This document shows positions 1 to 64,000 of a stretch of 64,000 nt of DNA, piece after piece (position 1 is the first letter of the stretch; the number at the start of each line of letters is the position of its first letter). Location of the stretch: contig CAVTBU010000003.1 in NCBI GenBank assembly GCA_963733035.1, forward strand, positions 1-64,000, read 5' to 3'. The translations under genes and the position numbers were made by a program. The notes below the pieces were generated by a model that was not told where the DNA came from, did no database searches, and saw only the letters and a list, made by a program, of their open reading frames with translations. Origin of the DNA: Pirellulales bacterium (lineage in GTDB: Bacteria; Planctomycetota; Planctomycetia; Pirellulales; PALSA-1355).

Positions 1-356
1 GCGGGAATCGAACCCGCGTCCCGCGACATTTCCACGGGGGCTTCTACGTGCGTAGTCAGATCATTTACGCGTCTCGCCCACCGACCCCTAACCGACGAGG
101 TGCCTGGCAGGCCAGCCGGGAACAGTTTTTAGCCGCGAGCGTGCCCAGCAGTGACCCGCGGCGATTCGGATTTGGTGACGAGTTTTTGGGCCTCTCCGAC
201 TAAAGCCCGCAACTCGGGTTACCTATCTCTAGGCAGCCAAAGCAAAGTTATCTTCGGCAATTGAAGATATTTGGTCAGCTTTTTAACGTGGCCCACTGAC
301 CAACCACGGCACGCCACCCACGCTTCAGACTATCCGGTCGAACCCAGTTCGCCCCC
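1..356 (-). ncRNA. ssrA: tmRNA (3' end cut by the window edge)
   Basis: Minus strand starts GGGGGCGAACTGGGTTCGAC at 356. Tag ORF GCC GAA GAT AAC TTT GCT TTG GCT GCC TAG (AEDNFALAA*) at 258-229. T-arm GACGCGGGTTCGATTCCCGC at the window start. Confidence 0.96.
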
Positions 357-390
357 GAGAATAAAGCTGAAAGCATCCGGCAGACAACCA

Positions 391-399
391 ATTATAGCA
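391..399 (-). promoter_or_regulatory. Extended -10 promoter for ssrA
   Basis: TGCTATAAT on the minus strand about 35 nt upstream of the mature tmRNA 5' end. Confidence 0.55.
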
Positions 400-456
400 G
401 ATCGGCCACCGGAGCAAGGCAGCTTGAATTGGGCCACCGGTCGAACGGGTCGATTT

Positions 457-1308
457 TTAGCCGGCTGCCAGACTGCCGGCAGACAGCCAGTACAGAATTA
501 GCACACCAAGGACAATCCTGTACACAACAAATAGATACGTCGTGTGCGTCTTGAGATAATACAACAGAAACGCAATCGAAGCGTAGCCCGAGACCAAGGC
601 CGCGAGCGTGGCCACCGTGATCGCGGCGACATCCTGTTGGCTGCCGAGCAAGGCCTGGCGTTCGGAATAAAGTTGGTACACCCCGGCTGCCAAGACGCTG
701 GGAAGCGATAGCAGAAACGAGAAACGCGCGGCCGTGTCGCGCGACAAGCCGGCGAAAAGGCCCGCCGTGATCGTTACCCCGGAACGCGACGAACCGGGGA
801 CCAACGCCATTGCCTGGGCCAGTCCAATCGCGATTGCGTCGGGCCAGGTGATCTCGGCCAGCGACTTCTGCGGCTTGCGGGCTCGTCGGCGAGCCTTCAT
901 GTAGATCTCCGCGATGGCCAAGACGATCGCCAGTCCGATCAAGGCTGCGGAAACAATGTATAAGGACCGAAGCGTCGTTTCGATGGCGTCCTTGAACAGC
1001 AAACCACAGACGACGATCGGCATGGTGCCGACAATCATCATCCAGCCCATGCGGGCGTCGATGTCCTGGAATGGCTTCCGCCTGCGCAAGCCATGGAACC
1101 AGGCGTGTCCAATGCGAAGGATGTCTCGTCGGAAGTAGGCCAAGACGGCCACCAGCGTGCCAATTTGAATCACTGCCGTAAACGCGGCGCCAGGATCTTC
1201 CCAACCAAGCAATGCCGGTACGATGCGCAGGTGCGCAGAGCTACTGATCGGTAGGAATTCGGTCAGTCCCTGTACGATGCCCAGAACGAGCGCCTCGAAC
1301 AAGCTCAA
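457..1308 (-). CDS. uppP: Undecaprenyl-diphosphate phosphatase
   Basis: GIVQGLTEFLPISSSAH and PGSSRSG motifs; TTG start after GGAG. Confidence 0.95.
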   Translation of the reverse strand: MSLFEALVLGIVQGLTEFLPISSSAHLRIVPALLGWEDPGAAFTAVIQIGTLVAVLAYFRRDILRIGHAWFHGLRRRKPFQDIDARMGWMMIVGTMPIVVCGLLFKDAIETTLRSLYIVSAALIGLAIVLAIAEIYMKARRRARKPQKSLAEITWPDAIAIGLAQAMALVPGSSRSGVTITAGLFAGLSRDTAARFSFLLSLPSVLAAGVYQLYSERQALLGSQQDVAAITVATLAALVSGYASIAFLLYYLKTHTTYLFVVYRIVLGVLILYWLSAGSLAAG

Positions 1309-1583
1309 TGCTCTGACTCCGGAAGGCCTGCCAAGCGGTGTCCGGCCACCGAGCCGGCTGTCGTAATATAGCTTGCCGGCCGCACACGTCAGAGGCAGCA
1401 CAAGAAACTAACCTGGTTCGTAGGCAATCGGGTCGATGCGAGTCCGCGAGGCAAGGAACCACCAGCCCTTCATCAGACAGCTCGAATCTGGCATAATGGT
1501 GGCTTCGGCAATCACTAATTCTCGGCGGCATGCTCTGTGGGCAGCGGCGGGGTCAGCCTACTTTTGGGTTTCGAAGGAGTTCG

Positions 1584-2475
1584 ATGTTCAAGAATTTGTG
1601 TCCGGAAGCGTTAGGGGTGTCGGGGCGCGACAGCGAAATCATCGAGTTGGCATTGTCGTATGGGTTCAAGGGATTGGACCTCGATTTGGCTGAGTTTGCC
1701 GAGCAAGTCAAATCGCAGGGATATGCAAAAGCCTCGCGGTTGCTCGTTAGTGCTCGTCTCAAGTTCGGCAGCTTCCGCCTGCCGGTACGGTGGCATGAGG
1801 ATTCGCCGAAGTATCAATCCGACCTGAACGTGTTGCCGGCGCTCTTGGAATTGGCCGTACAGCTTGGTTGCACGCGGGCGATCACGACGATCGAGCCGGG
1901 GAGCGACAGCCGACCGTTTCACGAGAATTTTGAGTTTCATCGCCGCCGGTTGACGGAGTTGGGTGATTTGCTGGCCGAACGAAAGATAAGTCTGGGCGTT
2001 GGGTTCTTGGCCCCTCTCGAATGCCGCGCGAACCATGCATTCCAGTTCATGCAGCGCGTTGACGAGGTGATGATGTTGCTGGGTTCGATCGGTTCGACGA
2101 ACGTCGGCCTGGCCCTCGATACTTGTCACTGGTATCTGGGGGGCGGCACGATCGAGCAGTGGCAATCGCTTGGCGTCGAGAAAATCATCACCGTCTCGAT
2201 CGGCGACATCGAGCCGTCGGTTGATGCGGCCGAGGCCAAACTTGCCGACCGGCGGCTGACTTACGACGGCGGCGCGGTCGACAACGCTTCAGTGCTCACG
2301 GCATTGGCCGACATGCGCGTATGACGGACCCGTTACGCCGGCAGCCGATCCAAGCCAATTCGAAGGCCAGCGGCGCGAGCAAATCGTCAAAGCGGCCGCA
2401 GCCGCATTCGACGACGTGTGGAAGGCCGCGGGATTGAATCCTGCCGGTAAGCGGGCCACGGTCAGCGGCCGTTAG
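1584..2475 (+). CDS. Sugar phosphate isomerase/epimerase (xylose-isomerase-like TIM barrel); apparent frameshift ~2318
   Basis: AAGGAG RBS; NVGLALDTCHW; shifted frame continues YDGPVTP...GR* to 2475. Confidence 0.75.
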
Positions 2476-2580
2476 CCAGGCGCAAAGTGAAGTTTCCCTC
2501 GACCCGCTGCCTCGCTGGTATATTGACCTCTGGCGAAAGACACAGGTTTCACTCTAAACCGTCGGGCGCTGCGGAGGGGC

Positions 2581-3563
2581 ATGTTTCACTTTGACCGCGG
2601 ACTCAAATTGACGAAGGCCGACCTGGCCATCGACTTTCGTCGGCGGCAGCCGCGGGCGTTCGTCTCGCACGCCCATGCCGACCACATGGCCCGGCACGAA
2701 TACGCCCTGTGCACGCCCGCCACCTCCGCGTTGTATCAGGCGCGCTACGGGCCGCGGCCAACGCGCGATTTGCCCTATGGCGAACCGCTCGAATGGGGTG
2801 GCCTGCGGCTGACGACTTTTCCGGCGGGGCATTGCCTTGGCTCGGCCATGCTCTTGGCCGAAGACGGCGATCAGTCGCTGCTTTACACGGGCGACTTCAA
2901 GCTCGGCGAATCGGCCACGGCCGAGCGCGCCCAACTGCCGCGGGCCGACATCCTGGTCATCGAAAGCACCTACGGCAATCCGCTCTATCGTCATCCGCCG
3001 CGCGAGCAGGTGCTCGAACAGCTATTTACTCTGGTGCGCGCTGCGCTTGACGGCGGCGCTACGCCGGTCGTCGAGGCCTACGTGTTGGGTAAAGGCCAGG
3101 AGATAACGCGCCTGCTCACTCAGGCTGGATTTCCCGTACTGCAGCACCCGCGGATTTATGCGATCAGCCAGATTTATCGCGCGTGCGGTGTCGACTTGGG
3201 AGATTGCCATCTGTATCCAGGGCACTGGCTCGCCGGGCACGTAGTGATCGTGCCGCCGAGGATGCATCGTCACGGTCGATTGCCGGGGCTGAAGAACACG
3301 GTCACCTTTGCGGTGACCGGTTGGGCCACGCACCAGCGGACGCGTGGGCGATTGGGCGTCGATCATGCCGTGCCGCTGTCGGACCACGCCGATTACGACG
3401 AACTGTTCGAAGCCGTGGAGCGGGTGTCGCCAAAAGTGATCTACTGCACGCACGGCCCGGCCAGCTTCGTTGAGTGCCTCCGCGCGGCCGGACACAATGC
3501 GTATCCGCTGGAGCGGCCTGCCTCCCACAAGTCTCGGCGCCCGTGCAGGGGCGGTTGTTCTGA
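2581..3563 (+). CDS. MBL-fold/beta-CASP metallo-hydrolase (exonuclease-like); probable frameshift ~3540
   Basis: SHAHADH, AGHCLGS, YTGD, IESTYG, LSDHAD and THG motifs. The annotated frame runs to 3711; an alternative frame ends VQGRLF* at 3563. Confidence 0.8.
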
Positions 3564-3707
3564 ATCGGCTTTGCGCCGTCCGACGCCTACGGCGGAATTT
3601 TCAGGACGGCACTGTGCTTTCTTGTGGCTGGATGACAAAAAATTACTTGACGGCATTCCCGCCCGTTTTGTGATACTGCCGGGGTCCACCACCCCTCTCT
3701 CGGAACA

Positions 3708-3827
3708 ATGAGTCCGCTGCTGACGACCCAGGCCCTGTCCGTCGTTCCCGAGCCATCGAGCCTGCTCTTGGCAAGCTTGGCGGCAGTTGGACTCTGCGTG
3801 AGACGCCGCCGCCGGACGAAGAGGTGA
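3708..3827 (+). CDS. 39-aa stand-alone PEP-CTERM sorting-signal peptide or gene remnant
   Basis: MSPLLTTQALSVVPEPSSLLLASLAAVGLCVRRRRRTKR*: VPEP, hydrophobic stretch, Arg cluster. Confidence 0.65.
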   Translation: MSPLLTTQALSVVPEPSSLLLASLAAVGLCVRRRRRTKR

Positions 3828-3863
3828 TGAATAAAGTCGAATCGCAAACCGCGACCTGTGCAG

Positions 3864-3900
3864 AAAAGGAGCGGGAATCGCACAAGACGATTCCCGCTCC
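3864..3900 (-). terminator. Rho-independent terminator
   Basis: 13-bp stem GGAGCGGGAATCG/CGATTCCCGCTCC with a T4 tail on the minus strand, downstream of 3939-4487. Confidence 0.8.
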
Positions 3901-3938
3901 CAACTGTGCCAGACGGGGTTAACGAGGGGCGAACGACG

Positions 3939-4487
3939 TTACGCCGTCTGGTCCATCTGCTTTTGCAGGGCGTCAAAGGCCTGTTTGACCTGGTCGCGGT
4001 GGTCATCCCACTTGAGCACGTTGGCCGACTTGACATCGTTGAGCGCGCTTTTGGCCTTGTCGTGCGCTGCCTGCAACTGGTCGATTTGCTTTTGCGTCGC
4101 GTCCTTCGCGTCGCCCTTCTGATTGGCGGCTTTCTCCTGAAGTACCTTGATTCGGTCAGCCGCCATTTGTAGTTTTTCCTGGTGGTCGGCCACGAATACG
4201 TCGCGCGCCTGCGTGGCGTTGTACTTTGCTTCAGTTTGCTTCAGATCCTGTTTGGCCTGGGCTGTCTGTTGCTTCTCTTCCTGAACGGCCTGGGTGCCTT
4301 CACGCTTGGCCTGGGCAATGCTTTCGGCCGATTCGTGTTGGACTTGTGCCGTTTGATGCTGTTCTTCGGCCACATCCTTCCGGGCCGCCTGCACATCCTT
4401 ATAGCTGGTACCTCGCGAGCATCCGGCAGCCGCCAAGGCACAACTCGATAGCACGAAGCTCAGTGGAACTTTCTGAAAGACGTTCAT
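3939..4487 (-). CDS. Coiled-coil lipoprotein, hypothetical
   Basis: Signal peptide with lipobox-like AAGC; Q/K/A/E-rich helical body; GAGGAG RBS. Confidence 0.8.
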   Translation of the reverse strand: MNVFQKVPLSFVLSSCALAAAGCSRGTSYKDVQAARKDVAEEQHQTAQVQHESAESIAQAKREGTQAVQEEKQQTAQAKQDLKQTEAKYNATQARDVFVADHQEKLQMAADRIKVLQEKAANQKGDAKDATQKQIDQLQAAHDKAKSALNDVKSANVLKWDDHRDQVKQAFDALQKQMDQTA

Positions 4488-4608
4488 TGCACTCTCCTCT
4501 TTCTAAATTGTTCAGTTGTGATCGGAGCATTGCCCCAAAACTTTTTCGACGGCGACGACTAGTCTTCGCGCCTCGGCCGATTGCGAAGTTTCTTGGGTTC
4601 GTGTTAGA

Positions 4609-4625
4609 GGCAACCTGCGTGCCAA
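4609..4625 (-). promoter_or_regulatory. Sigma-54 (-24/-12) promoter for the lipoprotein gene
   Basis: TTGGCACGCAGGTTGCC matches TGGCACG-N4-TTGC. Confidence 0.75.
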
Positions 4626-4859
4626 TCTCCCGCATGGTGGCGAATGCGGAGGTTTTCGCGTTGTATCGCGACGAGTCGCCTCAATTCGTTTGGAATGGCT
4701 GGCTGTCCGCGAGGCGAATTGGCGGCGAAGCGGTCAGCGAAGCGCCAATCGAAAACAGCGACGAGAATCGAATCGGCGCGGAAGTTTCGACTACGGGCAC
4801 GGTACTTGCAGCCCACGGCGACTGAACGCTCGACGGCTGCTCGCGATGCCGGCATCGCG

Positions 4860-6636
4860 TCATTTCGAAGTCAGTGCGATGACGCCCGTCCAGTCGGCCG
4901 GCGGAGTACGATCATGCTGGGCGATCAGGACGGTGAGAAAGTCTTTCACGCGGTCCGTTGCAGGGACGCGATGCAGACGTTCGAAGGCAGCGGACCAGCG
5001 TCCGGCAACAAAATCGTCGAGCGCTACCTCGTAGTCTGCGATTTGCTGGTCGCTGAGTGCCGCCGCCTTGTCGAGCGGCGGCAAGAGTTCGGCGACTTCG
5101 AGTGATTGTTCCATTCCGTAGGGCCGAACGACCGCCACGCGGCGCAGTCGGCCCTCGTCGCGCGGAAGATCGGCACGCAGGACCGCCGCGGTCCGCTCGT
5201 CGAGCAAAATCGGCGCATGGAACGTTTTGGTCATTCCTTCCAAACGCGATGCCAGATTCACCACCGGACCGAACACGGTAACTTTTACCTGGTCGACCGT
5301 GCCAATCTTGCCGGCGACCGCGCTTCCCGTGGCGATGCCGATGCCGACTTGAAAATCGGCAAGCGGATCGTCGGCGTCCTGTGCTTCGGCAAACTGGGCG
5401 CGAATGGCCAACGCCGCCCGGGCTGTGCGTACGATCGCGTCTGGCTGGGCCAGCGGCCAACCCCAAAAACCCATGGCCGCATCTCCGTGAAAATCGCCAA
5501 GTACGCCGCCCTGATTTTGAATATGGTGTGTCGCCACTCCGAGCGCCTGGCTGACGCGGTGCAATAAGCCCAGCAGATTGGAAGCCGCCTGCTCGCTGGC
5601 GCGAAAAGCCGCGCAAATCGCAAAACAACACGGTGACTTCGGTTTCGCGCGGCGCGAGGACCTCGTCCGGATCGACTCCTTGCATGGCTTCGAGCACTGG
5701 CGGCGCAAAGAATTGAGCCAGGCCGGCGCGCTGACGCTCTAGAAATCGCACGTCACAAAGCGCGCCGAGCGTGGTGGCGGTCAACTCGGTGAATTTCAAA
5801 TCGTCGCGCAAATCGCGCGGATCGGATACCGGCACAACCGAGGATTGCGGTCCGCTAAAGCGTCCGGCCACGTAGAGTGCCCAGCCGCGACACGCTTTGC
5901 CCGCCACCGGCGTGCAAAAGGCCCAGTCAACGCCCTGATTGACGGTGAATTCGCTGGTTGGACCTCCCAGCGCCGTGTTCCAGACATGCAGTACGCTTTC
6001 ACCGCGGCCAATCGCACCGAGAATCAATCGCTCGCTGGGCTGAAAGTCGCCGGCCGACAAATGCCGACGATCCCAATGCACGACGTCCACCTGCGCTTCA
6101 CCAATCGAGGACTCGCGCCGGGCGACAAGGGCGGCCGCGCTCGCGCGGGGCAATCCACTGAGCAGCAAGTTCACCAGGCGAACCGACAATTCGGCATCGC
6201 TGTCGGCCCCCGAGATCAACTCCGGCAAGCGGCTCAACACATCGATGTGGGGTCCAACATGCCGAAAAGGCAGATTCTGAAGATACTCGGTGCTGAAGGT
6301 CTGTTCTTGGATCGGGGCGGGTACGTCCAGCGATACCTGCACTCGATCGCTCGTTAGCGTGAACGTCGTATCACCGATCACGAAGTGCTCGCCCGGCGAA
6401 AGCTCAAAGCGGTCGACGGGCCGGCCTCGGTAAAAGATGGGATTGCGGGCGTCTGGCAGGCGTTGTACGAGCAGGCGGCCGCCGGTCCAGGAGAGTTCCG
6501 CGTGGCGGCGTGAAATTCGATCGTCCCAGGGGGTTGGCCAATTGGCCGTTCGGCCGAGCACAATGATTCGCTCCGGCAAGACGGCTCGCCGCCAGCGATT
6601 TCGCGAGTCAGAACCTTGTGCGATGAGGTCGGCCAC
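4860..6636 (-). CDS. FHA - GAF-like - class III nucleotide cyclase; apparent frameshift ~5600
   Basis: FHA (LGR...ISRRHA...NPIF); VLFCDLRGFS; GDFHGDA; GPVVNLASRLEG. Confidence 0.9.
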
Positions 6637-6675
6637 GGTCGCAGTTCTCGCGTGGTAAAGCAATCGAAAAACCGG

Positions 6676-8825
6676 CTAATGTACGGCGATGGGTCGCTCG
6701 GAGCCTGCCGCGGGTCGCCTCCGACCCAGCGATCGAACGACCAGGGCCCAGAGTATTCCCGTGGCCAAGGCAATCGACACGCCCGCCACCAGGCTTGTGG
6801 AAAACAAACGGTCTTCGAGCCGTTGCAGCGTGCCGCCGATGGCGCCTTCGTAGGACTCTTGCACGATGACGACAAACCCGGTTTGGCCGTCGTGCAACGC
6901 GACCGGGGCTGCCTCGGCCAACCAATGCACGTCGTATGCCTTTCCCTCGGGATCGCGCGAGAGCGGATCGACATAGTTCTCGCGCAGGCGAGCAGCCGAA
7001 AGATCGGGCAGTTCGTCCTCGCGCAGACGATAGGACTGGAATCGCCTCGGCACTTCCCGGTTGCCTCCGCGCAATTTTTCGAATAGCGGGTGTTGGAGCA
7101 CGAGCCCCTTGTTCGGCCCGTCGCGCCAATCGACCAGGACTGCGAACTGCTCCGGCCGCGCTTCGGGAATATCGAGGAATCGATCGACATTGGCCGAAGC
7201 GGCCAGGATGCCGAGAAAACGTTTGACCGGTTTTCCCGCCTGACTCATCTGTTCGTCGTCGATGTACACCGGACTGGAAATCGTCACCGTCCAGCGGTCT
7301 GTCACCTGGCTGTAATAGACGGCCGAGAGATTTGTCTTCGTGATGTGGTCGTTCGGGCCGCTACGCCAATCAACCGGCTGGTCCTCGGCGCCCCCTTGAA
7401 AATAGGACCGCCAACTATAGTTGTCGCCCACTGTCTTTTCTTCCGGAGCCCGCGCCAGTTGAATGCCGCTCGGACCGTTGGCAAACCAGCTTTCCACGCG
7501 AACTAGTTCCGGATCGGCGAGCAGTTCTTCGAGCCGCTTTTGCAACGCCTGGCGGCCTGGGCAGGCGCGGAACTCGCGCGCGCGGCTTCGCGCTCGCTGC
7601 CAGTCAGGTTGGGGTCATTCATCCGCTCGCTTAGCTTGGCGACCTGCGGATCGGCGAGCGTGGCGGCGAGCAGGGTTTGAAATCGATAGTTCGCGGCGAC
7701 TTCCTCGACCATCGTGGCATAGCGCTCGAATTTGTTGCTGACGCTGGCGGCGACATACTTGGCCGCAAAACTGTTGCTCTTAAGCGCGCGCAACCGCAGG
7801 GCAGCGTCCGATTCGTCCATCACCGTGGAAAACCAGCTCCAGGCGAAAATCAGCATGACCGCCAACAACAGCGCCGGTCCGATGAATCCCATCAAGACCA
7901 GCGGTCGGCGAGCGCGTCGCTTGGCCCGCTCGGCCAACGCGTCGAGGACTTCCTGAACGTTGGCGAAGCGTTGCTCACGATCCGGTGCCAGACAGCCGTC
8001 GATGATGTCGGCCAAGGCACGGTCGACGCCTGCGATGTGACGATGTGCTGTTGGGGGCGGCGTATCGGCGATCAAGCGGCGATAGCGAGCCAGCCGTTCC
8101 TCCAGGTCGGGCGACGCAAACTCTTCGGTCGTCGTTTGGTCGCGATATGGGGGCGCCCCGGTGAGCATACAGTAAAGCAACGCACCCAAGGCATACACGT
8201 CCCACCGCACGTCGGGTACGGCCCGCAAGTCGGCCTGTTCGGGGGCCATGTAGAAGAGCGTGCCGAGCGCCGGGGTTTGCTCGTGCGAAAGACGCGATTG
8301 GCCAAAGTCGGCCAGCCGCGGACGGCCGTCCTGGTCGATCAGGATGTTGGCTGGCTTGAGGTCGCAGTGAAGTACCCCCTTGCCATGCGCATGCAGCAAA
8401 CCGACGGCTACCTCGTGAAACAGCGCCAGGGCGTCTCGCGGCGGCAGCTTTTCTTGCCGAGTCAACAAGTCCTCCAGCGACCCTTGCTCGACGTATTCCA
8501 TGACATAGTACGGCGGCTGAGCGTCCCATCCGACGTCGAGCAACTGAACCACATAGCGATCGGCCGACAGGAATGCCAGCTTCTCGACTTCGCGCGACAG
8601 GATCGACCAGTCGAGACCGCCTTGGTGGGCGTAGAACTTGATCGCCACCAGTCGCCCCGTGTTGCGGTCGAGCGCGACCCAGACTTCGCCGTAGGCACCA
8701 CTTCCCAGAAACCTTCGCGGCTCGTAGCCGGGCAATTCGAGCGGGGGTCGGGCCGGCTCGAGACTGAGGGCCTGGGCACGCCGCAGCTCGTCGCTCGATT
8801 GATGCTGTGTGTGGTGAGATTCCAT
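6676..8825 (-). CDS. Ser/Thr protein kinase with TM - Cache-like extracytoplasmic domain - TM; apparent frameshift ~7560
   Basis: LGSGAYGEV, VAIK, HCDLKPAN, DFG, YMAPE, DVYALG; Cache-like NYSWRSYF and SAVYYSQVTDRWTVTISSP; two hydrophobic segments. Confidence 0.9.
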
Positions 8826-8939
8826 CGGCGGCTTGCCAGAAATGTCGAATTCGGCCGCCGCGGCGGCGCCCTAAAGTTATAGTATTACCCTGCTGGGCTC
8901 TTGGAAATTGTACTTTCGCGCTGAGGGGGACTTGTTTTG

Positions 8940-10166
8940 ATGGCCAAGCTGGGAAAGATGGCGCTGATATTGGCGGGATATCTGGCCACCTGTTGCGAAA
9001 TCGCGTTGGCCCAGGCCCCAGCCGCGCCCGCCGGCGGTCGAAGCTCTGATCAGACCCAATCGTCGGAACTGTCGCTGGATGCGTTTCGACCGAAGCCGAT
9101 GCTCAACGTTGAGCGGCATCTGCTCACCCGCGCCAAGTTTCCGGTTGTCGACGTCCACGTGCATCCGCGGATTCGACTGCGGCACTCGCCGAACTTGCTC
9201 GCAGGGTTTGTGAAGCTGATGGACGCGCAGAATATTGCCGTTTGCGTCAGCCTCGACGGCGGCCTGGGCGAGGCGCTGAAGGAGCACCGCAAGTACCTCT
9301 GGACCGACTATCGCGATCGCTTCGTCATTTTCGCCAACATCGATTGGCAAGGTACCGGCAAGCGCGACGAACCGGCTACGTGGGACTGCCAGCGCCCCGA
9401 CTTCCCGCGCCGCATGGCCGATGCACTGGCCGATGCAAAGCAGCAGGGGGCCAGCGGCCTCAAGGTTTTCAAGATGCTGGGACTCAGCTACCAAAACCCC
9501 GATGGCTCGCTCATTCGCGTCGACGACCCGCGCTGGGATCCGATTTGGCAGGCTTGCGGCGAGCTGGGTTTTCCGGTGCTGATTCACACGGCCGATCCCA
9601 AGGCCTTCTTCCTGCCGATCGACGAAACCAACGAGCGGTGGGAGGAGCTCAAGCGGCATCCGGACTGGAGCTTCCATGGACCGCGATTCCCTAGCTACGA
9701 GGAGCTGCTCGAACAGTTCATTGCCGTCGTCAAACGTCATCCAAAAACCACGTTCATTGGCGCGCACGTGGCATCGAGCTCCGAAGACCTGGGCCAGGTG
9801 GGCGAGTGGCTCGATGCGTATCCGAATCTCTATGTCGATATCGCCGCGCGGATTGCCGAGCTTGGCCGCCAGCCGTATACGGCCCGCAAGTTCTTCGAGC
9901 GCTACGCCGACCGCATTCTGTTCGCCACCGACGGCCCGCGCGTGGCCGAGCGGCTCAACTACCACTGGCGGTTCATGGAGACACAGGACGAGTACTTTCC
10001 CTACGCCGAGAACGAATTTCCTCCGCAAGGCTTTTGGCGGATTTATGGCCTGGGTTTGCCGGACGACGTGCTTCGCAAGGTCTACTACCAAAACGCCGAA
10101 CGCCTGATTCCCGGCGTGCGCGAGCGGTATCAGAAGTTCGTCAAGCGCGAGGCGGCTTCGCGCTAG
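8940..10166 (+). CDS. Exported amidohydrolase family protein
   Basis: Signal peptide; DVHVH, IHTAD, GAH, ILFATD. Confidence 0.88.
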   Translation: MAKLGKMALILAGYLATCCEIALAQAPAAPAGGRSSDQTQSSELSLDAFRPKPMLNVERHLLTRAKFPVVDVHVHPRIRLRHSPNLLAGFVKLMDAQNIAVCVSLDGGLGEALKEHRKYLWTDYRDRFVIFANIDWQGTGKRDEPATWDCQRPDFPRRMADALADAKQQGASGLKVFKMLGLSYQNPDGSLIRVDDPRWDPIWQACGELGFPVLIHTADPKAFFLPIDETNERWEELKRHPDWSFHGPRFPSYEELLEQFIAVVKRHPKTTFIGAHVASSSEDLGQVGEWLDAYPNLYVDIAARIAELGRQPYTARKFFERYADRILFATDGPRVAERLNYHWRFMETQDEYFPYAENEFPPQGFWRIYGLGLPDDVLRKVYYQNAERLIPGVRERYQKFVKREAASR

Positions 10167-10867
10167 CGGCGGTTTGGCGGATCGAGGGGCCGCGCAATTG
10201 TTCGGTGCCTGGCCGGCCGCCGGCGCATGCGGCCTTTGAACTTGAAATGGTGCGAATGGCCCGGTTCGGAATTCGCAAAGTTTTCGAGTGGCCTTTTTTC
10301 GGGCTGAAAGTTGCGAGCACTTTTCTTTTCGCCTTTTGTAACCTGAAAAATGACACCTGTCGTATCCCGCAGCTTTCGTATTTTGCCCGGTATGAAACAT
10401 GACGGTCCTCCGCGCGGCCCGTGTCCAGAATTTGCCGACCGTAGGCTAGCCCAGGTGCTGGCCCGATTGATAGAGGCAAAGTCGTGAAGGGGCTTACCTG
10501 AGGCGACACGGCGGGAAAAATGTGGGAGAAGACGCGACGCGGAGCCGCCGCAAGTCGCAGCCATTCAGAGAGCCAAGTCACCATCCGCGTAGGGAATGGG
10601 TTAGAATGCAAGTCGGTGCCAGTCCTGAAGATGCCTGGCGGGCGTGCGGTTGTGCTTGTGCTACAGCGGCCGATCACCTTGCCCAACGGAGCCAGACCGG
10701 CATAGTGATTCGTAAGTGACCCGACAAACAGAAAACGGCTCGCGTCGTCGCGTCGCGTTTAGTTACTCGTAGAATATGTCGTCTCAGCTTGTACTAATCG
10801 TATGGCTTTTAAAGCTCTCACTTTAGGGACGTTTGTATTTACACGGGCAACCGCCAGACGGAGGGCA

Positions 10868-10943
10868 CGGAAAAGGGGACATCACTGATTGGTGACCAAC
10901 CCGAGGAGCCGAGGAGCGAATATCAGTGATGTCCCCTTTTCCG
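10868..10943. repeat. 22-bp perfect inverted repeat (REP/REPIN-like)
   Basis: CGGAAAAGGGGACATCACTGAT (10868-10889) and its reverse complement (10922-10943). Confidence 0.85.
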
Positions 10944-11193
10944 GTCCCAAATCGCGGCAGGGCAGCAAAATGGCCGACTTCGAAGCCCTCTACCGGTACA
11001 AATCCGAACTAGACAAAAAGCTCAATCGGGGCGACTGACATCTGTTTCCGGCCTTCTCGGATTAGACTGACCCACTACCCATTTTTCTTGCGAACGTGCG
11101 TGGTATTGGTGTCCAATTGAAATGGCGACATGCGCTGACAGCAAGCAGGCCGCTCGGCTCTGATGAACTCCAGCGCCCTGCTAGAATACCGGA

Positions 11194-11502
11194 ATGAGCG
11201 AACCGCAGCAGTCCGAAACCACTCCTGAGCCAGAACCCAAGTTCGGTTGGAACTGGATCGCAATCTGGTGGTACTTCGTCATCTCGCTATGCGGTGCAAC
11301 GATCGCGGCCTATACGATGGGGCAGCGAGTGTTGGACGAGCTGGCCAAGCGTCAGAAAGACCCACAAGCGGCGGAACTCATCGCCCAGATTCGAGAAGGG
11401 TTCGATCGCACGACAACTATCACGTCGTACGCAGCTCTCGCGGCACTTATCATATCGGGCTTCCTTTTGCCCAAGTTCTATGGGCAGATTCGGAAGAAGT
11501 AG
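11194..11502 (+). CDS. Hypothetical two-TM membrane protein
   Basis: 102-aa ORF with two hydrophobic segments; TGCTAGAAT ends 6 nt before the ATG (possibly leaderless). Confidence 0.7.
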   Translation: MSEPQQSETTPEPEPKFGWNWIAIWWYFVISLCGATIAAYTMGQRVLDELAKRQKDPQAAELIAQIREGFDRTTTITSYAALAALIISGFLLPKFYGQIRKK

Positions 11503-11547
11503 CCCCAATGGCGGAAATAGCCTGCACACACTAATCACCCACTACCC

Positions 11548-11575
11548 AGCCCCGTCCTAGTGACGGGGCTTTTTC
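11548..11575 (+). terminator. Rho-independent terminator
   Basis: AGCCCCGTC-ctagt-GACGGGGCT followed by TTTT. Confidence 0.8.
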
Positions 11576-11637
11576 ATGCGCCCCCGTCCCCTGCTAGAAT
11601 GGCCCATGCGAGCCATGACCATCCTCGGAGGTGAACC

Positions 11638-11752
11638 ATGTTTGGAATCGGGCCAGTGGAATTATTGATCGTGCTGGTGATAGGTGGCATTGCCCTGCGC
11701 CGTCGTCGGCGTCATTGTTGCTGCCGCAATCAAAACCTTGCGGCAGAAATAG
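11638..11752 (+). CDS. Small membrane peptide with TatA-like N-terminus; probable frameshift ~11699
   Basis: GGAGGTG RBS; MFGIGPVELLIVLVIGGIAL, then AVVGVIVAAAIKTLRQK* in a shifted frame. Confidence 0.55.
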
Positions 11753-11756
11753 CCCC

Positions 11757-12187
11757 ATGACCCCGCCCCCAAGCGCCGCTGGCTACGCTGGTCCCTACGG
11801 ACGCTGTTCGTGGTGGTGACGGTAGTTGCCTGTTGGCTGGCATATGCAATTCCTTGGATCAAAGCGCGCCGCGAGTTTTTATGCCGCCAGTGTTCGGTGA
11901 ATTCAACGACACGCCACCCACAACCCTCAATCGGTGGGGCAATAACTGGCCGGTAATTCGCATCGGCAGGGCTGCGCCTGCTCGGAGAGCGGGGCTTGGT
12001 TTCCGTATGGCTGCCGCCGAAGTTCTGGTCACTGGAACGTCAGGCTGAGGCAGCAAGTCTATTCCCAGAAGCTGTGATCTATAAAACCGATTCCAAAGGA
12101 ATGTGGGTGAGCCCGCGAGAGCCCGGTTATTCAGACACGTCGCGTGAGTCCCGCTCGTGTTCAACAACAAGTCCAATTTCAGACTAA
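11757..12187 (+). CDS. Planctomycete-type 'RWSLRTL' N-anchored hypothetical protein (frameshifted)
   Basis: KRRWLRWSLRTLFVVVTVVACWLAY, then LRLLGERG...LFPEA, across shifted frames. Confidence 0.55.
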
Positions 12188-12238
12188 CGCACTAGCCGGC
12201 AGCGGCGTAACTTGAACCCTGTGAAAATACTTCGCATA

Positions 12239-13246
12239 GGCTCTGTCGAAAACTCCTCCGCTAGCTTAGTCCGCTATCGCGGCGGCGTGCGTAGCGATAG
12301 GTGTGGCACGTACCAGCAAGTCTCCCAGTCGAGTGTTGCGAACTGCGTATCGCATCGCGCAGCGGGCGCTGCCGGCGTATAGTCATCGGTGCAGCCCGAA
12401 GAAGTTCACACAGCACCAGTTGTTCGCGTGCCTGGTGCTGAAGGAGTTCTTCCGGCTCGACTATCGCGGCGTCGAAGCCTTGCTGGCCGAGAATGAATCG
12501 TTGCGGAAATTATCGAGCTGCGCGTCTCGCCCGACTTCACCACGCTGCACAAAGCCTGTCGGCGCCTGCTGAAACTGCCGGCCTGCAACCGAATGCTGGA
12601 CGAGACCGTGCATTGGGCCCGTAAAACGCCGCTGCTCACCTCGCCGGTCGCGTTGGCTGCCATCGACGCCAGTGGCTTCGAGGCCCATCGGGCCAGCAAC
12701 TACTTCGTGCGTCGCCGGGCCGCAGTCGGCAAAAACGCGGGAATCTGGCGGACAATCAGCTACCGCCGCTTTCCCAAGCTGGGCTTGGTCTGCGATTGCT
12801 CGTCGCATCTCATCCTGGCCGCCGTGCCGCATCGCGGACCGAGCCCCGACTTCGATCACTGGTCCAAAGCAACGGACCAAGCTCGCGGGCGAGTGCGGAT
12901 GAAGACCTTGTTGGCCGACGCCGGCTATGACGCGGAATGGATTCACATTGCTGCGCGGATCGTGTTTGACGTCCGCACGCTGATCCCGCCCAAACATGGC
13001 CGACCTACCAACAAACTGCCCCGTCAGTACTTCCGCCGTCGCATGGCGCGAGTGTTTCAAAGCAAGCGAAAGCGCCGGCCCTACCGTCAGCGCGCCCAGA
13101 TCGAAACCGTCTTCAGCCAAGTCAAACGCCGCCTCGACTCGTCCGTCAACGCACACTCCCACTGGAGCCAGTGCCGCGCGTTGATGCTCAAGGCGCTGAC
13201 GCACAATATCATGCTCCTCAGACGAAGGCAGGTTTTCGACAGAGCC
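12239..13246 (+). mobile_element. IS5-family insertion sequence, 1008 bp
   Basis: 15-bp perfect terminal inverted repeats GGCTCTGTCGAAAAC / GTTTTCGACAGAGCC enclosing a DDE transposase; no clear target-site duplication. Confidence 0.92.
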
Positions 13247-13426
13247 ACTCCCGTCCCCTTTGTGCCTCCCCCCCTTTGTGCCTCCACAGGATTTTTGGTT
13301 GCGACCACGACGGATAATCCCGGCGGCGGAGAAATGGATATTGCGGTGGCAAAGAAGAACGATTTGGGAGCGCAGAGAGGTGAAACAATATTCGTGCCGG
13401 TACGTCATACGCTACCTGGTGGCTAA
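12303..13426 (+). CDS. IS5-family DDE transposase (frameshift ~12510; reads through the right TIR)
   Basis: SPKKFTQHQL, PDFTTL, AIDASG, LADAGYD, YRQRAQIETVFSQVKR. Confidence 0.9.
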
Positions 13427-14153
13427 GGCAGTCATCGTGGGAGTTGTATCGACCGTTTGCAATGTGCTGGCCGACGAGCCGAAGAGCGAGCGCGTCGTGA
13501 AGGAGTACCCAATGATGGAAGTGGCGAGGCGCGCCTTTCACGTCGCCAGTGGCGACGTGACCTTGAAACTTTTTGCCGGCGAGCAGGTCCCGCTTACTGG
13601 CAAGACCGGATTCACAGGACCCTTTTTCAAACAAGGACGTTTTTTCGAACTTCGTCTCGTTCCAAGCACGGACAACGGCATGTCCGAACGCATTCTATGG
13701 CGCAACTTCTTTGTGGATGCCACCGGTCACGAAGGCAAGTATTGTTACGATATACTGCTCGAGCCAAATACCAAGGACGTTTTTTTGTGCGTGGGTCGCG
13801 ACTTCAACCTTGTCGTCTTTACGATTCCGTGGAACGCAGCACCCAAGCTCGCGCTTCCGACGATTCCGTTGTCGCCAGAGGAATCCATCAAAATAACGCA
13901 ATCGTGGTTGTGGACGGAAAAAGAGCGTGGGTTTTCGTCCAATGGACCTCCCTTTGATGTCCTGCGTCAGGCTGAGCTGCTGGGGACGAATATTGAGAAG
14001 GTGGATCTCAAAGAGGACGGCGCCGACCTTCGCTTCTCCATCACGATTCGCGAAAAGAAAGCCCCAACGGTGCTGCACTTTTCAATTGGAAAAGGCACTT
14101 GGTCGTACAACCTGCCGACAGACGATGATGCCAGCAGTCGGCAGACGGAATGA
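13380..14153 (+). CDS. Hypothetical exported protein
   Basis: Long ORF, GTG after a purine-rich stretch, signal-peptide-like N-terminus; no family recognised. Confidence 0.6.
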   Translation: MKQYSCRYVIRYLVAKAVIVGVVSTVCNVLADEPKSERVVKEYPMMEVARRAFHVASGDVTLKLFAGEQVPLTGKTGFTGPFFKQGRFFELRLVPSTDNGMSERILWRNFFVDATGHEGKYCYDILLEPNTKDVFLCVGRDFNLVVFTIPWNAAPKLALPTIPLSPEESIKITQSWLWTEKERGFSSNGPPFDVLRQAELLGTNIEKVDLKEDGADLRFSITIREKKAPTVLHFSIGKGTWSYNLPTDDDASSRQTE

Positions 14154-14259
14154 CCGCACTGCGAATTCTTGAGTTGCTAATAAGGACCGAAACCGAGCCA
14201 AGAGACTACTACGCATAGAATGTCATCCAAAAAGAAGGAGTAACCAAAGGGTACGCAAA

Positions 14260-14425
14260 GGCTCAGTAGAAAAGTTCCACGCGTACGAGGATCGTGACGT
14301 GGTGCGTTATCGCCATCAAGCGGAGATCTCGGCATTTGGCTTGGATGGTGCGGCCGGAGGCGCAATTGCCTTGGCGGCGTTTGATCATTGAGATCACCGT
14401 TTCTACTTGGGCGCGACGCTGGTAC
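14260..14425 (-). pseudogene. IS5-family transposase 3' remnant with terminal repeat
   Basis: YQRRAQVETVISMIKRR...LMAITHHVTIL...LFY*; end GGCTCAGTAGAAAA resembles the TIR at 12239. Confidence 0.85.
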
Positions 14426-14573
14426 TCCGCCGTTGGCGCAAGAAGAATCGCCGGCCCGCTGACGGAGCGCGAGGTTTTAAATAAGCGACGGCCTTCTTCG
14501 CCAAGCACTTGTGACCGGACCGTTCTGGCGGCGTTGAATGCAGGTCGCTAGATTTTGCCGGTTTGCGCCGTGA

Positions 14574-15020
14574 TCAGTGCGCTTCCATGCAATAGAATTT
14601 GCCACCGTTTGGCGATTTGTAGCAGGCTACGCCGATGACGGATTTGTGGGGATCGAATATCTGCACGGCGTGCGGCGGATCGTTGACCCAGGCTTGCACG
14701 GCGTTGGCTACGTTGCTTTGTCCGGCCGCGATGTTCTCGCCGCTGCGACCGCTGTGCGTCATGGAGCCGGTGCGTGCCATCCAATAGCAATGTGCCCGGC
14801 AGCGCTCCTGAACTTGGGGATCGATCTTGACGGGCTTCATCCCGGCGCGTGCCCGGTGCCAATTGACCATGTCCAACATCCAGCGTTCGCCACGCCATAG
14901 GAGAATCTCGCCTTCTTTGATCTCGCTATCGGCTGGCGAGCTGGTCGCTCCCGGCATGTACGCGAAAACACTCGAAGCGGCAAAGCACAGACCGAGACAT
15001 GCAATCATTCGAATCATCAT
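14574..15020 (-). CDS. Secreted CAP/SCP domain protein
   Basis: Signal peptide; VNWHRAR, HCYWMA, GENIA, WVNDPPH. Confidence 0.85.
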   Translation of the reverse strand: MMIRMIACLGLCFAASSVFAYMPGATSSPADSEIKEGEILLWRGERWMLDMVNWHRARAGMKPVKIDPQVQERCRAHCYWMARTGSMTHSGRSGENIAAGQSNVANAVQAWVNDPPHAVQIFDPHKSVIGVACYKSPNGGKFYCMEAH

Positions 15021-15299
15021 CGACTCCGTTATGGGGTTTTTGTTTCCGGAGGCAGCAGACTTACGTCGCACCTGCGTAAACGAGCTCTTCGAGAGGATCT
15101 TCGCGATCTCGATAGTGGGCTACAACCCGCCATCTTGGGAGAAAGACCGAGGCCATGTGGGGCCTTGCATTTGCTTGACCGCGCAACGGCCGGCGACAGC
15201 TTGGAATAACTACAGGGAATAACTACAGGGGACGCAAACCTTTTCCCTGTTTCATCGCCGGCGGATGAGTTGGCGGTTCGCTGCGCGTGATGTCTCGCC

Positions 15300-15500
15300 C
15301 GCTTCTGTGCGGATGTGCAAGTGTCGGACTTGTTCCGCTGGCTCTTGATCACGCAAGCCCAGCGCTGGCACGCCGACCACGGCACGGCTTGCATGGGGCA
15401 GGTCTACCAGGGCCGCTTCAAGTCGTTTCCCGTGTCTAGCGATGAGCACGTGCTGAGGGTGCTCCGCTACGTCGAACGGAATCCACTGCGCCCGGCGTGA
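15300..15500 (+). pseudogene. REP-associated tyrosine transposase (RAYT/Y1) internal fragment
   Basis: RWLLITQAQRWH...VYQGRFKSFPV...LRYVERNPLR; the HUH N-terminal half is absent. Confidence 0.8.
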
Positions 15501-15706
15501 GGCAGCGGCGGGTGTTAAGTTAATTCAGCAGAATGCTGAATCACCGAACGTGTTGTCGGTCCGAATGCTGCCAAGGGTGTGAACCGGCATGGAGCCACCT
15601 GCATCTCGCCGCACAATGGCGCGAATTCATTGCCCTTTTTCGAAGCGCTGTCAGTGCAATGACTTGAGTAAATTGAGTTGGTATTGGGTTCATTCCCGCC
15701 ACTTGT

Positions 15707-15722
15707 TGGCACGCAAAATGCT
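15707..15722 (+). promoter_or_regulatory. Sigma-54 promoter upstream of the DUF1328 gene
   Basis: TGGCACGCAAAATGCT (GG-N10-GC). Confidence 0.65.
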
Positions 15723-15779
15723 TCCCAGAGCACAAAGATACTGAAGAACTTCCTTGTCTTTTTGCAAAGGGGACCACTC

Positions 15780-15947
15780 ATGCTTTCCTGGGCGCTTACA
15801 TTTCTGATTATCGCCTTGATTGCCGGTGCGCTTGGCCTGTGGGGCCTTCAAGGAATTGCCATGCAGGTTGCATGGATACTGTTCGTCGTCTTCCTGGTGC
15901 TGTTTGTCGTCTCCTTGCTGACCGGTCGCCGCACGCCTATGGCTTAA
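15780..15947 (+). CDS. DUF1328 small membrane protein
   Basis: [19 protein letters not shown]...[16 protein letters not shown]. Confidence 0.9.
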
Positions 15948-16092
15948 GAAGGGTCGTCGACGGCTGGGCTCCGCAACGGAACTACATCGTTCAGGCCAAA
16001 GGACGCACTGCTCCTGATTGGAATGACGGTTGTGCCGTGCGCTGTTCCGGCGAAGGAACTCGACTAGCGAGGAGGAGGTAAAGGGGACGCAA

Positions 16093-16165
16093 GGCTCAGT
16101 AGAGAATTCCCACGCGTACGAGGATCATGACGTGGTGTGTTCGCGCCATCAAACGGAGATCTCGG
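16093..16165 (-). pseudogene. Second IS5-family end remnant
   Basis: 65/73 nt identical to 14260-14332 by manual alignment. Confidence 0.85.
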
Positions 16166-16203
16166 TCGCTCGGGGCGGTTTGTCCGCCGCGGGTCGGCAC
16201 GCT

Positions 16204-16743
16204 CTAGCGGAACCGATAGACGGTGCCAAAGCCATGCACGTCTTGCTCGTTTCCGGGGCCTAAGTCTCGCGCAACTTCGAGATACTCCTGGCGGTGGTCT
16301 TTCCACCAGGTCTTTACGTCCGCCGGCGTGATCGGGATTCCGTGTTGATGCTCGGCGTCAATCACAAACACCCATCCACCGACTTGTTCGGCTGGCTCGG
16401 AAATGGAGGAGTTCGTGGTTCTTGAACTGCGTTTGTGAGTCCACACCGCCCCAATCGTGTTGGACGCTTCAATGGTGTCGAGCTGCTGACCGTTCCGATC
16501 GAAAATCAACAACGATGCATAAGCCCGCCCGGTCCCTTTCCGACTGTCATATTCCGTGAATAAATGGAGATTGAAATGAAGAACGGGACCATCGTCCGTG
16601 TCGTGTTCTTCGACGGTCAGTATTGCGTCAGCCGAGGTGTTTTCATGCTTTTCGGCCAGCTTATCGGTGACCAGTGGTTCGGTTGCGTTAACGACACTGC
16701 CCACGGCGAGCAACAGGCATAGGCTCGGAATCGCTTTGAACAT
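16204..16743 (-). CDS. Hypothetical exported protein
   Basis: GGAGG RBS; signal peptide MFKAIPSLCLLLAVGSVVNA. Confidence 0.65.
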   Translation of the reverse strand: MFKAIPSLCLLLAVGSVVNATEPLVTDKLAEKHENTSADAILTVEEHDTDDGPVLHFNLHLFTEYDSRKGTGRAYASLLIFDRNGQQLDTIEASNTIGAVWTHKRSSRTTNSSISEPAEQVGGWVFVIDAEHQHGIPITPADVKTWWKDHRQEYLEVARDLGPGNEQDVHGFGTVYRFR

Positions 16744-17012
16744 AACCGCCTCCCTGCAAGATCGATCAATCGGACCGAGACAACTCTGCAAAATTCTATC
16801 AGGGGAACGAGTTATTTGACCATGCGTCAATCGGGCCGCTAGCAGTTTCGCCAAGAGACTGGTAGAACCAAGCGTCAGGGTTCGAACTGCTGGCACACAG
16901 CCTGAGCGGCGCTTGACTTCGATCAAGCCTTCCTGCGAAAAAGCAGAGTGGATTCGCGCCTTGTGCGTTGTTGCAGTTCTCATCTAATCAGGGCATCGAT
17001 CGAGGGAGTGCC

Positions 17013-17369
17013 ATGTCGAAATCCGCCGCAGAGTATTACGAGCACAATGCCGCAACGATGAAACCCGTGCGAGAGTCGATGCCGGATTTGATGAAGGGGT
17101 TCAGTGGTCTCCATCAGGCGGCGATGAAGGCCGGCTCGCTGGATACCCGCCAGAAAGAATTGATTGCCCTCGGCATCGGGTTGGCGCTGACCTGTGAGAA
17201 TTGCATTTACGCTCACGTCCGCGCGGCAATCAAAGCTGGGGCAACACGAGAGCAGATCTTGGAGACCGGGGCTGTCGCCGTGATGATGGCCGGTGGTCCC
17301 GCCTACACCTATTTGCCACGTTTGAACGAAGCGTTGGACGCACTTGCCGCTCGTGGTGAACTGACATGA
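17013..17369 (+). CDS. Carboxymuconolactone decarboxylase/AhpD-like protein
   Basis: KELIALGI...CENCIYAH...GATREQILE. Confidence 0.9.
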   Translation: MSKSAAEYYEHNAATMKPVRESMPDLMKGFSGLHQAAMKAGSLDTRQKELIALGIGLALTCENCIYAHVRAAIKAGATREQILETGAVAVMMAGGPAYTYLPRLNEALDALAARGELT

Positions 17370-17382
17370 CAAGGGAGAACAG

Positions 17383-17766
17383 ATGCTCTACGAGAAGGAA
17401 GCCAAAGGCACGGTTGATGAGGTGACAGCGAGAGTCCAAGAGGCGGCCGTCGCCAACCAATTCGGCGTCTTGGGCATCCACAACCTCAAGGAGAAAATGA
17501 AGGCCAAGGGGATCGACTTTGGGCCGGAATGCCGCATTCTGGAGGTTTGCAATCCGGGACAGGCCAAAACCGTTCTCGAAGCCGACATGTCGATCTCCAA
17601 CGCCCTCCCGTGTCGCATCTCGGTCTACGAACAGAGTGGGAAGATCAAGGTGTCGATGTTGAAACCGACGCAGCTTTTGGGGATGTTCAATCGCCCCGAG
17701 CTCCAACCGGTGGCGAATGAGGTCGAGAGCGCGATGATCCGCATTATCGATGCGGCCTGCGAATAG
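17383..17766 (+). CDS. DUF302 domain protein
   Basis: ILEVCNP, LPCRISVY. Confidence 0.9.
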   Translation: MLYEKEAKGTVDEVTARVQEAAVANQFGVLGIHNLKEKMKAKGIDFGPECRILEVCNPGQAKTVLEADMSISNALPCRISVYEQSGKIKVSMLKPTQLLGMFNRPELQPVANEVESAMIRIIDAACE

Positions 17767-17775
17767 CCGCACCGC

Positions 17776-18213
17776 TTACACGCCGATGTCTTCGTTCCAG
17801 CCAGTTGGATTGGCGACGATGTAATCCCGCATCAGCTCGATGCAGGTGGGGTCGTTGAGGATTTCGAGCGATACTCCGCGGCTTTGCACGTAGGCTTCGG
17901 GGCCGGTGAAGTTGCGGTTTTCGCCGACGACGATCTTGGGAATTTTATAGAGCAGGGCCGCGCCGCTGCACATGTCGCAGGGGGAGAGAGTCGAGTACAA
18001 CGTCGCGCGACGATAGTCGGCGGCGGTCAAGCGGCCGGCGTTTTCGAGGCAGTCCATTTCGGCGTGCAGGATCGCGCTACCCCGCTGCATCCGCTGATTG
18101 TGGCCCCGGCCGACAATTTGGCCGTCGATGACGAGCACCGAGCCGATTGGGATGCCTCCTTGGACAAGTCCTTGCTTTGCTTCCTCAATGGCCGCTTGCA
18201 TGAATGGGTCCAC
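17776..18213 (-). CDS. Cytosine/nucleoside deaminase (Zn-dependent)
   Basis: HAE and PCDMC motifs. Confidence 0.92.
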   Translation of the reverse strand: MDPFMQAAIEEAKQGLVQGGIPIGSVLVIDGQIVGRGHNQRMQRGSAILHAEMDCLENAGRLTAADYRRATLYSTLSPCDMCSGAALLYKIPKIVVGENRNFTGPEAYVQSRGVSLEILNDPTCIELMRDYIVANPTGWNEDIGV

Positions 18214-18492
18214 GTTTGCGTCTCCTTGTTCGTGGCTGCGTGGCGGTTTGCTTCAGCTATAGCATCTTAACCGTTGAAGTCACCGGGAGCCCATGCAACT
18301 TTTGGGTCTGCCGCCCACGATGGCGGATGGTCGGCGCCGCGAATGTCGCGGAAAACTCCCGGGATTTTCGTGGTTCCATCCTGCTTGTTGGACTCTCCCA
18401 GACGGTTCAATTACAGTTGACCCGGGCCGACGTTCACCCACTTGGTGGACGTTGGTGCATCTCTACGGGGCAATTCGGAACGAGAGGGTGTC

Positions 18493-20826
18493 ATGTTTTT
18501 CACACGATCACTTGTGGGCGGTCGCGCTGCGCGCCGCGGGAACGTTCGTAGGCACAAACTTTTGGAGAAGCATTCGCCGGCCCGCTTCGAGCCGCTTGAG
18601 TGCCGCACGCTGCTGGCAGTTGATGTGACGCCGAGCTTCGAGGTGACCGAGGATTGGACCAGCGGCTTTCAGGGCGACATCCGACTCGAGAGCCATCAGG
18701 CCGCGGCCATCACTCCCTGGCGACTCGAGTTCGACTGGGCGGCCAACATCAGTTCGATTTGGGATGCGCAGATCGAAAGTCACGTCGGCCAACATTACAC
18801 GATTGTCGGCGCGTCGTGGGACAATTCGCTGGCTGGCAATGGCGCGGTGCAGTTTGGTTTTGTGGCGAGTCCCGGCGGTTCGCCGGCCGCCCCGACCAAT
18901 TACGTGCTCAACGGATCGGCGCTCGGTGACACGACGCCGGCGCTGCCGACGATTTCGATTGGCGATGTCAGTTTGAGTGAAGGTAGCTCGGGAACCCACA
19001 ACGCGACGTTTACCGTCAGCATGTCGCAATTGTCGGACGTGCCCGTGACGGTGGCCTGGCAGACCAGCGACGGAACGGCGCAGGCTGGCAGCGATTATCA
19101 GTCAGCCAGCGGCACGGTTCAGTTTTCCGTTGGCCAAACCGTCAAGATCGTGAACGTGCCGGTCTATGGCGACGGCGACGTCGAGCCGGACGAAACCTTT
19201 TTCGTCGATCTTTCGCAACCGGTCGGTGCGACTCTGACGCAGGCGCGTGGCACCGGCACGATCAAGAATGACGACGTTTCGTCGGTGCCGGGAGACACGG
19301 AGTTTCAAGTGCTCACCGATTGGGGGTCGGGCTTTACGGGTCTGGTGACGGTGCGGAACACAGGGACCGCGGCCGTGGACGATTGGCGCGTGGAGTTTGA
19401 CATGGCCGGCACGATCAGCTCGATCTGGAACGGCACGATCGAAAGCCATACCGGTTCGCACTACGTGGTGAAGGCGGCCAGCTACAACCAGGCAATTCCG
19501 GCCGGAGGCACCGCGTCGTTCGGTTTTCTGGCCAGTCCCGGCGGCGGCAGCGCAGCGCCCACCAATATGGTGCTGTACGTGAATGGGCAGTCGCCGGTGA
19601 ATCGCGCGCCGGTGGCCGCCGCCGACGCGGCGTTTACAACCGTGGATCAAAACGTGCTGGTGGACGTGCTGGCCAACGATAGCGATCCGGATGGCGACGT
19701 CATTTCGCTCATCGCCGCACAAGGGGCGGCACACGGCACGGTCGTGCTTCAGGGGAACGAAGTTCTTTACACGCCGTCCGCCGGCTACACCGGCAGCGAT
19801 TCGTTCAGCTACCAGATTCGCGATGCGCAAGGAGCGGCGGCCACGGGCACGGTCAGCGTCACCGTGTCGGACGTCGTGGCGAGCACCGGTCAAATGTTCG
19901 CGCCGTACGTCGATATGACGCTGTGGCCGACGTACGACCTGGTGTCCGCGGCGCGCGACCATAATATCCAATTCTTCACGCTCGCGTTTATTACGGCCGA
20001 TTCGCAAAACCAACCGGCTTGGGGCGGCTATGACGCGTACGCGCTAGGCAGCGACTTCGATGCCAATATGAAAGCGCAAATCGACGGAGTACGTGCCTTG
20101 GGCGGCGATGTCATCGTGTCGTTTGGCGGCGCGGCGAACCAGGAAATTGCGGAAGTGATTACCGATCCGGTCGCGCTGCAGGCGGCCTACCAGTCGATCA
20201 TTGATGCCTATGGAATCACGCACATCGACTTCGACATTGAGGGGGCCGCCGTCGCCGATCACGCGTCGATCGACCGCCGCAACGTCGCGATCGCCGGCTT
20301 GCAGCAGGCCGCCGCGGCCGCCGGACGCACGCTCGACGTTTCCTACACGTTGCCGGTCCTTCCCACCGGTCTGACTGCCGACGGGCTTTACGTGTTGCAG
20401 TCGGCGGTCGCGCGAGGCGTGAACATCGGCGTGGTGAACATCATGGCGATGGACTACGGCGACGGGGCCGCGCCCAATCCGCAAGGCCAGATGGGAGACT
20501 ACGCCATCCAGGCCGCGACCAGCTTGTTCAGTCAGCTTCAGAGTGTTTACGGCACGGCGAAGACCGACCAGGAGCTGTGGAAGATGGTGGGCATCACGCC
20601 GATGATCGGCGTGAACGACATCACGACTGAGGTATTCGACCAGCAAGAGGCCGAGGAGGTGCTGGCGTTTGCCGAGCAGCACGACATCGGCCGCTTGAGC
20701 TTCTGGTCGCTCAACCGCGACCAGCAGAACGCCAATGGCCAGCTAAACTACGTCGACTTGAAGTCGAGCAGCATCCTGCAATCGCCGTTCGAGTTTTCCG
20801 AGATCTTTGGAACGTTCGACGATTGA
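18493..20826 (+). CDS. Modular GH18 chitinase: CBM2 - Calx-beta - CBM2 - Ig-like - GH18
   Basis: RFEPLECRTLLA leader; two W-x-SGF...W...FGF CBM2 modules; DGTAQAGSDY/ETFFVDLS; DVLANDSDPDGD; catalytic IDFDIE. Confidence 0.88.
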   Translation: MFFTRSLVGGRAARRGNVRRHKLLEKHSPARFEPLECRTLLAVDVTPSFEVTEDWTSGFQGDIRLESHQAAAITPWRLEFDWAANISSIWDAQIESHVGQHYTIVGASWDNSLAGNGAVQFGFVASPGGSPAAPTNYVLNGSALGDTTPALPTISIGDVSLSEGSSGTHNATFTVSMSQLSDVPVTVAWQTSDGTAQAGSDYQSASGTVQFSVGQTVKIVNVPVYGDGDVEPDETFFVDLSQPVGATLTQARGTGTIKNDDVSSVPGDTEFQVLTDWGSGFTGLVTVRNTGTAAVDDWRVEFDMAGTISSIWNGTIESHTGSHYVVKAASYNQAIPAGGTASFGFLASPGGGSAAPTNMVLYVNGQSPVNRAPVAAADAAFTTVDQNVLVDVLANDSDPDGDVISLIAAQGAAHGTVVLQGNEVLYTPSAGYTGSDSFSYQIRDAQGAAATGTVSVTVSDVVASTGQMFAPYVDMTLWPTYDLVSAARDHNIQFFTLAFITADSQNQPAWGGYDAYALGSDFDANMKAQIDGVRALGGDVIVSFGGAANQEIAEVITDPVALQAAYQSIIDAYGITHIDFDIEGAAVADHASIDRRNVAIAGLQQAAAAAGRTLDVSYTLPVLPTGLTADGLYVLQSAVARGVNIGVVNIMAMDYGDGAAPNPQGQMGDYAIQAATSLFSQLQSVYGTAKTDQELWKMVGITPMIGVNDITTEVFDQQEAEEVLAFAEQHDIGRLSFWSLNRDQQNANGQLNYVDLKSSSILQSPFEFSEIFGTFDD

Positions 20827-20894
20827 ACCGAGGCGTTTGCGTCGTAAGTAAGATCGGGGTCGGGAGTGATTGGCACTGCCGACCTCGATCGCAT

Positions 20895-21275
20895 TTAACG
20901 ATTCGGCCAGGAGAACAGCCGCACCCGGTTGCCGTCGGGGTCGAGGGTGTTCACTTCGCGGAGGCCTTCCGGGTCGTTGGGGGGATGGTGCATCGGCGAA
21001 CCGGCCTCGTCGAGTCGAGCCACCAGCCGCGGCACGTCCTCAACTTCGAAGGCCAGACTGATCCGACCGCTGGCCGGATGCTCGGCCGGACGCGAAAGCA
21101 GGGCGATCCGAGTATCGCCGGCTTCGAGCAGCGCGTAGCCATCGTCGACCACCCGCACTAACACCCGCAAACCGAGGACATGGCGGTACCAGTTGAGCAA
21201 TTGGGGCCAGTTGGCAGTGCGCAGCTCGACACAGTACAGGCCCGGGCGGACGTCGCGGCGGAGGTCTCGATTCAT
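20895..21275 (-). CDS. VOC/glyoxalase family protein
   Basis: WYRHVLGL, LAFEVEDV, DPDGN. Confidence 0.85.
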   Translation of the reverse strand: MNRDLRRDVRPGLYCVELRTANWPQLLNWYRHVLGLRVLVRVVDDGYALLEAGDTRIALLSRPAEHPASGRISLAFEVEDVPRLVARLDEAGSPMHHPPNDPEGLREVNTLDPDGNRVRLFSWPNR

Positions 21276-21365
21276 GGTGTTTCTCTGGCGCAAAAGCTTG
21301 TGCTGGGGCAACTTGCATGGGGTCAACCGCGTCGGTCGCCGATGCCGCGTGGCGACCAGATGACA

Positions 21366-21393
21366 TTGACCACAACTCCAGTTGTTCTAGAAT
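21366..21393 (+). promoter_or_regulatory. Sigma-70-like promoter for lysS
   Basis: TTGACC-N16-TAGAAT. Confidence 0.55.
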
Positions 21394-21427
21394 GTTGCGA
21401 TTCTTTCGCCGATTTGCAAGACGACCT

Positions 21428-22984
21428 ATGACCTCGATCGACCGAGCCAGCGCCCAGGCCTCTTCCACGATGACTGAATCCGCCAATGCTCCCGGCATGC
21501 ACGAGGCTTCGCGCCGAGAGAAAATGCGCAAGATTCAGGAGCTGGGCATTGATCCGTGGGGCGCGCGGTTCGACGGCCACATGCCGATTGGCGAAATTCG
21601 CGCCCGCGAGTCTGAAATCAACGTCGAGCCGATTCCCGCAGGCTCCGAGCAGCGCCAGCCGGAGCAGCATGGCCCCAAAGTTCGGGCCGCCGGCCGGGTT
21701 GTTTTGCAGCGCAAGAAAGGGAAGCTCATCTTCCTCGACATCCGCGATTGGACCGGGCGGGTCCAACTCTTCGTCGGTCGCGGCCAGGTGGGGGAGGAGA
21801 ATTGGGCCCTGGCCGAATGCCTCGATCTGGGCGATCTGGTTGGCGTCGATGGCGAACTGAAACGGACCAAAACCGGTGAGTTGACGATCTTCGTCGAGAA
21901 GCTGCATTTCCTCACCAAGAGCATCGAAACGCCGCCCGAGAAACATCATGGGCTGACCGACCCGGAGCTGCGGCAACGGATGCGGTACCTGGACCTGGCG
22001 TATACCGAGGGCGTACTGCCTCGATTCGTCAATCGCACGAAGATCGTGGCGTCGGTGCGGAGCACGCTGGCCGGTTGTGGGTATATCGAAGTCGAAGGGC
22101 CGACGCTGCACGCGATTGCCGGCGGAGCCGCGGCTCGACCTTTCAAGACGCATCACAATACGCTCGACATGCCGCTGTTCATGCGAATTGCCTTGGAGTT
22201 GCACCTGAAGCGGCTGTTGGTGGGTGGCATGGAGCGGGTTTACGAGCTGGGTCGCGTCTACCGCAACGAGGGGATCAGCCCTCGGCACAATCCCGAGTTC
22301 ACGATGCTCGAGGCCTATCAGGCCTACGGCGACTACCAGACGATGATGGACCTTACCGAGCGGATCATCGTCGAAGCGCTGGCGGCCACGGGGCAGGGGC
22401 AGCAGATTGCCTGGGGCGAGCGGACGATCGACTTCACGCCACCGTTTGCGCGCCACACGTACGACGAGCTGTTTGAAACGCACACGGGCGTCAACCCGGC
22501 CAATGCGGAGGCGGTGAAGAAGCTGGCCGAAGGGATGGGCTTTGAAACAGCCGGCAAGCATCCCGACGTGATCAAGAGCGAAGTGTTCGAGGAGCGGGTG
22601 GAAGACCAGCTGGCCGGTCCGGTGTTTGTGCTGGATTATCCGGCCAGCATTTGCCCGCTCACCAAACGGAAGGCCGACAACCCGGCCGTGGCCGAGCGGT
22701 TCGAGCTGTTCGTGCAGGGGATGGAAGTGGCCAATGCCTACACCGAGCTGAACGACCCCGACTTGCAGGAGCAACTTTTCCGCACGCAGCTCGAAGGCCA
22801 GAAGGACGAGGATTCGATGGCCAAGATGGACCACGATTTCATTCGGGCACTGCGGCACGGCATGCCGCCGGCCGGTGGGTTAGGAATCGGCATCGATCGA
22901 CTGGTGATGCTCCTGACGGGCAGCCAGAGCATTCGCGAAGTGATTTTGTTTCCGCTGTTGCGCACGGAAGAACCGAAGCAGTAG
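21428..22984 (+). CDS. lysS: Lysine--tRNA ligase (class II); start codon uncertain
   Basis: GGAAARPF, YRNEGI, HNPEFT, GLGIGIDRL. Confidence 0.97.
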   Translation: MTSIDRASAQASSTMTESANAPGMHEASRREKMRKIQELGIDPWGARFDGHMPIGEIRARESEINVEPIPAGSEQRQPEQHGPKVRAAGRVVLQRKKGKLIFLDIRDWTGRVQLFVGRGQVGEENWALAECLDLGDLVGVDGELKRTKTGELTIFVEKLHFLTKSIETPPEKHHGLTDPELRQRMRYLDLAYTEGVLPRFVNRTKIVASVRSTLAGCGYIEVEGPTLHAIAGGAAARPFKTHHNTLDMPLFMRIALELHLKRLLVGGMERVYELGRVYRNEGISPRHNPEFTMLEAYQAYGDYQTMMDLTERIIVEALAATGQGQQIAWGERTIDFTPPFARHTYDELFETHTGVNPANAEAVKKLAEGMGFETAGKHPDVIKSEVFEERVEDQLAGPVFVLDYPASICPLTKRKADNPAVAERFELFVQGMEVANAYTELNDPDLQEQLFRTQLEGQKDEDSMAKMDHDFIRALRHGMPPAGGLGIGIDRLVMLLTGSQSIREVILFPLLRTEEPKQ

Positions 22985-23054
22985 GCGTCGGCTGAGTCGG
23001 GGGGCGGCCGACCGCGTTGCTAGAGAAAAACGCCGCGTAGCCAAAGGACTGGCG

Positions 23055-24614
23055 ATGTACAAATTCCTGCTCTGTTGGCGCTATCTGCGAACGCGCTGGA
23101 TCGCGCTGGCGAGCATCATCAGCGTCACGCTGGGCGTGGCCACGATGATCGTCGTCAACAGCGTGATGGCGGGCTTCTCGCGTGAAATGCAGGGACGCAT
23201 TCACAGCATCCTCTCGGACGTGACGATCGAGAGCCACGGGGCGGAAGGGTTCTCCGATCCGGACGATCATATGCGGCGCATTCGCAAGGTTGCCGGCAAG
23301 TACATCGCCGGCATGAGTCCCACGCTCACCATCCCGGCCATGCTGTCGTTTCAGGTGAACGGAAATTGGCACCAGCGGCAGATCACGTTTATCGGCATCG
23401 ATCCGGCCAGCTACGGCACGGTTGGCGACTTCAATCATTACTTGCAGCATCCCGCCAATCGCAAGGCGCTTGAGTTTGTGCTCCGCGACGGGGGATACGA
23501 CGTTGTCGACCACGACGGTGACGAAAAGTCGCTGCCGCGTCACCGGATGGACATCGCTGGCTGGCCGAACCGCCGCATGTGGGGCCAGTTTTATAACGAC
23601 ATGCAGGGTGACCGACAGTCGATCGAGGAGGTCGAGACCGATCCTGTTTCGCTGGAATCGCCGCCCGAGGAGATTGAGGAATCGGGCTGGGTGTACGAGC
23701 GTGACGGACAAATCGCCGAGGGTGTCGGCGCGGGCCGGGATTTCGATCCGACGAAGCAGACGCACACCGGCATCGTGATGGGGATGGCGCTGGCTTGTAA
23801 TCGGATGCCGGACGGCAGCGACTTCTTTTTTCTGCTGCCGGGCGATGACGTCGAAATCACGGTTCCCACGGCCGGCACGCCGCCGAAGGTCGTGCCGCAA
23901 TTGTTTACGATCGTCGACGTCTACGAGAGCAAGCTCAGCGAATACGACAGCAACTACGTCTTCGCGCCGCTCGAGGCCGTCCAGCAAATGCGCGAGATGA
24001 TCGATCCGGCCACGGGAATCGGCGCGGTCACTTCGATTCAGATCAAGCTCAGGCGCGAGGCGGACGGCGAACGGGTGCGCGACTTGTTGCGGGCCGAGTT
24101 TCCGGCGGGACAGTATGCCGTGCAAACCTGGCGCAACAAACAGGGCCCGCTGCTGGCCGCCGTGAATCTGGAAACGGCGATCCTCAATGTGCTGTTGTTC
24201 ATGATCATTGCCGTGGCCGGGTTTGGCATTCTGGCGATCTTTTACATGATCGTCGTGGAGAAGACGCGCGATATCGGCATTCTGAAATCGCTGGGTGCCC
24301 CGAGTCGCGGGATCATGGGCGTGTTTCTGGCCTACGGACTGGGACTGGGGATCGTGGGGGCCGGCGCGGGAATGGTCTTGGGGCTGTTGTTCGTGGCCAA
24401 CATCAACGGCATTGCCGATGGGCTGGCAAGTCTCACCGGGCAACAGGTCTTCGACCCGACGGTGTATTACTTTCAGGAAATCCCCGCGATTGTGAAGCCA
24501 CTGACGGTGACTTGGATCGTGCTGGGGGCGATGCTTATCGCTGTGTTGGCCAGTGTGTTGCCGGCCCGTCGAGCGGCACGGATGCATCCGGTAGAAGCCT
24601 TACGCAATAAGTGA
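23055..24614 (+). CDS. Lipoprotein-releasing ABC permease, LolC/E family (copy 1)
   Basis: LGVATMIVVNSVMAGF; VEKTRDIGILKSLGA; PARRAA...PVEALR. Confidence 0.9.
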   Translation: MYKFLLCWRYLRTRWIALASIISVTLGVATMIVVNSVMAGFSREMQGRIHSILSDVTIESHGAEGFSDPDDHMRRIRKVAGKYIAGMSPTLTIPAMLSFQVNGNWHQRQITFIGIDPASYGTVGDFNHYLQHPANRKALEFVLRDGGYDVVDHDGDEKSLPRHRMDIAGWPNRRMWGQFYNDMQGDRQSIEEVETDPVSLESPPEEIEESGWVYERDGQIAEGVGAGRDFDPTKQTHTGIVMGMALACNRMPDGSDFFFLLPGDDVEITVPTAGTPPKVVPQLFTIVDVYESKLSEYDSNYVFAPLEAVQQMREMIDPATGIGAVTSIQIKLRREADGERVRDLLRAEFPAGQYAVQTWRNKQGPLLAAVNLETAILNVLLFMIIAVAGFGILAIFYMIVVEKTRDIGILKSLGAPSRGIMGVFLAYGLGLGIVGAGAGMVLGLLFVANINGIADGLASLTGQQVFDPTVYYFQEIPAIVKPLTVTWIVLGAMLIAVLASVLPARRAARMHPVEALRNK

Positions 24615-24623
24615 CGGACCACG

Positions 24624-26209
24624 ATGTACAAGCTCTTTCTTTGCTGGCGATACTTGCGAACGCGCTGGATCGCGCTGGCCTCGATCGTTAGCGTGACGCT
24701 GGGCGTGGCCACGATGATCGTCGTCAACAGTGTGATGGAGGGCTTTGCCGCGAGATGGAAGGCCGCGTTCACGGCATTCTTTCCGACGTGGTATTCGAGA
24801 GCCAGAATCTGGAGGGTTTTTATGACGCCGAAGCGCACATGGCGCGGATTCGCGAGATCGCCGGACCGTACATTGCCGGCATGACACCCACGGTGGCCGT
24901 GCCCGGGCAGCTACGGTTCGACGTCGACGGGCACGAACAGACGCGCCACGTGAGCTTCATCGGCGTCGACGAGAACACCTACGGCACCGTGAGCGATTTC
25001 AACCGCTACCTGCGGCATCCGCAAAATCGACAGCAGTTGAGCTTCGAGCTGCGCGACGGCGGCTACGATGCACCGGAAGGAGAAACCGTTGCGGCCGATT
25101 TGCGCTCCGCCGGTTGGCCCCGCCGTTGGCGCGATGCCGAGCGCAAGAAACAGCGGCAGCTCGCGGCGCCGGAAGCCAGCGCGGCCGAGACCGCAGCCGA
25201 CCAGCAGCTGCCCCCCGAGACGATTGTGCGCGACGGCTGGAGCTACCATCGTTCGCGAGAATCGCTGGCAACCGTCGAGCGGAACGTGGCGGCCCCGGCG
25301 CCGAATAATCCTTTCGAAAAGTTCGAAACGCAGGGAGCCTTTGATCCAGCCCGCCAAACGCATACGGGCATCGTGTTGGGGATTGGCATCGCGCGCGTCG
25401 CGGCGGCGGACGGGCAGAAATTCCTGGTGTTGCCGGGCGACGATGTAAAGGTCACGGTTCCTACAGCCGCCACGCCCCCCAAGCCGTCGAGCGATACGTT
25501 CACGGTCGTCGATCTTTATGAAAGTCAGATGACGGAGTACGACGCCAATTTCATCTTCATGCCGATTCGGAAGTTGCAAGTGATGCGGGGCATGATCAAT
25601 CCGACCAGCGATGTGGGGCATGTGACGTCGATTCAAATCAAGCTGCACAACGAGGCCGACGGGGAGACAGTTCGCGACAAGCTGCGCGAGGCCTTTCCCG
25701 GTGGCGCCTACGGAGTTTACACCTGGCGCGACAAGCAGGGGCCCCTGCTGGCCGCCGTGCACATGCAAACCGCCATTCTCAACGTGCTGTTGTTCCTGAT
25801 CATCGCGGTGGCCGGCTTCGGCATCTTGGCGATCTTCTGCATGATCGTGGCCGAGAAGACACGCGACATCGGAATCCTCAAGTCGCTGGGCGCCTCGAGC
25901 GACGGCATCATGGGCATCTTTGTCAGCTACGGACTGTCGCTCGGAATCGTCGGCTCGGGAGCGGGTCTGCTGATCGGCCTGCTATTCGTGGCCAATATCA
26001 ATCGGATTGCCGACCTGCTGGCGCGCGTCACCGGGCGCGAAGTGTTTGACCCGTCGATTTACTATTTCCAGCAAATACCCACGATCGTCGAGCCGCTGAC
26101 GGTGGCCTGGATCGTGACCGGCGCGATGGCGATCGCAGTCGTGGCCAGCATTGTGCCGGCCCGTCGCGCGGCTCGCTTGCACCCCGTGGAGGCTTTACGC
26201 CATGAGTGA
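24624..26209 (+). CDS. LolC/E family permease (copy 2); apparent frameshift ~24750
   Basis: Same motifs as copy 1, split over two frames. Confidence 0.88.
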
Positions 26210-26999
26210 CTCCAGCCGTCGTCTCATTCAACCGCGCCGTCGTGACGAGCAGGCGGGACCGCACCTGTCGCTGGTGGGCGAGCAGGATACGCCTGCCGCA
26301 CCCGCTGAAGTGCAATTGGCCGCCATCGGCTTGTGGAAGCGCTACCAGAAGGGACGCGTCGAGATTCCAGTATTGCGGGGGGTCGACCTGGAGATTCGCC
26401 GCGGCGAATTCGTTTCGATCATCGGGCAAAGCGGCTCGGGAAAAAGCACGCTGCTGCATCTGCTGGGCATGCTCGACGCTCCCGACGAAGGCGAAGTGTG
26501 CTTTCGTGGACAACGGATCGACAACCTGCCGATGACTCGGCGCGACATGCTGCGGAACCGCGAGTTCGGCATGATCTTTCAATTTTACCACCTGCTGCCC
26601 GAATTGACCGCGCTTGAGAACGTGCTGTCGCCGCTGCTGATTTCCGAGGGAGTGTTCGGCTACTTCCGACATCGCAAACGGCACATAGCGCGAGCCACCC
26701 ATCTGCTGGAGATGGTCGGCCTGTCGCACCGCCTGAAGCATCGCCCGAGCGAACTGTCCGGCGGCGAAATGCAGCGGGCCGCGATTGCTCGGGCGCTGGC
26801 CGCCGAGCCCGAAGTGCTGTTGGCCGACGAGCCGACGGGTAACTTGGATAGCGACACGGGTCAGGAAATCTTGCGAATCCTGCGAACCTTGAACGACGAG
26901 CACAATGTCACTATCATCATGGTAACGCACGACCGCAGCATCGCAGCCGAAGCGGATCGTACGCTGCGGCTGGCCGCGGGCCAGATGGAAGTCGTGTAG
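26202..26999 (+). CDS. lolD: LolD-like ABC ATPase
   Basis: [24 protein letters not shown]; follows the lolC/E genes. Confidence 0.85.
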
Positions 27000-27073
27000 C
27001 CAACCCTCTTTCGTACGCGGCTCGCATCCGTCATCCTGACGCTTCAAACGCGGGAACAGTCCCGGAGGTTCTC

Positions 27074-27994
27074 TTGTCGATCCATAGCCCTTCGTCCCGC
27101 CCGGATTCCGCCACGAGTGCCCGACCGGACAGCACCGCCGACTTCAAGATTTGGATCAACGGAACACTCTTTGCCAAGCAGGACGCCAAAGTCAGCGTCT
27201 ATGACCACGGGTTGCTCTACGGCGACGGCGTGTTCGAGGGCCTGCGGAGCTATGGCGGCAAGGTGTTTCGGCTGGAGCAGCACCTCGAACGATTGTGGAA
27301 TTCGGCCAAGGCCATCTTCCTCGAGATTCCGATTTCGCGGGCCGAGATGGGCAAAGCGATTAACGACACGCTCAAGGCCAACGGAATCGAAGACGGCTAC
27401 ATTCGTTTGATCGTCACGCGCGGAGCCGGCACGCTTGGGCTCGACCCGAACCGGACCAGCAATCCGCAAGTGATCATCATCACCGATTTCATCGCGGTGT
27501 ATCCCGAAGAGTTATACGCGGCCGGTTTGGAAATCATCACCGCCAGCTCGCAGCGGAACCATCCGGCGGCGCTTAGCCCTCGAATCAAGTCGCTCAACTA
27601 TCTGAACAACATCCTGGCCAAGATTGAGTGCACGCAGGCCGGTTGCATGGAAGCCCTGATGCTCAACCACAAAGGCGAAGTGGCCGAGTGCACGGCCGAC
27701 AATATCTTTCTCGTCAAAGACGGCATCCTGCTCACGCCGCCTACCGACGCGGGCATTCTGGAAGGTATCACACGGGACGCCGTGATCGAGTTGGCTCGCC
27801 AGTCGGGCTACGAAGTGCGCGAGGTATCGCTCACGCGGCACGACGTCTACATTGCCGACGAGGTGTTTTTGACCGGCACCGCGGTGGAAGTTATCGCCGT
27901 GGTACGGGTCGATAGCCGCAAGATTGGCGACGGCGCTCCAGGCCCGATCACCAAGGAACTGAAAGAGAAGTTCCACAAACTGGCGCGGTCGTAG
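27074..27994 (+). CDS. ilvE: Branched-chain amino acid aminotransferase
   Basis: YGDGVFEG, IKSLNYLNN, LEGITR, LTGTA. Confidence 0.93.
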   Translation: MSIHSPSSRPDSATSARPDSTADFKIWINGTLFAKQDAKVSVYDHGLLYGDGVFEGLRSYGGKVFRLEQHLERLWNSAKAIFLEIPISRAEMGKAINDTLKANGIEDGYIRLIVTRGAGTLGLDPNRTSNPQVIIITDFIAVYPEELYAAGLEIITASSQRNHPAALSPRIKSLNYLNNILAKIECTQAGCMEALMLNHKGEVAECTADNIFLVKDGILLTPPTDAGILEGITRDAVIELARQSGYEVREVSLTRHDVYIADEVFLTGTAVEVIAVVRVDSRKIGDGAPGPITKELKEKFHKLARS

Positions 27995-28206
27995 GCAATG
28001 CCTACCGATTCGTTTAGCCCGGAGCCAACGGCGATGGCGTGTCCTGATTCCGCGACTGGATGGCAGGCAGGTCGCGATTGACTTCGTCCCGCCCGAATCG
28101 CGAAATCGATTTGCCATTTGCCCGCGACTGGCGACAATATCGGGGACACCACGCGCCGTCGCCGTTGGCTCCGGGCGAAACGTTGCATCTTTGGGAGAGC
28201 GCAATC

Positions 28207-29517
28207 ATGGATCTTGGGCGAACTTTCCGGTTCGTGTGCTGTTTCGCTTTGGCACTTTCGATCGGTGGTACTTTGGCCGCGGACGAGTGGCCGCAGTGGC
28301 GGGGGCCGAATCGGGACGGCGTGTGGCGCGAAACGGGGCTGTTGGATAAGTTTGCCGGCGACGAACTGAAGATCCAATGGCGGCAACCGATCGGCAGCGG
28401 CTATAGCGGACCGACCGTGGCCGACGGCCGGGTGTTTGTCACCGACCGGCTCGTCGAACCCGAGCAAGTGGAACGGGTTCACTGCTTCGATTGGAAGACG
28501 GGCGAGCCGCAGTGGACCTATAGCTATGCCTGCCCTTATGTCAACGTGGGCTACACGGCCGGGCCGCGCGCGAGCGTCACCGTCGATGAAGGCCGTGCTT
28601 ACGCGCTGGGGACGATGGGCAACTTGTATTGTTTCGAGGTCGCCAGCGGCAAGCCGTTGTGGAACAAAGACCTGAACGCCCAGTACAAGATCCGCATGCC
28701 GATCTGGGGTATCGCCGCTTCGCCGCTGGTGGATGGCGACCTGGTGATCGTGCAGATTGGCGGAGAGGAAGCGTGCCTGGTGGCCTTCGACAAGAAGACG
28801 GGGGACGAACGCTGGCGGGCTCTCGACGACAACGCTTCGTACTCGGCCCCCATCATCATTCAGCAGGCGGGCCGGCCGGTGATGGTTTGCTGGACCGGCG
28901 GGAGCATCGTCGGCATGAATGCCCAAACGGGCGAAGTGTATTGGCGGCAACCGTTCAAGCCGGCCAAGATGGTGATCAATATCGCGACGCCAGTGTTCGA
29001 GAAAGGCCGCTTGTTCTTCACCAGCTTTTACGACGGGTCGATCATGCTGGACGTCAATGACAAGCAGCTGGCCGTCAGCGAGCTGTGGAGTCGCCAGGGT
29101 CGAGACGAGCAGCATACCGACGGCCTGCACTCGATTATCAGCACTCCGTATCTCAAGGGCGACTATGTGTACGGCGTCGACAGCTACGGCGAATTTCGTT
29201 GTTTGGACGGCAAAACCGGCGAGCGAATTTGGGAAAGCCTGGAACCCACGCCCAAGTCGCGATGGAGCACGATCCACATGGTCGAGAACGCCGGCCGGAT
29301 GTGGATGTTCAACGAACGGGGCGAGTTGGTCATCGCCAGGATTTCGCCGTCGGGATACGAGGAAATCAGCCGGGCGAAACTGATCGAGCCAACGAGGGTT
29401 CAGCTCGGCCAACGCGGCGGAGTCTGTTGGGCTCACCCGGCTTATGCACATCGGCACGTATTCGCCCGCAACGATAAGGAGATTGTTTGCGCGTCGTTGG
29501 CCGCTGGAGAAAATTAG
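28207..29517 (+). CDS. PQQ-binding-like beta-propeller protein
   Basis: Signal peptide; WPQWRGPNRDG; repeated TG..W. Confidence 0.88.
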   Translation: MDLGRTFRFVCCFALALSIGGTLAADEWPQWRGPNRDGVWRETGLLDKFAGDELKIQWRQPIGSGYSGPTVADGRVFVTDRLVEPEQVERVHCFDWKTGEPQWTYSYACPYVNVGYTAGPRASVTVDEGRAYALGTMGNLYCFEVASGKPLWNKDLNAQYKIRMPIWGIAASPLVDGDLVIVQIGGEEACLVAFDKKTGDERWRALDDNASYSAPIIIQQAGRPVMVCWTGGSIVGMNAQTGEVYWRQPFKPAKMVINIATPVFEKGRLFFTSFYDGSIMLDVNDKQLAVSELWSRQGRDEQHTDGLHSIISTPYLKGDYVYGVDSYGEFRCLDGKTGERIWESLEPTPKSRWSTIHMVENAGRMWMFNERGELVIARISPSGYEEISRAKLIEPTRVQLGQRGGVCWAHPAYAHRHVFARNDKEIVCASLAAGEN

Positions 29518-29636
29518 GCGGTGTCAGTCGTGTGATAGCAGGGACATGACATCGACGAGCGTCTGGCAGCCCACTGTTTGGCGCGCTGTTAGCGGTAGAG
29601 CGATTTGAGCTCCTGGCAAAAAGTGCGATTTCTCAA

Positions 29637-29664
29637 TTGACGCCTTGTCCGGGTTCGTTACAAT
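29637..29664 (+). promoter_or_regulatory. Sigma-70-like promoter for ispE-spoVG
   Basis: TTGACG-N16-TACAAT. Confidence 0.55.
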
Positions 29665-29772
29665 TCGACTCGGTTTAGCAGGCGCCGCGTCTTATTACGG
29701 GCGGTTTGTATGTAATTTGCTCGCGGTCTTGAACTGAAAATCGCCGCGTCGCGCAAGCAGGGATCGCTTGTC

Positions 29773-30675
29773 ATGTACGTACACCGGCTAGCATCGAGCG
29801 TGGTAGTTCGAGCGCCGGCGAAGTTGAATCTCTTTTTCGAGGTGCTGGCTCGCCGAAGCGATGGCTACCATGAGATCGAAACGCTCATGGTTCCGATTGG
29901 CTTGTACGACACGCTAACTGCGCGCGTCGAGCCTAGCGGAGCGGTGCATCTCGACTGTCGCTGGGCCAACGGTGGCTCCGGGAGCGATTCATTGGGCCAG
30001 TTGCCCGCGGCGGAAAACAATCTTGCTTTTCGCGCCGTTACGCTGTTGCGCCAGCATGCCGGAGTCGACCTCGGCATTTCGATGACACTGGCGAAGCGAA
30101 TTCCCTCGGCGTCTGGCCTTGGAGGTGGTTCGAGCGACGCGGCCGCCGCGCTGTTGGCGGCCAACGAGGTTTGGAATCTTGGCTATTCGCGTCCGCAATT
30201 GGGGGAACTTGGCGCCAAGTTGGGTAGCGATGTGCCCTTTTTCCTGGGCCAAGGGGCCGCGGTTTGTCGCGGTCGCGGCGAACGGATTGAATCTCAGCGC
30301 GGGTTGACGCCGTTGCACGTCGTCGTCGTGCGTCCACCGGCCGGGTTGTCGACAGCGGAAGTCTATGGGAAGTGCGAAGTGGCCAATCAGCCGCGTCGCG
30401 TAGCACCGCTGTTGGCGGCGCTACAACAAGGCAACGTGCGGAACTTGAAAAAGCTGGTCTATAACCGGCTGCAACCAGCAGCCGAAATTTTGTGCCCGTG
30501 GGTCGAGCGACTGCATCGCGAATTGGCCGGCCAGGATTGCCTGGCGAACCAGATGAGCGGCAGCGGGACAAGCTATTTTGGGATTTGCCGTCACGCTCGG
30601 CACGCACGGCGTGTCGCGGGACGATTGCATTCGCGGGGCGTGGGTCGAGTCTATGCCACTAGCACTTGCAATTAA
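29773..30675 (+). CDS. ispE: 4-diphosphocytidyl-2-C-methyl-D-erythritol kinase
   Basis: APAKLNL, KRIP...GLGGGSSDAA, GSDVPFF, MSGSG. Confidence 0.96.
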   Translation: MYVHRLASSVVVRAPAKLNLFFEVLARRSDGYHEIETLMVPIGLYDTLTARVEPSGAVHLDCRWANGGSGSDSLGQLPAAENNLAFRAVTLLRQHAGVDLGISMTLAKRIPSASGLGGGSSDAAAALLAANEVWNLGYSRPQLGELGAKLGSDVPFFLGQGAAVCRGRGERIESQRGLTPLHVVVVRPPAGLSTAEVYGKCEVANQPRRVAPLLAALQQGNVRNLKKLVYNRLQPAAEILCPWVERLHRELAGQDCLANQMSGSGTSYFGICRHARHARRVAGRLHSRGVGRVYATSTCN

Positions 30676-30699
30676 CGCCAGTTCGTAAGGAGAACGGCC

Positions 30700-31320
30700 G
30701 TGGAAATCACCGAGGTCCGCATTAAGCTCATGGAAGAGGCCAGCGAACGGTTGCAAGCCTTCTGCTCAATCACGTTCGACAATAGCTTCGTCATCCGCGA
30801 TCTGAAAATCATCGACGGCGTCAACGGTCCGTTCGTGGCGATGCCAAGTCGCAAACTCACGGCCCACTGCCCGCATTGCGGATGCAAGAATCACCTCCGC
30901 GCGGCGCATTGCAATCAATGTGGCGGGCGTTTGAGCGAGGACCGCTTGGTGAAGGATGAGGATGGGCGGGCCAAGCTGTATGCCGACATTGCGCACCCGA
31001 TCAATTCTGCCTGCCGCGAAATGATTCAGGACCGCGTGATTACGGAGTTTCGATTGGAACTCGATCGGTCGAAGATGCCGGGCTACAAGTCGACTTACGA
31101 CGACTACGACCACGACGTGGACCTCCCGCCGCCCAGCAGGGAATCGCGCGAGCGGGAGGCTGCCCAGCGCAAGACGACGCACGTGCAACCGGCCGAACCA
31201 CAGCCGCGCAGCCCGCACAAAAAGGCCGTGCCGCAGCCGCAAGCAGGCAACTCGGTCCCGCATTCCGCTCCTTCGCAGCAAGGCGCGAACCGCGACGGAT
31301 TCGGGGCGGGAATCTTTTAG
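30700..31320 (+). CDS. spoVG: SpoVG family protein with Zn-ribbon insertion
   Basis: MEITEVRI...FVAMPSRK...YADIAHPIN. Confidence 0.92.
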
Positions 31321-31551
31321 GCAGTTTTCGCGGCGGAAGCGATGATGCTCGTTTTTCCGACGCGGACCGGCCAATCCGCAATCTCGTCACAATCCGCGCG
31401 TACGAACGCACGTCGAGGCTGCGTTGCCGAAACGCGACGCGATGCGTTTGCACATCACCGGGCATGAGGTATGGTTCCCTAGCCTGCCTTTCGCGCTTCC
31501 TTATGCGCGAAGCATGAACCCACCTTAACTTTCCTGCCCGGAGAGAGAACG

Positions 31552-31800
31552 ATGCGTAAACTACTGATTTTGACGGCCCTCGCGTTGTTGACGGCTGGCA
31601 CGACCGGCTGCTTCCACAACAATTGCGGCACGGGTTGGCGGCCTGGCGGACTGTTCAGCAGTCGTCAGCCGACTCAGGCCCCGTACCAATGTTGCCAACC
31701 TGTTCAATGCTGCGATCCCTGCGCTGGTGCAACCATGGTTGGATCGCCGATGATGGCGGCTCCGATGGCCGCGCCGGTATCGGCACCCTGTTGCCCGTAA
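31552..31800 (+). CDS. Small Cys-rich lipoprotein
   Basis: GGAGAG RBS; signal peptide ending TTGC; CC repeats. Confidence 0.75.
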   Translation: MRKLLILTALALLTAGTTGCFHNNCGTGWRPGGLFSSRQPTQAPYQCCQPVQCCDPCAGATMVGSPMMAAPMAAPVSAPCCP

Positions 31801-31882
31801 CCGCGGCCAAGGAAGTTTTTGAAACCGGGCCTGCGAGCCCGGCGCGTTTCGCAGTCGCCAGCACGTTTGGAGACGGGGGCGG

Positions 31883-32674
31883 CTACGCGAAGTAACGCAC
31901 GGCATTTTGAAACACGCGCAACCCGTCGCCGGCCTCTCGTGCCGGCTGACGGGTCCAGCGTGGATGCTGCGTGAAATCGATATGACGCTCGGGATGCGGC
32001 ATCAGTCCGCAGACCCTGCCCGTGACGTCGCACACGCCCGCCACGTCGGCCAGCGAGCCGTTGGGGTTCTCGGGATACGGGACCCGCGGTTCCATCCGCG
32101 CACTCTCGCCGACCTTCGTGCCGTAGCGCAACACGAGCTGCCCGCCGGCATCGAGCTCGCCGAGCACTTGCTGGTCGCGCGGTACAAACTTTCCCTCGGC
32201 GTGGGCGATTGGCAGATACATTTGCTCGATGTTGCTGAAGAACACGCTCTTGCCGCCGCAGGTGACCAGCGGCACCCAACGGTCCTCGAATTTGCCAGAG
32301 TCGTTCCAAGTGAGCGTGGCCGGTGCTGAAGTGTCGTCTTGCAATGGCAACAGCACGCCGCTCTTGATCAACACTTGAAAACCGTTGCAGATTCCCAGGA
32401 TCAACTTGCCGGCGGCGTGGAATTCGCGCAGGCAGCCAAACAGGTGGTGGCGGATCTGGTTTCCGAGAATGCGCCCGGCGGCCACGTCGTCGCCATAGCT
32501 GAAGCCCCCGGGCACGCAGAGGATCTGAAAATCGTTTACGAGCGCGGACGATTCGAGTAGCCGATTCACGTGCAACCGCTGGGCGAGTCCACCGGCGCGC
32601 TCGAAGGCGAACGCGGTTTCCTCGTCGCAGTTCGTACCGGGGGCTCGCAAGATTAGCACGCGTGGTTGTGCCAT
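31883..32674 (-). CDS. purQ: FGAM synthase glutaminase subunit
   Basis: PGTNCD, PGGFSYGD, GICNGFQ, MPHPER. Confidence 0.96.
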   Translation of the reverse strand: MAQPRVLILRAPGTNCDEETAFAFERAGGLAQRLHVNRLLESSALVNDFQILCVPGGFSYGDDVAAGRILGNQIRHHLFGCLREFHAAGKLILGICNGFQVLIKSGVLLPLQDDTSAPATLTWNDSGKFEDRWVPLVTCGGKSVFFSNIEQMYLPIAHAEGKFVPRDQQVLGELDAGGQLVLRYGTKVGESARMEPRVPYPENPNGSLADVAGVCDVTGRVCGLMPHPERHIDFTQHPRWTRQPAREAGDGLRVFQNAVRYFA

Positions 32675-32710
32675 GAACGTCGACCAACAGTTCTTCGGGG
32701 TTTGCTGTGC

Positions 32711-35659
32711 TTAGGTCCAATCCAGCGGTGCCAGCCAGGCCGCCTTCAGGCGGTCGAGGCCAACGACCATCACGGGGTGTCCGGCGTGCGACACCTGTAA
32801 GTCTTGCTGGGCAATCACTTCGCCGAGCCGGCCGAACGGAACGCCCTCGAGTTGCTTCTCGAACGCAGCGGCCTGCTCGGGCGGAACTTCGCACAGGAAA
32901 CGGGTGTTCGATTCGGAAAACAAGAGCACGGCCGCCGTGTGTGGATCGCTGGCGGTTGTGTGCGGCACGGCGGCCAGGTCGACTTTGGCTCCCAGCCCTC
33001 CTGCAAAAGCCATTTCGGCAAGGGCCACGGCCAGGCCACCTTCGCTGAGGTCATGACACGACCGCACTCGCCCGGCGGTGATCGCGGCATGCACGGCGTC
33101 GAACGTTTGTTTGGCGACTTGAGCGTCGACGCGCGGCACCTGGCCGCCGGGCAGATGGTGGATGGCGGCAAAGTGCGAGCCGCCTAGCTCGTCATGCGTC
33201 GTGCCGACGAGATAGATGTAGTTGCCCGCTGCCTTGAGGTCCATGGTGACGGCTCGGGCGACGTCGTCGATCTGCCCGAGCGCGCTGATCAGCAGCGACG
33301 GCGGAATGCCGATCGATTGGGTTTGGCCCGCCTGGTCGACGTAGCGGAATTCGTTGTTGAGGCTGTCCTTGCCGCTGATGAACGGCGTGCCCAGGGCCAC
33401 GGCCAGATCGTGACAGGCCAAGGCCGCGCGAACCAACGAACCCAAGGTTTGCGGTCGGTCGGTGTTGCCCCAGCAGAAGTTGTCGAGGATAGCGATACGG
33501 CTCGGATCGGCTCCCACGGCCACGCAGTTTCGCAGGGCCTCGTCGATGGCGCTGGCGGCCATGTGATAGGTGTCGAAATCGCCAAAGCGGGGATTCATGC
33601 CGCACGCCACGACCACACCGCGCCGGGAATTGAGCACCGGCCGCACCACGGCGGCGTCACTCGGACCGTCGTTGTTTACGCCCACGAGCGGCTTGACGAC
33701 GCTGCCGCCTTGTACCTCGTGGTCGTACTGGCGGATTACCCAGTGTTTGCTGGCTACGTTGAGCGATCCGAGGATCCGCGTGAGCGATTCGGTGAGGTTG
33801 GTTCCGGCCTCGGCGGTGATGCGCAGCGGTTCGACACCGGGAGGATCGTAGGATGCCTCGCGGACCACGGGCGGTCGGCCGTCGTGGAGAAACTCCATCG
33901 ACAGTTCGCCCACCACGTGTTCGCCGAATTTCAATTGCAGCCGGCCGGTGGGCACGAACTGGCCGATGACGGTTGCCTCCACGCCTTCGCGGGCGGCCAG
34001 CTCGCAAAACTCCGTCCACTTATCAGGCGGCACGGCCAAGACCATCCGCTCCTGGGCTTCGGAGATCCAGATTTCCGTGTAGGAGAGGCCTTCGTATTTG
34101 AGCGGAGCTTTGTCGAGCCACACTTCGGCGCCGATTTTTTCGCCCATCTCGCCCACGGCACTCGAAAAACCGCCAGCGCCGCAATCGGTCACGGCGTTGA
34201 AGAGCCCCCGATCGCGGGCTTGCAGCAGGACGTCGAGCACCATCTTCTCAGTGATGGCGTTGCCGATCTGCACGGCACCGCCCGAGAGGCTTTCGCTTTC
34301 GTGCGTCAATTCGGCCGAACTGAACGTGGCGCCGTGAATCCCGTCGCGACCCGTGCGTCCGCCGAGGGCCACCACGTAGTCGCCCGGTTTCACCTCCTTG
34401 AAGGATTTGTCGCGCGGAATCAGGCCGACGTTGCCGCAATAGACCAGCGGATTGCCGAGGTAACGCCGGTCGAAGTAGATCGCTCCGTTGACCGTCGGAA
34501 TGCCCATGCGATTGCCGTAGTCGCGCACGCCCGAGACGACGCCCTGCATGACGCGCTTGGGGTGCAAAGCTCCTGTGGGAATTGCCGCCGCGGGGGTATC
34601 GGGCGGGGCGAAGCAGAACACGTCGGTGTTGCAAATTGGCTTGGCGCCGAGTCCCGTGCCAAGCGGGTCGCGGATCACGCCGCCAATGCCCGTGTTGGCG
34701 CCGCCGTAGGGTTCGAGCGCCGAGGGATGATTGTGCGTTTCGACCTTGAAGACGATGTTGTAGTCGTCATCGAAGCGGACGACCCCGGCGTTGTCGGCGA
34801 ACACGCTCACGCACCAGTCCTGCTCGCCGAGCGATTGCCGGATTGTGTTCGTGGCGGCGAAAATGGTTTCCTTGAGCATATTGCCGAACGACCGCGGGCC
34901 GTCGGGCCCACGGTAGGCGATGCGGCCGGCCAGCGTTTTGTGGCTGCAGTGCTCGCTCCAGGTTTGGGCGACCGTTTCCAGTTCGATGTCGGTTGGATCG
35001 CGGTCGAGCTGGCGGAAGTGAGCCTGGATGGTCTGCATTTCGACGAGTGACAGATATAGCTGTCCCTCGCGGCTGAGTCGCACGAGGGCATCGTCGTCGA
35101 GCGACCGGAACGGCACGCGGACGAGCTCGAATCTGTACGGCGAACCAAGTTCCAGATGATCGAACGGCAGGCCGCCCACGATCACCTGTTCGATGGCATC
35201 GTTGGCCAGCACCTTGGCGCAAATCAGCTTCAGGTCGTCGTCGCTGATTTCGGCAAACCAATATTTCCGCAGCGTTCGCACGGCATCTGGTTTTCGTCCG
35301 AAGTCGGCGATCGCCGTCATGGCGCTTTGCGCAACGGGGTCCATTACTCCCGGCTTGGGGAGCACGTGCACCACGCTGCGATGCCCTGGAGCACTGTCGA
35401 GTCCGGCGGCCAGCGGGTCGACGAGGCGGTGGTCGCCGACCGGAGCGATGACAGCCCGCTCAACGACGCTATCAGCGAGCAAATGGCGGCTGATGCGACC
35501 GACTTCGATGTCGTCGAGGTCTCCCTGGATCAAGTATCCGGTGGCGGCGGACGCGACGAGTCCGTCGGGAAGCCCCAATTCCATGGCCGCGGCAGCAGCG
35601 CTCTCCGCGGCTCGATTGGGTTGGCCGGCGGCCGGATAGATGTCAACTTCCCACAGCAT
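32711..35659 (-). CDS. purL: FGAM synthase subunit PurL with PurS-like N-terminal region
   Basis: [32 protein letters not shown]. Confidence 0.96.
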
Positions 35660-36502
35660 CGCGGATGCGCTTGGCCTCAGTAAGGAGTCGTTCCAGTTCT
35701 GCAGCGTCCCGTGCCTCGATTGCATGACGCCAGGCTTCGAGCAGGGTCGAAAACTCGGCGAATGCCGCCAGCAGGTTTTCCCGATTCGCCAGCATGATCT
35801 GTCGCCACAGCGCCGGATCGCCGGCGGCAATGCGGGTCGTGTCCTGCCATCCGCCAGCCGTAAGCGTAACGTACCGCTCGGGCGTCGTGCCCGCAATGGC
35901 CGCGGCTACCAGGTGTGGCAGGTGACTGGTGACGGCCAGGGCTCGATCGTGCTCGTCGGCCGGCATTTCGACGACTTTGGCACCCACAGCGGCCCAGAAT
36001 TCGTTCAGGCGACGGACGTCATCTGGGCGCGAAGTTTTCACCGGCGTGACCACGACGGTTCGACCCGCGAACAGCTCGGCGGTCGCATGCTGAGGTCCCT
36101 TTTTTTCGTTTCCCGCCAGCGGATGGCTGCCGATGAAACGAACGTCGGTTGGCCAATTTGCCTCCGTGGCGGCGTTGGTTAGTTCGGAGACAATGGCGCC
36201 CTTGGTACTGCCGGCATCGGTGACGAGCGTTCCCGGATCACAATGCGGGGCCAGTTGCTTGACTTGCTGAACGATATGATCGACCGGGCGCAGACGACGA
36301 CCAACTGGCTGCCGGCGACGGCTTGTTTCGCATCCGTGGCGACTTCGGTGATCGCGCCGAGTTGTTGGGCAGATTCGAGCGTCGCCTGACGCGAGCCGTA
36401 ACCCACCACGCGGAGTTTGGCGTCACGTCGGCGCAGCGCCAAACCGATCGATCCCCCGATCAGACCCACGCCAACGACGGTGACGGAACGCACGGTATTC
36501 AT
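35643..36502 (-). CDS. tyrA: Prephenate/arogenate dehydrogenase; apparent frameshift ~36290
   Basis: [36 protein letters not shown]. Confidence 0.9.
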
Positions 36503-36619
36503 TTGGAGAAGCGGCGATTGTAGCAGATTGGGCGCAGACTGTGCAGGCGGGGGCATGCCAGAGCAGAAGCGAAACTCGAGTGCCAGAACGTCGATTCGGA
36601 TGGCGCCGCCTGTCGCCTG

Positions 36620-37999
36620 TTACGGCAACAGTTCGTCGACATCGTCTTTTTTGGGGGCGCTTAGCAGGGCGCGGTTCTTGGCGAGGAACTGCCCCAGGAA
36701 ATCACTCAAGGCGTAGGCCGGCGCGGCCCCGACGGTTTCCCTGGCCGCCAGATTCTCGACGCCCAGCACGTCGGCTTCGGCCTGCATGAGCTGCTTCTTG
36801 GCCGACGCCTCGCGCTGGGCAATGAGCGGCATGTAGGCCGACTTGCAGGCTTCGACGCATTGGGCGTGAATCTCAGCCGGCAGCCGGACGTTCTGCAGCG
36901 TCACTTCGTGTACTTCGATGCCATACTGCGAGACGCGCTCGCGCAAGGCACCATAAATCCGGCCGGCCAAATTGTCGGTGCCCGAGCGGTAGCCCCGATC
37001 GGTTGGTGAAAACTGGGCGTTTTCGGGAACGTTTACCTGCAACTTCTGCCGCAGGTCGGGCGGCAAATCTTCGGCTACCTGATCGGCCACAAGCAAGCCC
37101 GTGTTGAGCCGCGAGACGACAGCGCGGGTTTGTTCCTCGGCGGTCCAACGGAGCCATTCGACGGCCAGCGCCATTTTGCGGCGCGATTCGACTTCGTAAC
37201 GGGGTATGCCTGCTTCGTGCATTTGCTTGAGCTCGCTCTTGAGCTCCGGCCGCTGCCCGACTTTGCTGACGTCGCTGCTAACCAGCAGATAGAAATGCTC
37301 CAGCGAGACGATGCGCCATTTAATGGTGCCACGCACGGTGATCGGCAGGTACTCGCGGGTCAGGACGTCTTCGTCCTCGAAGATGAGCGACTGCGGTTCG
37401 AGCGGCACGCGGAGCGCGATTTCCTCGCCGAGCATGTGGCGAATCAGCTTGATACCGCCGCCGTCGTGCAGGTTGTCGTCGACATAGTGCACGACCTTGT
37501 TGCGCAGAATGAGAATGCCTTGCGTCGGGTTCCAGCCGACCAGGCTCATCAGACCGAACAGCAGCGACTGGTCTCCCTTGCGAATGACTCGCGACTTGGC
37601 AGTCAACAGGATGATGCCGTGCACGGCCAGCACGAGCGAGGCGAGCATCAGGAAGCTAATCGCGAGCCACCCCAAGAAGGGGACCAAGGCCACGACACCC
37701 ATGCACAACAAAAACAGCAGCGCCCACAGCATGAAATAGATCAAGAGCACCTGGCCGATGCCGGTGGTCGTGGGGTAACCTCGCTCGGCCTGGGAAAAAC
37801 CCTCGATCGGTCCGATGCGGGCGTCGGGCGGGGCGAGGATGGGGTCGGCGAATTTGCGGGGAACATTGTCGAGCGTGGCCGGCATCTGCGCGGGTACCTC
37901 GATCGGTCGTCCGCACTTGGGACAAGGATAACGCTTTCCGACCTGATCGTCCCGAGCGGCGACGCGCTGACCACACGAACAACGGAGTTCAACCGGCAT
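36620..37999 (-). CDS. Zn-ribbon + 2 TM + SPFH/Band-7-like protein
   Basis: CSCG...CPKCG; two TM segments; DVLTRE...YGIEVHEVTLQNVRLP. Confidence 0.75.
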   Translation of the reverse strand: MPVELRCSCGQRVAARDDQVGKRYPCPKCGRPIEVPAQMPATLDNVPRKFADPILAPPDARIGPIEGFSQAERGYPTTTGIGQVLLIYFMLWALLFLLCMGVVALVPFLGWLAISFLMLASLVLAVHGIILLTAKSRVIRKGDQSLLFGLMSLVGWNPTQGILILRNKVVHYVDDNLHDGGGIKLIRHMLGEEIALRVPLEPQSLIFEDEDVLTREYLPITVRGTIKWRIVSLEHFYLLVSSDVSKVGQRPELKSELKQMHEAGIPRYEVESRRKMALAVEWLRWTAEEQTRAVVSRLNTGLLVADQVAEDLPPDLRQKLQVNVPENAQFSPTDRGYRSGTDNLAGRIYGALRERVSQYGIEVHEVTLQNVRLPAEIHAQCVEACKSAYMPLIAQREASAKKQLMQAEADVLGVENLAARETVGAAPAYALSDFLGQFLAKNRALLSAPKKDDVDELLP

Positions 38000-38240
38000 C
38001 AATTTCTCCCTGGCCGGGCGGACTTCGCGTCCCGCCGGCCGGAACTTGGCGGAGGGGCGAAATCCTCCTGATGGACAGTACATTCAACTCTAGGAGAGGG
38101 CCGTGGCCTTTGCAAGCAAGGCGCGACCGAGGACCAGGCGGCGGCCAGTGCCGGAACAGCGGTATGAAACCCGATCGGCAAGTCCCGCTCATTTCGCTAA
38201 CCGACAAAGCCGGGTATTCTGGAGTCAGGAGAATACGATC

Positions 38241-39284
38241 ATGATCGGCCAGGCGCGGATCGGGACCAAAACGCTCGCCAACCTATGCCGGCGGCTGGCG
38301 ATTTCGCTTTCGGCGGGTGTCGACGTACGCAACGTTTGGATGCGCGAGGCCGGCAGCGCGCATGGGGCCGCACGCAGGCACTTTGGCCAAATCCGTAGCG
38401 CCGTGGCCCGCGGTTCGACAATCAGTGACGCGCTCGACGAGACCGGCAACTACTTTCCCGAGTTCTTTCGCGAAATGGTTCGTGTCGGCGAGGAGACGGG
38501 CAACCTGCCGGAAGTGTTTCGCCAACTGGCCGAAAACTACGAGCACCAGTTGCAGATGCGGCGAACGTTGCTGACCGCAATCTCCTGGCCGATGATTGAG
38601 TTGGGACTGGCGCTCGGCGTGGTGGGGCTGGTCATCTTTGCGATGGGGGCCATTCCGCAGCTTGCCAAATCGAATATCGACATGCTGGGGCTGGGGCTCA
38701 AAGGCACCAGTGGGCTGATCGTCTATCTCGCGGTGCTGGCGGCGATCGCGGGAGGGTTGGCCGCGCTTTATCGTGCCGCCGTCCGCGGCGCGCTATGGAC
38801 CACGCCGATTCAACGCGCGCTGATGAACGTGCCGAAGCTGGGCACCGCGATGGAGACATTTGCCCTGGCACGGCTGACCTGGGCGATGCACGTGACGCTC
38901 AACTCCGGGATGGAACTGCGCAAAGCCATGGCGCTTTCGCTACGGAGCACGCAAAACGTGCTCTACACGCAACACGTCGATCGCGTCCTACGTTCCATTC
39001 GGGCAGGCAACGAGATTCACGAAGCACTGGACGACACGCGCGTGTTTCCGCCGGGCTTTGTCGACGCGGTGCACGTGGGCGAGCAGAGCGGCATGCTGTC
39101 TGAAACGATGGCCAATCTGTCGACCCAATATCAGGCCGAAGCCCGGCTGGCGATGACGGTGATTACCGCGGCCTTGGGGTTCCTGGTGTTTGTGCTGATC
39201 GCCGGGATCATCATCTTCTTCATCTATCAGATCTTTATGAATGCCTACCTGGGGCCCATCAACGATGCGCTCAAGCCGATTTAG
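38241..39284 (+). CDS. Type II secretion system F / PilC family protein
   Basis: MVRVGEETGNL and VHVGEQSG repeats, each followed by a TM segment. Confidence 0.9.
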   Translation: MIGQARIGTKTLANLCRRLAISLSAGVDVRNVWMREAGSAHGAARRHFGQIRSAVARGSTISDALDETGNYFPEFFREMVRVGEETGNLPEVFRQLAENYEHQLQMRRTLLTAISWPMIELGLALGVVGLVIFAMGAIPQLAKSNIDMLGLGLKGTSGLIVYLAVLAAIAGGLAALYRAAVRGALWTTPIQRALMNVPKLGTAMETFALARLTWAMHVTLNSGMELRKAMALSLRSTQNVLYTQHVDRVLRSIRAGNEIHEALDDTRVFPPGFVDAVHVGEQSGMLSETMANLSTQYQAEARLAMTVITAALGFLVFVLIAGIIIFFIYQIFMNAYLGPINDALKPI

Positions 39285-39388
39285 CGGGCGGCTTGGACTG
39301 GTTCGCTTGAAGCGGGGGCAGCAGTCCTTTTTTCGACGTTTTTCGCGGCTGCGAAGCAAAGAGATTCCCGTCGAAATCTCGCCGGGCT

Positions 39389-40702
39389 TCAGGCCGTGAT
39401 GCCTGCTTCGTCACGCTTTGGCGCGGTTGCCCAAAGAGACAACAGGGCCAAGGGCAGCGGCAGAAGGCCGAACAGCAGTAGCGCCGGCCCGAAGTTGCCG
39501 GCGCCGTCGTGGATTACGCCGGCAATCAGCGGGCCCAGGCTCGACGACGCGACATTGCCAGTGGCGAGAATGCCGCGGATTTTGCCCAGGTGCAGTCGGC
39601 CGAAGAAGCGCGCAAAAAGCGGTTGCGACGCGCCGAAGAAGAGGCCCTGCGAAAAGCCGAGCAGTGCGGCGGCGACGGTGGCCGTGGCGACGGAGTTCGT
39701 GCCGCGGATGATGAAGATGCCCGTGCTCATTCCCACCAGGCCCAGTGACAGCAACAGCCGGGCCGGCAGGTGGTCGGCAAGCGTACCGCCAACAAGTTGC
39801 ATTAGGGCCAGGCTGCCGGCGAATGCGGTGAGGGCGGCCGCGGCGTCCTGGGCGTCCAGTCCGCGCTCTTGAAAGATGGGCACCAGGCAGAAGAACAGGG
39901 CCGTGTGGACGAGCGAAAAACAGGAGGTGCCGCCGGCCACAATCCAGAAGGAATACTTTCGCACGGTTTCCTCGAGCGTCAGCCCCCACCAATAGTTGGC
40001 CGGCAACTTCTGGTGTGCTTCCTCGCTGACGCCGTCGAGACGCTGCCCCATGTCTTCAGGGCGGTTGCGAAAGGTAAACCAGAAAAGCGGAAACACCACA
40101 CACCAGATCGTGACCCCCAGCAGCACGTACGAGCCGCGCCAGCCCCACCGCGAAAGCAGCCACAAGTTGACCGCCGGAATGAAGAGCATGGCCATGCCCA
40201 TGCCGAATTGGCGGATCCCCTCGACCATGCCCAGCCGGCACTCAAACCAATAGGGCAAGATGTTGCCGCTGGTAAATCCCAGCGCCCCGGGGCCGAGCAT
40301 CCGCAACATGCAAAAGGCAAGCACCAGGGTGATCCATCCCTGGACGAAGGCCGTAACCAGGCAAGCCAGGCAGAAAAGCGTGATGGTGACGAGCGTGGTT
40401 AGACGTCCGCCATGCCGGTCCATCAGGGCCCCGAAGTAAGTGATGGGCAGTGCGCCGAGCAGCGTGCCGATCATGTAGGCACCGGTCAGCTGACTGTAAC
40501 TGAGACCGAGCGCCAACCGCATCGGTTCGTTGAAAATCGAGACGCCGAACGTCTGGCCGGGGGAACTGGCCACCAGCGCCACCATCGAGAGCGGCACCAT
40601 GATCCAGCCGTAGTAAAGGGTGCCAGTGCGGCGGGGGACTTGGGTGGAATTCGGTTCCAGGCAGGTATCGGTGAGCACGCTCTTCAGGTTCCAGGCAGGC
40701 AA
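39389..40702 (-). CDS. MFS transporter
   Basis: YYGW, PGQT, MDRHG, FFGRLHLGKIRG; about 12 TM segments. Confidence 0.9.
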   Translation of the reverse strand: MPAWNLKSVLTDTCLEPNSTQVPRRTGTLYYGWIMVPLSMVALVASSPGQTFGVSIFNEPMRLALGLSYSQLTGAYMIGTLLGALPITYFGALMDRHGGRLTTLVTITLFCLACLVTAFVQGWITLVLAFCMLRMLGPGALGFTSGNILPYWFECRLGMVEGIRQFGMGMAMLFIPAVNLWLLSRWGWRGSYVLLGVTIWCVVFPLFWFTFRNRPEDMGQRLDGVSEEAHQKLPANYWWGLTLEETVRKYSFWIVAGGTSCFSLVHTALFFCLVPIFQERGLDAQDAAAALTAFAGSLALMQLVGGTLADHLPARLLLSLGLVGMSTGIFIIRGTNSVATATVAAALLGFSQGLFFGASQPLFARFFGRLHLGKIRGILATGNVASSSLGPLIAGVIHDGAGNFGPALLLFGLLPLPLALLSLWATAPKRDEAGITA

Positions 40703-40834
40703 TAGTTCTTGTGAACACGATCATTCACATTTTCACCCGCTGGGACAATGCCGGATTTGGGTGGGTTCGTGGAATTCACCGAAAGCTCACGTTTCGCCGC
40801 CGGCCGACCTGCGCAAACACGCAGCGGGCAGTTT

Positions 40835-41791
40835 TTAGCGCTGTGCAAAACGTTGGGCCTGCTCGATGACGTCGACTCCCACCCGCTGGCTCCAAGCGGA
40901 CATGCAGTCGACAAACACCGGGCCCGGGTGTCCCTGGGCAATCGGCCGGTCGTTGAACCGCAACACAGGCAGGATGCAGGGCGACGTGCTGGTGAGAAAG
41001 ACTTCGTCGGCCGCGGCGACGTCGGCGGGCTGCAAGTCGCGATGCGCGAATGGGATGTCTAACTCCGCGGCGATCTCGAGCAGCACGGCCTGGCTGATGC
41101 CTGGCAGAACTTTTTCTGCAGGCGGTAGCAACAGTCCTTCTGCTGGCCGGTAGATCAGGATGTTGGCAGTGGTCGTCTCGAGAACCGATCCGCCTTCGTC
41201 GAGCATCAGAGCTCGACTGCCAGGCGAATGGCGACGTGCATGAAGATCGGCCAGGTAATAGTGCATGCGGCTGCGACACTTGAGTTCCGGTGGCCAGCAG
41301 GCGGCGGGAACCTGCGCCACGTCGGCGGCTACGAGCGACTCGCCCTGTTCGAACTTTGCGGCCCACTGGGCAAAACGGAGCGGAAACGTATGCAAGCAGA
41401 CCGTCGCTGCCGGCGGCTCGGCCGACATGGCCGCGTAGGGACCGGGAGTGACAAACATGGAGAGTCCCAGGTCGTCGCCGGTGGACAGCAACGGGTGATT
41501 GCGCGCTACCAACTCCAGGGCAACCTCCGCCAACGCCTCGCGCGTGAGGCCAGCCTCGACTTCGACAATCGACAGCGAGTGGAACAACCGCTCGATATGT
41601 TGTTCGAGGCGAAACAGGCGGCCGGCGAATGTGCGAAGCTGTTCGGCGACGGCCGTGCCTTGCACAAAGCCACCATCGGAAACGGGCAGCTGGGCTTGAG
41701 CGGCGGGGACGTAGCGGCCGTTGAGATAGGCGAAGGGTTGGGGCATGTGGCGCTTGCGCTGTGAGGGACTGAGTGCGGCGGGAGTCGTCAC
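40835..41791 (-). CDS. Aminotransferase class IV family protein
   Basis: AYLNG, LFRLEQHIERL, LKCRSRMHY, LPGIS, DEVFLTST. Confidence 0.88.
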   Translation of the reverse strand: MTTPAALSPSQRKRHMPQPFAYLNGRYVPAAQAQLPVSDGGFVQGTAVAEQLRTFAGRLFRLEQHIERLFHSLSIVEVEAGLTREALAEVALELVARNHPLLSTGDDLGLSMFVTPGPYAAMSAEPPAATVCLHTFPLRFAQWAAKFEQGESLVAADVAQVPAACWPPELKCRSRMHYYLADLHARRHSPGSRALMLDEGGSVLETTTANILIYRPAEGLLLPPAEKVLPGISQAVLLEIAAELDIPFAHRDLQPADVAAADEVFLTSTSPCILPVLRFNDRPIAQGHPGPVFVDCMSAWSQRVGVDVIEQAQRFAQR

Positions 41792-41849
41792 GGGTGGACG
41801 GCCGACGCGGCAGTTTTTCGATTCTTGACCGGCATTCGGGTTCGTTCGT

Positions 41850-42848
41850 TCAGGGAATCACGCAGTGTTTGCCTTGACACGTGTCGCGGCGCTGGAGTTC
41901 GGCTTCGAAGGCCATGCGCACGGCCGGTTTGTCGAGGCACCAGGCCGGTCCGACAAAATAATCCGGCGGTGCGTCGCCGCTGATGCGTTCGACCATCGTC
42001 GTGCGCGGCAACAGTTCGAGGAAGTCGACGAGCGTGTGGATGTATTCCTCGCGATCCATGAGCTGCACTTCGCCGCTGGCGACCTGCTCGGCCAGGGGGG
42101 TGTTCTTGACGGCGTAAAGGTTGTGAATCTTAATGGCGTCGAGACCCAGCCGCGCGACTTCGCGAGCCGTCTCGAGCATGTCGGCATGCGATTCGCCGGG
42201 CAACCCAAGCATGATATGGGCGCAGATTTCGAACGATCGGCCGCGGCTGCGGTTCATGGCGTCGATCATGGCATCGTGGTGGTGGCCGCGGTTCATCCAG
42301 TCGAGCGACCGGTCGTGCATGGTTTGCATGCCATATTCGACGGAGAGATAGGTGCGGCGTCCGATCTCGTCGAGCAATTCGAGCACGTCGTCCGCGACGC
42401 AGTCGGGCCGGGTGCCGACGGCCATCCCGACGATTGCCGGATGTGCGAGCGCCTCTTCGTAAACCTCGCGCAGGCGGTCGAGGGGGGCATAGGTGTTTGT
42501 GGCGGGCTGGAAATACGCGAGGAATTGCTCCACTTTGCGGTACCGCAGGCGGAGTTGCCGGATGCCGGCGTCGATTTGGTCGCGAATGTCCCGCCGCGAC
42601 ACGCGACGGCTGGGGCTGAAACTGCGATTGTCGCAGAATGTGCAGCCACCGGTGGCTACCGTGCCGTCGACGTTTGGACAAGTAAACCTGGCGTCGATGC
42701 TGACCTTTTGGACGCGGCCGCCGAATTTCTGCCGCAGGAAGTGGTTGTAGCCGTAGTAGCGTAGCCCGGCTGCGTGCCAGTCGAACGTCGGGGAGGCGGA
42801 ACCGCGAGGGGTCGGGTGCCTGCCGTTTGGGCAAAGGGGGATAGCCAC
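41850..42848 (-). CDS. TIGR01212 (YhcC-like) radical SAM protein; start uncertain
   Basis: CPNVDG...GGCTFC, YFQ, GTRPDC, IKIHNL. Confidence 0.9.
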   Translation of the reverse strand: MAIPLCPNGRHPTPRGSASPTFDWHAAGLRYYGYNHFLRQKFGGRVQKVSIDARFTCPNVDGTVATGGCTFCDNRSFSPSRRVSRRDIRDQIDAGIRQLRLRYRKVEQFLAYFQPATNTYAPLDRLREVYEEALAHPAIVGMAVGTRPDCVADDVLELLDEIGRRTYLSVEYGMQTMHDRSLDWMNRGHHHDAMIDAMNRSRGRSFEICAHIMLGLPGESHADMLETAREVARLGLDAIKIHNLYAVKNTPLAEQVASGEVQLMDREEYIHTLVDFLELLPRTTMVERISGDAPPDYFVGPAWCLDKPAVRMAFEAELQRRDTCQGKHCVIP

Positions 42849-42886
42849 AAACCCTTACCTTGTGGTGAGTTATTGACGAAAAATGG

Positions 42887-42915
42887 TTGACTGCCAAGGG
42901 GCGGGTATCTACACT
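42887..42915 (+). promoter_or_regulatory. Sigma-70 promoter for the FHA gene
   Basis: TTGACT-N17-TACACT. Confidence 0.65.
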
Positions 42916-42983
42916 TCAAGTTAAGACTCCCCGCACGATCATAAGTCTTGTAAATAGGTGTCACAAGGTAAAGACGGACAGAC

Positions 42984-43472
42984 ATGCACGGCGAACTAGT
43001 TCCCCTTGGAGGAGGCGACCCGATCCCGTTGCTCAAGAAGAACCTGCTGGTCGGACGTCGCGAGAGCTGCGACATCGTCTTGCGGTTCTCGAATGTTTCG
43101 GCCCACCACTGCCAGTTGTACTGCAACGGCGGTTATTGGTACGTCAAGGATCTGCAAAGCCGAAACGGGATCAAGGTCAACGGATTGCGAGTCACGGAAA
43201 AACGGCTCGATCCGGGCGACGAGCTCTCGGTCGCCAAGCATCGCTACGACGTTCGGTATTCGCCGTTCGACCTGGGGGCCATTGGGCCGCCACCGGTCGA
43301 CGACGAGACCACGAACGTGATGAAACAGTCGCTGCTGGAGCGCGCCGGCCTGGAGTATCGGTCGAGCAGCAAGCCGTCATCCGCTCCCAAACAGCCGAAG
43401 AGAATGGGCGAGCGGTTCGATATTCTCGACGACAGCGAAGGCCAGATCAAAGATCCGAACCGCCCCGTGTAG
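42984..43472 (+). CDS. FHA domain protein
   Basis: VGRRESCD...VSAHH...DLQSRNG. Confidence 0.9.
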   Translation: MHGELVPLGGGDPIPLLKKNLLVGRRESCDIVLRFSNVSAHHCQLYCNGGYWYVKDLQSRNGIKVNGLRVTEKRLDPGDELSVAKHRYDVRYSPFDLGAIGPPPVDDETTNVMKQSLLERAGLEYRSSSKPSSAPKQPKRMGERFDILDDSEGQIKDPNRPV

Positions 43473-43593
43473 GATTCAAGGAGCCCCTATGGGATCAAGG
43501 GTGAAGGGTGAACGCCGACGGAACCTCGATGCGGTTCGGTTGCCGGGTCGGTTTTCACCCCTCAGCCTTTATCCTGTAGGACGTCCTCTCTGA

Positions 43594-44724
43594 ATGGCGG
43601 CCAAAAAAAAGCAGAAGATTCGGGCTCAGTTTCGCAAGAACCGTGCGGAGCGGGCTCGGAGTGACGAATGGACGCGTCGATTCCGCGCCGAAGGGGCCGA
43701 AGGGGTCGATGACGCCGCGCTGGCCGAACGCATCAGTGGCAAGGGCGAGCTCAATCGTCGCCGCACGGTTTTGGTCGAACTTGCCGCAGGCGACGCGGCA
43801 GCGCAGCTCGACGTTGACGACTCGCTGGTCAAGTTGGGGCGTGTGTTGGCCGTCCAGGGTTTGTTGAGCACTGTTCAGGCCGAAGACGGCGCCGTGTTCA
43901 TGTGCGCCACGCGGCGGCTGCTGAAGACAATGGCCACCGACGAACGCCACGTGGTCGCGGCCGGCGACTTCGTGATGTTTCGGCCGGTTACGGCCGACGA
44001 GGGTATCATCGAACGGGTTGAACCCCGCAAAACGGTGCTCAGCCGTGCGACGCGTGGTCGCCAGCACATTTTGGTGGCCAATGCCGACCAGCTTCTGATT
44101 GTCGGCAGCGCGGCCGAACCTTACCTGAAACCGCACCTGATCGATCGGTTCTTGATCAGCGCCCACCAGACCGGTCTGCGGCCCTTGATCTGCATCAACA
44201 AAATCGACCTGGTCGATCCGGCTTCACTGGCGCCGCTGGTGGGCACCTATAGTCAAATGGGCTACCGCGTGCTGATGCTCTCGGCAGCAACCGGCTTTGG
44301 CATCGACCGCTTGCGACAGGAGTTGAACGGGCGTGCTAGCGTCGTGGCGGGGCAAAGCGGCGTCGGCAAATCGTCGCTGTTGAACGCCGTGGACCCGGCG
44401 CTCGTGCTGCGCACCGCTGCGGTCAGCACCGAAACGCAAAAGGGACGGCACACGACGACTACGGCCCGGCTGTGGCCCCTTTCGACGGGCGGCTACGTCA
44501 TCGATACGCCGGGAATCCGCCAGTTTCAATTGTGGGACGTGATCCCGGCGGAAGTGGCCGGCTATTTCCGCGATTTGCGCCCGTATATCAATCACTGCCG
44601 GTTTCCGAACTGCACGCATACCCATGAGTCGAACTGCGCCGTGAAAAATGCCGTGGCCGACGGTTGGCTCGACCTGCGTCGATACGAAAGCTATTGCCAG
44701 TTATTTGCCGGAGATACCCAGTAA
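43594..44724 (+). CDS. rsgA: Ribosome small subunit-dependent GTPase A
   Basis: NKID, GQSGVGKSS, GRHTT, DTPG, CRFPNCTHTHESNC. Confidence 0.96.
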   Translation: MAAKKKQKIRAQFRKNRAERARSDEWTRRFRAEGAEGVDDAALAERISGKGELNRRRTVLVELAAGDAAAQLDVDDSLVKLGRVLAVQGLLSTVQAEDGAVFMCATRRLLKTMATDERHVVAAGDFVMFRPVTADEGIIERVEPRKTVLSRATRGRQHILVANADQLLIVGSAAEPYLKPHLIDRFLISAHQTGLRPLICINKIDLVDPASLAPLVGTYSQMGYRVLMLSAATGFGIDRLRQELNGRASVVAGQSGVGKSSLLNAVDPALVLRTAAVSTETQKGRHTTTTARLWPLSTGGYVIDTPGIRQFQLWDVIPAEVAGYFRDLRPYINHCRFPNCTHTHESNCAVKNAVADGWLDLRRYESYCQLFAGDTQ

Positions 44725-44884
44725 CGACGAACCCCAGGCACCGCCAGACTGTCCAGCTAGTTGGTTTTACCCAGTGAACCAATTGCCATTTGCGGAGTAG
44801 AATTGAATACGTGGCCGAGCCGAAACGAGCTCGCATCAGGCTACGTTGAACCCTTCAGGAACAACCAATAGGAAACGAGCGCCT

Positions 44885-46236
44885 GTGACAGAAAAAAACC
44901 GGGTTGAGAGCGTCGCCAGCGAGGCGGCCATTCTCGTCGGAGTGTTACTTCCACATCAAGAATTTCACGGCGATCCGCTGGAGGAATTGGAGGGGCTGGC
45001 CACGACGGCCGGTTCGCGCGTGGTTGGTCAATTGACTCAACGCCGTCAGACGCCCGACATCACCACCTATCTTGGCAAGGGAAAGGTGGATGAACTCAAG
45101 CAACTGGTCGGAGCGACCGACGCCGATGTCGTGTTGTTCGACAACGATCTGACGCCCGCTCAAACCCGGAATCTCGAAGAAGCCTCCGGCATCAAGGTGC
45201 TCGATCGGAGCGAGCTGATTCTCGATATCTTCGCCAGCCGCGCGAGACGTACCAGGCCCGACTGGCCGTCGAGCTCGCGCAACTGCAATACTCGCTACCG
45301 CGGCTGAAGCAGATGTGGAATCACTTGTCGCGGCTCAAGATGGGCATCGGCATGCGTGGTCCTGGCGAGAAGCAGCTGGAAGTCGACCGCCGACTGGTCG
45401 AGAAGAAGATCAGCGAATTACGAGGCGAACTCAAGGCGATCGAACAGCGCAAGGAGCGCGAAGTTGCGGCCCGCAGCGAACGGATGACCGTTTCGTTGGT
45501 CGGCTACACGAACGCTGGCAAGAGCACGCTGCTCAACAAGCTCACGGGGGCCGACGTGCTGGCCGAGAACCGGCTGTTCGCGACGCTCGATACGCGGACC
45601 CGGCGGTGGCAACTTCCCGGCTGGGGACCGGTGCTGCTGAGCGATACAGTTGGTTTCATCCGCGACTTGCCCCACCATTTGATCGCCAGCTTCAAGGCCA
45701 CGCTCGAAGAGGCACGGCATGCCGACCTGCTGCTGCACGTGGCCGATGCCAGCAATCCGGCGGCGCTGGAGCAGATTGCCGTGGTCTATCAGGTGCTCGA
45801 GGAGTTGGGCATCAAGGAGAAGGATACGCTGCTGGTGCTCAACAAGACCGACGCTACGGATCGAGGCCAGCTGGCAGCGCTTCGTAGTCGCTATCCGCAC
45901 GGGCTGTCCGTCAGCGCCTACACCGGAGACGGCATCGACAAGCTGTCCGCGGCCGTCAGCCAGGTGCTCAGCAACAACTTCCTCGACATCGACGTGGAAA
46001 CCGGGGTGGAAAATGGCCGCTTGTTGGCGTTGCTTTCAAACCATGGCGAAGTGCTTTCCAAACGCTACACCGACTCTCGCGTGATCGTGCACTGCCGAAT
46101 TCCAGAGCGCGCGATGGGACATCTCCGCGGCACGGGTGCGGACATCCGCCCGCATGGCCGTGCGGCGATGGGTTCGAACGGCGCAAACGGTCACGCACCG
46201 CCTCATTATGCCAACGGGCAGCAAGCCAGCCAGTAG
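44885..46236 (+). CDS. hflX: GTPase HflX; apparent frameshift ~45245
   Basis: LILDIFA; GPGEKQLE; GYTNAGKST; DTVGF; NKTD. Confidence 0.95.
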
Positions 46237-46324
46237 TCTGGCTCGCGGCGGCCCGCAATGAAAATCCAAGGCAAGTTGTGGCCCGGATTTCTTCATTGAC
46301 CGGTGTGTCACTATATTGTTCCGC

Positions 46325-47107
46325 ATGGCACGTCGAGAAATCACAGGGCTACGCGGCATTCTGACTGGCGCTTCCAGTGGCATTGGTCGGGCGCTGGCCG
46401 TGGAACTGGTGCAACAGGGAGCACGACTCGTCGTGGTCGCCAGGCGGCAGGCGCGTTTGGACGAGCTGAAGCAGAGTCTGGCGGGCGCAACGGGGGAAAT
46501 TCTGACGCTGGCCGCGGACGTGACGGAGCCGGTTGCGCAACGCGCCGCCATCGAGCGGGCCAAGGACGCCTTTGGGGGTCTCGATTTCGTCGTCAACAAT
46601 GCCGGCGTCGGGGCGATGGGCCGATTCGAAGAGGCTTCTCCCGAGCGGCTGCGGCAGGTGATGGAAGTCAACTTCTTTGCCGCTGCCGAGCTGACGCGCG
46701 ACGCGGTCCCACTACTGAAGCAGGGGCGTCACCCGATCGTGGTTAACGTGAGCAGCGTGTTGGGGCATCGCGGCGTGCCGGGCTACGCGGAGTATTGTGC
46801 CAGCAAGTTTGCTCTCGAGGGCTTCAGCCAATCCCTGCGAGCCGAGCTCGCCCCACAGGGGATCGACGTGCTGGTGGTGAGCCCCGCGCGAACTCGCACC
46901 GAGTTTTTTGAGCAAGCAATCGGCGCCGAGGCCACGCCCTGGCCGCTGATAAAAGGCATGACCTCCGAGACAGTAGCCCGGCGGATCGTCCATGCGATGC
47001 GGCGGGGAAAGCATCAACTGATTATCAGCCTGGGCGGCAAAGCCTTGGTATGGGTCAGCCGATTGCTGCCGGGAATCGTCGACCGGATCTTAGCGCGGCA
47101 CGGCTAA
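46325..47107 (+). CDS. SDR family oxidoreductase
   Basis: TGASSGIG, NNAG, YCASK. Confidence 0.92.
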   Translation: MARREITGLRGILTGASSGIGRALAVELVQQGARLVVVARRQARLDELKQSLAGATGEILTLAADVTEPVAQRAAIERAKDAFGGLDFVVNNAGVGAMGRFEEASPERLRQVMEVNFFAAAELTRDAVPLLKQGRHPIVVNVSSVLGHRGVPGYAEYCASKFALEGFSQSLRAELAPQGIDVLVVSPARTRTEFFEQAIGAEATPWPLIKGMTSETVARRIVHAMRRGKHQLIISLGGKALVWVSRLLPGIVDRILARHG

Positions 47108-47292
47108 CCTGGCTGAAGGAGGCCTTTTTCGCTGGTTGAAAGGCCCTCCGCAACCCTCGGCGGCTGGGCTGACATCCGGAGGAATTTGCGTTATTCTAGG
47201 AGTTTGCGATCCTGGCGGAGCCTAACGCCGGGTTCGTTTGGTTCCCGCCCTCCCAGATTGCAGCCAACCGATCTCCCCAAGGAGCCCTTCCG

Positions 47293-48750
47293 ATGTCGAA
47301 GCGTACACGACGCCAGTTTCTGGAAGATTCGATGTTTGCGGCGGCAGCCGCAGTTGCGGCCAGTCCGGCCACCGCGGCGTTTGCAGCCGAGAAGGCCCCT
47401 AGCGACAGCCCGAGCGAAAAGCTGGGCGTGGCCGTGGTTGGTTGCGGCGGGCGCGGCGGCTCACACTTGGATGCCTTTGCCAGCCGCCCGGACAGCGAAG
47501 TTCTGTACGTCGTCGACGTGGACGAAAACACCGCCAAACGTCGCGCCAAGTACGTCACCGAAAAGCAGGGACGCGAGCCGAAGATCGTGGCCGATATGCG
47601 AGACGCGTTTGACGATCCGGCCGTCGACATTGTGACGACGGCCACTCCCAACCACTGGCACTCCTTGGTGGCCATCTGGGCGATGCAGGCGGGCAAGGAT
47701 GTGTATGTCGAAAAGCCGGTGAGCCACAACGTGAGTGAAGGACGCCGCGCGGTGGAAGCGGCTCGCAAATACAACCGCATCTGCCAGACCGGGACACAGT
47801 GCCGGTCGAACAAGGGCATGCAGGATGCGATGCAGTACATTCACGACGGCAAGCTTGGCAAGGTCAACGTCGCCCGGGGATTGTGCTACAAACGCCGTCC
47901 TTCGATCGGCGCCAGGGGAGACTACCCGGTGCCGAAGGAGGTGAACTACGACCTGTGGTTGGGACCAGCGCCGATCGCACCCGTCACGCGTCCGCGGTTT
48001 CACTACGATTGGCACTGGCAGTGGCCGTACGGCAATGGCGACCTCGGCAACCAGGGGATCCACCAGATGGACCTCTGCCGGTGGGCCCTGGGCGTTGACC
48101 GCTTGAGCGATTGGGTGCTGAGCTACGGTGGCCGCGTCGGCTACGAAGACGCCGGCGACACCGCCAACACCCAGATGATCGTGCACGGCTACGGCGATCA
48201 GGCTCTGGTGTTTGAAGTGCGTGGGCTGGTAACCGAACCGTATAAGGGCGCCAACGTCGGCATCATCATTGAAGGCGCCGACGGCTACCTTGTGATGACC
48301 AGCTACGACGACGGAGCCGCCTTTGATCCGGACGGCAAGATCGTGCAGGAATTCACCGGCGGCGGCGATCACTTTGGTAACTTCGTCGCGGCCGTGCGTA
48401 GCCGCAATCATGAGGATCTGAACGCCGACATCGAGGAGGGGCACCTCTCGAGCGCCTTGTGCCACCTGGGTAACATTTCCTACCGCTTGGGCGAGCCGCT
48501 GTCGGTGCCGCAGATTGAAGAGCGGTTGCAGGATCTCAAGTCCGCCGAGCACGCGGTGGCGAGCTACGAGCGATTTAAGGAACATCTGGCACACAACAAG
48601 CTCGACCTGGATACGCTCAAACTCGGCTATGGCGTAAAGCTGGACTTCGACCCGGCCAGCGAGACCTTCAAGGATAATTCGCAAGCCGATGCGATGCTGA
48701 CCCGGGAGTATCGGGCGCCGTTCGTGGTGCCGGCCAAAGGCCAGGTATAG
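47293..48750 (+). CDS. Tat-exported Gfo/Idh/MocA oxidoreductase
   Basis: TRRQFL; GCGGRG; ATPNHWH; YVEKP. Confidence 0.92.
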   Translation: MSKRTRRQFLEDSMFAAAAAVAASPATAAFAAEKAPSDSPSEKLGVAVVGCGGRGGSHLDAFASRPDSEVLYVVDVDENTAKRRAKYVTEKQGREPKIVADMRDAFDDPAVDIVTTATPNHWHSLVAIWAMQAGKDVYVEKPVSHNVSEGRRAVEAARKYNRICQTGTQCRSNKGMQDAMQYIHDGKLGKVNVARGLCYKRRPSIGARGDYPVPKEVNYDLWLGPAPIAPVTRPRFHYDWHWQWPYGNGDLGNQGIHQMDLCRWALGVDRLSDWVLSYGGRVGYEDAGDTANTQMIVHGYGDQALVFEVRGLVTEPYKGANVGIIIEGADGYLVMTSYDDGAAFDPDGKIVQEFTGGGDHFGNFVAAVRSRNHEDLNADIEEGHLSSALCHLGNISYRLGEPLSVPQIEERLQDLKSAEHAVASYERFKEHLAHNKLDLDTLKLGYGVKLDFDPASETFKDNSQADAMLTREYRAPFVVPAKGQV

Positions 48751-48813
48751 TCGAACAAACGAATCGAGGAGGAAGGCTGGAGGATACATCGTCCTTCAGC
48801 CTTTCTTTATTTC

Positions 48814-49602
48814 ATGGCGACATCAGAACCTGGTTTTGGGATTCTGTTCGAGGACGAGCATGTCTTGGCGGTCAACAAGCCAACCGGCATTACCACGCAG
48901 GCACCGCGGGCGATTGAGAGTCTGGAGTCCCGTATCCGGCGGTACCTGGCCGCAGCGGACCGCTCGACGGAAGAGGTGTATCTCGGAATTCCGCACCGGC
49001 TCGATCGGCCGGTATCCGGCGTGATGGTGTTTGCCAAGACGCGCCGCGCGGCGCGCCGGCTTTCCAAGCAGTTCGCGCGGCGCCGCGTGAAGAAAGTTTA
49101 CTGGACCTGCGTCGAGCGAACGGTCGAGCCGCTGGATGGAACCTGGGTCGACTTTCTCTACAAGTTTCATGGTCAACCGAAGACGGCCGTGGTCGAGGCC
49201 ACGCATCCGGACTCGCAAGAGGCGATTTTGCATTACCGCACGCGAGGCTTTCACCAGGCCGGGTCGTGGCTGGAGATTGAACTCGAGACCGGGAGAACGC
49301 ACCAGATTCGCGTGCAGTCGTCGACGCGGGGACACCCGGTGCTCGGCGACGAAATGTATGGTGCGAGGATCCCGTTTGGGCCCTATCACGACGACGAGCG
49401 ACAGCGATTGATTGCGCTGCACGCGCGGTCGCTGACGTTCTTTCACCCGTTGAGCAAGGAGGCGATGACGCTGGAAGCGCCCTTGGGTGACGCTTGGGCG
49501 GCACTGACGTTAACGCGGCGTAACGGTGTGGGGTGTGGCGCGGGTGAGTTGGCAACTGGTACCGAGAGACGCGAGGAGCTTCCCGACAAAACGGGGGGCT
49601 GA
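48814..49602 (+). CDS. RluA-family pseudouridine synthase
   Basis: VNKPTG, HRLDRPVSG, TGRTHQIR, LHA. Confidence 0.92.
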   Translation: MATSEPGFGILFEDEHVLAVNKPTGITTQAPRAIESLESRIRRYLAAADRSTEEVYLGIPHRLDRPVSGVMVFAKTRRAARRLSKQFARRRVKKVYWTCVERTVEPLDGTWVDFLYKFHGQPKTAVVEATHPDSQEAILHYRTRGFHQAGSWLEIELETGRTHQIRVQSSTRGHPVLGDEMYGARIPFGPYHDDERQRLIALHARSLTFFHPLSKEAMTLEAPLGDAWAALTLTRRNGVGCGAGELATGTERREELPDKTGG

Positions 49603-49624
49603 AGGCGTGAGCATCGCCGGGACG

Positions 49625-51042
49625 TCAGGTGATCCATCCCAGCGAATGCAGGAAGTTCCACAACCACGGGTGCGTCCATGGATTCCATGTCGGATAGCTA
49701 GCCGACATGACGCTCAGCGCCAGCAGCACCGAGGCAAATACCTGAGCGGCGCGACAACATGCCAGCCGGTCGGCGGCCGGCAAGAGGGCCACGAGCCAGA
49801 GCGGCGCGAACCAGAACATCCAGCGAAAGCCGCTCGTCATGCCGCCGTAGTTGCGATCGATTTCCGGCCGCAGCATGTAGAACGTCAGGCAGACGACCGA
49901 CAACAGCCCGATGAAGATCGCCAGCGCCGGTAAATCGCGGCGCCACAGCAGCCATAGTCCCCATACGCTCAGCAGCCAAATGGGTGTCAGCGAGAAGATT
50001 CCATGATGGCCAATCGTGGAATGCAGGACGTAGGTGCCCAGGCACGGCTCGCCACGATCAATTCCCTGTGGATTCCGCCAGTAGCTGTCGCGCAGTTTCC
50101 CACCCCGCATGTAAGAGTAGTCGTACCAGTTGTCCTCGGGGATTGTCGCGCTGCGGTGCATGTAAGGGGGCGCAGGCTGCCGTGCGCCAGATAGTTCGTC
50201 CCCAGAGCGGCCGCCGCGACGATGAGCGCCGGCGGCGCGAAAGCAACGAGCGCCGGTCGCGGACATTTCCAGAGCAATACTGCGCCGGTTAGCGCAAACA
50301 GCGACAGAGCGGGCAATTCGTTGGTGACCGCCAGTGCCGAGAAGAAACCAGCCAGCACAAAGTATCGTCGTCGCCGCTCGCCGTCGTACCAGATGCGCAC
50401 GAGCGCCCAAAGCACGACGGCAGCGCAGACGGCGGCGGGCAGATGGTTGTTGATCGATACGGCAAACGTCGTGAGAAACGTGCCAAAGCAGGCGGCGGCA
50501 ACCATGAACATGCGGCCGAAGTCTGTCGTGCCGAGGCGTTCGGCCAACAGCGCGAGCACGAAGAAATAGAGCACCAGCGGCACGACGTTGAACAGCACCA
50601 GCAGCGAGCGGCCGACCTCGTACGGGTATTCGCCGAGCGTGGCGCCAGTCGTGTGGTGGATCAGCCAATAGGGGCCCGCCATCACCGTGGCGAAAAGGGG
50701 GGGCTTGCTCGAGTACTGGTGTAGCTGGCCGTCCCACCCTCGATGTTGCACCATGTCGATGGTGTCCCAGCCGCGCTCTTGGATCACATCGTCGATCGTA
50801 TAGGTGCCGTGTTCAACCAGTGCTCGGACCGTAGCCCAGCGGCTGCGATCGTTGGCGCTCAGGAAAGGCCGCTGTCGCTGCCAGTCCTTGCGTCCCTCGC
50901 GATAGAGCTGGGCTTCGACGGCAATCACGTCCACGGAACTGACGGCCAGGATGCGACCGAGCATGGCACCGGTCGACAACGCGATGAGCAACAGATACAC
51001 GCCCCAGCGGAGCGGGCGCGTCGGGTCGCTGGTTTCATTCAT
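49625..51042 (-). CDS. Polytopic membrane protein, GT-C/ArnT-like candidate; frameshift ~50168
   Basis: Many TM segments; SANDRSRW; YSSKPPL; split at a C homopolymer. Confidence 0.7.
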
Positions 51043-52016
51043 GAGGCGTGGGCGTGGCGCGGTCGGCGTGCTCGGGCGTGCGCTCGGCCACCGAGTAGGT
51101 GTCGGTGTCGCGCACCTGGTAGGCGGTGATTAACTCGGCCAAAAAGCCCATCGACATGAGCTGCGCCGAGCAACAAGGCTCCCAGAGAATAGAGTACCGC
51201 CGGCCGCTGGTGCAAGGGCGTGATTTCCCAGCCTGGAATGGTATGGCCCAGCACCCAATTGACGGCCAGCGCCGCCATGCCCAGGAAGCCAAGCGTGAAC
51301 GAAATCACTCCGATCGTGCCCAGCACGTGCTGCGGGCGCTGGCCGAAACCGGTGAGGAACTTCACGGTGAGCAGGTCGAGAAAGCCCTTCATGATCCGCC
51401 GCACGCCGTACTTCGATTGTCCGAACTTGCGGGGACGATGATGAATGGCGATTTCGCCCACGGAAAAGCCACGCGCCGCGGCCAGCACCGGGACGAAGCG
51501 ATGTAATTCGCCGTACAGCCGCACTTCGCCCAGCACGCTGCGGCGGTAGCATTTCATGCCGCAGTTGTGATCGTGCAATCGCACGCCCGTCATCCAACTG
51601 ACCAGGGCGTTGAAGGCCCGCGAGGGATAGACCTTGTGCCAGGGATCGTGGCGCACCTGCTTCCAGCCGCTGACGACGTCGAGCTCCTCGGACATCGCCG
51701 CGAGGAAACGGGGGATTTCGTGCGGATCGTCCTGCAAGTCGGCGTCAAGCGTCATCACCAACTCGCCGCGCACTGCCCGAAAGCCGGCCGACAGCGCGGC
51801 AGCCTTGCCAAAGTTGCGACGGAAGCGAATGCCCCGCACGCGCGAATCCTGGGCTGCTAAACGGCGGATAACACTCCACGAGCCGTCCTTTGAACCGTCA
51901 TCAATGAAGATGATTTCAAGATCATAGTCGCCCGCACGCGCAACTTCGTCGAGCTCCTGGTGCAAGAGTTCGAGGCTTTCGCGTTCGTTGAAGACGGGGA
52001 TGACGATCGACAACAT
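51035..52016 (-). CDS. GT2 polyprenol-phosphate glycosyltransferase (ArnC/GtrB-like); frameshift ~51163
   Basis: IPVFNE, IDDGSKD, RNFGK, DADLQDDP; two C-terminal TM segments. Confidence 0.9.
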
Positions 52017-52071
52017 CGACTTGCCGGGTCGGGAGGAGGGAGTCACGGGCCGTCGACGGCGTTGGGGGCGC

Positions 52072-53061
52072 TCAGCCGCCGCTTTGGATGCTCATTTCGG
52101 CTTCGGCCACTTCGGTCACGCGGGGCATGCGCCGCCAGCCGGCCACATATAGGATAATCGAAATGGCCAGCTCCGACACGACCATCACCAGGCGGTAAAA
52201 AATGGCTGAAACGACGGCCATGCTTTCTCCGTACATCGGCTCGATGAGCTGCGCCGAGACCCATTCGCGAACGGCCAATCCGCCCGGAATCTGCGAAAGA
52301 AACCCGGCCACGAGCGACAACGCGACGGCCGTCGTGTGCAGTGAAAGTTCGTGAAACGGCCCCTGATCGGTTGCTCCCAGTCCCCGCAAGGTCGCCCATA
52401 GGCTCATGCCCTGCAGGAGCCAGCCGAAGGCGATGGTCAGCCAGCCGACGACGAGCATGTTCCAACTAATCTTGCGGAATTTCTTGCCGGCGGTCGGATT
52501 CAGCCGCGTTACGCCCAGGGTGCGCAACAGAAACTCAAAAAAGAACGGGGCGGTCGGCGCACCCAGCAAGACGATCGACCCGGCGGCCGTGGCGATGAGC
52601 AACGTTTGATTCGGATGCCAGATCACGAGAACCAGGGCGGAAATCGCGGAGCCCACGGCCAGCATCGTGAAGGTGTCAAAAAAGACGCTCGCCGCGACGA
52701 CCGTGTGTTCGACCTTCGGATCGCGAAGCAACACGCGACGCAGCAAGATGACCATCCACTTGCCCGGCACATACTTGCCAAGTTGCGAGATGTAATAGGC
52801 CCGAATCGACTCCATTGGTCTGGCAGGCTGATCGGTGGCCAATAGGATTCGGTACCAAAAAAGGGCGAACGGGAACATTCCGGCCAGGTACAAGAGCCCG
52901 GAAACGAGCAGCCAAACCGGCTCCACGTGCCATTTGTGCTGGCTAAGTTGCTGGTTGCCAGTATGGAGCGCATGGTAGATGGCCCAACACAGCAGACCGA
53001 ACACTCCCAGCTTGAGAGCTACGACGAGCCAATGGGTCCAGCGCTTTTTCGATTCGCTCAC
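52072..53061 (-). CDS. Lysylphosphatidylglycerol synthase TM / flippase-like protein
   Basis: SQLGKYVPGK; PGGLAVRE; YRL. Confidence 0.85.
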   Translation of the reverse strand: MSESKKRWTHWLVVALKLGVFGLLCWAIYHALHTGNQQLSQHKWHVEPVWLLVSGLLYLAGMFPFALFWYRILLATDQPARPMESIRAYYISQLGKYVPGKWMVILLRRVLLRDPKVEHTVVAASVFFDTFTMLAVGSAISALVLVIWHPNQTLLIATAAGSIVLLGAPTAPFFFEFLLRTLGVTRLNPTAGKKFRKISWNMLVVGWLTIAFGWLLQGMSLWATLRGLGATDQGPFHELSLHTTAVALSLVAGFLSQIPGGLAVREWVSAQLIEPMYGESMAVVSAIFYRLVMVVSELAISIILYVAGWRRMPRVTEVAEAEMSIQSGG

Positions 53062-53266
53062 GAGGGTGCCCGTCGAGTGGTGTTGGCCGCGAAACCCATA
53101 TTCTGTCGTTGGCCTGAGAATCAAACAAGAGCGGTCGCGTAAGCCTGGAGGGATAGTAAAGGGTCGGGCAAGCTGTTGGTTGGGGACAGCTGCTTCGACT
53201 ACATCAGATGCTCCTCGGGTGATACCATGAGTTGAGCACTTGGTTTGTAAACCCGCAGGTATCGTT

Positions 53267-54346
53267 ATGAATGCGCTTTTCGTTGTCGTTGCCACCGCCG
53301 CGCTGGGCATCGAAGTGGGCTGGGAGCCGCTACCCGGTGGAGGCCACGAATATACGATTCAGATCGAGCCCCAACTGCTCGACGTGCTGGAAAAGGGGGA
53401 AGACGAAATCTACAGCGACGTGCCCGCCGGGATCGACGTTCGACGCTATCGAATTGTCGTTGGCGTGGGCAAACTGCGGCGTGAGGCCGGTCCGCTTGTG
53501 CCGGAAGCTGCACCGGCAGCGGGTGCTCATTCGCCAGCTGACAATGAGCCAACAGCCAGGTCTCCAATGGCGCAGCCACCTGTCGACCGTGGGACGGTTG
53601 TCAACCAACAAGTCCCTCCGAGTGCCGCACCTGCCGTCGAAGTGCCGCCCGCCGCTGCCAATCCGGCGGAAAGCCATGTTGCTGCCGGCCACGATCCATT
53701 TGGGACGCCTCCGAGCGATGATCGTGGCCTCGGCGAGATTCCACCGGCGACGGGGCAGCATCACGACGGGCAGCCGACGGTCGCCGGCAACGATCCCTAC
53801 GAATCGTCGGGCGTTAGCGGAGAGCCGGCTGAGAAACCTGCGGTTGACCCCGACTTTCCGCAACATCAAATGCCCGAGCTGCCGTCGGCCAGCGAATCGC
53901 CTGCGACCGAGCCGCCTCCGGCCGGACATCCAGCGACCGACAAGCCCCCGGCGGTTGACCCTTGGGCCAAGCGTCAAGACGCGCCGTCTCCGAGCGATGC
54001 GCAGACACCGCCGCTGGCCAACGTTGATCGCAAGGACGCACCAACCGCCGAACAGCCGCCCGGCAAGCTTCCGGCCGATAGCGCCGTGGCGGGGCACATC
54101 AAGCAAACCACGTTTGGCGATGCGAAGGTTTCGTCGTCGGAGGCTGAACCTCGCGACGCGGCCAAGCCGGCCTTGGACGGTGAGCCGCCTGGTAAGGGGC
54201 CAACCGAGGCGTGGCTGCCGCTGTTTATCGCCATCGTGCTGCTGGCTTGTTCGCTGGGTGGCAATGTATACCTAGGCTGGGTGGCTGTCGATGCGCGCGC
54301 CCGATACCGCAACGTGGTTGCGAAGTTTCGCGGCGCCGCGGCGTAG
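53267..54346 (+). CDS. Hypothetical Pro-rich protein with signal peptide and C-terminal TM
   Basis: GIEVGWEP...EYTIQIEP N-terminal domain; long P/A/D linker; TM ending GGNVYLGW. Confidence 0.75.
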   Translation: MNALFVVVATAALGIEVGWEPLPGGGHEYTIQIEPQLLDVLEKGEDEIYSDVPAGIDVRRYRIVVGVGKLRREAGPLVPEAAPAAGAHSPADNEPTARSPMAQPPVDRGTVVNQQVPPSAAPAVEVPPAAANPAESHVAAGHDPFGTPPSDDRGLGEIPPATGQHHDGQPTVAGNDPYESSGVSGEPAEKPAVDPDFPQHQMPELPSASESPATEPPPAGHPATDKPPAVDPWAKRQDAPSPSDAQTPPLANVDRKDAPTAEQPPGKLPADSAVAGHIKQTTFGDAKVSSSEAEPRDAAKPALDGEPPGKGPTEAWLPLFIAIVLLACSLGGNVYLGWVAVDARARYRNVVAKFRGAAA

Positions 54347-54382
54347 GACGCAGCGGACCTGTCGGTTGCAGCGAAGGCGAGC

Positions 54383-56175
54383 TTAGAATTCCAGTGCGCG
54401 AAAGGCCTTCAGCCCGAGCCGCATGGGAACGACCGTGGCCACGGCGCCGGTCAGGCAGGCGGCCACGATGCCACCGATCAGCCAGTATTGGATGCGGAGC
54501 GCGTCGGCGTCGGTCTGACGAACCGCCAAATAGAAATGGGTCGGCAGCGCGGTGAGCATCACGATGACGATGATGTAGATCGCGCTGATCACCAGATTGA
54601 GCGTGCCGCCGAAGCCGGCGGCGATTTTTGACGGCGACTCCTCGCGCAAATCCGGCATCTTGGCCCCCAGTCCCACCGCTATTCCGGATAGCCCAAGGCA
54701 AAGCAACAGGCAGGTCAGCTGGTGGATTGCCAGCACCAGTGGCGCCACTCGCAGCATGTAATCGCTCAGCAGGATCAACACGCAACTGGGAATCGTGGAC
54801 CCGGCGGCCGCGAACAGAAACTTTCCCCACAGCACCGATTCTCGCCGCACCGGCAACATACTGAGGATCCAAAACCGCCGTCCCTCGAGGCTCAGCATCG
54901 GAAAGATGAATCGCGTCGTGAAGGTCGACAGAATCAGCCCCACGACGGCAAGATTCAAGAAGCTGATCATGTTGACCCAGGCCGTGTAGTTCACGTCATA
55001 GCTGAACCGCCGAATATTGGCGAAATACAACGCCAACAGACCAAAGAAGATCAGGAATTGCGACCACTGGACCGGGTCGCGGCGAAACAGCCGCAGATCC
55101 TTGACGATCAACAGCCGCATCTGCGGGGTCAACAGCGGCGTCGCCCGCATCACCAGCCGGTCCAGCCAGAAGTCGCGGCGTGGGCGCCGCCGGGCATGGT
55201 CGGTGCGTAGTTCGCTGTAGCTCGAGCGATAGATCCGACTGGCGAGCCAAACGGCCAGCACGCGCAGAAACAGCGCGTTGGAAATCAAGAGCGACAGAAA
55301 CAACAGGCTTTCGGCCCAGGGTGCGCTTCCCAGCCGGCCAGCGTCGTTGCGCGACGCTTCCAATAGCCCCGAACTTAGCCACCAGCTAGGCAGCAGTCGG
55401 TGCTCGCTGAATTGCAGTCGGCCGAGCATCTCCTGAAACCAGTTGGCGGTGAGCAGATTTCCTTCCGTCTTGGCGAACAGCGACCAGCCGACGGCCAGTA
55501 TGCCGAATATTGTCAGGCCGCCAACCAGCCACAGCGCCTGCCGTCGAATGCCAGCCAAATGGTGCACGAAGAGCATGCATAGAATCGCGCCGATGCCGCC
55601 CGGGATGTAGACAAAAGCGGCCATGAAGGGTAGCAACAGCACGAAGTAATACCAGGGCGCGTCGACTTGCAGTCCGTAGGCCACGAGCATGGGACTTCCG
55701 AGCAGCAGAAAACCCCAACTGCTAAACACAATGGCCTCTTGAAACTTATGCAGCACGATTCGCTCGGGCGCACCGGAGTTGTCAGCAAGAACTCGGCTTC
55801 GGAGGAGCAATACAGCCCGCCATAGAAAATGATGGCCGAAGACAGTACGAGCATCACCAATAGCGAGGCGAAGAACACGTTGTAAATCGCCTGCACGGTC
55901 TCGGCCCGCGTGACGGGGTGGTCGATCGTCATGTCGAGAAACTGGAAGCCGCCACCAAACAATCGAAACAACCCGTACCAAAAAAGGAGACTCAACAACA
56001 CGACCAGGGAAACCCGCAAACGAGCTGTGCTCAGCGCTTGCCGAAGCATGGTCCGAATCATTTGAGCGCGGATACGCCACAGCAGCTGTGCTTCGGCTTG
56101 GGGCGAAAGCGGCGGTTTCAGCGGCGTGGCGGGATCCACGGCTACCTGGCCGAGCTGTCCGGCAAGGGAACTCAT
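54383..56175 (-). CDS. ABC exporter permease; frameshift ~55770
   Basis: Multi-TM; KDLRLFRRDP; SLEGRRFW; adjacent to an ABC ATPase. Confidence 0.85.
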
Positions 56176-56957
56176 TGCGGGTGTCCCTCCGGCAGGGACT
56201 GGGAAGACGGGTCCACCGGGGCGGCGGCAGCTCCTTCGAGCGACGTGAAGCTGAGGTACAGGTGTTCGAGTGAAGTTTCGTGCGTGGCCAGTTGTTTTCG
56301 CAACTGATCAATCGTACCGAGAAACCGCAGCTCCCCCTGGTCGACAATTCCCACGCGATCGGCAATTTCCTCGGCGATCGACAACAGATGCGTGGACATG
56401 AAGATCGTCTGGCCGCCGCGGGCCTTTGCCCTGAGCAAATCCTTGATGATCCGCACGCTGCGCGGATCGAGTCCGACCATGGGTTCGTCGATGACCAAGA
56501 CCTTCGGATCGTGCAGCATCGCGGCGGCAAACGCGACCCGCTGTTTCATTCCATGGGAGTAGCTTTCGGTGAGATCATCGACAAAATCCCGCAGCTGAAA
56601 GACGTCGATTTGTTCGGCGATGCGCCGGTCGGCTACCTCTCGCTCCATTCCGTACATGTCGGCAATGAATCTCAGAAATTCGGCGCCGGAAAGCTTGTCG
56701 TACAGATACGGTACGTCGGGGACGTATCCCAACAGTCGATTCGCCGCGTGCTGGCTGTCACTGACGTCGTGTCCGCACAGACGAATCGAGCCCGAACTTG
56801 GATGCAGCAGCCCCACCATCATCTTGATGGTGGTGGTTTTGCCGGCCCCGTTGGGCCCCAGAAACGCGAACAACTCTCCGCGTGGGATGTGCAGGTTCAA
56901 GCGGTTGACGGCCAACTTCGCGCCGTATCGCCGCGTCACGTTTTCGAAATCAATCAT
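56172..56957 (-). CDS. ABC transporter ATP-binding protein
   Basis: GPNGAGKTT, YSHGMKQ, IDEP. Confidence 0.93.
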   Translation of the reverse strand: MIDFENVTRRYGAKLAVNRLNLHIPRGELFAFLGPNGAGKTTTIKMMVGLLHPSSGSIRLCGHDVSDSQHAANRLLGYVPDVPYLYDKLSGAEFLRFIADMYGMEREVADRRIAEQIDVFQLRDFVDDLTESYSHGMKQRVAFAAAMLHDPKVLVIDEPMVGLDPRSVRIIKDLLRAKARGGQTIFMSTHLLSIAEEIADRVGIVDQGELRFLGTIDQLRKQLATHETSLEHLYLSFTSLEGAAAAPVDPSSQSLPEGHPQ

Positions 56958-57040
56958 GCCGACGACGAACGCTCCAGCGCGTGGTTCCGGGCAAGCCCCG
57001 CGCCGACCGGACATGCCGCGCGCGAATCGACTTGATGTTC

Positions 57041-58030
57041 CTAAGATGGTTCGGCCATCAATTCCTCGAGTTGCGCGGCCTGTTCGAGCAGCAGTCGGTC
57101 GAGCAGTTCCTGGCCCAGACCGGGCGGCAGCCGCGTGCGCCAGTTGTCTGGCAGGGCTTCCCAAACCTGGCGCGCCTGTTCGTCAGAAAGTCGCTCGAAC
57201 TGGATCGGTGACTTGAATGCGTTGACCTCCTGCCGCAACACGAGTCCGTCGTCGCGAACCCACATCCGCCCGCGGACTTCATCGCTGCTGCGGCCGGCCC
57301 CGGCGTCGCCGCGATAGACGACGACTCGGGCCTGAACGATTTCGTGATTCCACCGGAGCGGGTCTTCGCGTTCAACCGAGGCTTGCAGAATATCCATGGG
57401 ACTGTGCGGAGAACGGAAGGGGGAATAGAGCGGCACGGTCCAAGTTTGCCCAACGCGGAGATTGGGAAGCCGCGACTGCGGGGAGAGTTCATCGTTCATT
57501 GGCGAGTTGGGCGTCAGCGGCTGATAGATGGTGCCGCCGATGTCGCCCGACTTGACCGTTAACTTGAGCTTGGAGTCTTCTACCTGCCCCTGCACGCGAA
57601 TGGCATCGGGGATGTCGGCCAGCCCGACGCGCGACTCGAACTCCGAGAGCCGCCCCAGCGGATCGATGACGAACCAACTCTGCTTGTCGACGTCGAGTAG
57701 TTTCAGATTCGGGAAGACCGGCTTGAGCACGCTGGTCAACCAGCCGGGAGCAAGTTCATCGAGCGGCAACTGCGACAGATAAACGCGGTTGTAGAGTTCG
57801 CTGATGCCTTCGGGGCGGTGGACGAGTTTCGTTGCTGCCCAGCCAACGGTCCGGCTCTGCATGCGAATGGTCCAGCACGTGGGCGGTCCGTCGTCGCTGT
57901 CCTCAAGGATCGTGGCGTAGCTCGGAGGCTCTCCGACCCGCAGCGGCGGAACAATCTTCGCCACCACCAACCAACTCATGGTGGCCAGCCAGAACAGGAC
58001 TACGATCAGATTGAAAGCCGGGTTCCCCAT
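57041..58030 (-). CDS. Hypothetical N-anchored protein in the ABC operon
   Basis: 329-aa ORF with N-terminal TM, co-oriented with the ABC genes. Confidence 0.75.
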   Translation of the reverse strand: MGNPAFNLIVVLFWLATMSWLVVAKIVPPLRVGEPPSYATILEDSDDGPPTCWTIRMQSRTVGWAATKLVHRPEGISELYNRVYLSQLPLDELAPGWLTSVLKPVFPNLKLLDVDKQSWFVIDPLGRLSEFESRVGLADIPDAIRVQGQVEDSKLKLTVKSGDIGGTIYQPLTPNSPMNDELSPQSRLPNLRVGQTWTVPLYSPFRSPHSPMDILQASVEREDPLRWNHEIVQARVVVYRGDAGAGRSSDEVRGRMWVRDDGLVLRQEVNAFKSPIQFERLSDEQARQVWEALPDNWRTRLPPGLGQELLDRLLLEQAAQLEELMAEPS

Positions 58031-58430
58031 GCGCTGGCGACAACGAAAAACGGGAACGGAAATTCACAAAACACTTGATCCAGTTTAATTCATTTGCAGC
58101 ATCCTCGCGAGGCACTAGAGCTGGCAGTTCCGGCAAGCTGGGACGTCTGATATCCAACATACATGTTTCCCAAGTACCACGTTTTAGCGACCGGCTGGCG
58201 AACCTGGACAAATTGGCAAGTGTCTGAGGGTAAATTGAAAGGCGAGAGGAGTTTCGTGCCGTGACGGATGACGGTGACGAGCGCATTGAGAAAACCGTTT
58301 GGATTGTGATTTCTTTCACGAATTCCGCGGGGATTACACGCAAGTAATGTCGCTTATGATTGCTGAAAATCACACGATGGCGTACGATGATGGGACTTCG
58401 CAGTGCGGGCAAGGTAACGGAGGTACCCCG

Positions 58431-58655
58431 ATGTCGCGATCGACTTATTTCGTTCAGGAATGTCCGACTTGCGGCCGTAGCTTGCAGATTTGCGTCGAAC
58501 ATCTCGGCCGACAAGTCGTCTGCCAACATTGCCACGGACGATTTGAAGCGAGCCAAGGAATGCGGACGCCCCGTGGAACCGCCGCGGATCTTCTCCGGCG
58601 CGCCGACGAGCTCTTGGCGTCGTCGATGAATCAGCGACAGCCGCCCGCTGCCTAG
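58431..58655 (+). CDS. Small Zn-ribbon protein
   Basis: GGAGG RBS; CPTCGR...CQHC. Confidence 0.75.
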   Translation: MSRSTYFVQECPTCGRSLQICVEHLGRQVVCQHCHGRFEASQGMRTPRGTAADLLRRADELLASSMNQRQPPAA

Positions 58656-58753
58656 TGAAGCGTCAGCTGCCAAGCGAAGATTGAGGACGACGCTGTGCGC
58701 CTCGAGCTCGTCTGCAACCCTGCAATTGTCCACGCCAGCGGGTGAATTTCTGT

Positions 58754-60041
58754 CTAGCGGCGAAGTTGCTCAAGGTCTTTCCAAAAGCCGGGGTACGTTT
58801 TGGCGGTGCATTGTGGGTCGTTGATGATGACACCGGGGATCGCCAAACCCGGCAAGGCAAGGCTCATGGCCATGCGGTGGTCGTCGTAGGTGTCGATCGT
58901 GGCGCCGTGCAAGTCATTTGGCGAAATCCGCAGTCCGTCGGCACGCTCTTCGACGGTCGCTCCGAACTTGCGCAGCTCCGTTGCCAGGGCTCCTATGCGA
59001 TCGGTTTCCTTGTGGCGGATGTGGCCGACGTTGCGGATGTTGGTTGCGCCCTGGGCAAAGAGGGCTACGGCCCCCAGGGTTTGCACGGTGTCGCTGATGG
59101 CATTCATGTCGACGTCGACTCCCCGCAGCGGCCCGCCCTCGACGGCCGTTCCGCCCTGCTCCTCGCGGACGCGGCACCCCATCTGGGCAAGCACGTCACA
59201 AAATGCCACGTCGCCCTGCAGGCTGTGCCGGCCGAGACCCTCGACGCGGACGCGCCCAGCGGTAATTGCCGCCGCCGCCCAAAAGTAACTAGCGGCCGAG
59301 GCGTCCGGTTCAATCTCGTAGCGGGCCGCCTGATATCCCTTTGGCGCAATCTGAAAATGCTTCCAGTCCGCGGTCACTTTCAGCTCGGCGCCGAACGAGC
59401 GCATGACGGCAACGGTCATTGCGACATACGGCACCGACACCAGTTCGCCGACAATTTCGATTTCAAACGGATTGCCGGCCTCCGCCGCCGCACAAGGTGC
59501 GGCCAGCAGCACGGCGCTTAGAAACTGGCTGGAGACGTCGCCACGAATCGACGTCTTTCGAGCGGGTAGCCCGTTCGCATGCACGACGACCGGCGGGCAG
59601 CCGGTGGCCGCTTCGCTCTCGGCGCGGACGCCGAGGCCGCCGAGCGCGTCGAGCAGGTCTTGAATGGGTCGCTCGTGCATTCGCGGCGTACCATGCAAGC
59701 GATACGTGCCATGGCCCAGCGCCACCAGGGCTGTCAGAAATCGTACCGTCGTGCCGCTGTTGGCGATGTATAAGTCGGCGCTCGCTACGGGTAGGCTGCC
59801 ATTGCAGCCATCGAGCTCGGCCGTGTGACGCTCGTGATCGACACGCACTGGCAGGCCGAGACGGACAAGCGCGTCGAGCATAACGCGGGTGTCTTCACTA
59901 TCGAGCACGCTGGTGAGACGGCTCGTGCCTTGAGCCAATGCCGCGCAAACCACGCGCACGGTTCGTCAGGCTTTTCGAACCGGGTGGTCGCACATTTGCG
60001 TTGGGCGGCGCGGCTAGGGGTTCGATTTCGATGCTCGACAT
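58754..60041 (-). CDS. aroA: 3-phosphoshikimate 1-carboxyvinyltransferase; frameshift ~59957
   Basis: PGSKSLTNR, NSGTTVRF, SSQF, KETDR, DDHRMAM. Confidence 0.95.
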
Positions 60042-60068
60042 GGAACAGTGCGAGGGACCAAGGAGAGT

Positions 60069-61316
60069 CTAGGGGGCGGCGATCTTCCAGAGGTGGCCGT
60101 CGCTGCGGATATAGAGCGCGCCACCGGCGAGCGCGGGTGAGCTTTGGATCTCACCGTTGAATTGTCCGGTTCCGATCAATTTGCCTTGCTCGCCGTCATC
60201 GGCAATCTCGACAACCTGTCCCAGACCCTTCTTGCTGACGGCATATAATCGGTTGCCGGCCAGCACCGGAGTGCCCCAGAACTCACCATCCAGCCGTGTG
60301 CGCCAGAGAACTTTGCCATCGTCGGCGCTTGCGCAAGTGAGCACGCCGGCGCGGTTGATGGCAAGTAGCCGCCCGTCGCCAACCACGACGCTGGCCGCCC
60401 CTGGTTGTAGATTCTGCGAGTTCCAGAGGATTTCGGGCTCGGCCCCGGAGCCGGGCTTGAGGGCCGTCACACCCTTGGAGGCAACATAGATCGTTTGGTC
60501 GGCAACCGTGGGTGACGAAATCGCATCGCAAGCGACTTCATAGGCCCACGCTTGCTGGCCGGTATCAACGCGGTGCGCGGTGAGGTGCTTGGGTGACTGC
60601 AGCAAGACGAGCGTGTCTTTGGGTTTTGAGCCGCGGAGTAAGACCGGGGACGACCAACTGGCGTCCTTGGGGCGCGGAATCTTCCAGCGCGGTTCGCCGG
60701 TCAGCTTGTCGACGGCTGTGGCGAACGAGTCGCCTTGACATTCCACTTGCGCGATCACGACGTCGTCGGCAACCACGGGAGAACTCGACATGCCCACGTC
60801 GTTGCCGGCAGCCGGATAGTCGTGAGCCAGTCCGCGAAACCACTTCAGATTGCCATCCAAGTCAAGACAAGCCAGATCGTTGGATGAAAAGAACGCGAAG
60901 ATCAGGTTGCCATCGCTGGCCGGAGTCGGCGCCGCGTTGGCGCTGCTGGGGTGGGTCAACGTGCGACCGGTAGCCCAAAACTGGCGCTCCCAAAGTTGAC
61001 TTCCGTCGGCGGCATCGAAACAAAGCACGTGCAATCGATCCTGATTGACGCCGCTTGATGCCGTGACGAATACCCGCGATCCGACCACGATCGGGCTCGA
61101 CGGGCCGCGCCCTGGCAACTTCACTTTCCAGGCCACGTTCTGGCCATCGGAGTCCGACCACTGGGCCGGAGGTTGCGCCGAATCGCTCACGCTGCGGCTG
61201 TCCGGCCCCCGAAACTGCGGCCAATCGGCGGCCCGGGCTGCCAGGACGAACACTCCCGCGACGGCCGCGGTCGCAAACGCTAGCTTCCAGGTCGCGAATC
61301 TTGGCTGGTGGATCAT
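60069..61316 (-). CDS. PQQ-binding-like beta-propeller protein
   Basis: Signal peptide; DWPQFRGP; SSP repeats. Confidence 0.88.
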   Translation of the reverse strand: MIHQPRFATWKLAFATAAVAGVFVLAARAADWPQFRGPDSRSVSDSAQPPAQWSDSDGQNVAWKVKLPGRGPSSPIVVGSRVFVTASSGVNQDRLHVLCFDAADGSQLWERQFWATGRTLTHPSSANAAPTPASDGNLIFAFFSSNDLACLDLDGNLKWFRGLAHDYPAAGNDVGMSSSPVVADDVVIAQVECQGDSFATAVDKLTGEPRWKIPRPKDASWSSPVLLRGSKPKDTLVLLQSPKHLTAHRVDTGQQAWAYEVACDAISSPTVADQTIYVASKGVTALKPGSGAEPEILWNSQNLQPGAASVVVGDGRLLAINRAGVLTCASADDGKVLWRTRLDGEFWGTPVLAGNRLYAVSKKGLGQVVEIADDGEQGKLIGTGQFNGEIQSSPALAGGALYIRSDGHLWKIAAP

Positions 61317-61346
61317 CTCGCAAGGTCTCCCTGGTGGGCGAGGAAA

Positions 61347-62534
61347 TTAGCGGGTGGCGCTATCGGTTTCGAGTTTTTTCGGATTCGGGTCGCTGGGGGG
61401 ACGATTCGTGGCCAGTACGGCCTTGCCCGTCGGGTCGCAGACGCGGAGTTGAAAAGCCCAATTCTGCGCCCAGTCGACGGTTTGCTCGTCTTGGCAGACC
61501 TTAAGCAGGATGACGTTGCGTCCCTTCTGCAATTCGCCGTGGCCCGTGTATTGATCGATCGCTGAGTTGGCGTGATATTTTTCCGCCTCGAAGAGCAAGT
61601 GGCCGTTGAGCCAGATCTTGCAGGCGTTTTCCGACCCCAGGCGCAATTCGATGGGCTGCTGTCGATCGCTCTCGAAATCCGCCACGGCATAGCCGACGGC
61701 GCCCATGTGTTTGCCGATGGCCTTATTGAGGTCGACCGAACCATAGGGATCGTCGGTGTGGTGCGAAAACCACTTCAACGGACCAGCGGGAGATTCGTAG
61801 GTTGCCTGAAGGTCAATTTTTTCCTCCGGAGGATAAACCGCGTTGAAGCCTTTGCCTCCGCGGTTGTCGAATGGGCCGACGAGTTTCCAGTCGACCAGGA
61901 AGCCGTAGTGGTGGGCCAGATCGACGGGCTTGCCCAGTTTTTCCAACGCCTCGGTGATCGTTTTGATCTGGTCCAGGTCGCGGGCCGCATCGAGGGCCTC
62001 ACGATATTTCTCGATCGCGATCTCGGGTTTTCCGTCGCGGTCAGATTGTTCCGCACTGGTGAGCAGCCTCGCCACGGCGTCGCGGCGCATCTCCAGGCTC
62101 GGATCGTCGAGCATGTCAGGGATCAGACGCTCGGGCGCCGTTTCGTCGACGCGAGCAATCCATTCATAAGCCAGGCGGCGTGCGCGCGGGTTGTGTCCGG
62201 TGTGCGACAGGAATTTCTCCAGTCGATCGACCGGGAGTTTGCCGGTCCGCTGAACGTTCTTTTCCGCGATCGAATCGACCGCGGCTCGGAGCCAATTTTC
62301 CGCTAGCGGGCCGGCACCATCCATGCCGGCCAGAATGGTGGTCAGGTCGTCGGCGTCGGCTCGCGAAGTGAGTTCGGCCCAGGCATAACTTGCTTCGCGG
62401 TGTCCGTGCCCTTCGGGCTGCACGTTGCGGAGCGCTTTCAGCAAGGGAGCGAATTCAGGCGATTGGCCTGGCGCCGGAGCCAACCAGGACGAGATAAATA
62501 GCAACAGGATCGAGGCGCGTAGCACAAGTCGCAT
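61347..62534 (-). CDS. Exported hypothetical protein (HEAT-like helices plus a beta domain)
   Basis: Signal peptide; DDPSLEMRRDAV; WKLVGPFDN...KIWLNG. Confidence 0.75.
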   Translation of the reverse strand: MRLVLRASILLLFISSWLAPAPGQSPEFAPLLKALRNVQPEGHGHREASYAWAELTSRADADDLTTILAGMDGAGPLAENWLRAAVDSIAEKNVQRTGKLPVDRLEKFLSHTGHNPRARRLAYEWIARVDETAPERLIPDMLDDPSLEMRRDAVARLLTSAEQSDRDGKPEIAIEKYREALDAARDLDQIKTITEALEKLGKPVDLAHHYGFLVDWKLVGPFDNRGGKGFNAVYPPEEKIDLQATYESPAGPLKWFSHHTDDPYGSVDLNKAIGKHMGAVGYAVADFESDRQQPIELRLGSENACKIWLNGHLLFEAEKYHANSAIDQYTGHGELQKGRNVILLKVCQDEQTVDWAQNWAFQLRVCDPTGKAVLATNRPPSDPNPKKLETDSATR

Positions 62535-62778
62535 GCAAGAGTCTCGGCGGGGTACACGGCGGCGGTGGCGATATCGGCGACATTGTACCGGATGGCTCGG
62601 CACTTGGGAACGCGGCGCCGGGGGCACTAGAGATGCGTCGTTGGTCGGCGTCGCAAGCGGTTTCGTCATTGTGCAATGCGGTTTGCCGCGACGGGCTGGC
62701 CCACCGCGCCAGCGTAGTGTGTTTCGCCGCGCGGGACTACAATAGAGACCGAACGCGGAAAAATGACCGGGAGACGCC

Positions 62779-64000
62779 ATGAAACAGGTTGATCGCGGAG
62801 GCGGCTGGCCGGCCGTCCGGTACACGCTTGCGAAAGCCTTCGAGGTCGGCGGCATCTACAAGTTGTGGAATGCCATGCGCTCGAAGAACGCATGCAAGAC
62901 CTGTGCCTTGGGTATGGGCGGGCAGGCGGGTGGCATGGTCAACGAGGCCGGACACTTCCCCGAGGTGTGCAAGAAATCGCTTCAGGCGATGGCGTCAGAC
63001 ATGCAAGGCGCCATCCGCGACGACTTCTTCGAAACCTATTCGCTGCCGCAGCTGCAGGCTTTTACGCCGCGCGAGTTGGAAACCTGCGGACGGCTGACGG
63101 CGCCGATGATTCTGGAACGGGGTTCGCAGTATTATCGGCCACTTGGCTGGGATGATGCGCTAGGCCGCATTTCCGCGACGTTGGCCAAACTGTCGCCGGG
63201 TGAAACCTTCTGGTACGCCAGCGGCCGCAGTTCGAACGAGGCCGGTTTTTTGTTGCAACTCATGGTGCGAATGTACGGCACCAACAACGTCAACAACTGC
63301 AGCTACTACTGCCACCAGGCTAGCGGCGTGGGGCTGACCAGCGCGGTCGGCGTGGGCACGGCTACCGTTTCGCTGGACGATATCGAAGGTGCGGACCTGG
63401 TGTTCGTGATCGGTGGTAATCCGGCCAGTAATCACCCCCGACTATTGCGCACACTGGCCAATCTTCGTCGCAAGGGCGCTGAGGTGATCGTCATCAATCC
63501 GGTTGTCGAAACCGGGATGGTCAATTTCGGTGTCCCGAGCGACGTGCGGAGCCTGCTGTTCGGTTCGCCGATCGCCAGTCTGTATGTGCAACCGCATATC
63601 GGCGGCGACCTGGCGCTGCTGGCCGGCATTGCCAAGCGGATTGAGGAAGTTGGCTGCACGGACGCGAATTTCCTCGAGTATCACTGTGAGAATTGGCCCG
63701 AACTGCGCGACCACTTGCGATCGCTTGGTTGGGACGAAATCACAACCAAATCGGGCATCGATCGAGCGACGATCGACGAGATCGCCAAACGCTATGCGGC
63801 TGCCAAGCGAGTCGTCTTCTCCTGGACGATGGGGATCACGCATCACGTGCACGGCGTGCAAAACGTGCAGGCCATTGCAAACCTGGCGCTGATGCGCGGC
63901 ATGGTCGGTAAGCCGCATTGCGGGCTGTTGCCGATTCGTGGCCATTCGAACGTGCAAGGCATGGGGTCGATCGGTGTGACTCCGGCGCTGAAAGACGCGG
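62779..64000 (+). CDS. FdhF/YdeP family molybdopterin oxidoreductase (runs off the window)
   Basis: MKQVDRGGGWPA...CKTCALGMGG...YASGRSSNEA...NNCSYYCHQASG...PIRGHSNVQG; not in the ORF track because it has no stop in the window. Confidence 0.92.
   Translation, partial: MKQVDRGGGWPAVRYTLAKAFEVGGIYKLWNAMRSKNACKTCALGMGGQAGGMVNEAGHFPEVCKKSLQAMASDMQGAIRDDFFETYSLPQLQAFTPRELETCGRLTAPMILERGSQYYRPLGWDDALGRISATLAKLSPGETFWYASGRSSNEAGFLLQLMVRMYGTNNVNNCSYYCHQASGVGLTSAVGVGTATVSLDDIEGADLVFVIGGNPASNHPRLLRTLANLRRKGAEVIVINPVVETGMVNFGVPSDVRSLLFGSPIASLYVQPHIGGDLALLAGIAKRIEEVGCTDANFLEYHCENWPELRDHLRSLGWDEITTKSGIDRATIDEIAKRYAAAKRVVFSWTMGITHHVHGVQNVQAIANLALMRGMVGKPHCGLLPIRGHSNVQGMGSIGVTPALKDA

Follow-up and report, generated by a model that had tools for sequence, protein, structure and literature searches.

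What built a row of unrelated small genes, each followed by a copy of the same short asymmetric sequence, in a planctomycete chromosome? The question arises in a 64,000-nt stretch of a Pirellulales genome (the window), where the first-pass annotation proposed a cassette array stacked by site-specific recombination. We consider it quite probable that sites of the ACTGACCCACTACC type represent solo terminal inverted repeats (IRs) of an IS1-like DDE transposon group, which comprises cargo-bearing insertion sequences (ISs), MITEs and solo ends, and that the window holds a three-unit tandem remnant of this group.

Boundary sequences and genes in the window

As read from its sequence, the window contains three tandem units, each ending in a solo IR and all in direct orientation, and its features are as follows.

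10889..11038, + strand: fragment ORF with KKLNRGD* at its end; 21 C-terminal aa similar to those of the final C6-array gene
11060..11079, + strand: solo terminal IR copy 1, subfamily b; minus strand reads GGTAGTGGGTCAGTCTAATC; outer end at 11079
11080..11092, + strand: T-run then CTTGCG, the remnant of a terminator-promoter module whose hairpin is gone
11176..11187, + strand: extended -10 promoter CCCTGCTAGAAT; hexamer at 11182-11187, ATG at 11194
11194..11502, + strand: gene A, intact, 102 aa; two hydrophobic stretches (by eye), no known family
11521..11546, + strand: solo terminal IR copy 2, subfamily c; outer end at 11546
11548..11575, + strand: intrinsic terminator; 9-bp stem, 5-nt loop, T-run
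11571..11600, + strand: promoter of the second unit; TTTTCA, 18 nt, TAGAAT, with TG before TAGAAT
11638..11760, + strand: gene B, 40 aa; GGAGG upstream; TatA-like stub
11765..12187, + strand: gene C, pseudogene of the RWSLRTL...LFPEA small-protein family, aligned to an intact 176-aa homologue in G003
12172..12197, + strand: solo terminal IR copy 3, subfamily b; mutated tip CACTAGCC
12239..13426, + strand: unrelated IS remnant (DDE_Tnp_1, frameshifted; PF01609, E 2.8e-14), abutting the stack

The repeats described in the first-pass annotation are largely as it had them. The 19-mer TTAGACTGACCCACTACCC is present at 11062-11080, one base before the start of 11063 that had been given, and the 12-mer ACCCACTACCCA recurs at 11070 and 11537. 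The third copy, TCAGACTAACGCACTAGCC, spans 12179-12197 and overlaps the TAA of the last reading frame. Positions 11176 and 11589 both carry CCCTGCTAGAAT, where the ATG follows the hexamer by 6 nt and 5 nt, respectively. The reading frames end where they had been placed, with KKLNRGD* at 11038, the 102-aa gene at 11194-11502 and the RWSLRTL frame running to 12187. The sites are real, asymmetric boundary elements, all on the same strand, each directly 3' of small membrane-protein genes that are mutually unrelated.

With up to one mismatch, ACCCACTACCC has three matches in the window against a shuffle mean of 0.36, and CCCTGCTAGAAT has three against 0.13; in neither case did any of 100 shuffles reach three. 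Background frequency of the motif had been named as evidence against the cassette idea, and here the answer depends on the word: the bare 11-mer is at background genome-wide (5 copies vs 4.7 expected from base composition), whereas the longer words exceed expectation (GACTGACCCACTACC, 2 copies vs 0.02; CCCTGCTAGAAT, 3 vs 0.61). Elsewhere in the genome, each of the three copies recurs as a longer paralogue, with 24-37 nt matching. For copy 1 this is a 37-nt paralogue at C6 210185-210220, and for copy 2 an identical 27-nt copy at C4 91653-91679, after an unrelated gene. Four of the 19 positions are changed in the third copy, which a window scan allowing up to three mismatches missed; we accept it because a paralogue at C4 92412 shares TCCAATTTCAGACT and the core. 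Over the 24-nt consensus, IR copy 3 has three mismatches.

The window copy is largely decayed: gene A alone is intact, alongside a fragment ORF, the TatA-like stub of gene B and the gene C pseudogene; as a decayed remnant, this stack itself carries little functional weight. The KKLNRGD* fragment is 57% identical over 21 aa to the last gene of the C6 array (blastp, E 2e-5). Gene A has no match in Pfam or NCBIfam and found only itself in a 5.8-billion-cluster search, and an exhaustive search gave a single relative (50% identity, E 5e-16). Its hexamer at 11182-11187 and ATG at 11194 lead us to predict a leaderless start. We call gene B a TatA-like stub because its first ~17 aa match the TatA of this genome before the two diverge; the true tatA lies at C5 ~900159, and blastn gave 76% over 59 nt. 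Gene C lacks an in-frame start, has two frameshifts that compensate each other and a TAA in frame at 11954-11956, and has had its 3' part replaced.

Complete elements and their transposase

By alignment, and with the opposite strand taken as the reading direction, the sites are 20-30-nt terminal IRs of a group of IS1-like DDE transposons. The reverse complements of all array boxes align to the ends of complete elements, and a complete element in G011, flanked by an 8-bp duplication, ends in the IR of copy 1. All of the complete elements examined, 4/4, have ends in inverted orientation (GGTAGTG.../...CACTACC) between perfect 8-bp target duplications:

C8 74032-77760, own genome: complete element, 3.7 kb, 8-bp duplication CGAATTGC
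C5 1179095-1184417, own genome: complete element, 5.3 kb, 8-bp duplication GAATCTCG
L206 10157-13867, relative G011: complete element, 3.7 kb, 8-bp duplication CAAAACTG
L209 2012-2153, G004: MITE, 142 bp, 8-bp duplication CGCCGGGC

The C8 and C5 elements have a common core, with 82% identity over 1269 nt, and the G011 transposase is 33-35% identical to both own-genome copies. The IS1 model NF033558 (transpos_IS1) matches ORF1 of the C8 element at E 1.4e-17 and the G011 transposase at E 4.1e-14, with scores of 64.3 and 53 bits, both below the 100-bit cut-off. ORF1 reaches 32.9 bits against NF050000, the IS1/IS1595 zinc domain (cut-off, 28 bits), and the G011 transposase scores 21.5 bits against PF03400 (E 3.1e-4), below its 24.1-bit cut-off. 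Because the IS1 equivalog model scores below curated cut-offs, we use "IS1-like" as a label and not as proof of IS1 membership. Among 20 one-per-genome loci (L186-L205), four have an adjoining transposase homologue or fragment within 1.5 kb of the motif.

The ends of the own-genome transposons belong to subfamily a and the window copies to subfamilies b and c; no complete subfamily-b or -c element was found in the own genome. The C8 element was considered as the carrier of subfamily-b ends and is ruled out, its ends not being b.

Spread of the ends

A scan of the own genome for the IR gave 17 matches, against 0, 0 and 1 for reversed patterns. The window 17-mer occurs exactly in four other genera (G013, G012, G017 and, twice, G011) and with one mismatch in G015, G022, G018 and G017, with two copies each in G012, G010, G003 and G011. 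Thirty distinct sites with up to two mismatches mostly have the left extension ATTTC in common, past which conservation ends. The loose, PWM-like scan of relatives proposed in the first-pass annotation was uninformative: at up to three mismatches, the 17-mer was no commoner than the reversed control in most of the 33 genomes, and only matches with 0-2 mismatches are treated as informative. By these comparisons, an IS1-like element group is spread through this planctomycete family. Some IRs also meet head to head, 8 nt apart in G011 and G012 and 9-10 nt apart at the own C4.

The window units lie in chromosomal context within an IS-rich segment that is absent from a same-genus genome, and they are linked to mobile DNA. 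Breakpoints in relatives had been expected to coincide with the motif; the points at which synteny with same-genus genomes breaks lie away from the motifs. In the neighbouring amidohydrolase gene, identity to these genomes is just 75-80%, and none of the array DNA is common to them.

A terminator-promoter module and its arrays

The units upstream of IRs are driven by a module composed of an intrinsic terminator fused to a -10-only promoter that is usually predicted to be leaderless. In the window, a profile of this module matches at 11509-11610 (E 1e-11). The terminator at 11548..11575 folds as DNA at -11.3 kcal/mol (z -3.09; 0/200 shuffles as stable), and its T-run supplies the upstream hexamer of the second unit's promoter. 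The remnant at 11080..11092 is comparable to TTTTTCTTGCGCGG in relatives and to the layout in G011 of IR, TTTCTTTTGCGC, 13 nt and TACAAT. Each unit has a promoter of its own, as the first-pass annotation held.

The profile search found eight strong module copies in this genome, and the module occurs in 8/33 family genomes and 4/15 genera (reversed control, 0). When start codons were sought 4-11 nt after the module hexamer, 24/28 fetched copies had one at ~4-7 nt, with an ORF of 31-133 aa; in a search of genome_contigs, start codon and ORF were present for 14/18 planctomycete-labelled matches versus 2/62 others. The own genome has a peak of -10-like hexamers 6-7 nt before ATG, leaderless -10 promoters being a general minority class there. 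In relatives, most copies of the module follow ordinary genes and have no recognisable IR beside them; therefore, module and IR are separable. In this genome's two complete transposons, the terminator-promoter-small-gene-IR unit forms the cargo end, and in both of these and at C5 1768 kb the module-driven small gene is the last gene before the IR.

Longer tandem same-strand arrays of the same design, a predicted feature of the cassette proposal, do exist on C6 of this genome and in G011. The C6 array has seven small genes in a row with IR remnants in all junctions but one, and the G011 array extends over 10.5 kb with nine 17-mer copies, eight of them on one strand. Upstream of each IR are one or two small genes, for the most part orphans that encode membrane proteins; neither the small proteins nor the genes flanking the C6 array matched anything in Pfam, NCBIfam or PADLOC. 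Gene A and a 97-aa gene on C4 have no similarity, yet have in common a 28-nt 5' flank, which includes the first three codons of gene A, and a 27-nt 3' IR. Four C6 modules have ~30 nt in common, from the last bases of the hairpin 3' arm to the ATG, three being identical over this length and the fourth differing at a few positions, while their genes differ. Junctions without a hairpin resemble deletions within the module.

Origin of the arrays

The sequences demonstrate the identity of the IRs, the 8-bp duplications, the IS1-like transposase, the conservation of IR and module, and unrelated genes between identical flanks. The recurring unit consists of a terminator hairpin fused to a -10-only promoter, one or two small genes, often leaderless, and a terminal IR whose outer tip points downstream. 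Stacks may have grown by transposition beside resident ends, the transposase part then being lost by deletion between direct IR copies, and/or genes may have been exchanged by homologous recombination via the ~30-45-nt conserved flanks, in the manner of the PeSL cassettes discussed below; every unit would be transcribed separately. No inverted partner IR for the window units was found at up to three mismatches or in the IR scan, and no target duplication or left IR was found for the window, C6 or C5-1768 units; for this reason, transposition of the window units is a historical reconstruction. The G011 unit at L206 9741-10149 has the same 8-mer on either side.

A bolder version, which we regard as possible but put forward tentatively, is an integron-like accumulator of genes based on a DDE transposon, in which insertion at the tip of a resident IR and subsequent deletion would yield growing single-gene arrays. 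The IS1-like elements of Pirellulales would prefer the outer tip of a resident end, creating IR-8 nt-IR junctions, and deletion between direct IR copies would remove the transposase. The remaining units would each have one IR, their own insulating terminator and a leaderless promoter. They may be degenerate mobile insertion cassettes that a transposase could still move in trans, and the opposite IR may be the ancestor of the promoter block (GGTAGAAT...). A hand count of the promoter block GGTAGAATGGGGGC as a degenerate opposite IR gave GGTAG and ~10/22 positions in common, which is not significant, and the idea belongs with this bolder version alone. If end-targeted insertion and deletion do build the arrays, they would provide a transposase-based route to integron-like cassette arrays.

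It is rather unlikely that PeSL-like shuffling was the main process, that is, RecA-type recombination between modules, with IRs as a second homology patch and no transposase step in array building. In its favour, the modules combine stem-loop and promoter between orphan genes in a variable region, the defining anatomy of PeSL cassettes (PMC2839356); further points are the near-identity of four C6 modules over ~30 nt before different genes, the unrelated gene A and C4 gene between the same flanks, and the hairpin-less junctions that look like within-module deletions. It leaves unexplained, however, the transposon IR at the end of each unit, the complete elements with target duplications that bear the unit at their end, and the IR-8 nt-IR junctions, and the homology patches are just ~25-45 nt. 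Shuffling of this kind and a transposon-end origin are compatible and not mutually exclusive.

Relation to known mobile systems

Planctomycete mobile DNA is little charted, and the present result defines a family-wide IS1-like group with its ends, cargo forms, MITEs and solo ends, which accounts for a class of conserved intergenic 17- to 30-mers. IS1 has a target duplication of 8-9 bp. The elements resemble IS1 and tIS in their DDE transposase with an IS1/IS1595-type N-terminal zinc-binding domain, ~25-30-nt terminal IRs, 8-bp duplications and passenger genes within the ends, and resemble IS1 in the two abutting ORFs of the own C8 copy; "transporter IS" (tIS) denotes an IS with passenger genes inside its ends (PMC3129680, PMC7986276). 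They differ from IS1 in that the similarity is distant, below NCBIfam and Pfam equivalog cut-offs, the complete own-genome and G011 elements carry several cargo genes and measure 3.7-5.3 kb, a self-contained terminator-promoter-small-gene unit makes up the cargo end, and many solo ends lie in direct arrays. In a literature search outside subscription journals and ISfinder, no paper describing these elements was found.

MIC231 of the Bacillus cereus group is reportedly the prototype of MICs. The units are likewise transposase-less IS derivatives that retain ends, and the 142-bp G004 element, a textbook MITE with a duplication, alone agrees with the definition of two inverted IRs, no transposase and a target duplication. 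The window and C6 units fall outside the two-IR MIC definition because each has one recognisable IR, in direct orientation. MICs, MITEs and solo IRs are named as IS derivatives in PMC3129680.

PeSL stands for the promoter-early stem-loop cassettes of T4-type phages (PMC2839356, PMC4122927). In both systems, a composite sigma-70-like promoter and terminator stem-loop flanks orphan genes in a plastic region, and unrelated genes stand between the same flanks. The units described here differ in residing in a bacterial chromosome, in their mostly leaderless promoter and in also ending in transposon IRs; recombination between PeSL copies gives mini-circles. The terminator-fused, mostly leaderless arrangement is a candidate promoter type for many small orphan membrane proteins, and its value lies in there being almost no promoter data for planctomycetes.

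Remaining alternatives

That a tyrosine or serine recombinase encoded elsewhere stacks cassettes at a short asymmetric site, as in integrons, now seems very improbable. The likeness is genuine: co-oriented single-gene units without assigned function, each with one conserved asymmetric 3' boundary, form same-strand arrays in the window, on C6 and among the nine G011 copies, and the site is conserved across genera. Against this, the site is the tip of elements with 8-bp duplications and an IS1-like DDE transposase, and each cassette bears its own promoter and terminator; the first-pass attribution to site-specific recombination finds no support. The absence of an attC-like palindrome, already remarked on, stands, as the boxes gain no folding stability over shuffles (z +1.31 and -1.04). 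The expected linkage to a recombinase failed: of 16 PF00589 and 7 PF00239 matches in the genome, the window's contig has none, the C6, C4 and C5 units have none next to them, and placing the 16 PF00589 matches put no IntI by any array. The sole integrase near a unit (C8 70405-70941) is part of a tRNA-Ser island 7 kb away.

Ordinary punctuation, with the motifs as 3' UTRs of diverged paralogues or chance matches of no mobile origin, is scarcely credible given exact 17-mers in other genera, inverted pairs with target duplications and unrelated genes between the flanks, even though the bare 11-mer is at genome background (5 vs 4.7) and leaderless -10 promoters are a general minority class.

Two further candidates were rejected. 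REP/RAYT systems have a GTAG tag beside a stem-loop of 5-13 bp, and copies stand on either side of a Y1 transposase (PMC3733652); the reverse strand of our boxes starts GGTAG, but no stem follows, and the nine PF01797 matches lie elsewhere. A tRNA or tmRNA origin of the boxes gave 7-10-nt chance matches to 96 tRNA genes and no tmRNA 3' likeness by eye. The unrelated IS remnant that abuts the stack at 12239..13426 is 94% identical over 162 nt to C7 381632-381793.

Repeated boxes as transposon ends

All features named in the first-pass annotation, the repeated site and the promoter words included, are present in the window, which confirms the observation; copy 1 (TTAGACTGACCCACTACCC) lies at 11062-11080, one base upstream of the start it had been given. 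ACCCACTACCCA occurs at 11070 and 11537, TCAGACTAACGCACTAGCC occupies 12179-12197 and spans the TAA of the last frame, and CCCTGCTAGAAT stands at 11176 and 11589, each time with an ATG 5-6 nt downstream. With at most one mismatch, the 11-mer has three matches in the window against a mean of 0.36 and the promoter 12-mer three against 0.13 (0 of 100 shuffles reached three in either case). Over the 6.65-Mb genome the bare 11-mer does not exceed background (5 matches, 4.7 expected), whereas longer words do; GACTGACCCACTACC has two genome copies against 0.02 expected, and each of the three window copies has a longer paralogue on another contig of the same genome (C-numbers):

C6 210185-210220: 95% identity over 37 nt
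C4 91653-91679: 27 of 27 nt identical
C4 92412: paralogue of the third copy, with TCCAATTTCAGACT and the core in common

Among related genomes (G-numbers), the 17-mer AGACTGACCCACTACCC is conserved across genera, with exact copies in G013, G012, G017 and G011 (two) and one-mismatch copies in G015, G022, G018, G012 (two), G010 (two), G017, G003 (two) and G011 (two); at three mismatches the forward and the reversed pattern are equally frequent, so that only near-exact matches count. Most of 30 distinct sites (at most two mismatches) have a left extension ending in ATTTC, beyond which these sites hold no sequence common to different genomes. Nine copies lie within 10.5 kb in G011, including one perfect head-to-head pair, and inverted pairs 0.1-8 kb apart occur in other genomes. 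On the opposite strand, the array boxes all begin GG(G)TAGTG... and form three subfamilies of terminal inverted repeat (IR), and scanning the own genome for the IR yielded 17 matches against 0, 0 and 1 in reversed controls:

IR subfamily a: C6 array, C4 91616, C8 and C5 transposons
IR subfamily b: window copies 1 and 3, the family-wide form
IR subfamily c: window copy 2, C4 91653

These data show that the sites form the ends of DDE transposons and that these transposons have moved, because perfect 8-bp target duplications flank all four examined elements with inverted ends, two copies in the own genome (C8 and C5) have a common core with 82% identity over 1,269 nt, and MITEs occur:

C8 74032-77760: complete element, 3,729 bp, 8-bp duplication
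C5 1179095-1184417: complete element, 5,323 bp, 8-bp duplication
G011, locus L206 10157-13867: complete element, 3,711 bp, 8-bp duplication
G004, locus L209 2012-2153: MITE, 142 bp, 8-bp duplication

The core of the own elements contains two abutting ORFs; the first matches the IS1 transposase model under that model's cut-off (E 1.4e-17) and scores above the cut-off of the IS1/IS1595 zinc-domain model. In the G011 element, a 299-aa product has an HTH region, matches IS1 DDE models weakly and shows 33-35% identity to the own copies. Target duplications of IS1 are 8-9 bp. A transposase homologue or fragment adjoins the motif in 4 of 20 loci (L186-L205, one per genome).

The earlier reading of a cassette array is thus retained as to boundaries derived from mobile DNA and cassettes with their own promoters; site-specific recombination invokes the wrong enzyme class. 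The proposed linkage to a tyrosine or serine recombinase was not seen, the genome's 16 PF00589 and 7 PF00239 matches all lying off the window contig, and the only recombinase genes among the ORFs scanned in 1-24.6 kb are IS transposase remnants. Tandem same-strand arrays do recur elsewhere, on C6 and in G011 (eight of nine copies on one strand).

A terminator-promoter module and its unit

A cleaner array is found on C6:

C6 943.6-945.5 kb, minus strand: seven co-oriented small genes, 39-112 aa

Its genes are mostly without detectable relation to each other. Of the junctions between them, one is an overlap of 4 nt, and parts of a module occupy the remaining five as well as the junction before gene 1; in this module the box is followed by a GC-rich hairpin with a T-run, CATGCGCGGTAGAAT, 6-7 nt (often GGGGGC) and the ATG. 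A profile search of the genome returned eight strong copies (E 1e-11 to 4e-20), one of them at window 11509-11610, and two weaker copies at C4. The core pattern, with at most one mismatch, is present in 8 of 33 family genomes and 4 of 15 genera (reversed control 0 in all 33), and a stricter pattern in 6 of 61 relatives, every one in the own family (control 0). A collection-wide scan found at least 118 stretches; 80 among the matches listed were analysed, and the module geometry was present in 14 of the 18 labelled planctomycete by their titles versus 2 of the 62 others. Most modules in relatives are solitary, behind ordinary genes.

Among 31 distinct modules, 27 have a fold of -8 kcal/mol or better upstream of the T-run, and in about 24 the stem ends at the T-run (by eye); the 3' arm is conserved and the 5' arms are variable. 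In 24 of 28 fetched copies the start codon lies about 4-7 nt past the hexamer (span searched, 4-11 nt), and the ORF that begins there is 31-133 aa long, the majority of the products being membrane-protein-like. Across 63,897 ATGs opening at least 60 codons, the frequency of -10-like hexamers has its peak at 6 and 7 nt upstream (50 and 28 versus roughly 5-33 at other offsets), and housekeeping-looking genes are among those so arranged, which makes leaderless starts an ordinary minority class in this genome; the special part of the module is the fused terminator block, not the leaderless start. Ahead of window gene B (11638-11760, 40 aa) the module is 11 nt longer, and T-run plus CA sits 18 nt before TGCTAGAAT, a canonical two-hexamer promoter. 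The terminator of a tRNA-Val(CAC) gene at C5 901356-901492 also ends in the module's GGGGCTTTTTCATGCGC, with no promoter hexamer after it.

The last gene preceding the IR is small and module-driven in the C8 transposon (44 aa), in the C5 transposon (92 aa) and at C5 1768 kb (an NPY-type protein), and the unit is accordingly terminator-promoter, small gene(s) and an IR with a downstream-facing tip. Within arrays, this tip directly adjoins the following hairpin; where the hairpin is absent, 3 nt separate the tip from the promoter that follows. The genes between the unit flanks are interchangeable. Gene A (window 11194-11502, plus strand, 102 aa) and a 97-aa gene on C4 have a 28-nt 5' flank (first three codons included) and a 27-nt 3' IR in common, and comparison of the two genes gave no similarity. 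Among 19 small proteins compared, few pairs are related:

RWSL N-termini: E 4e-7
C4_97 with C5_1184: E 2e-8
window fragment ORF with C6 gene 7: E 2e-5

Unrelated cassette genes (window 11194, C4 91984, C8 77617, and loci L207 2542 and L009) start with ATGAGCGA(A/G), encoding Met-Ser-Glu/Asp, so that the conserved left flank extends into the coding start; this common start may reflect a preference in leaderless translation or belong to the mobile unit. In L206 (G011 C1 1812000-1829000), the nine-IR array includes OsmC, GNAT, YfdX and zinc-ribbon genes as well as small membrane genes; the complete transposon in this locus has an XRE-M78 peptidase pair as cargo, and a Fic-domain gene is present in the related element of G018.

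How units became stacked

We infer the route by which one-IR units came to be stacked, for which the duplication-sized spacers at head-to-head IR junctions are a clue: CACTACC, 8 nt and GGTAGTG in G011, the same with a different 8-mer in G012, and a 9-10-nt spacer on the own C4. In G011, three consecutive IR tips are each followed by the 8-mer CAAAACTG, and a 409-bp unit (9741-10149) has it on both sides, as expected from repeated insertion into the same duplicated target. In the complete C8 and C5 transposons an IR-like remnant precedes the internal module, so that deletion between direct IR copies could remove the transposase part; this would leave IR, module, gene and IR. The window, C6 and C5-1768 units show neither a target duplication nor a second IR. 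Homologous exchange through conserved flanks, described for the promoter-early stem-loop (PeSL) cassettes of T4-type phages in PMC2839356, probably also acts here by analogy; that it was the main driver of stacking we consider unlikely.

Relation to known systems

MIC231 is the prototype mobile insertion cassette (MIC). The closest kinds are IS1-family elements with passenger genes (transporter IS, tIS), together with their derivatives (MITE, MIC and solo IR), which PMC3129680 and PMC7986276 name as categories; for the module, PeSL cassettes are the closest. In contrast to attC sites and REPs, the boxes themselves form no fold, and the absence of attC palindromes reported earlier holds. The locus fails as an integron and as a REP/RAYT system in the sense of PMC3733652, the boxes lacking a fold and all nine PF01797 matches of the genome lying off the window contig; it also fails as a tRNA-anchored cassette array. 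The combination of a distant Pirellulales IS1-like group, a single-gene expression cargo end and array-delimiting solo ends seems new, and the cargo end seems to be a self-insulated, mostly leaderless single-gene expression unit; no description of this combination was found in the literature searched, which lay outside ISfinder and subscription journals.

The window units and their neighbourhood

The window copy is a decayed remnant, and the interest lies in the family-wide pattern.

Unit 1: 22-aa gene tail, IR (11060-11079), T-run remnant
Unit 2, intact: putative leaderless promoter, gene A, IR c (11521-11546)
Unit 3: full module, 40-aa TatA-like stub after GGAGG, RWSLRTL...LFPEA-family pseudogene, terminal IR b with mutated tip (12172-12197)
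From about 12239: unrelated DDE_Tnp_1 IS remnant

Two hydrophobic stretches can be seen by eye in gene A, which was assigned to no known family and has a single relative (50% identity) among 1.84 billion representatives. Compared with an intact G003 homologue, the pseudogene lacks an in-frame start, has two compensating frameshifts and an in-frame TAA, and has its 3' end replaced. The DDE_Tnp_1 remnant (12239-13426) is frameshifted, with 94% identity over 162 nt to C7 381632-381793, and together with a second transposase-like fragment (14263-14508) it marks an IS graveyard.

In the same-genus genome G001 the glyoxalase gene (window 20895-21326) directly follows the amidohydrolase gene (8937-10166), so that the 10.2-20.9 kb segment is specific to the own genome; G002 and G003 differ again in this region. 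Presence/absence breakpoints against these three genomes fall away from the motifs, contrary to what the cassette reading would predict. The segment holds CAP-domain, DUF1328, CMD, DUF302 and deaminase genes and a 794-aa CBM2/cadherin-like protein also found in G002. A non-coding-looking repeat of ~300-490 nt (10257-10746), matching no Rfam family, has at least 10 further copies (81-91% identity) on C4, C5, C6, C7 and C10. A palindrome with 22-nt arms (10868-10943) recurs at C10 165-166 kb and at C6 843.6-844.9 kb. Two Y1_Tnp (IS200/RAYT-like) genes are located in the latter region (C6 843749-844563), so the palindrome may belong to a REPIN-like family.

A tmRNA gene (window 1-356, minus strand; RF00023, 142 bits) is truncated at its 3' end by the start of the contig and has no similarity to the boxes. 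Besides the IS1-like transposon, the tRNA-Ser island at C8 70.2-86 kb (L037), without PADLOC matches, contains an integrase, a DnaK-like protein of 629 aa, a DnaB-like helicase-sized ORF and an excisionase-like HTH. Of the genome's 96 tRNA genes, 44, duplicates included, lie on a single strand at C6 241456-268483; this cluster may represent a tRNA array or, alternatively, a giant prophage region.
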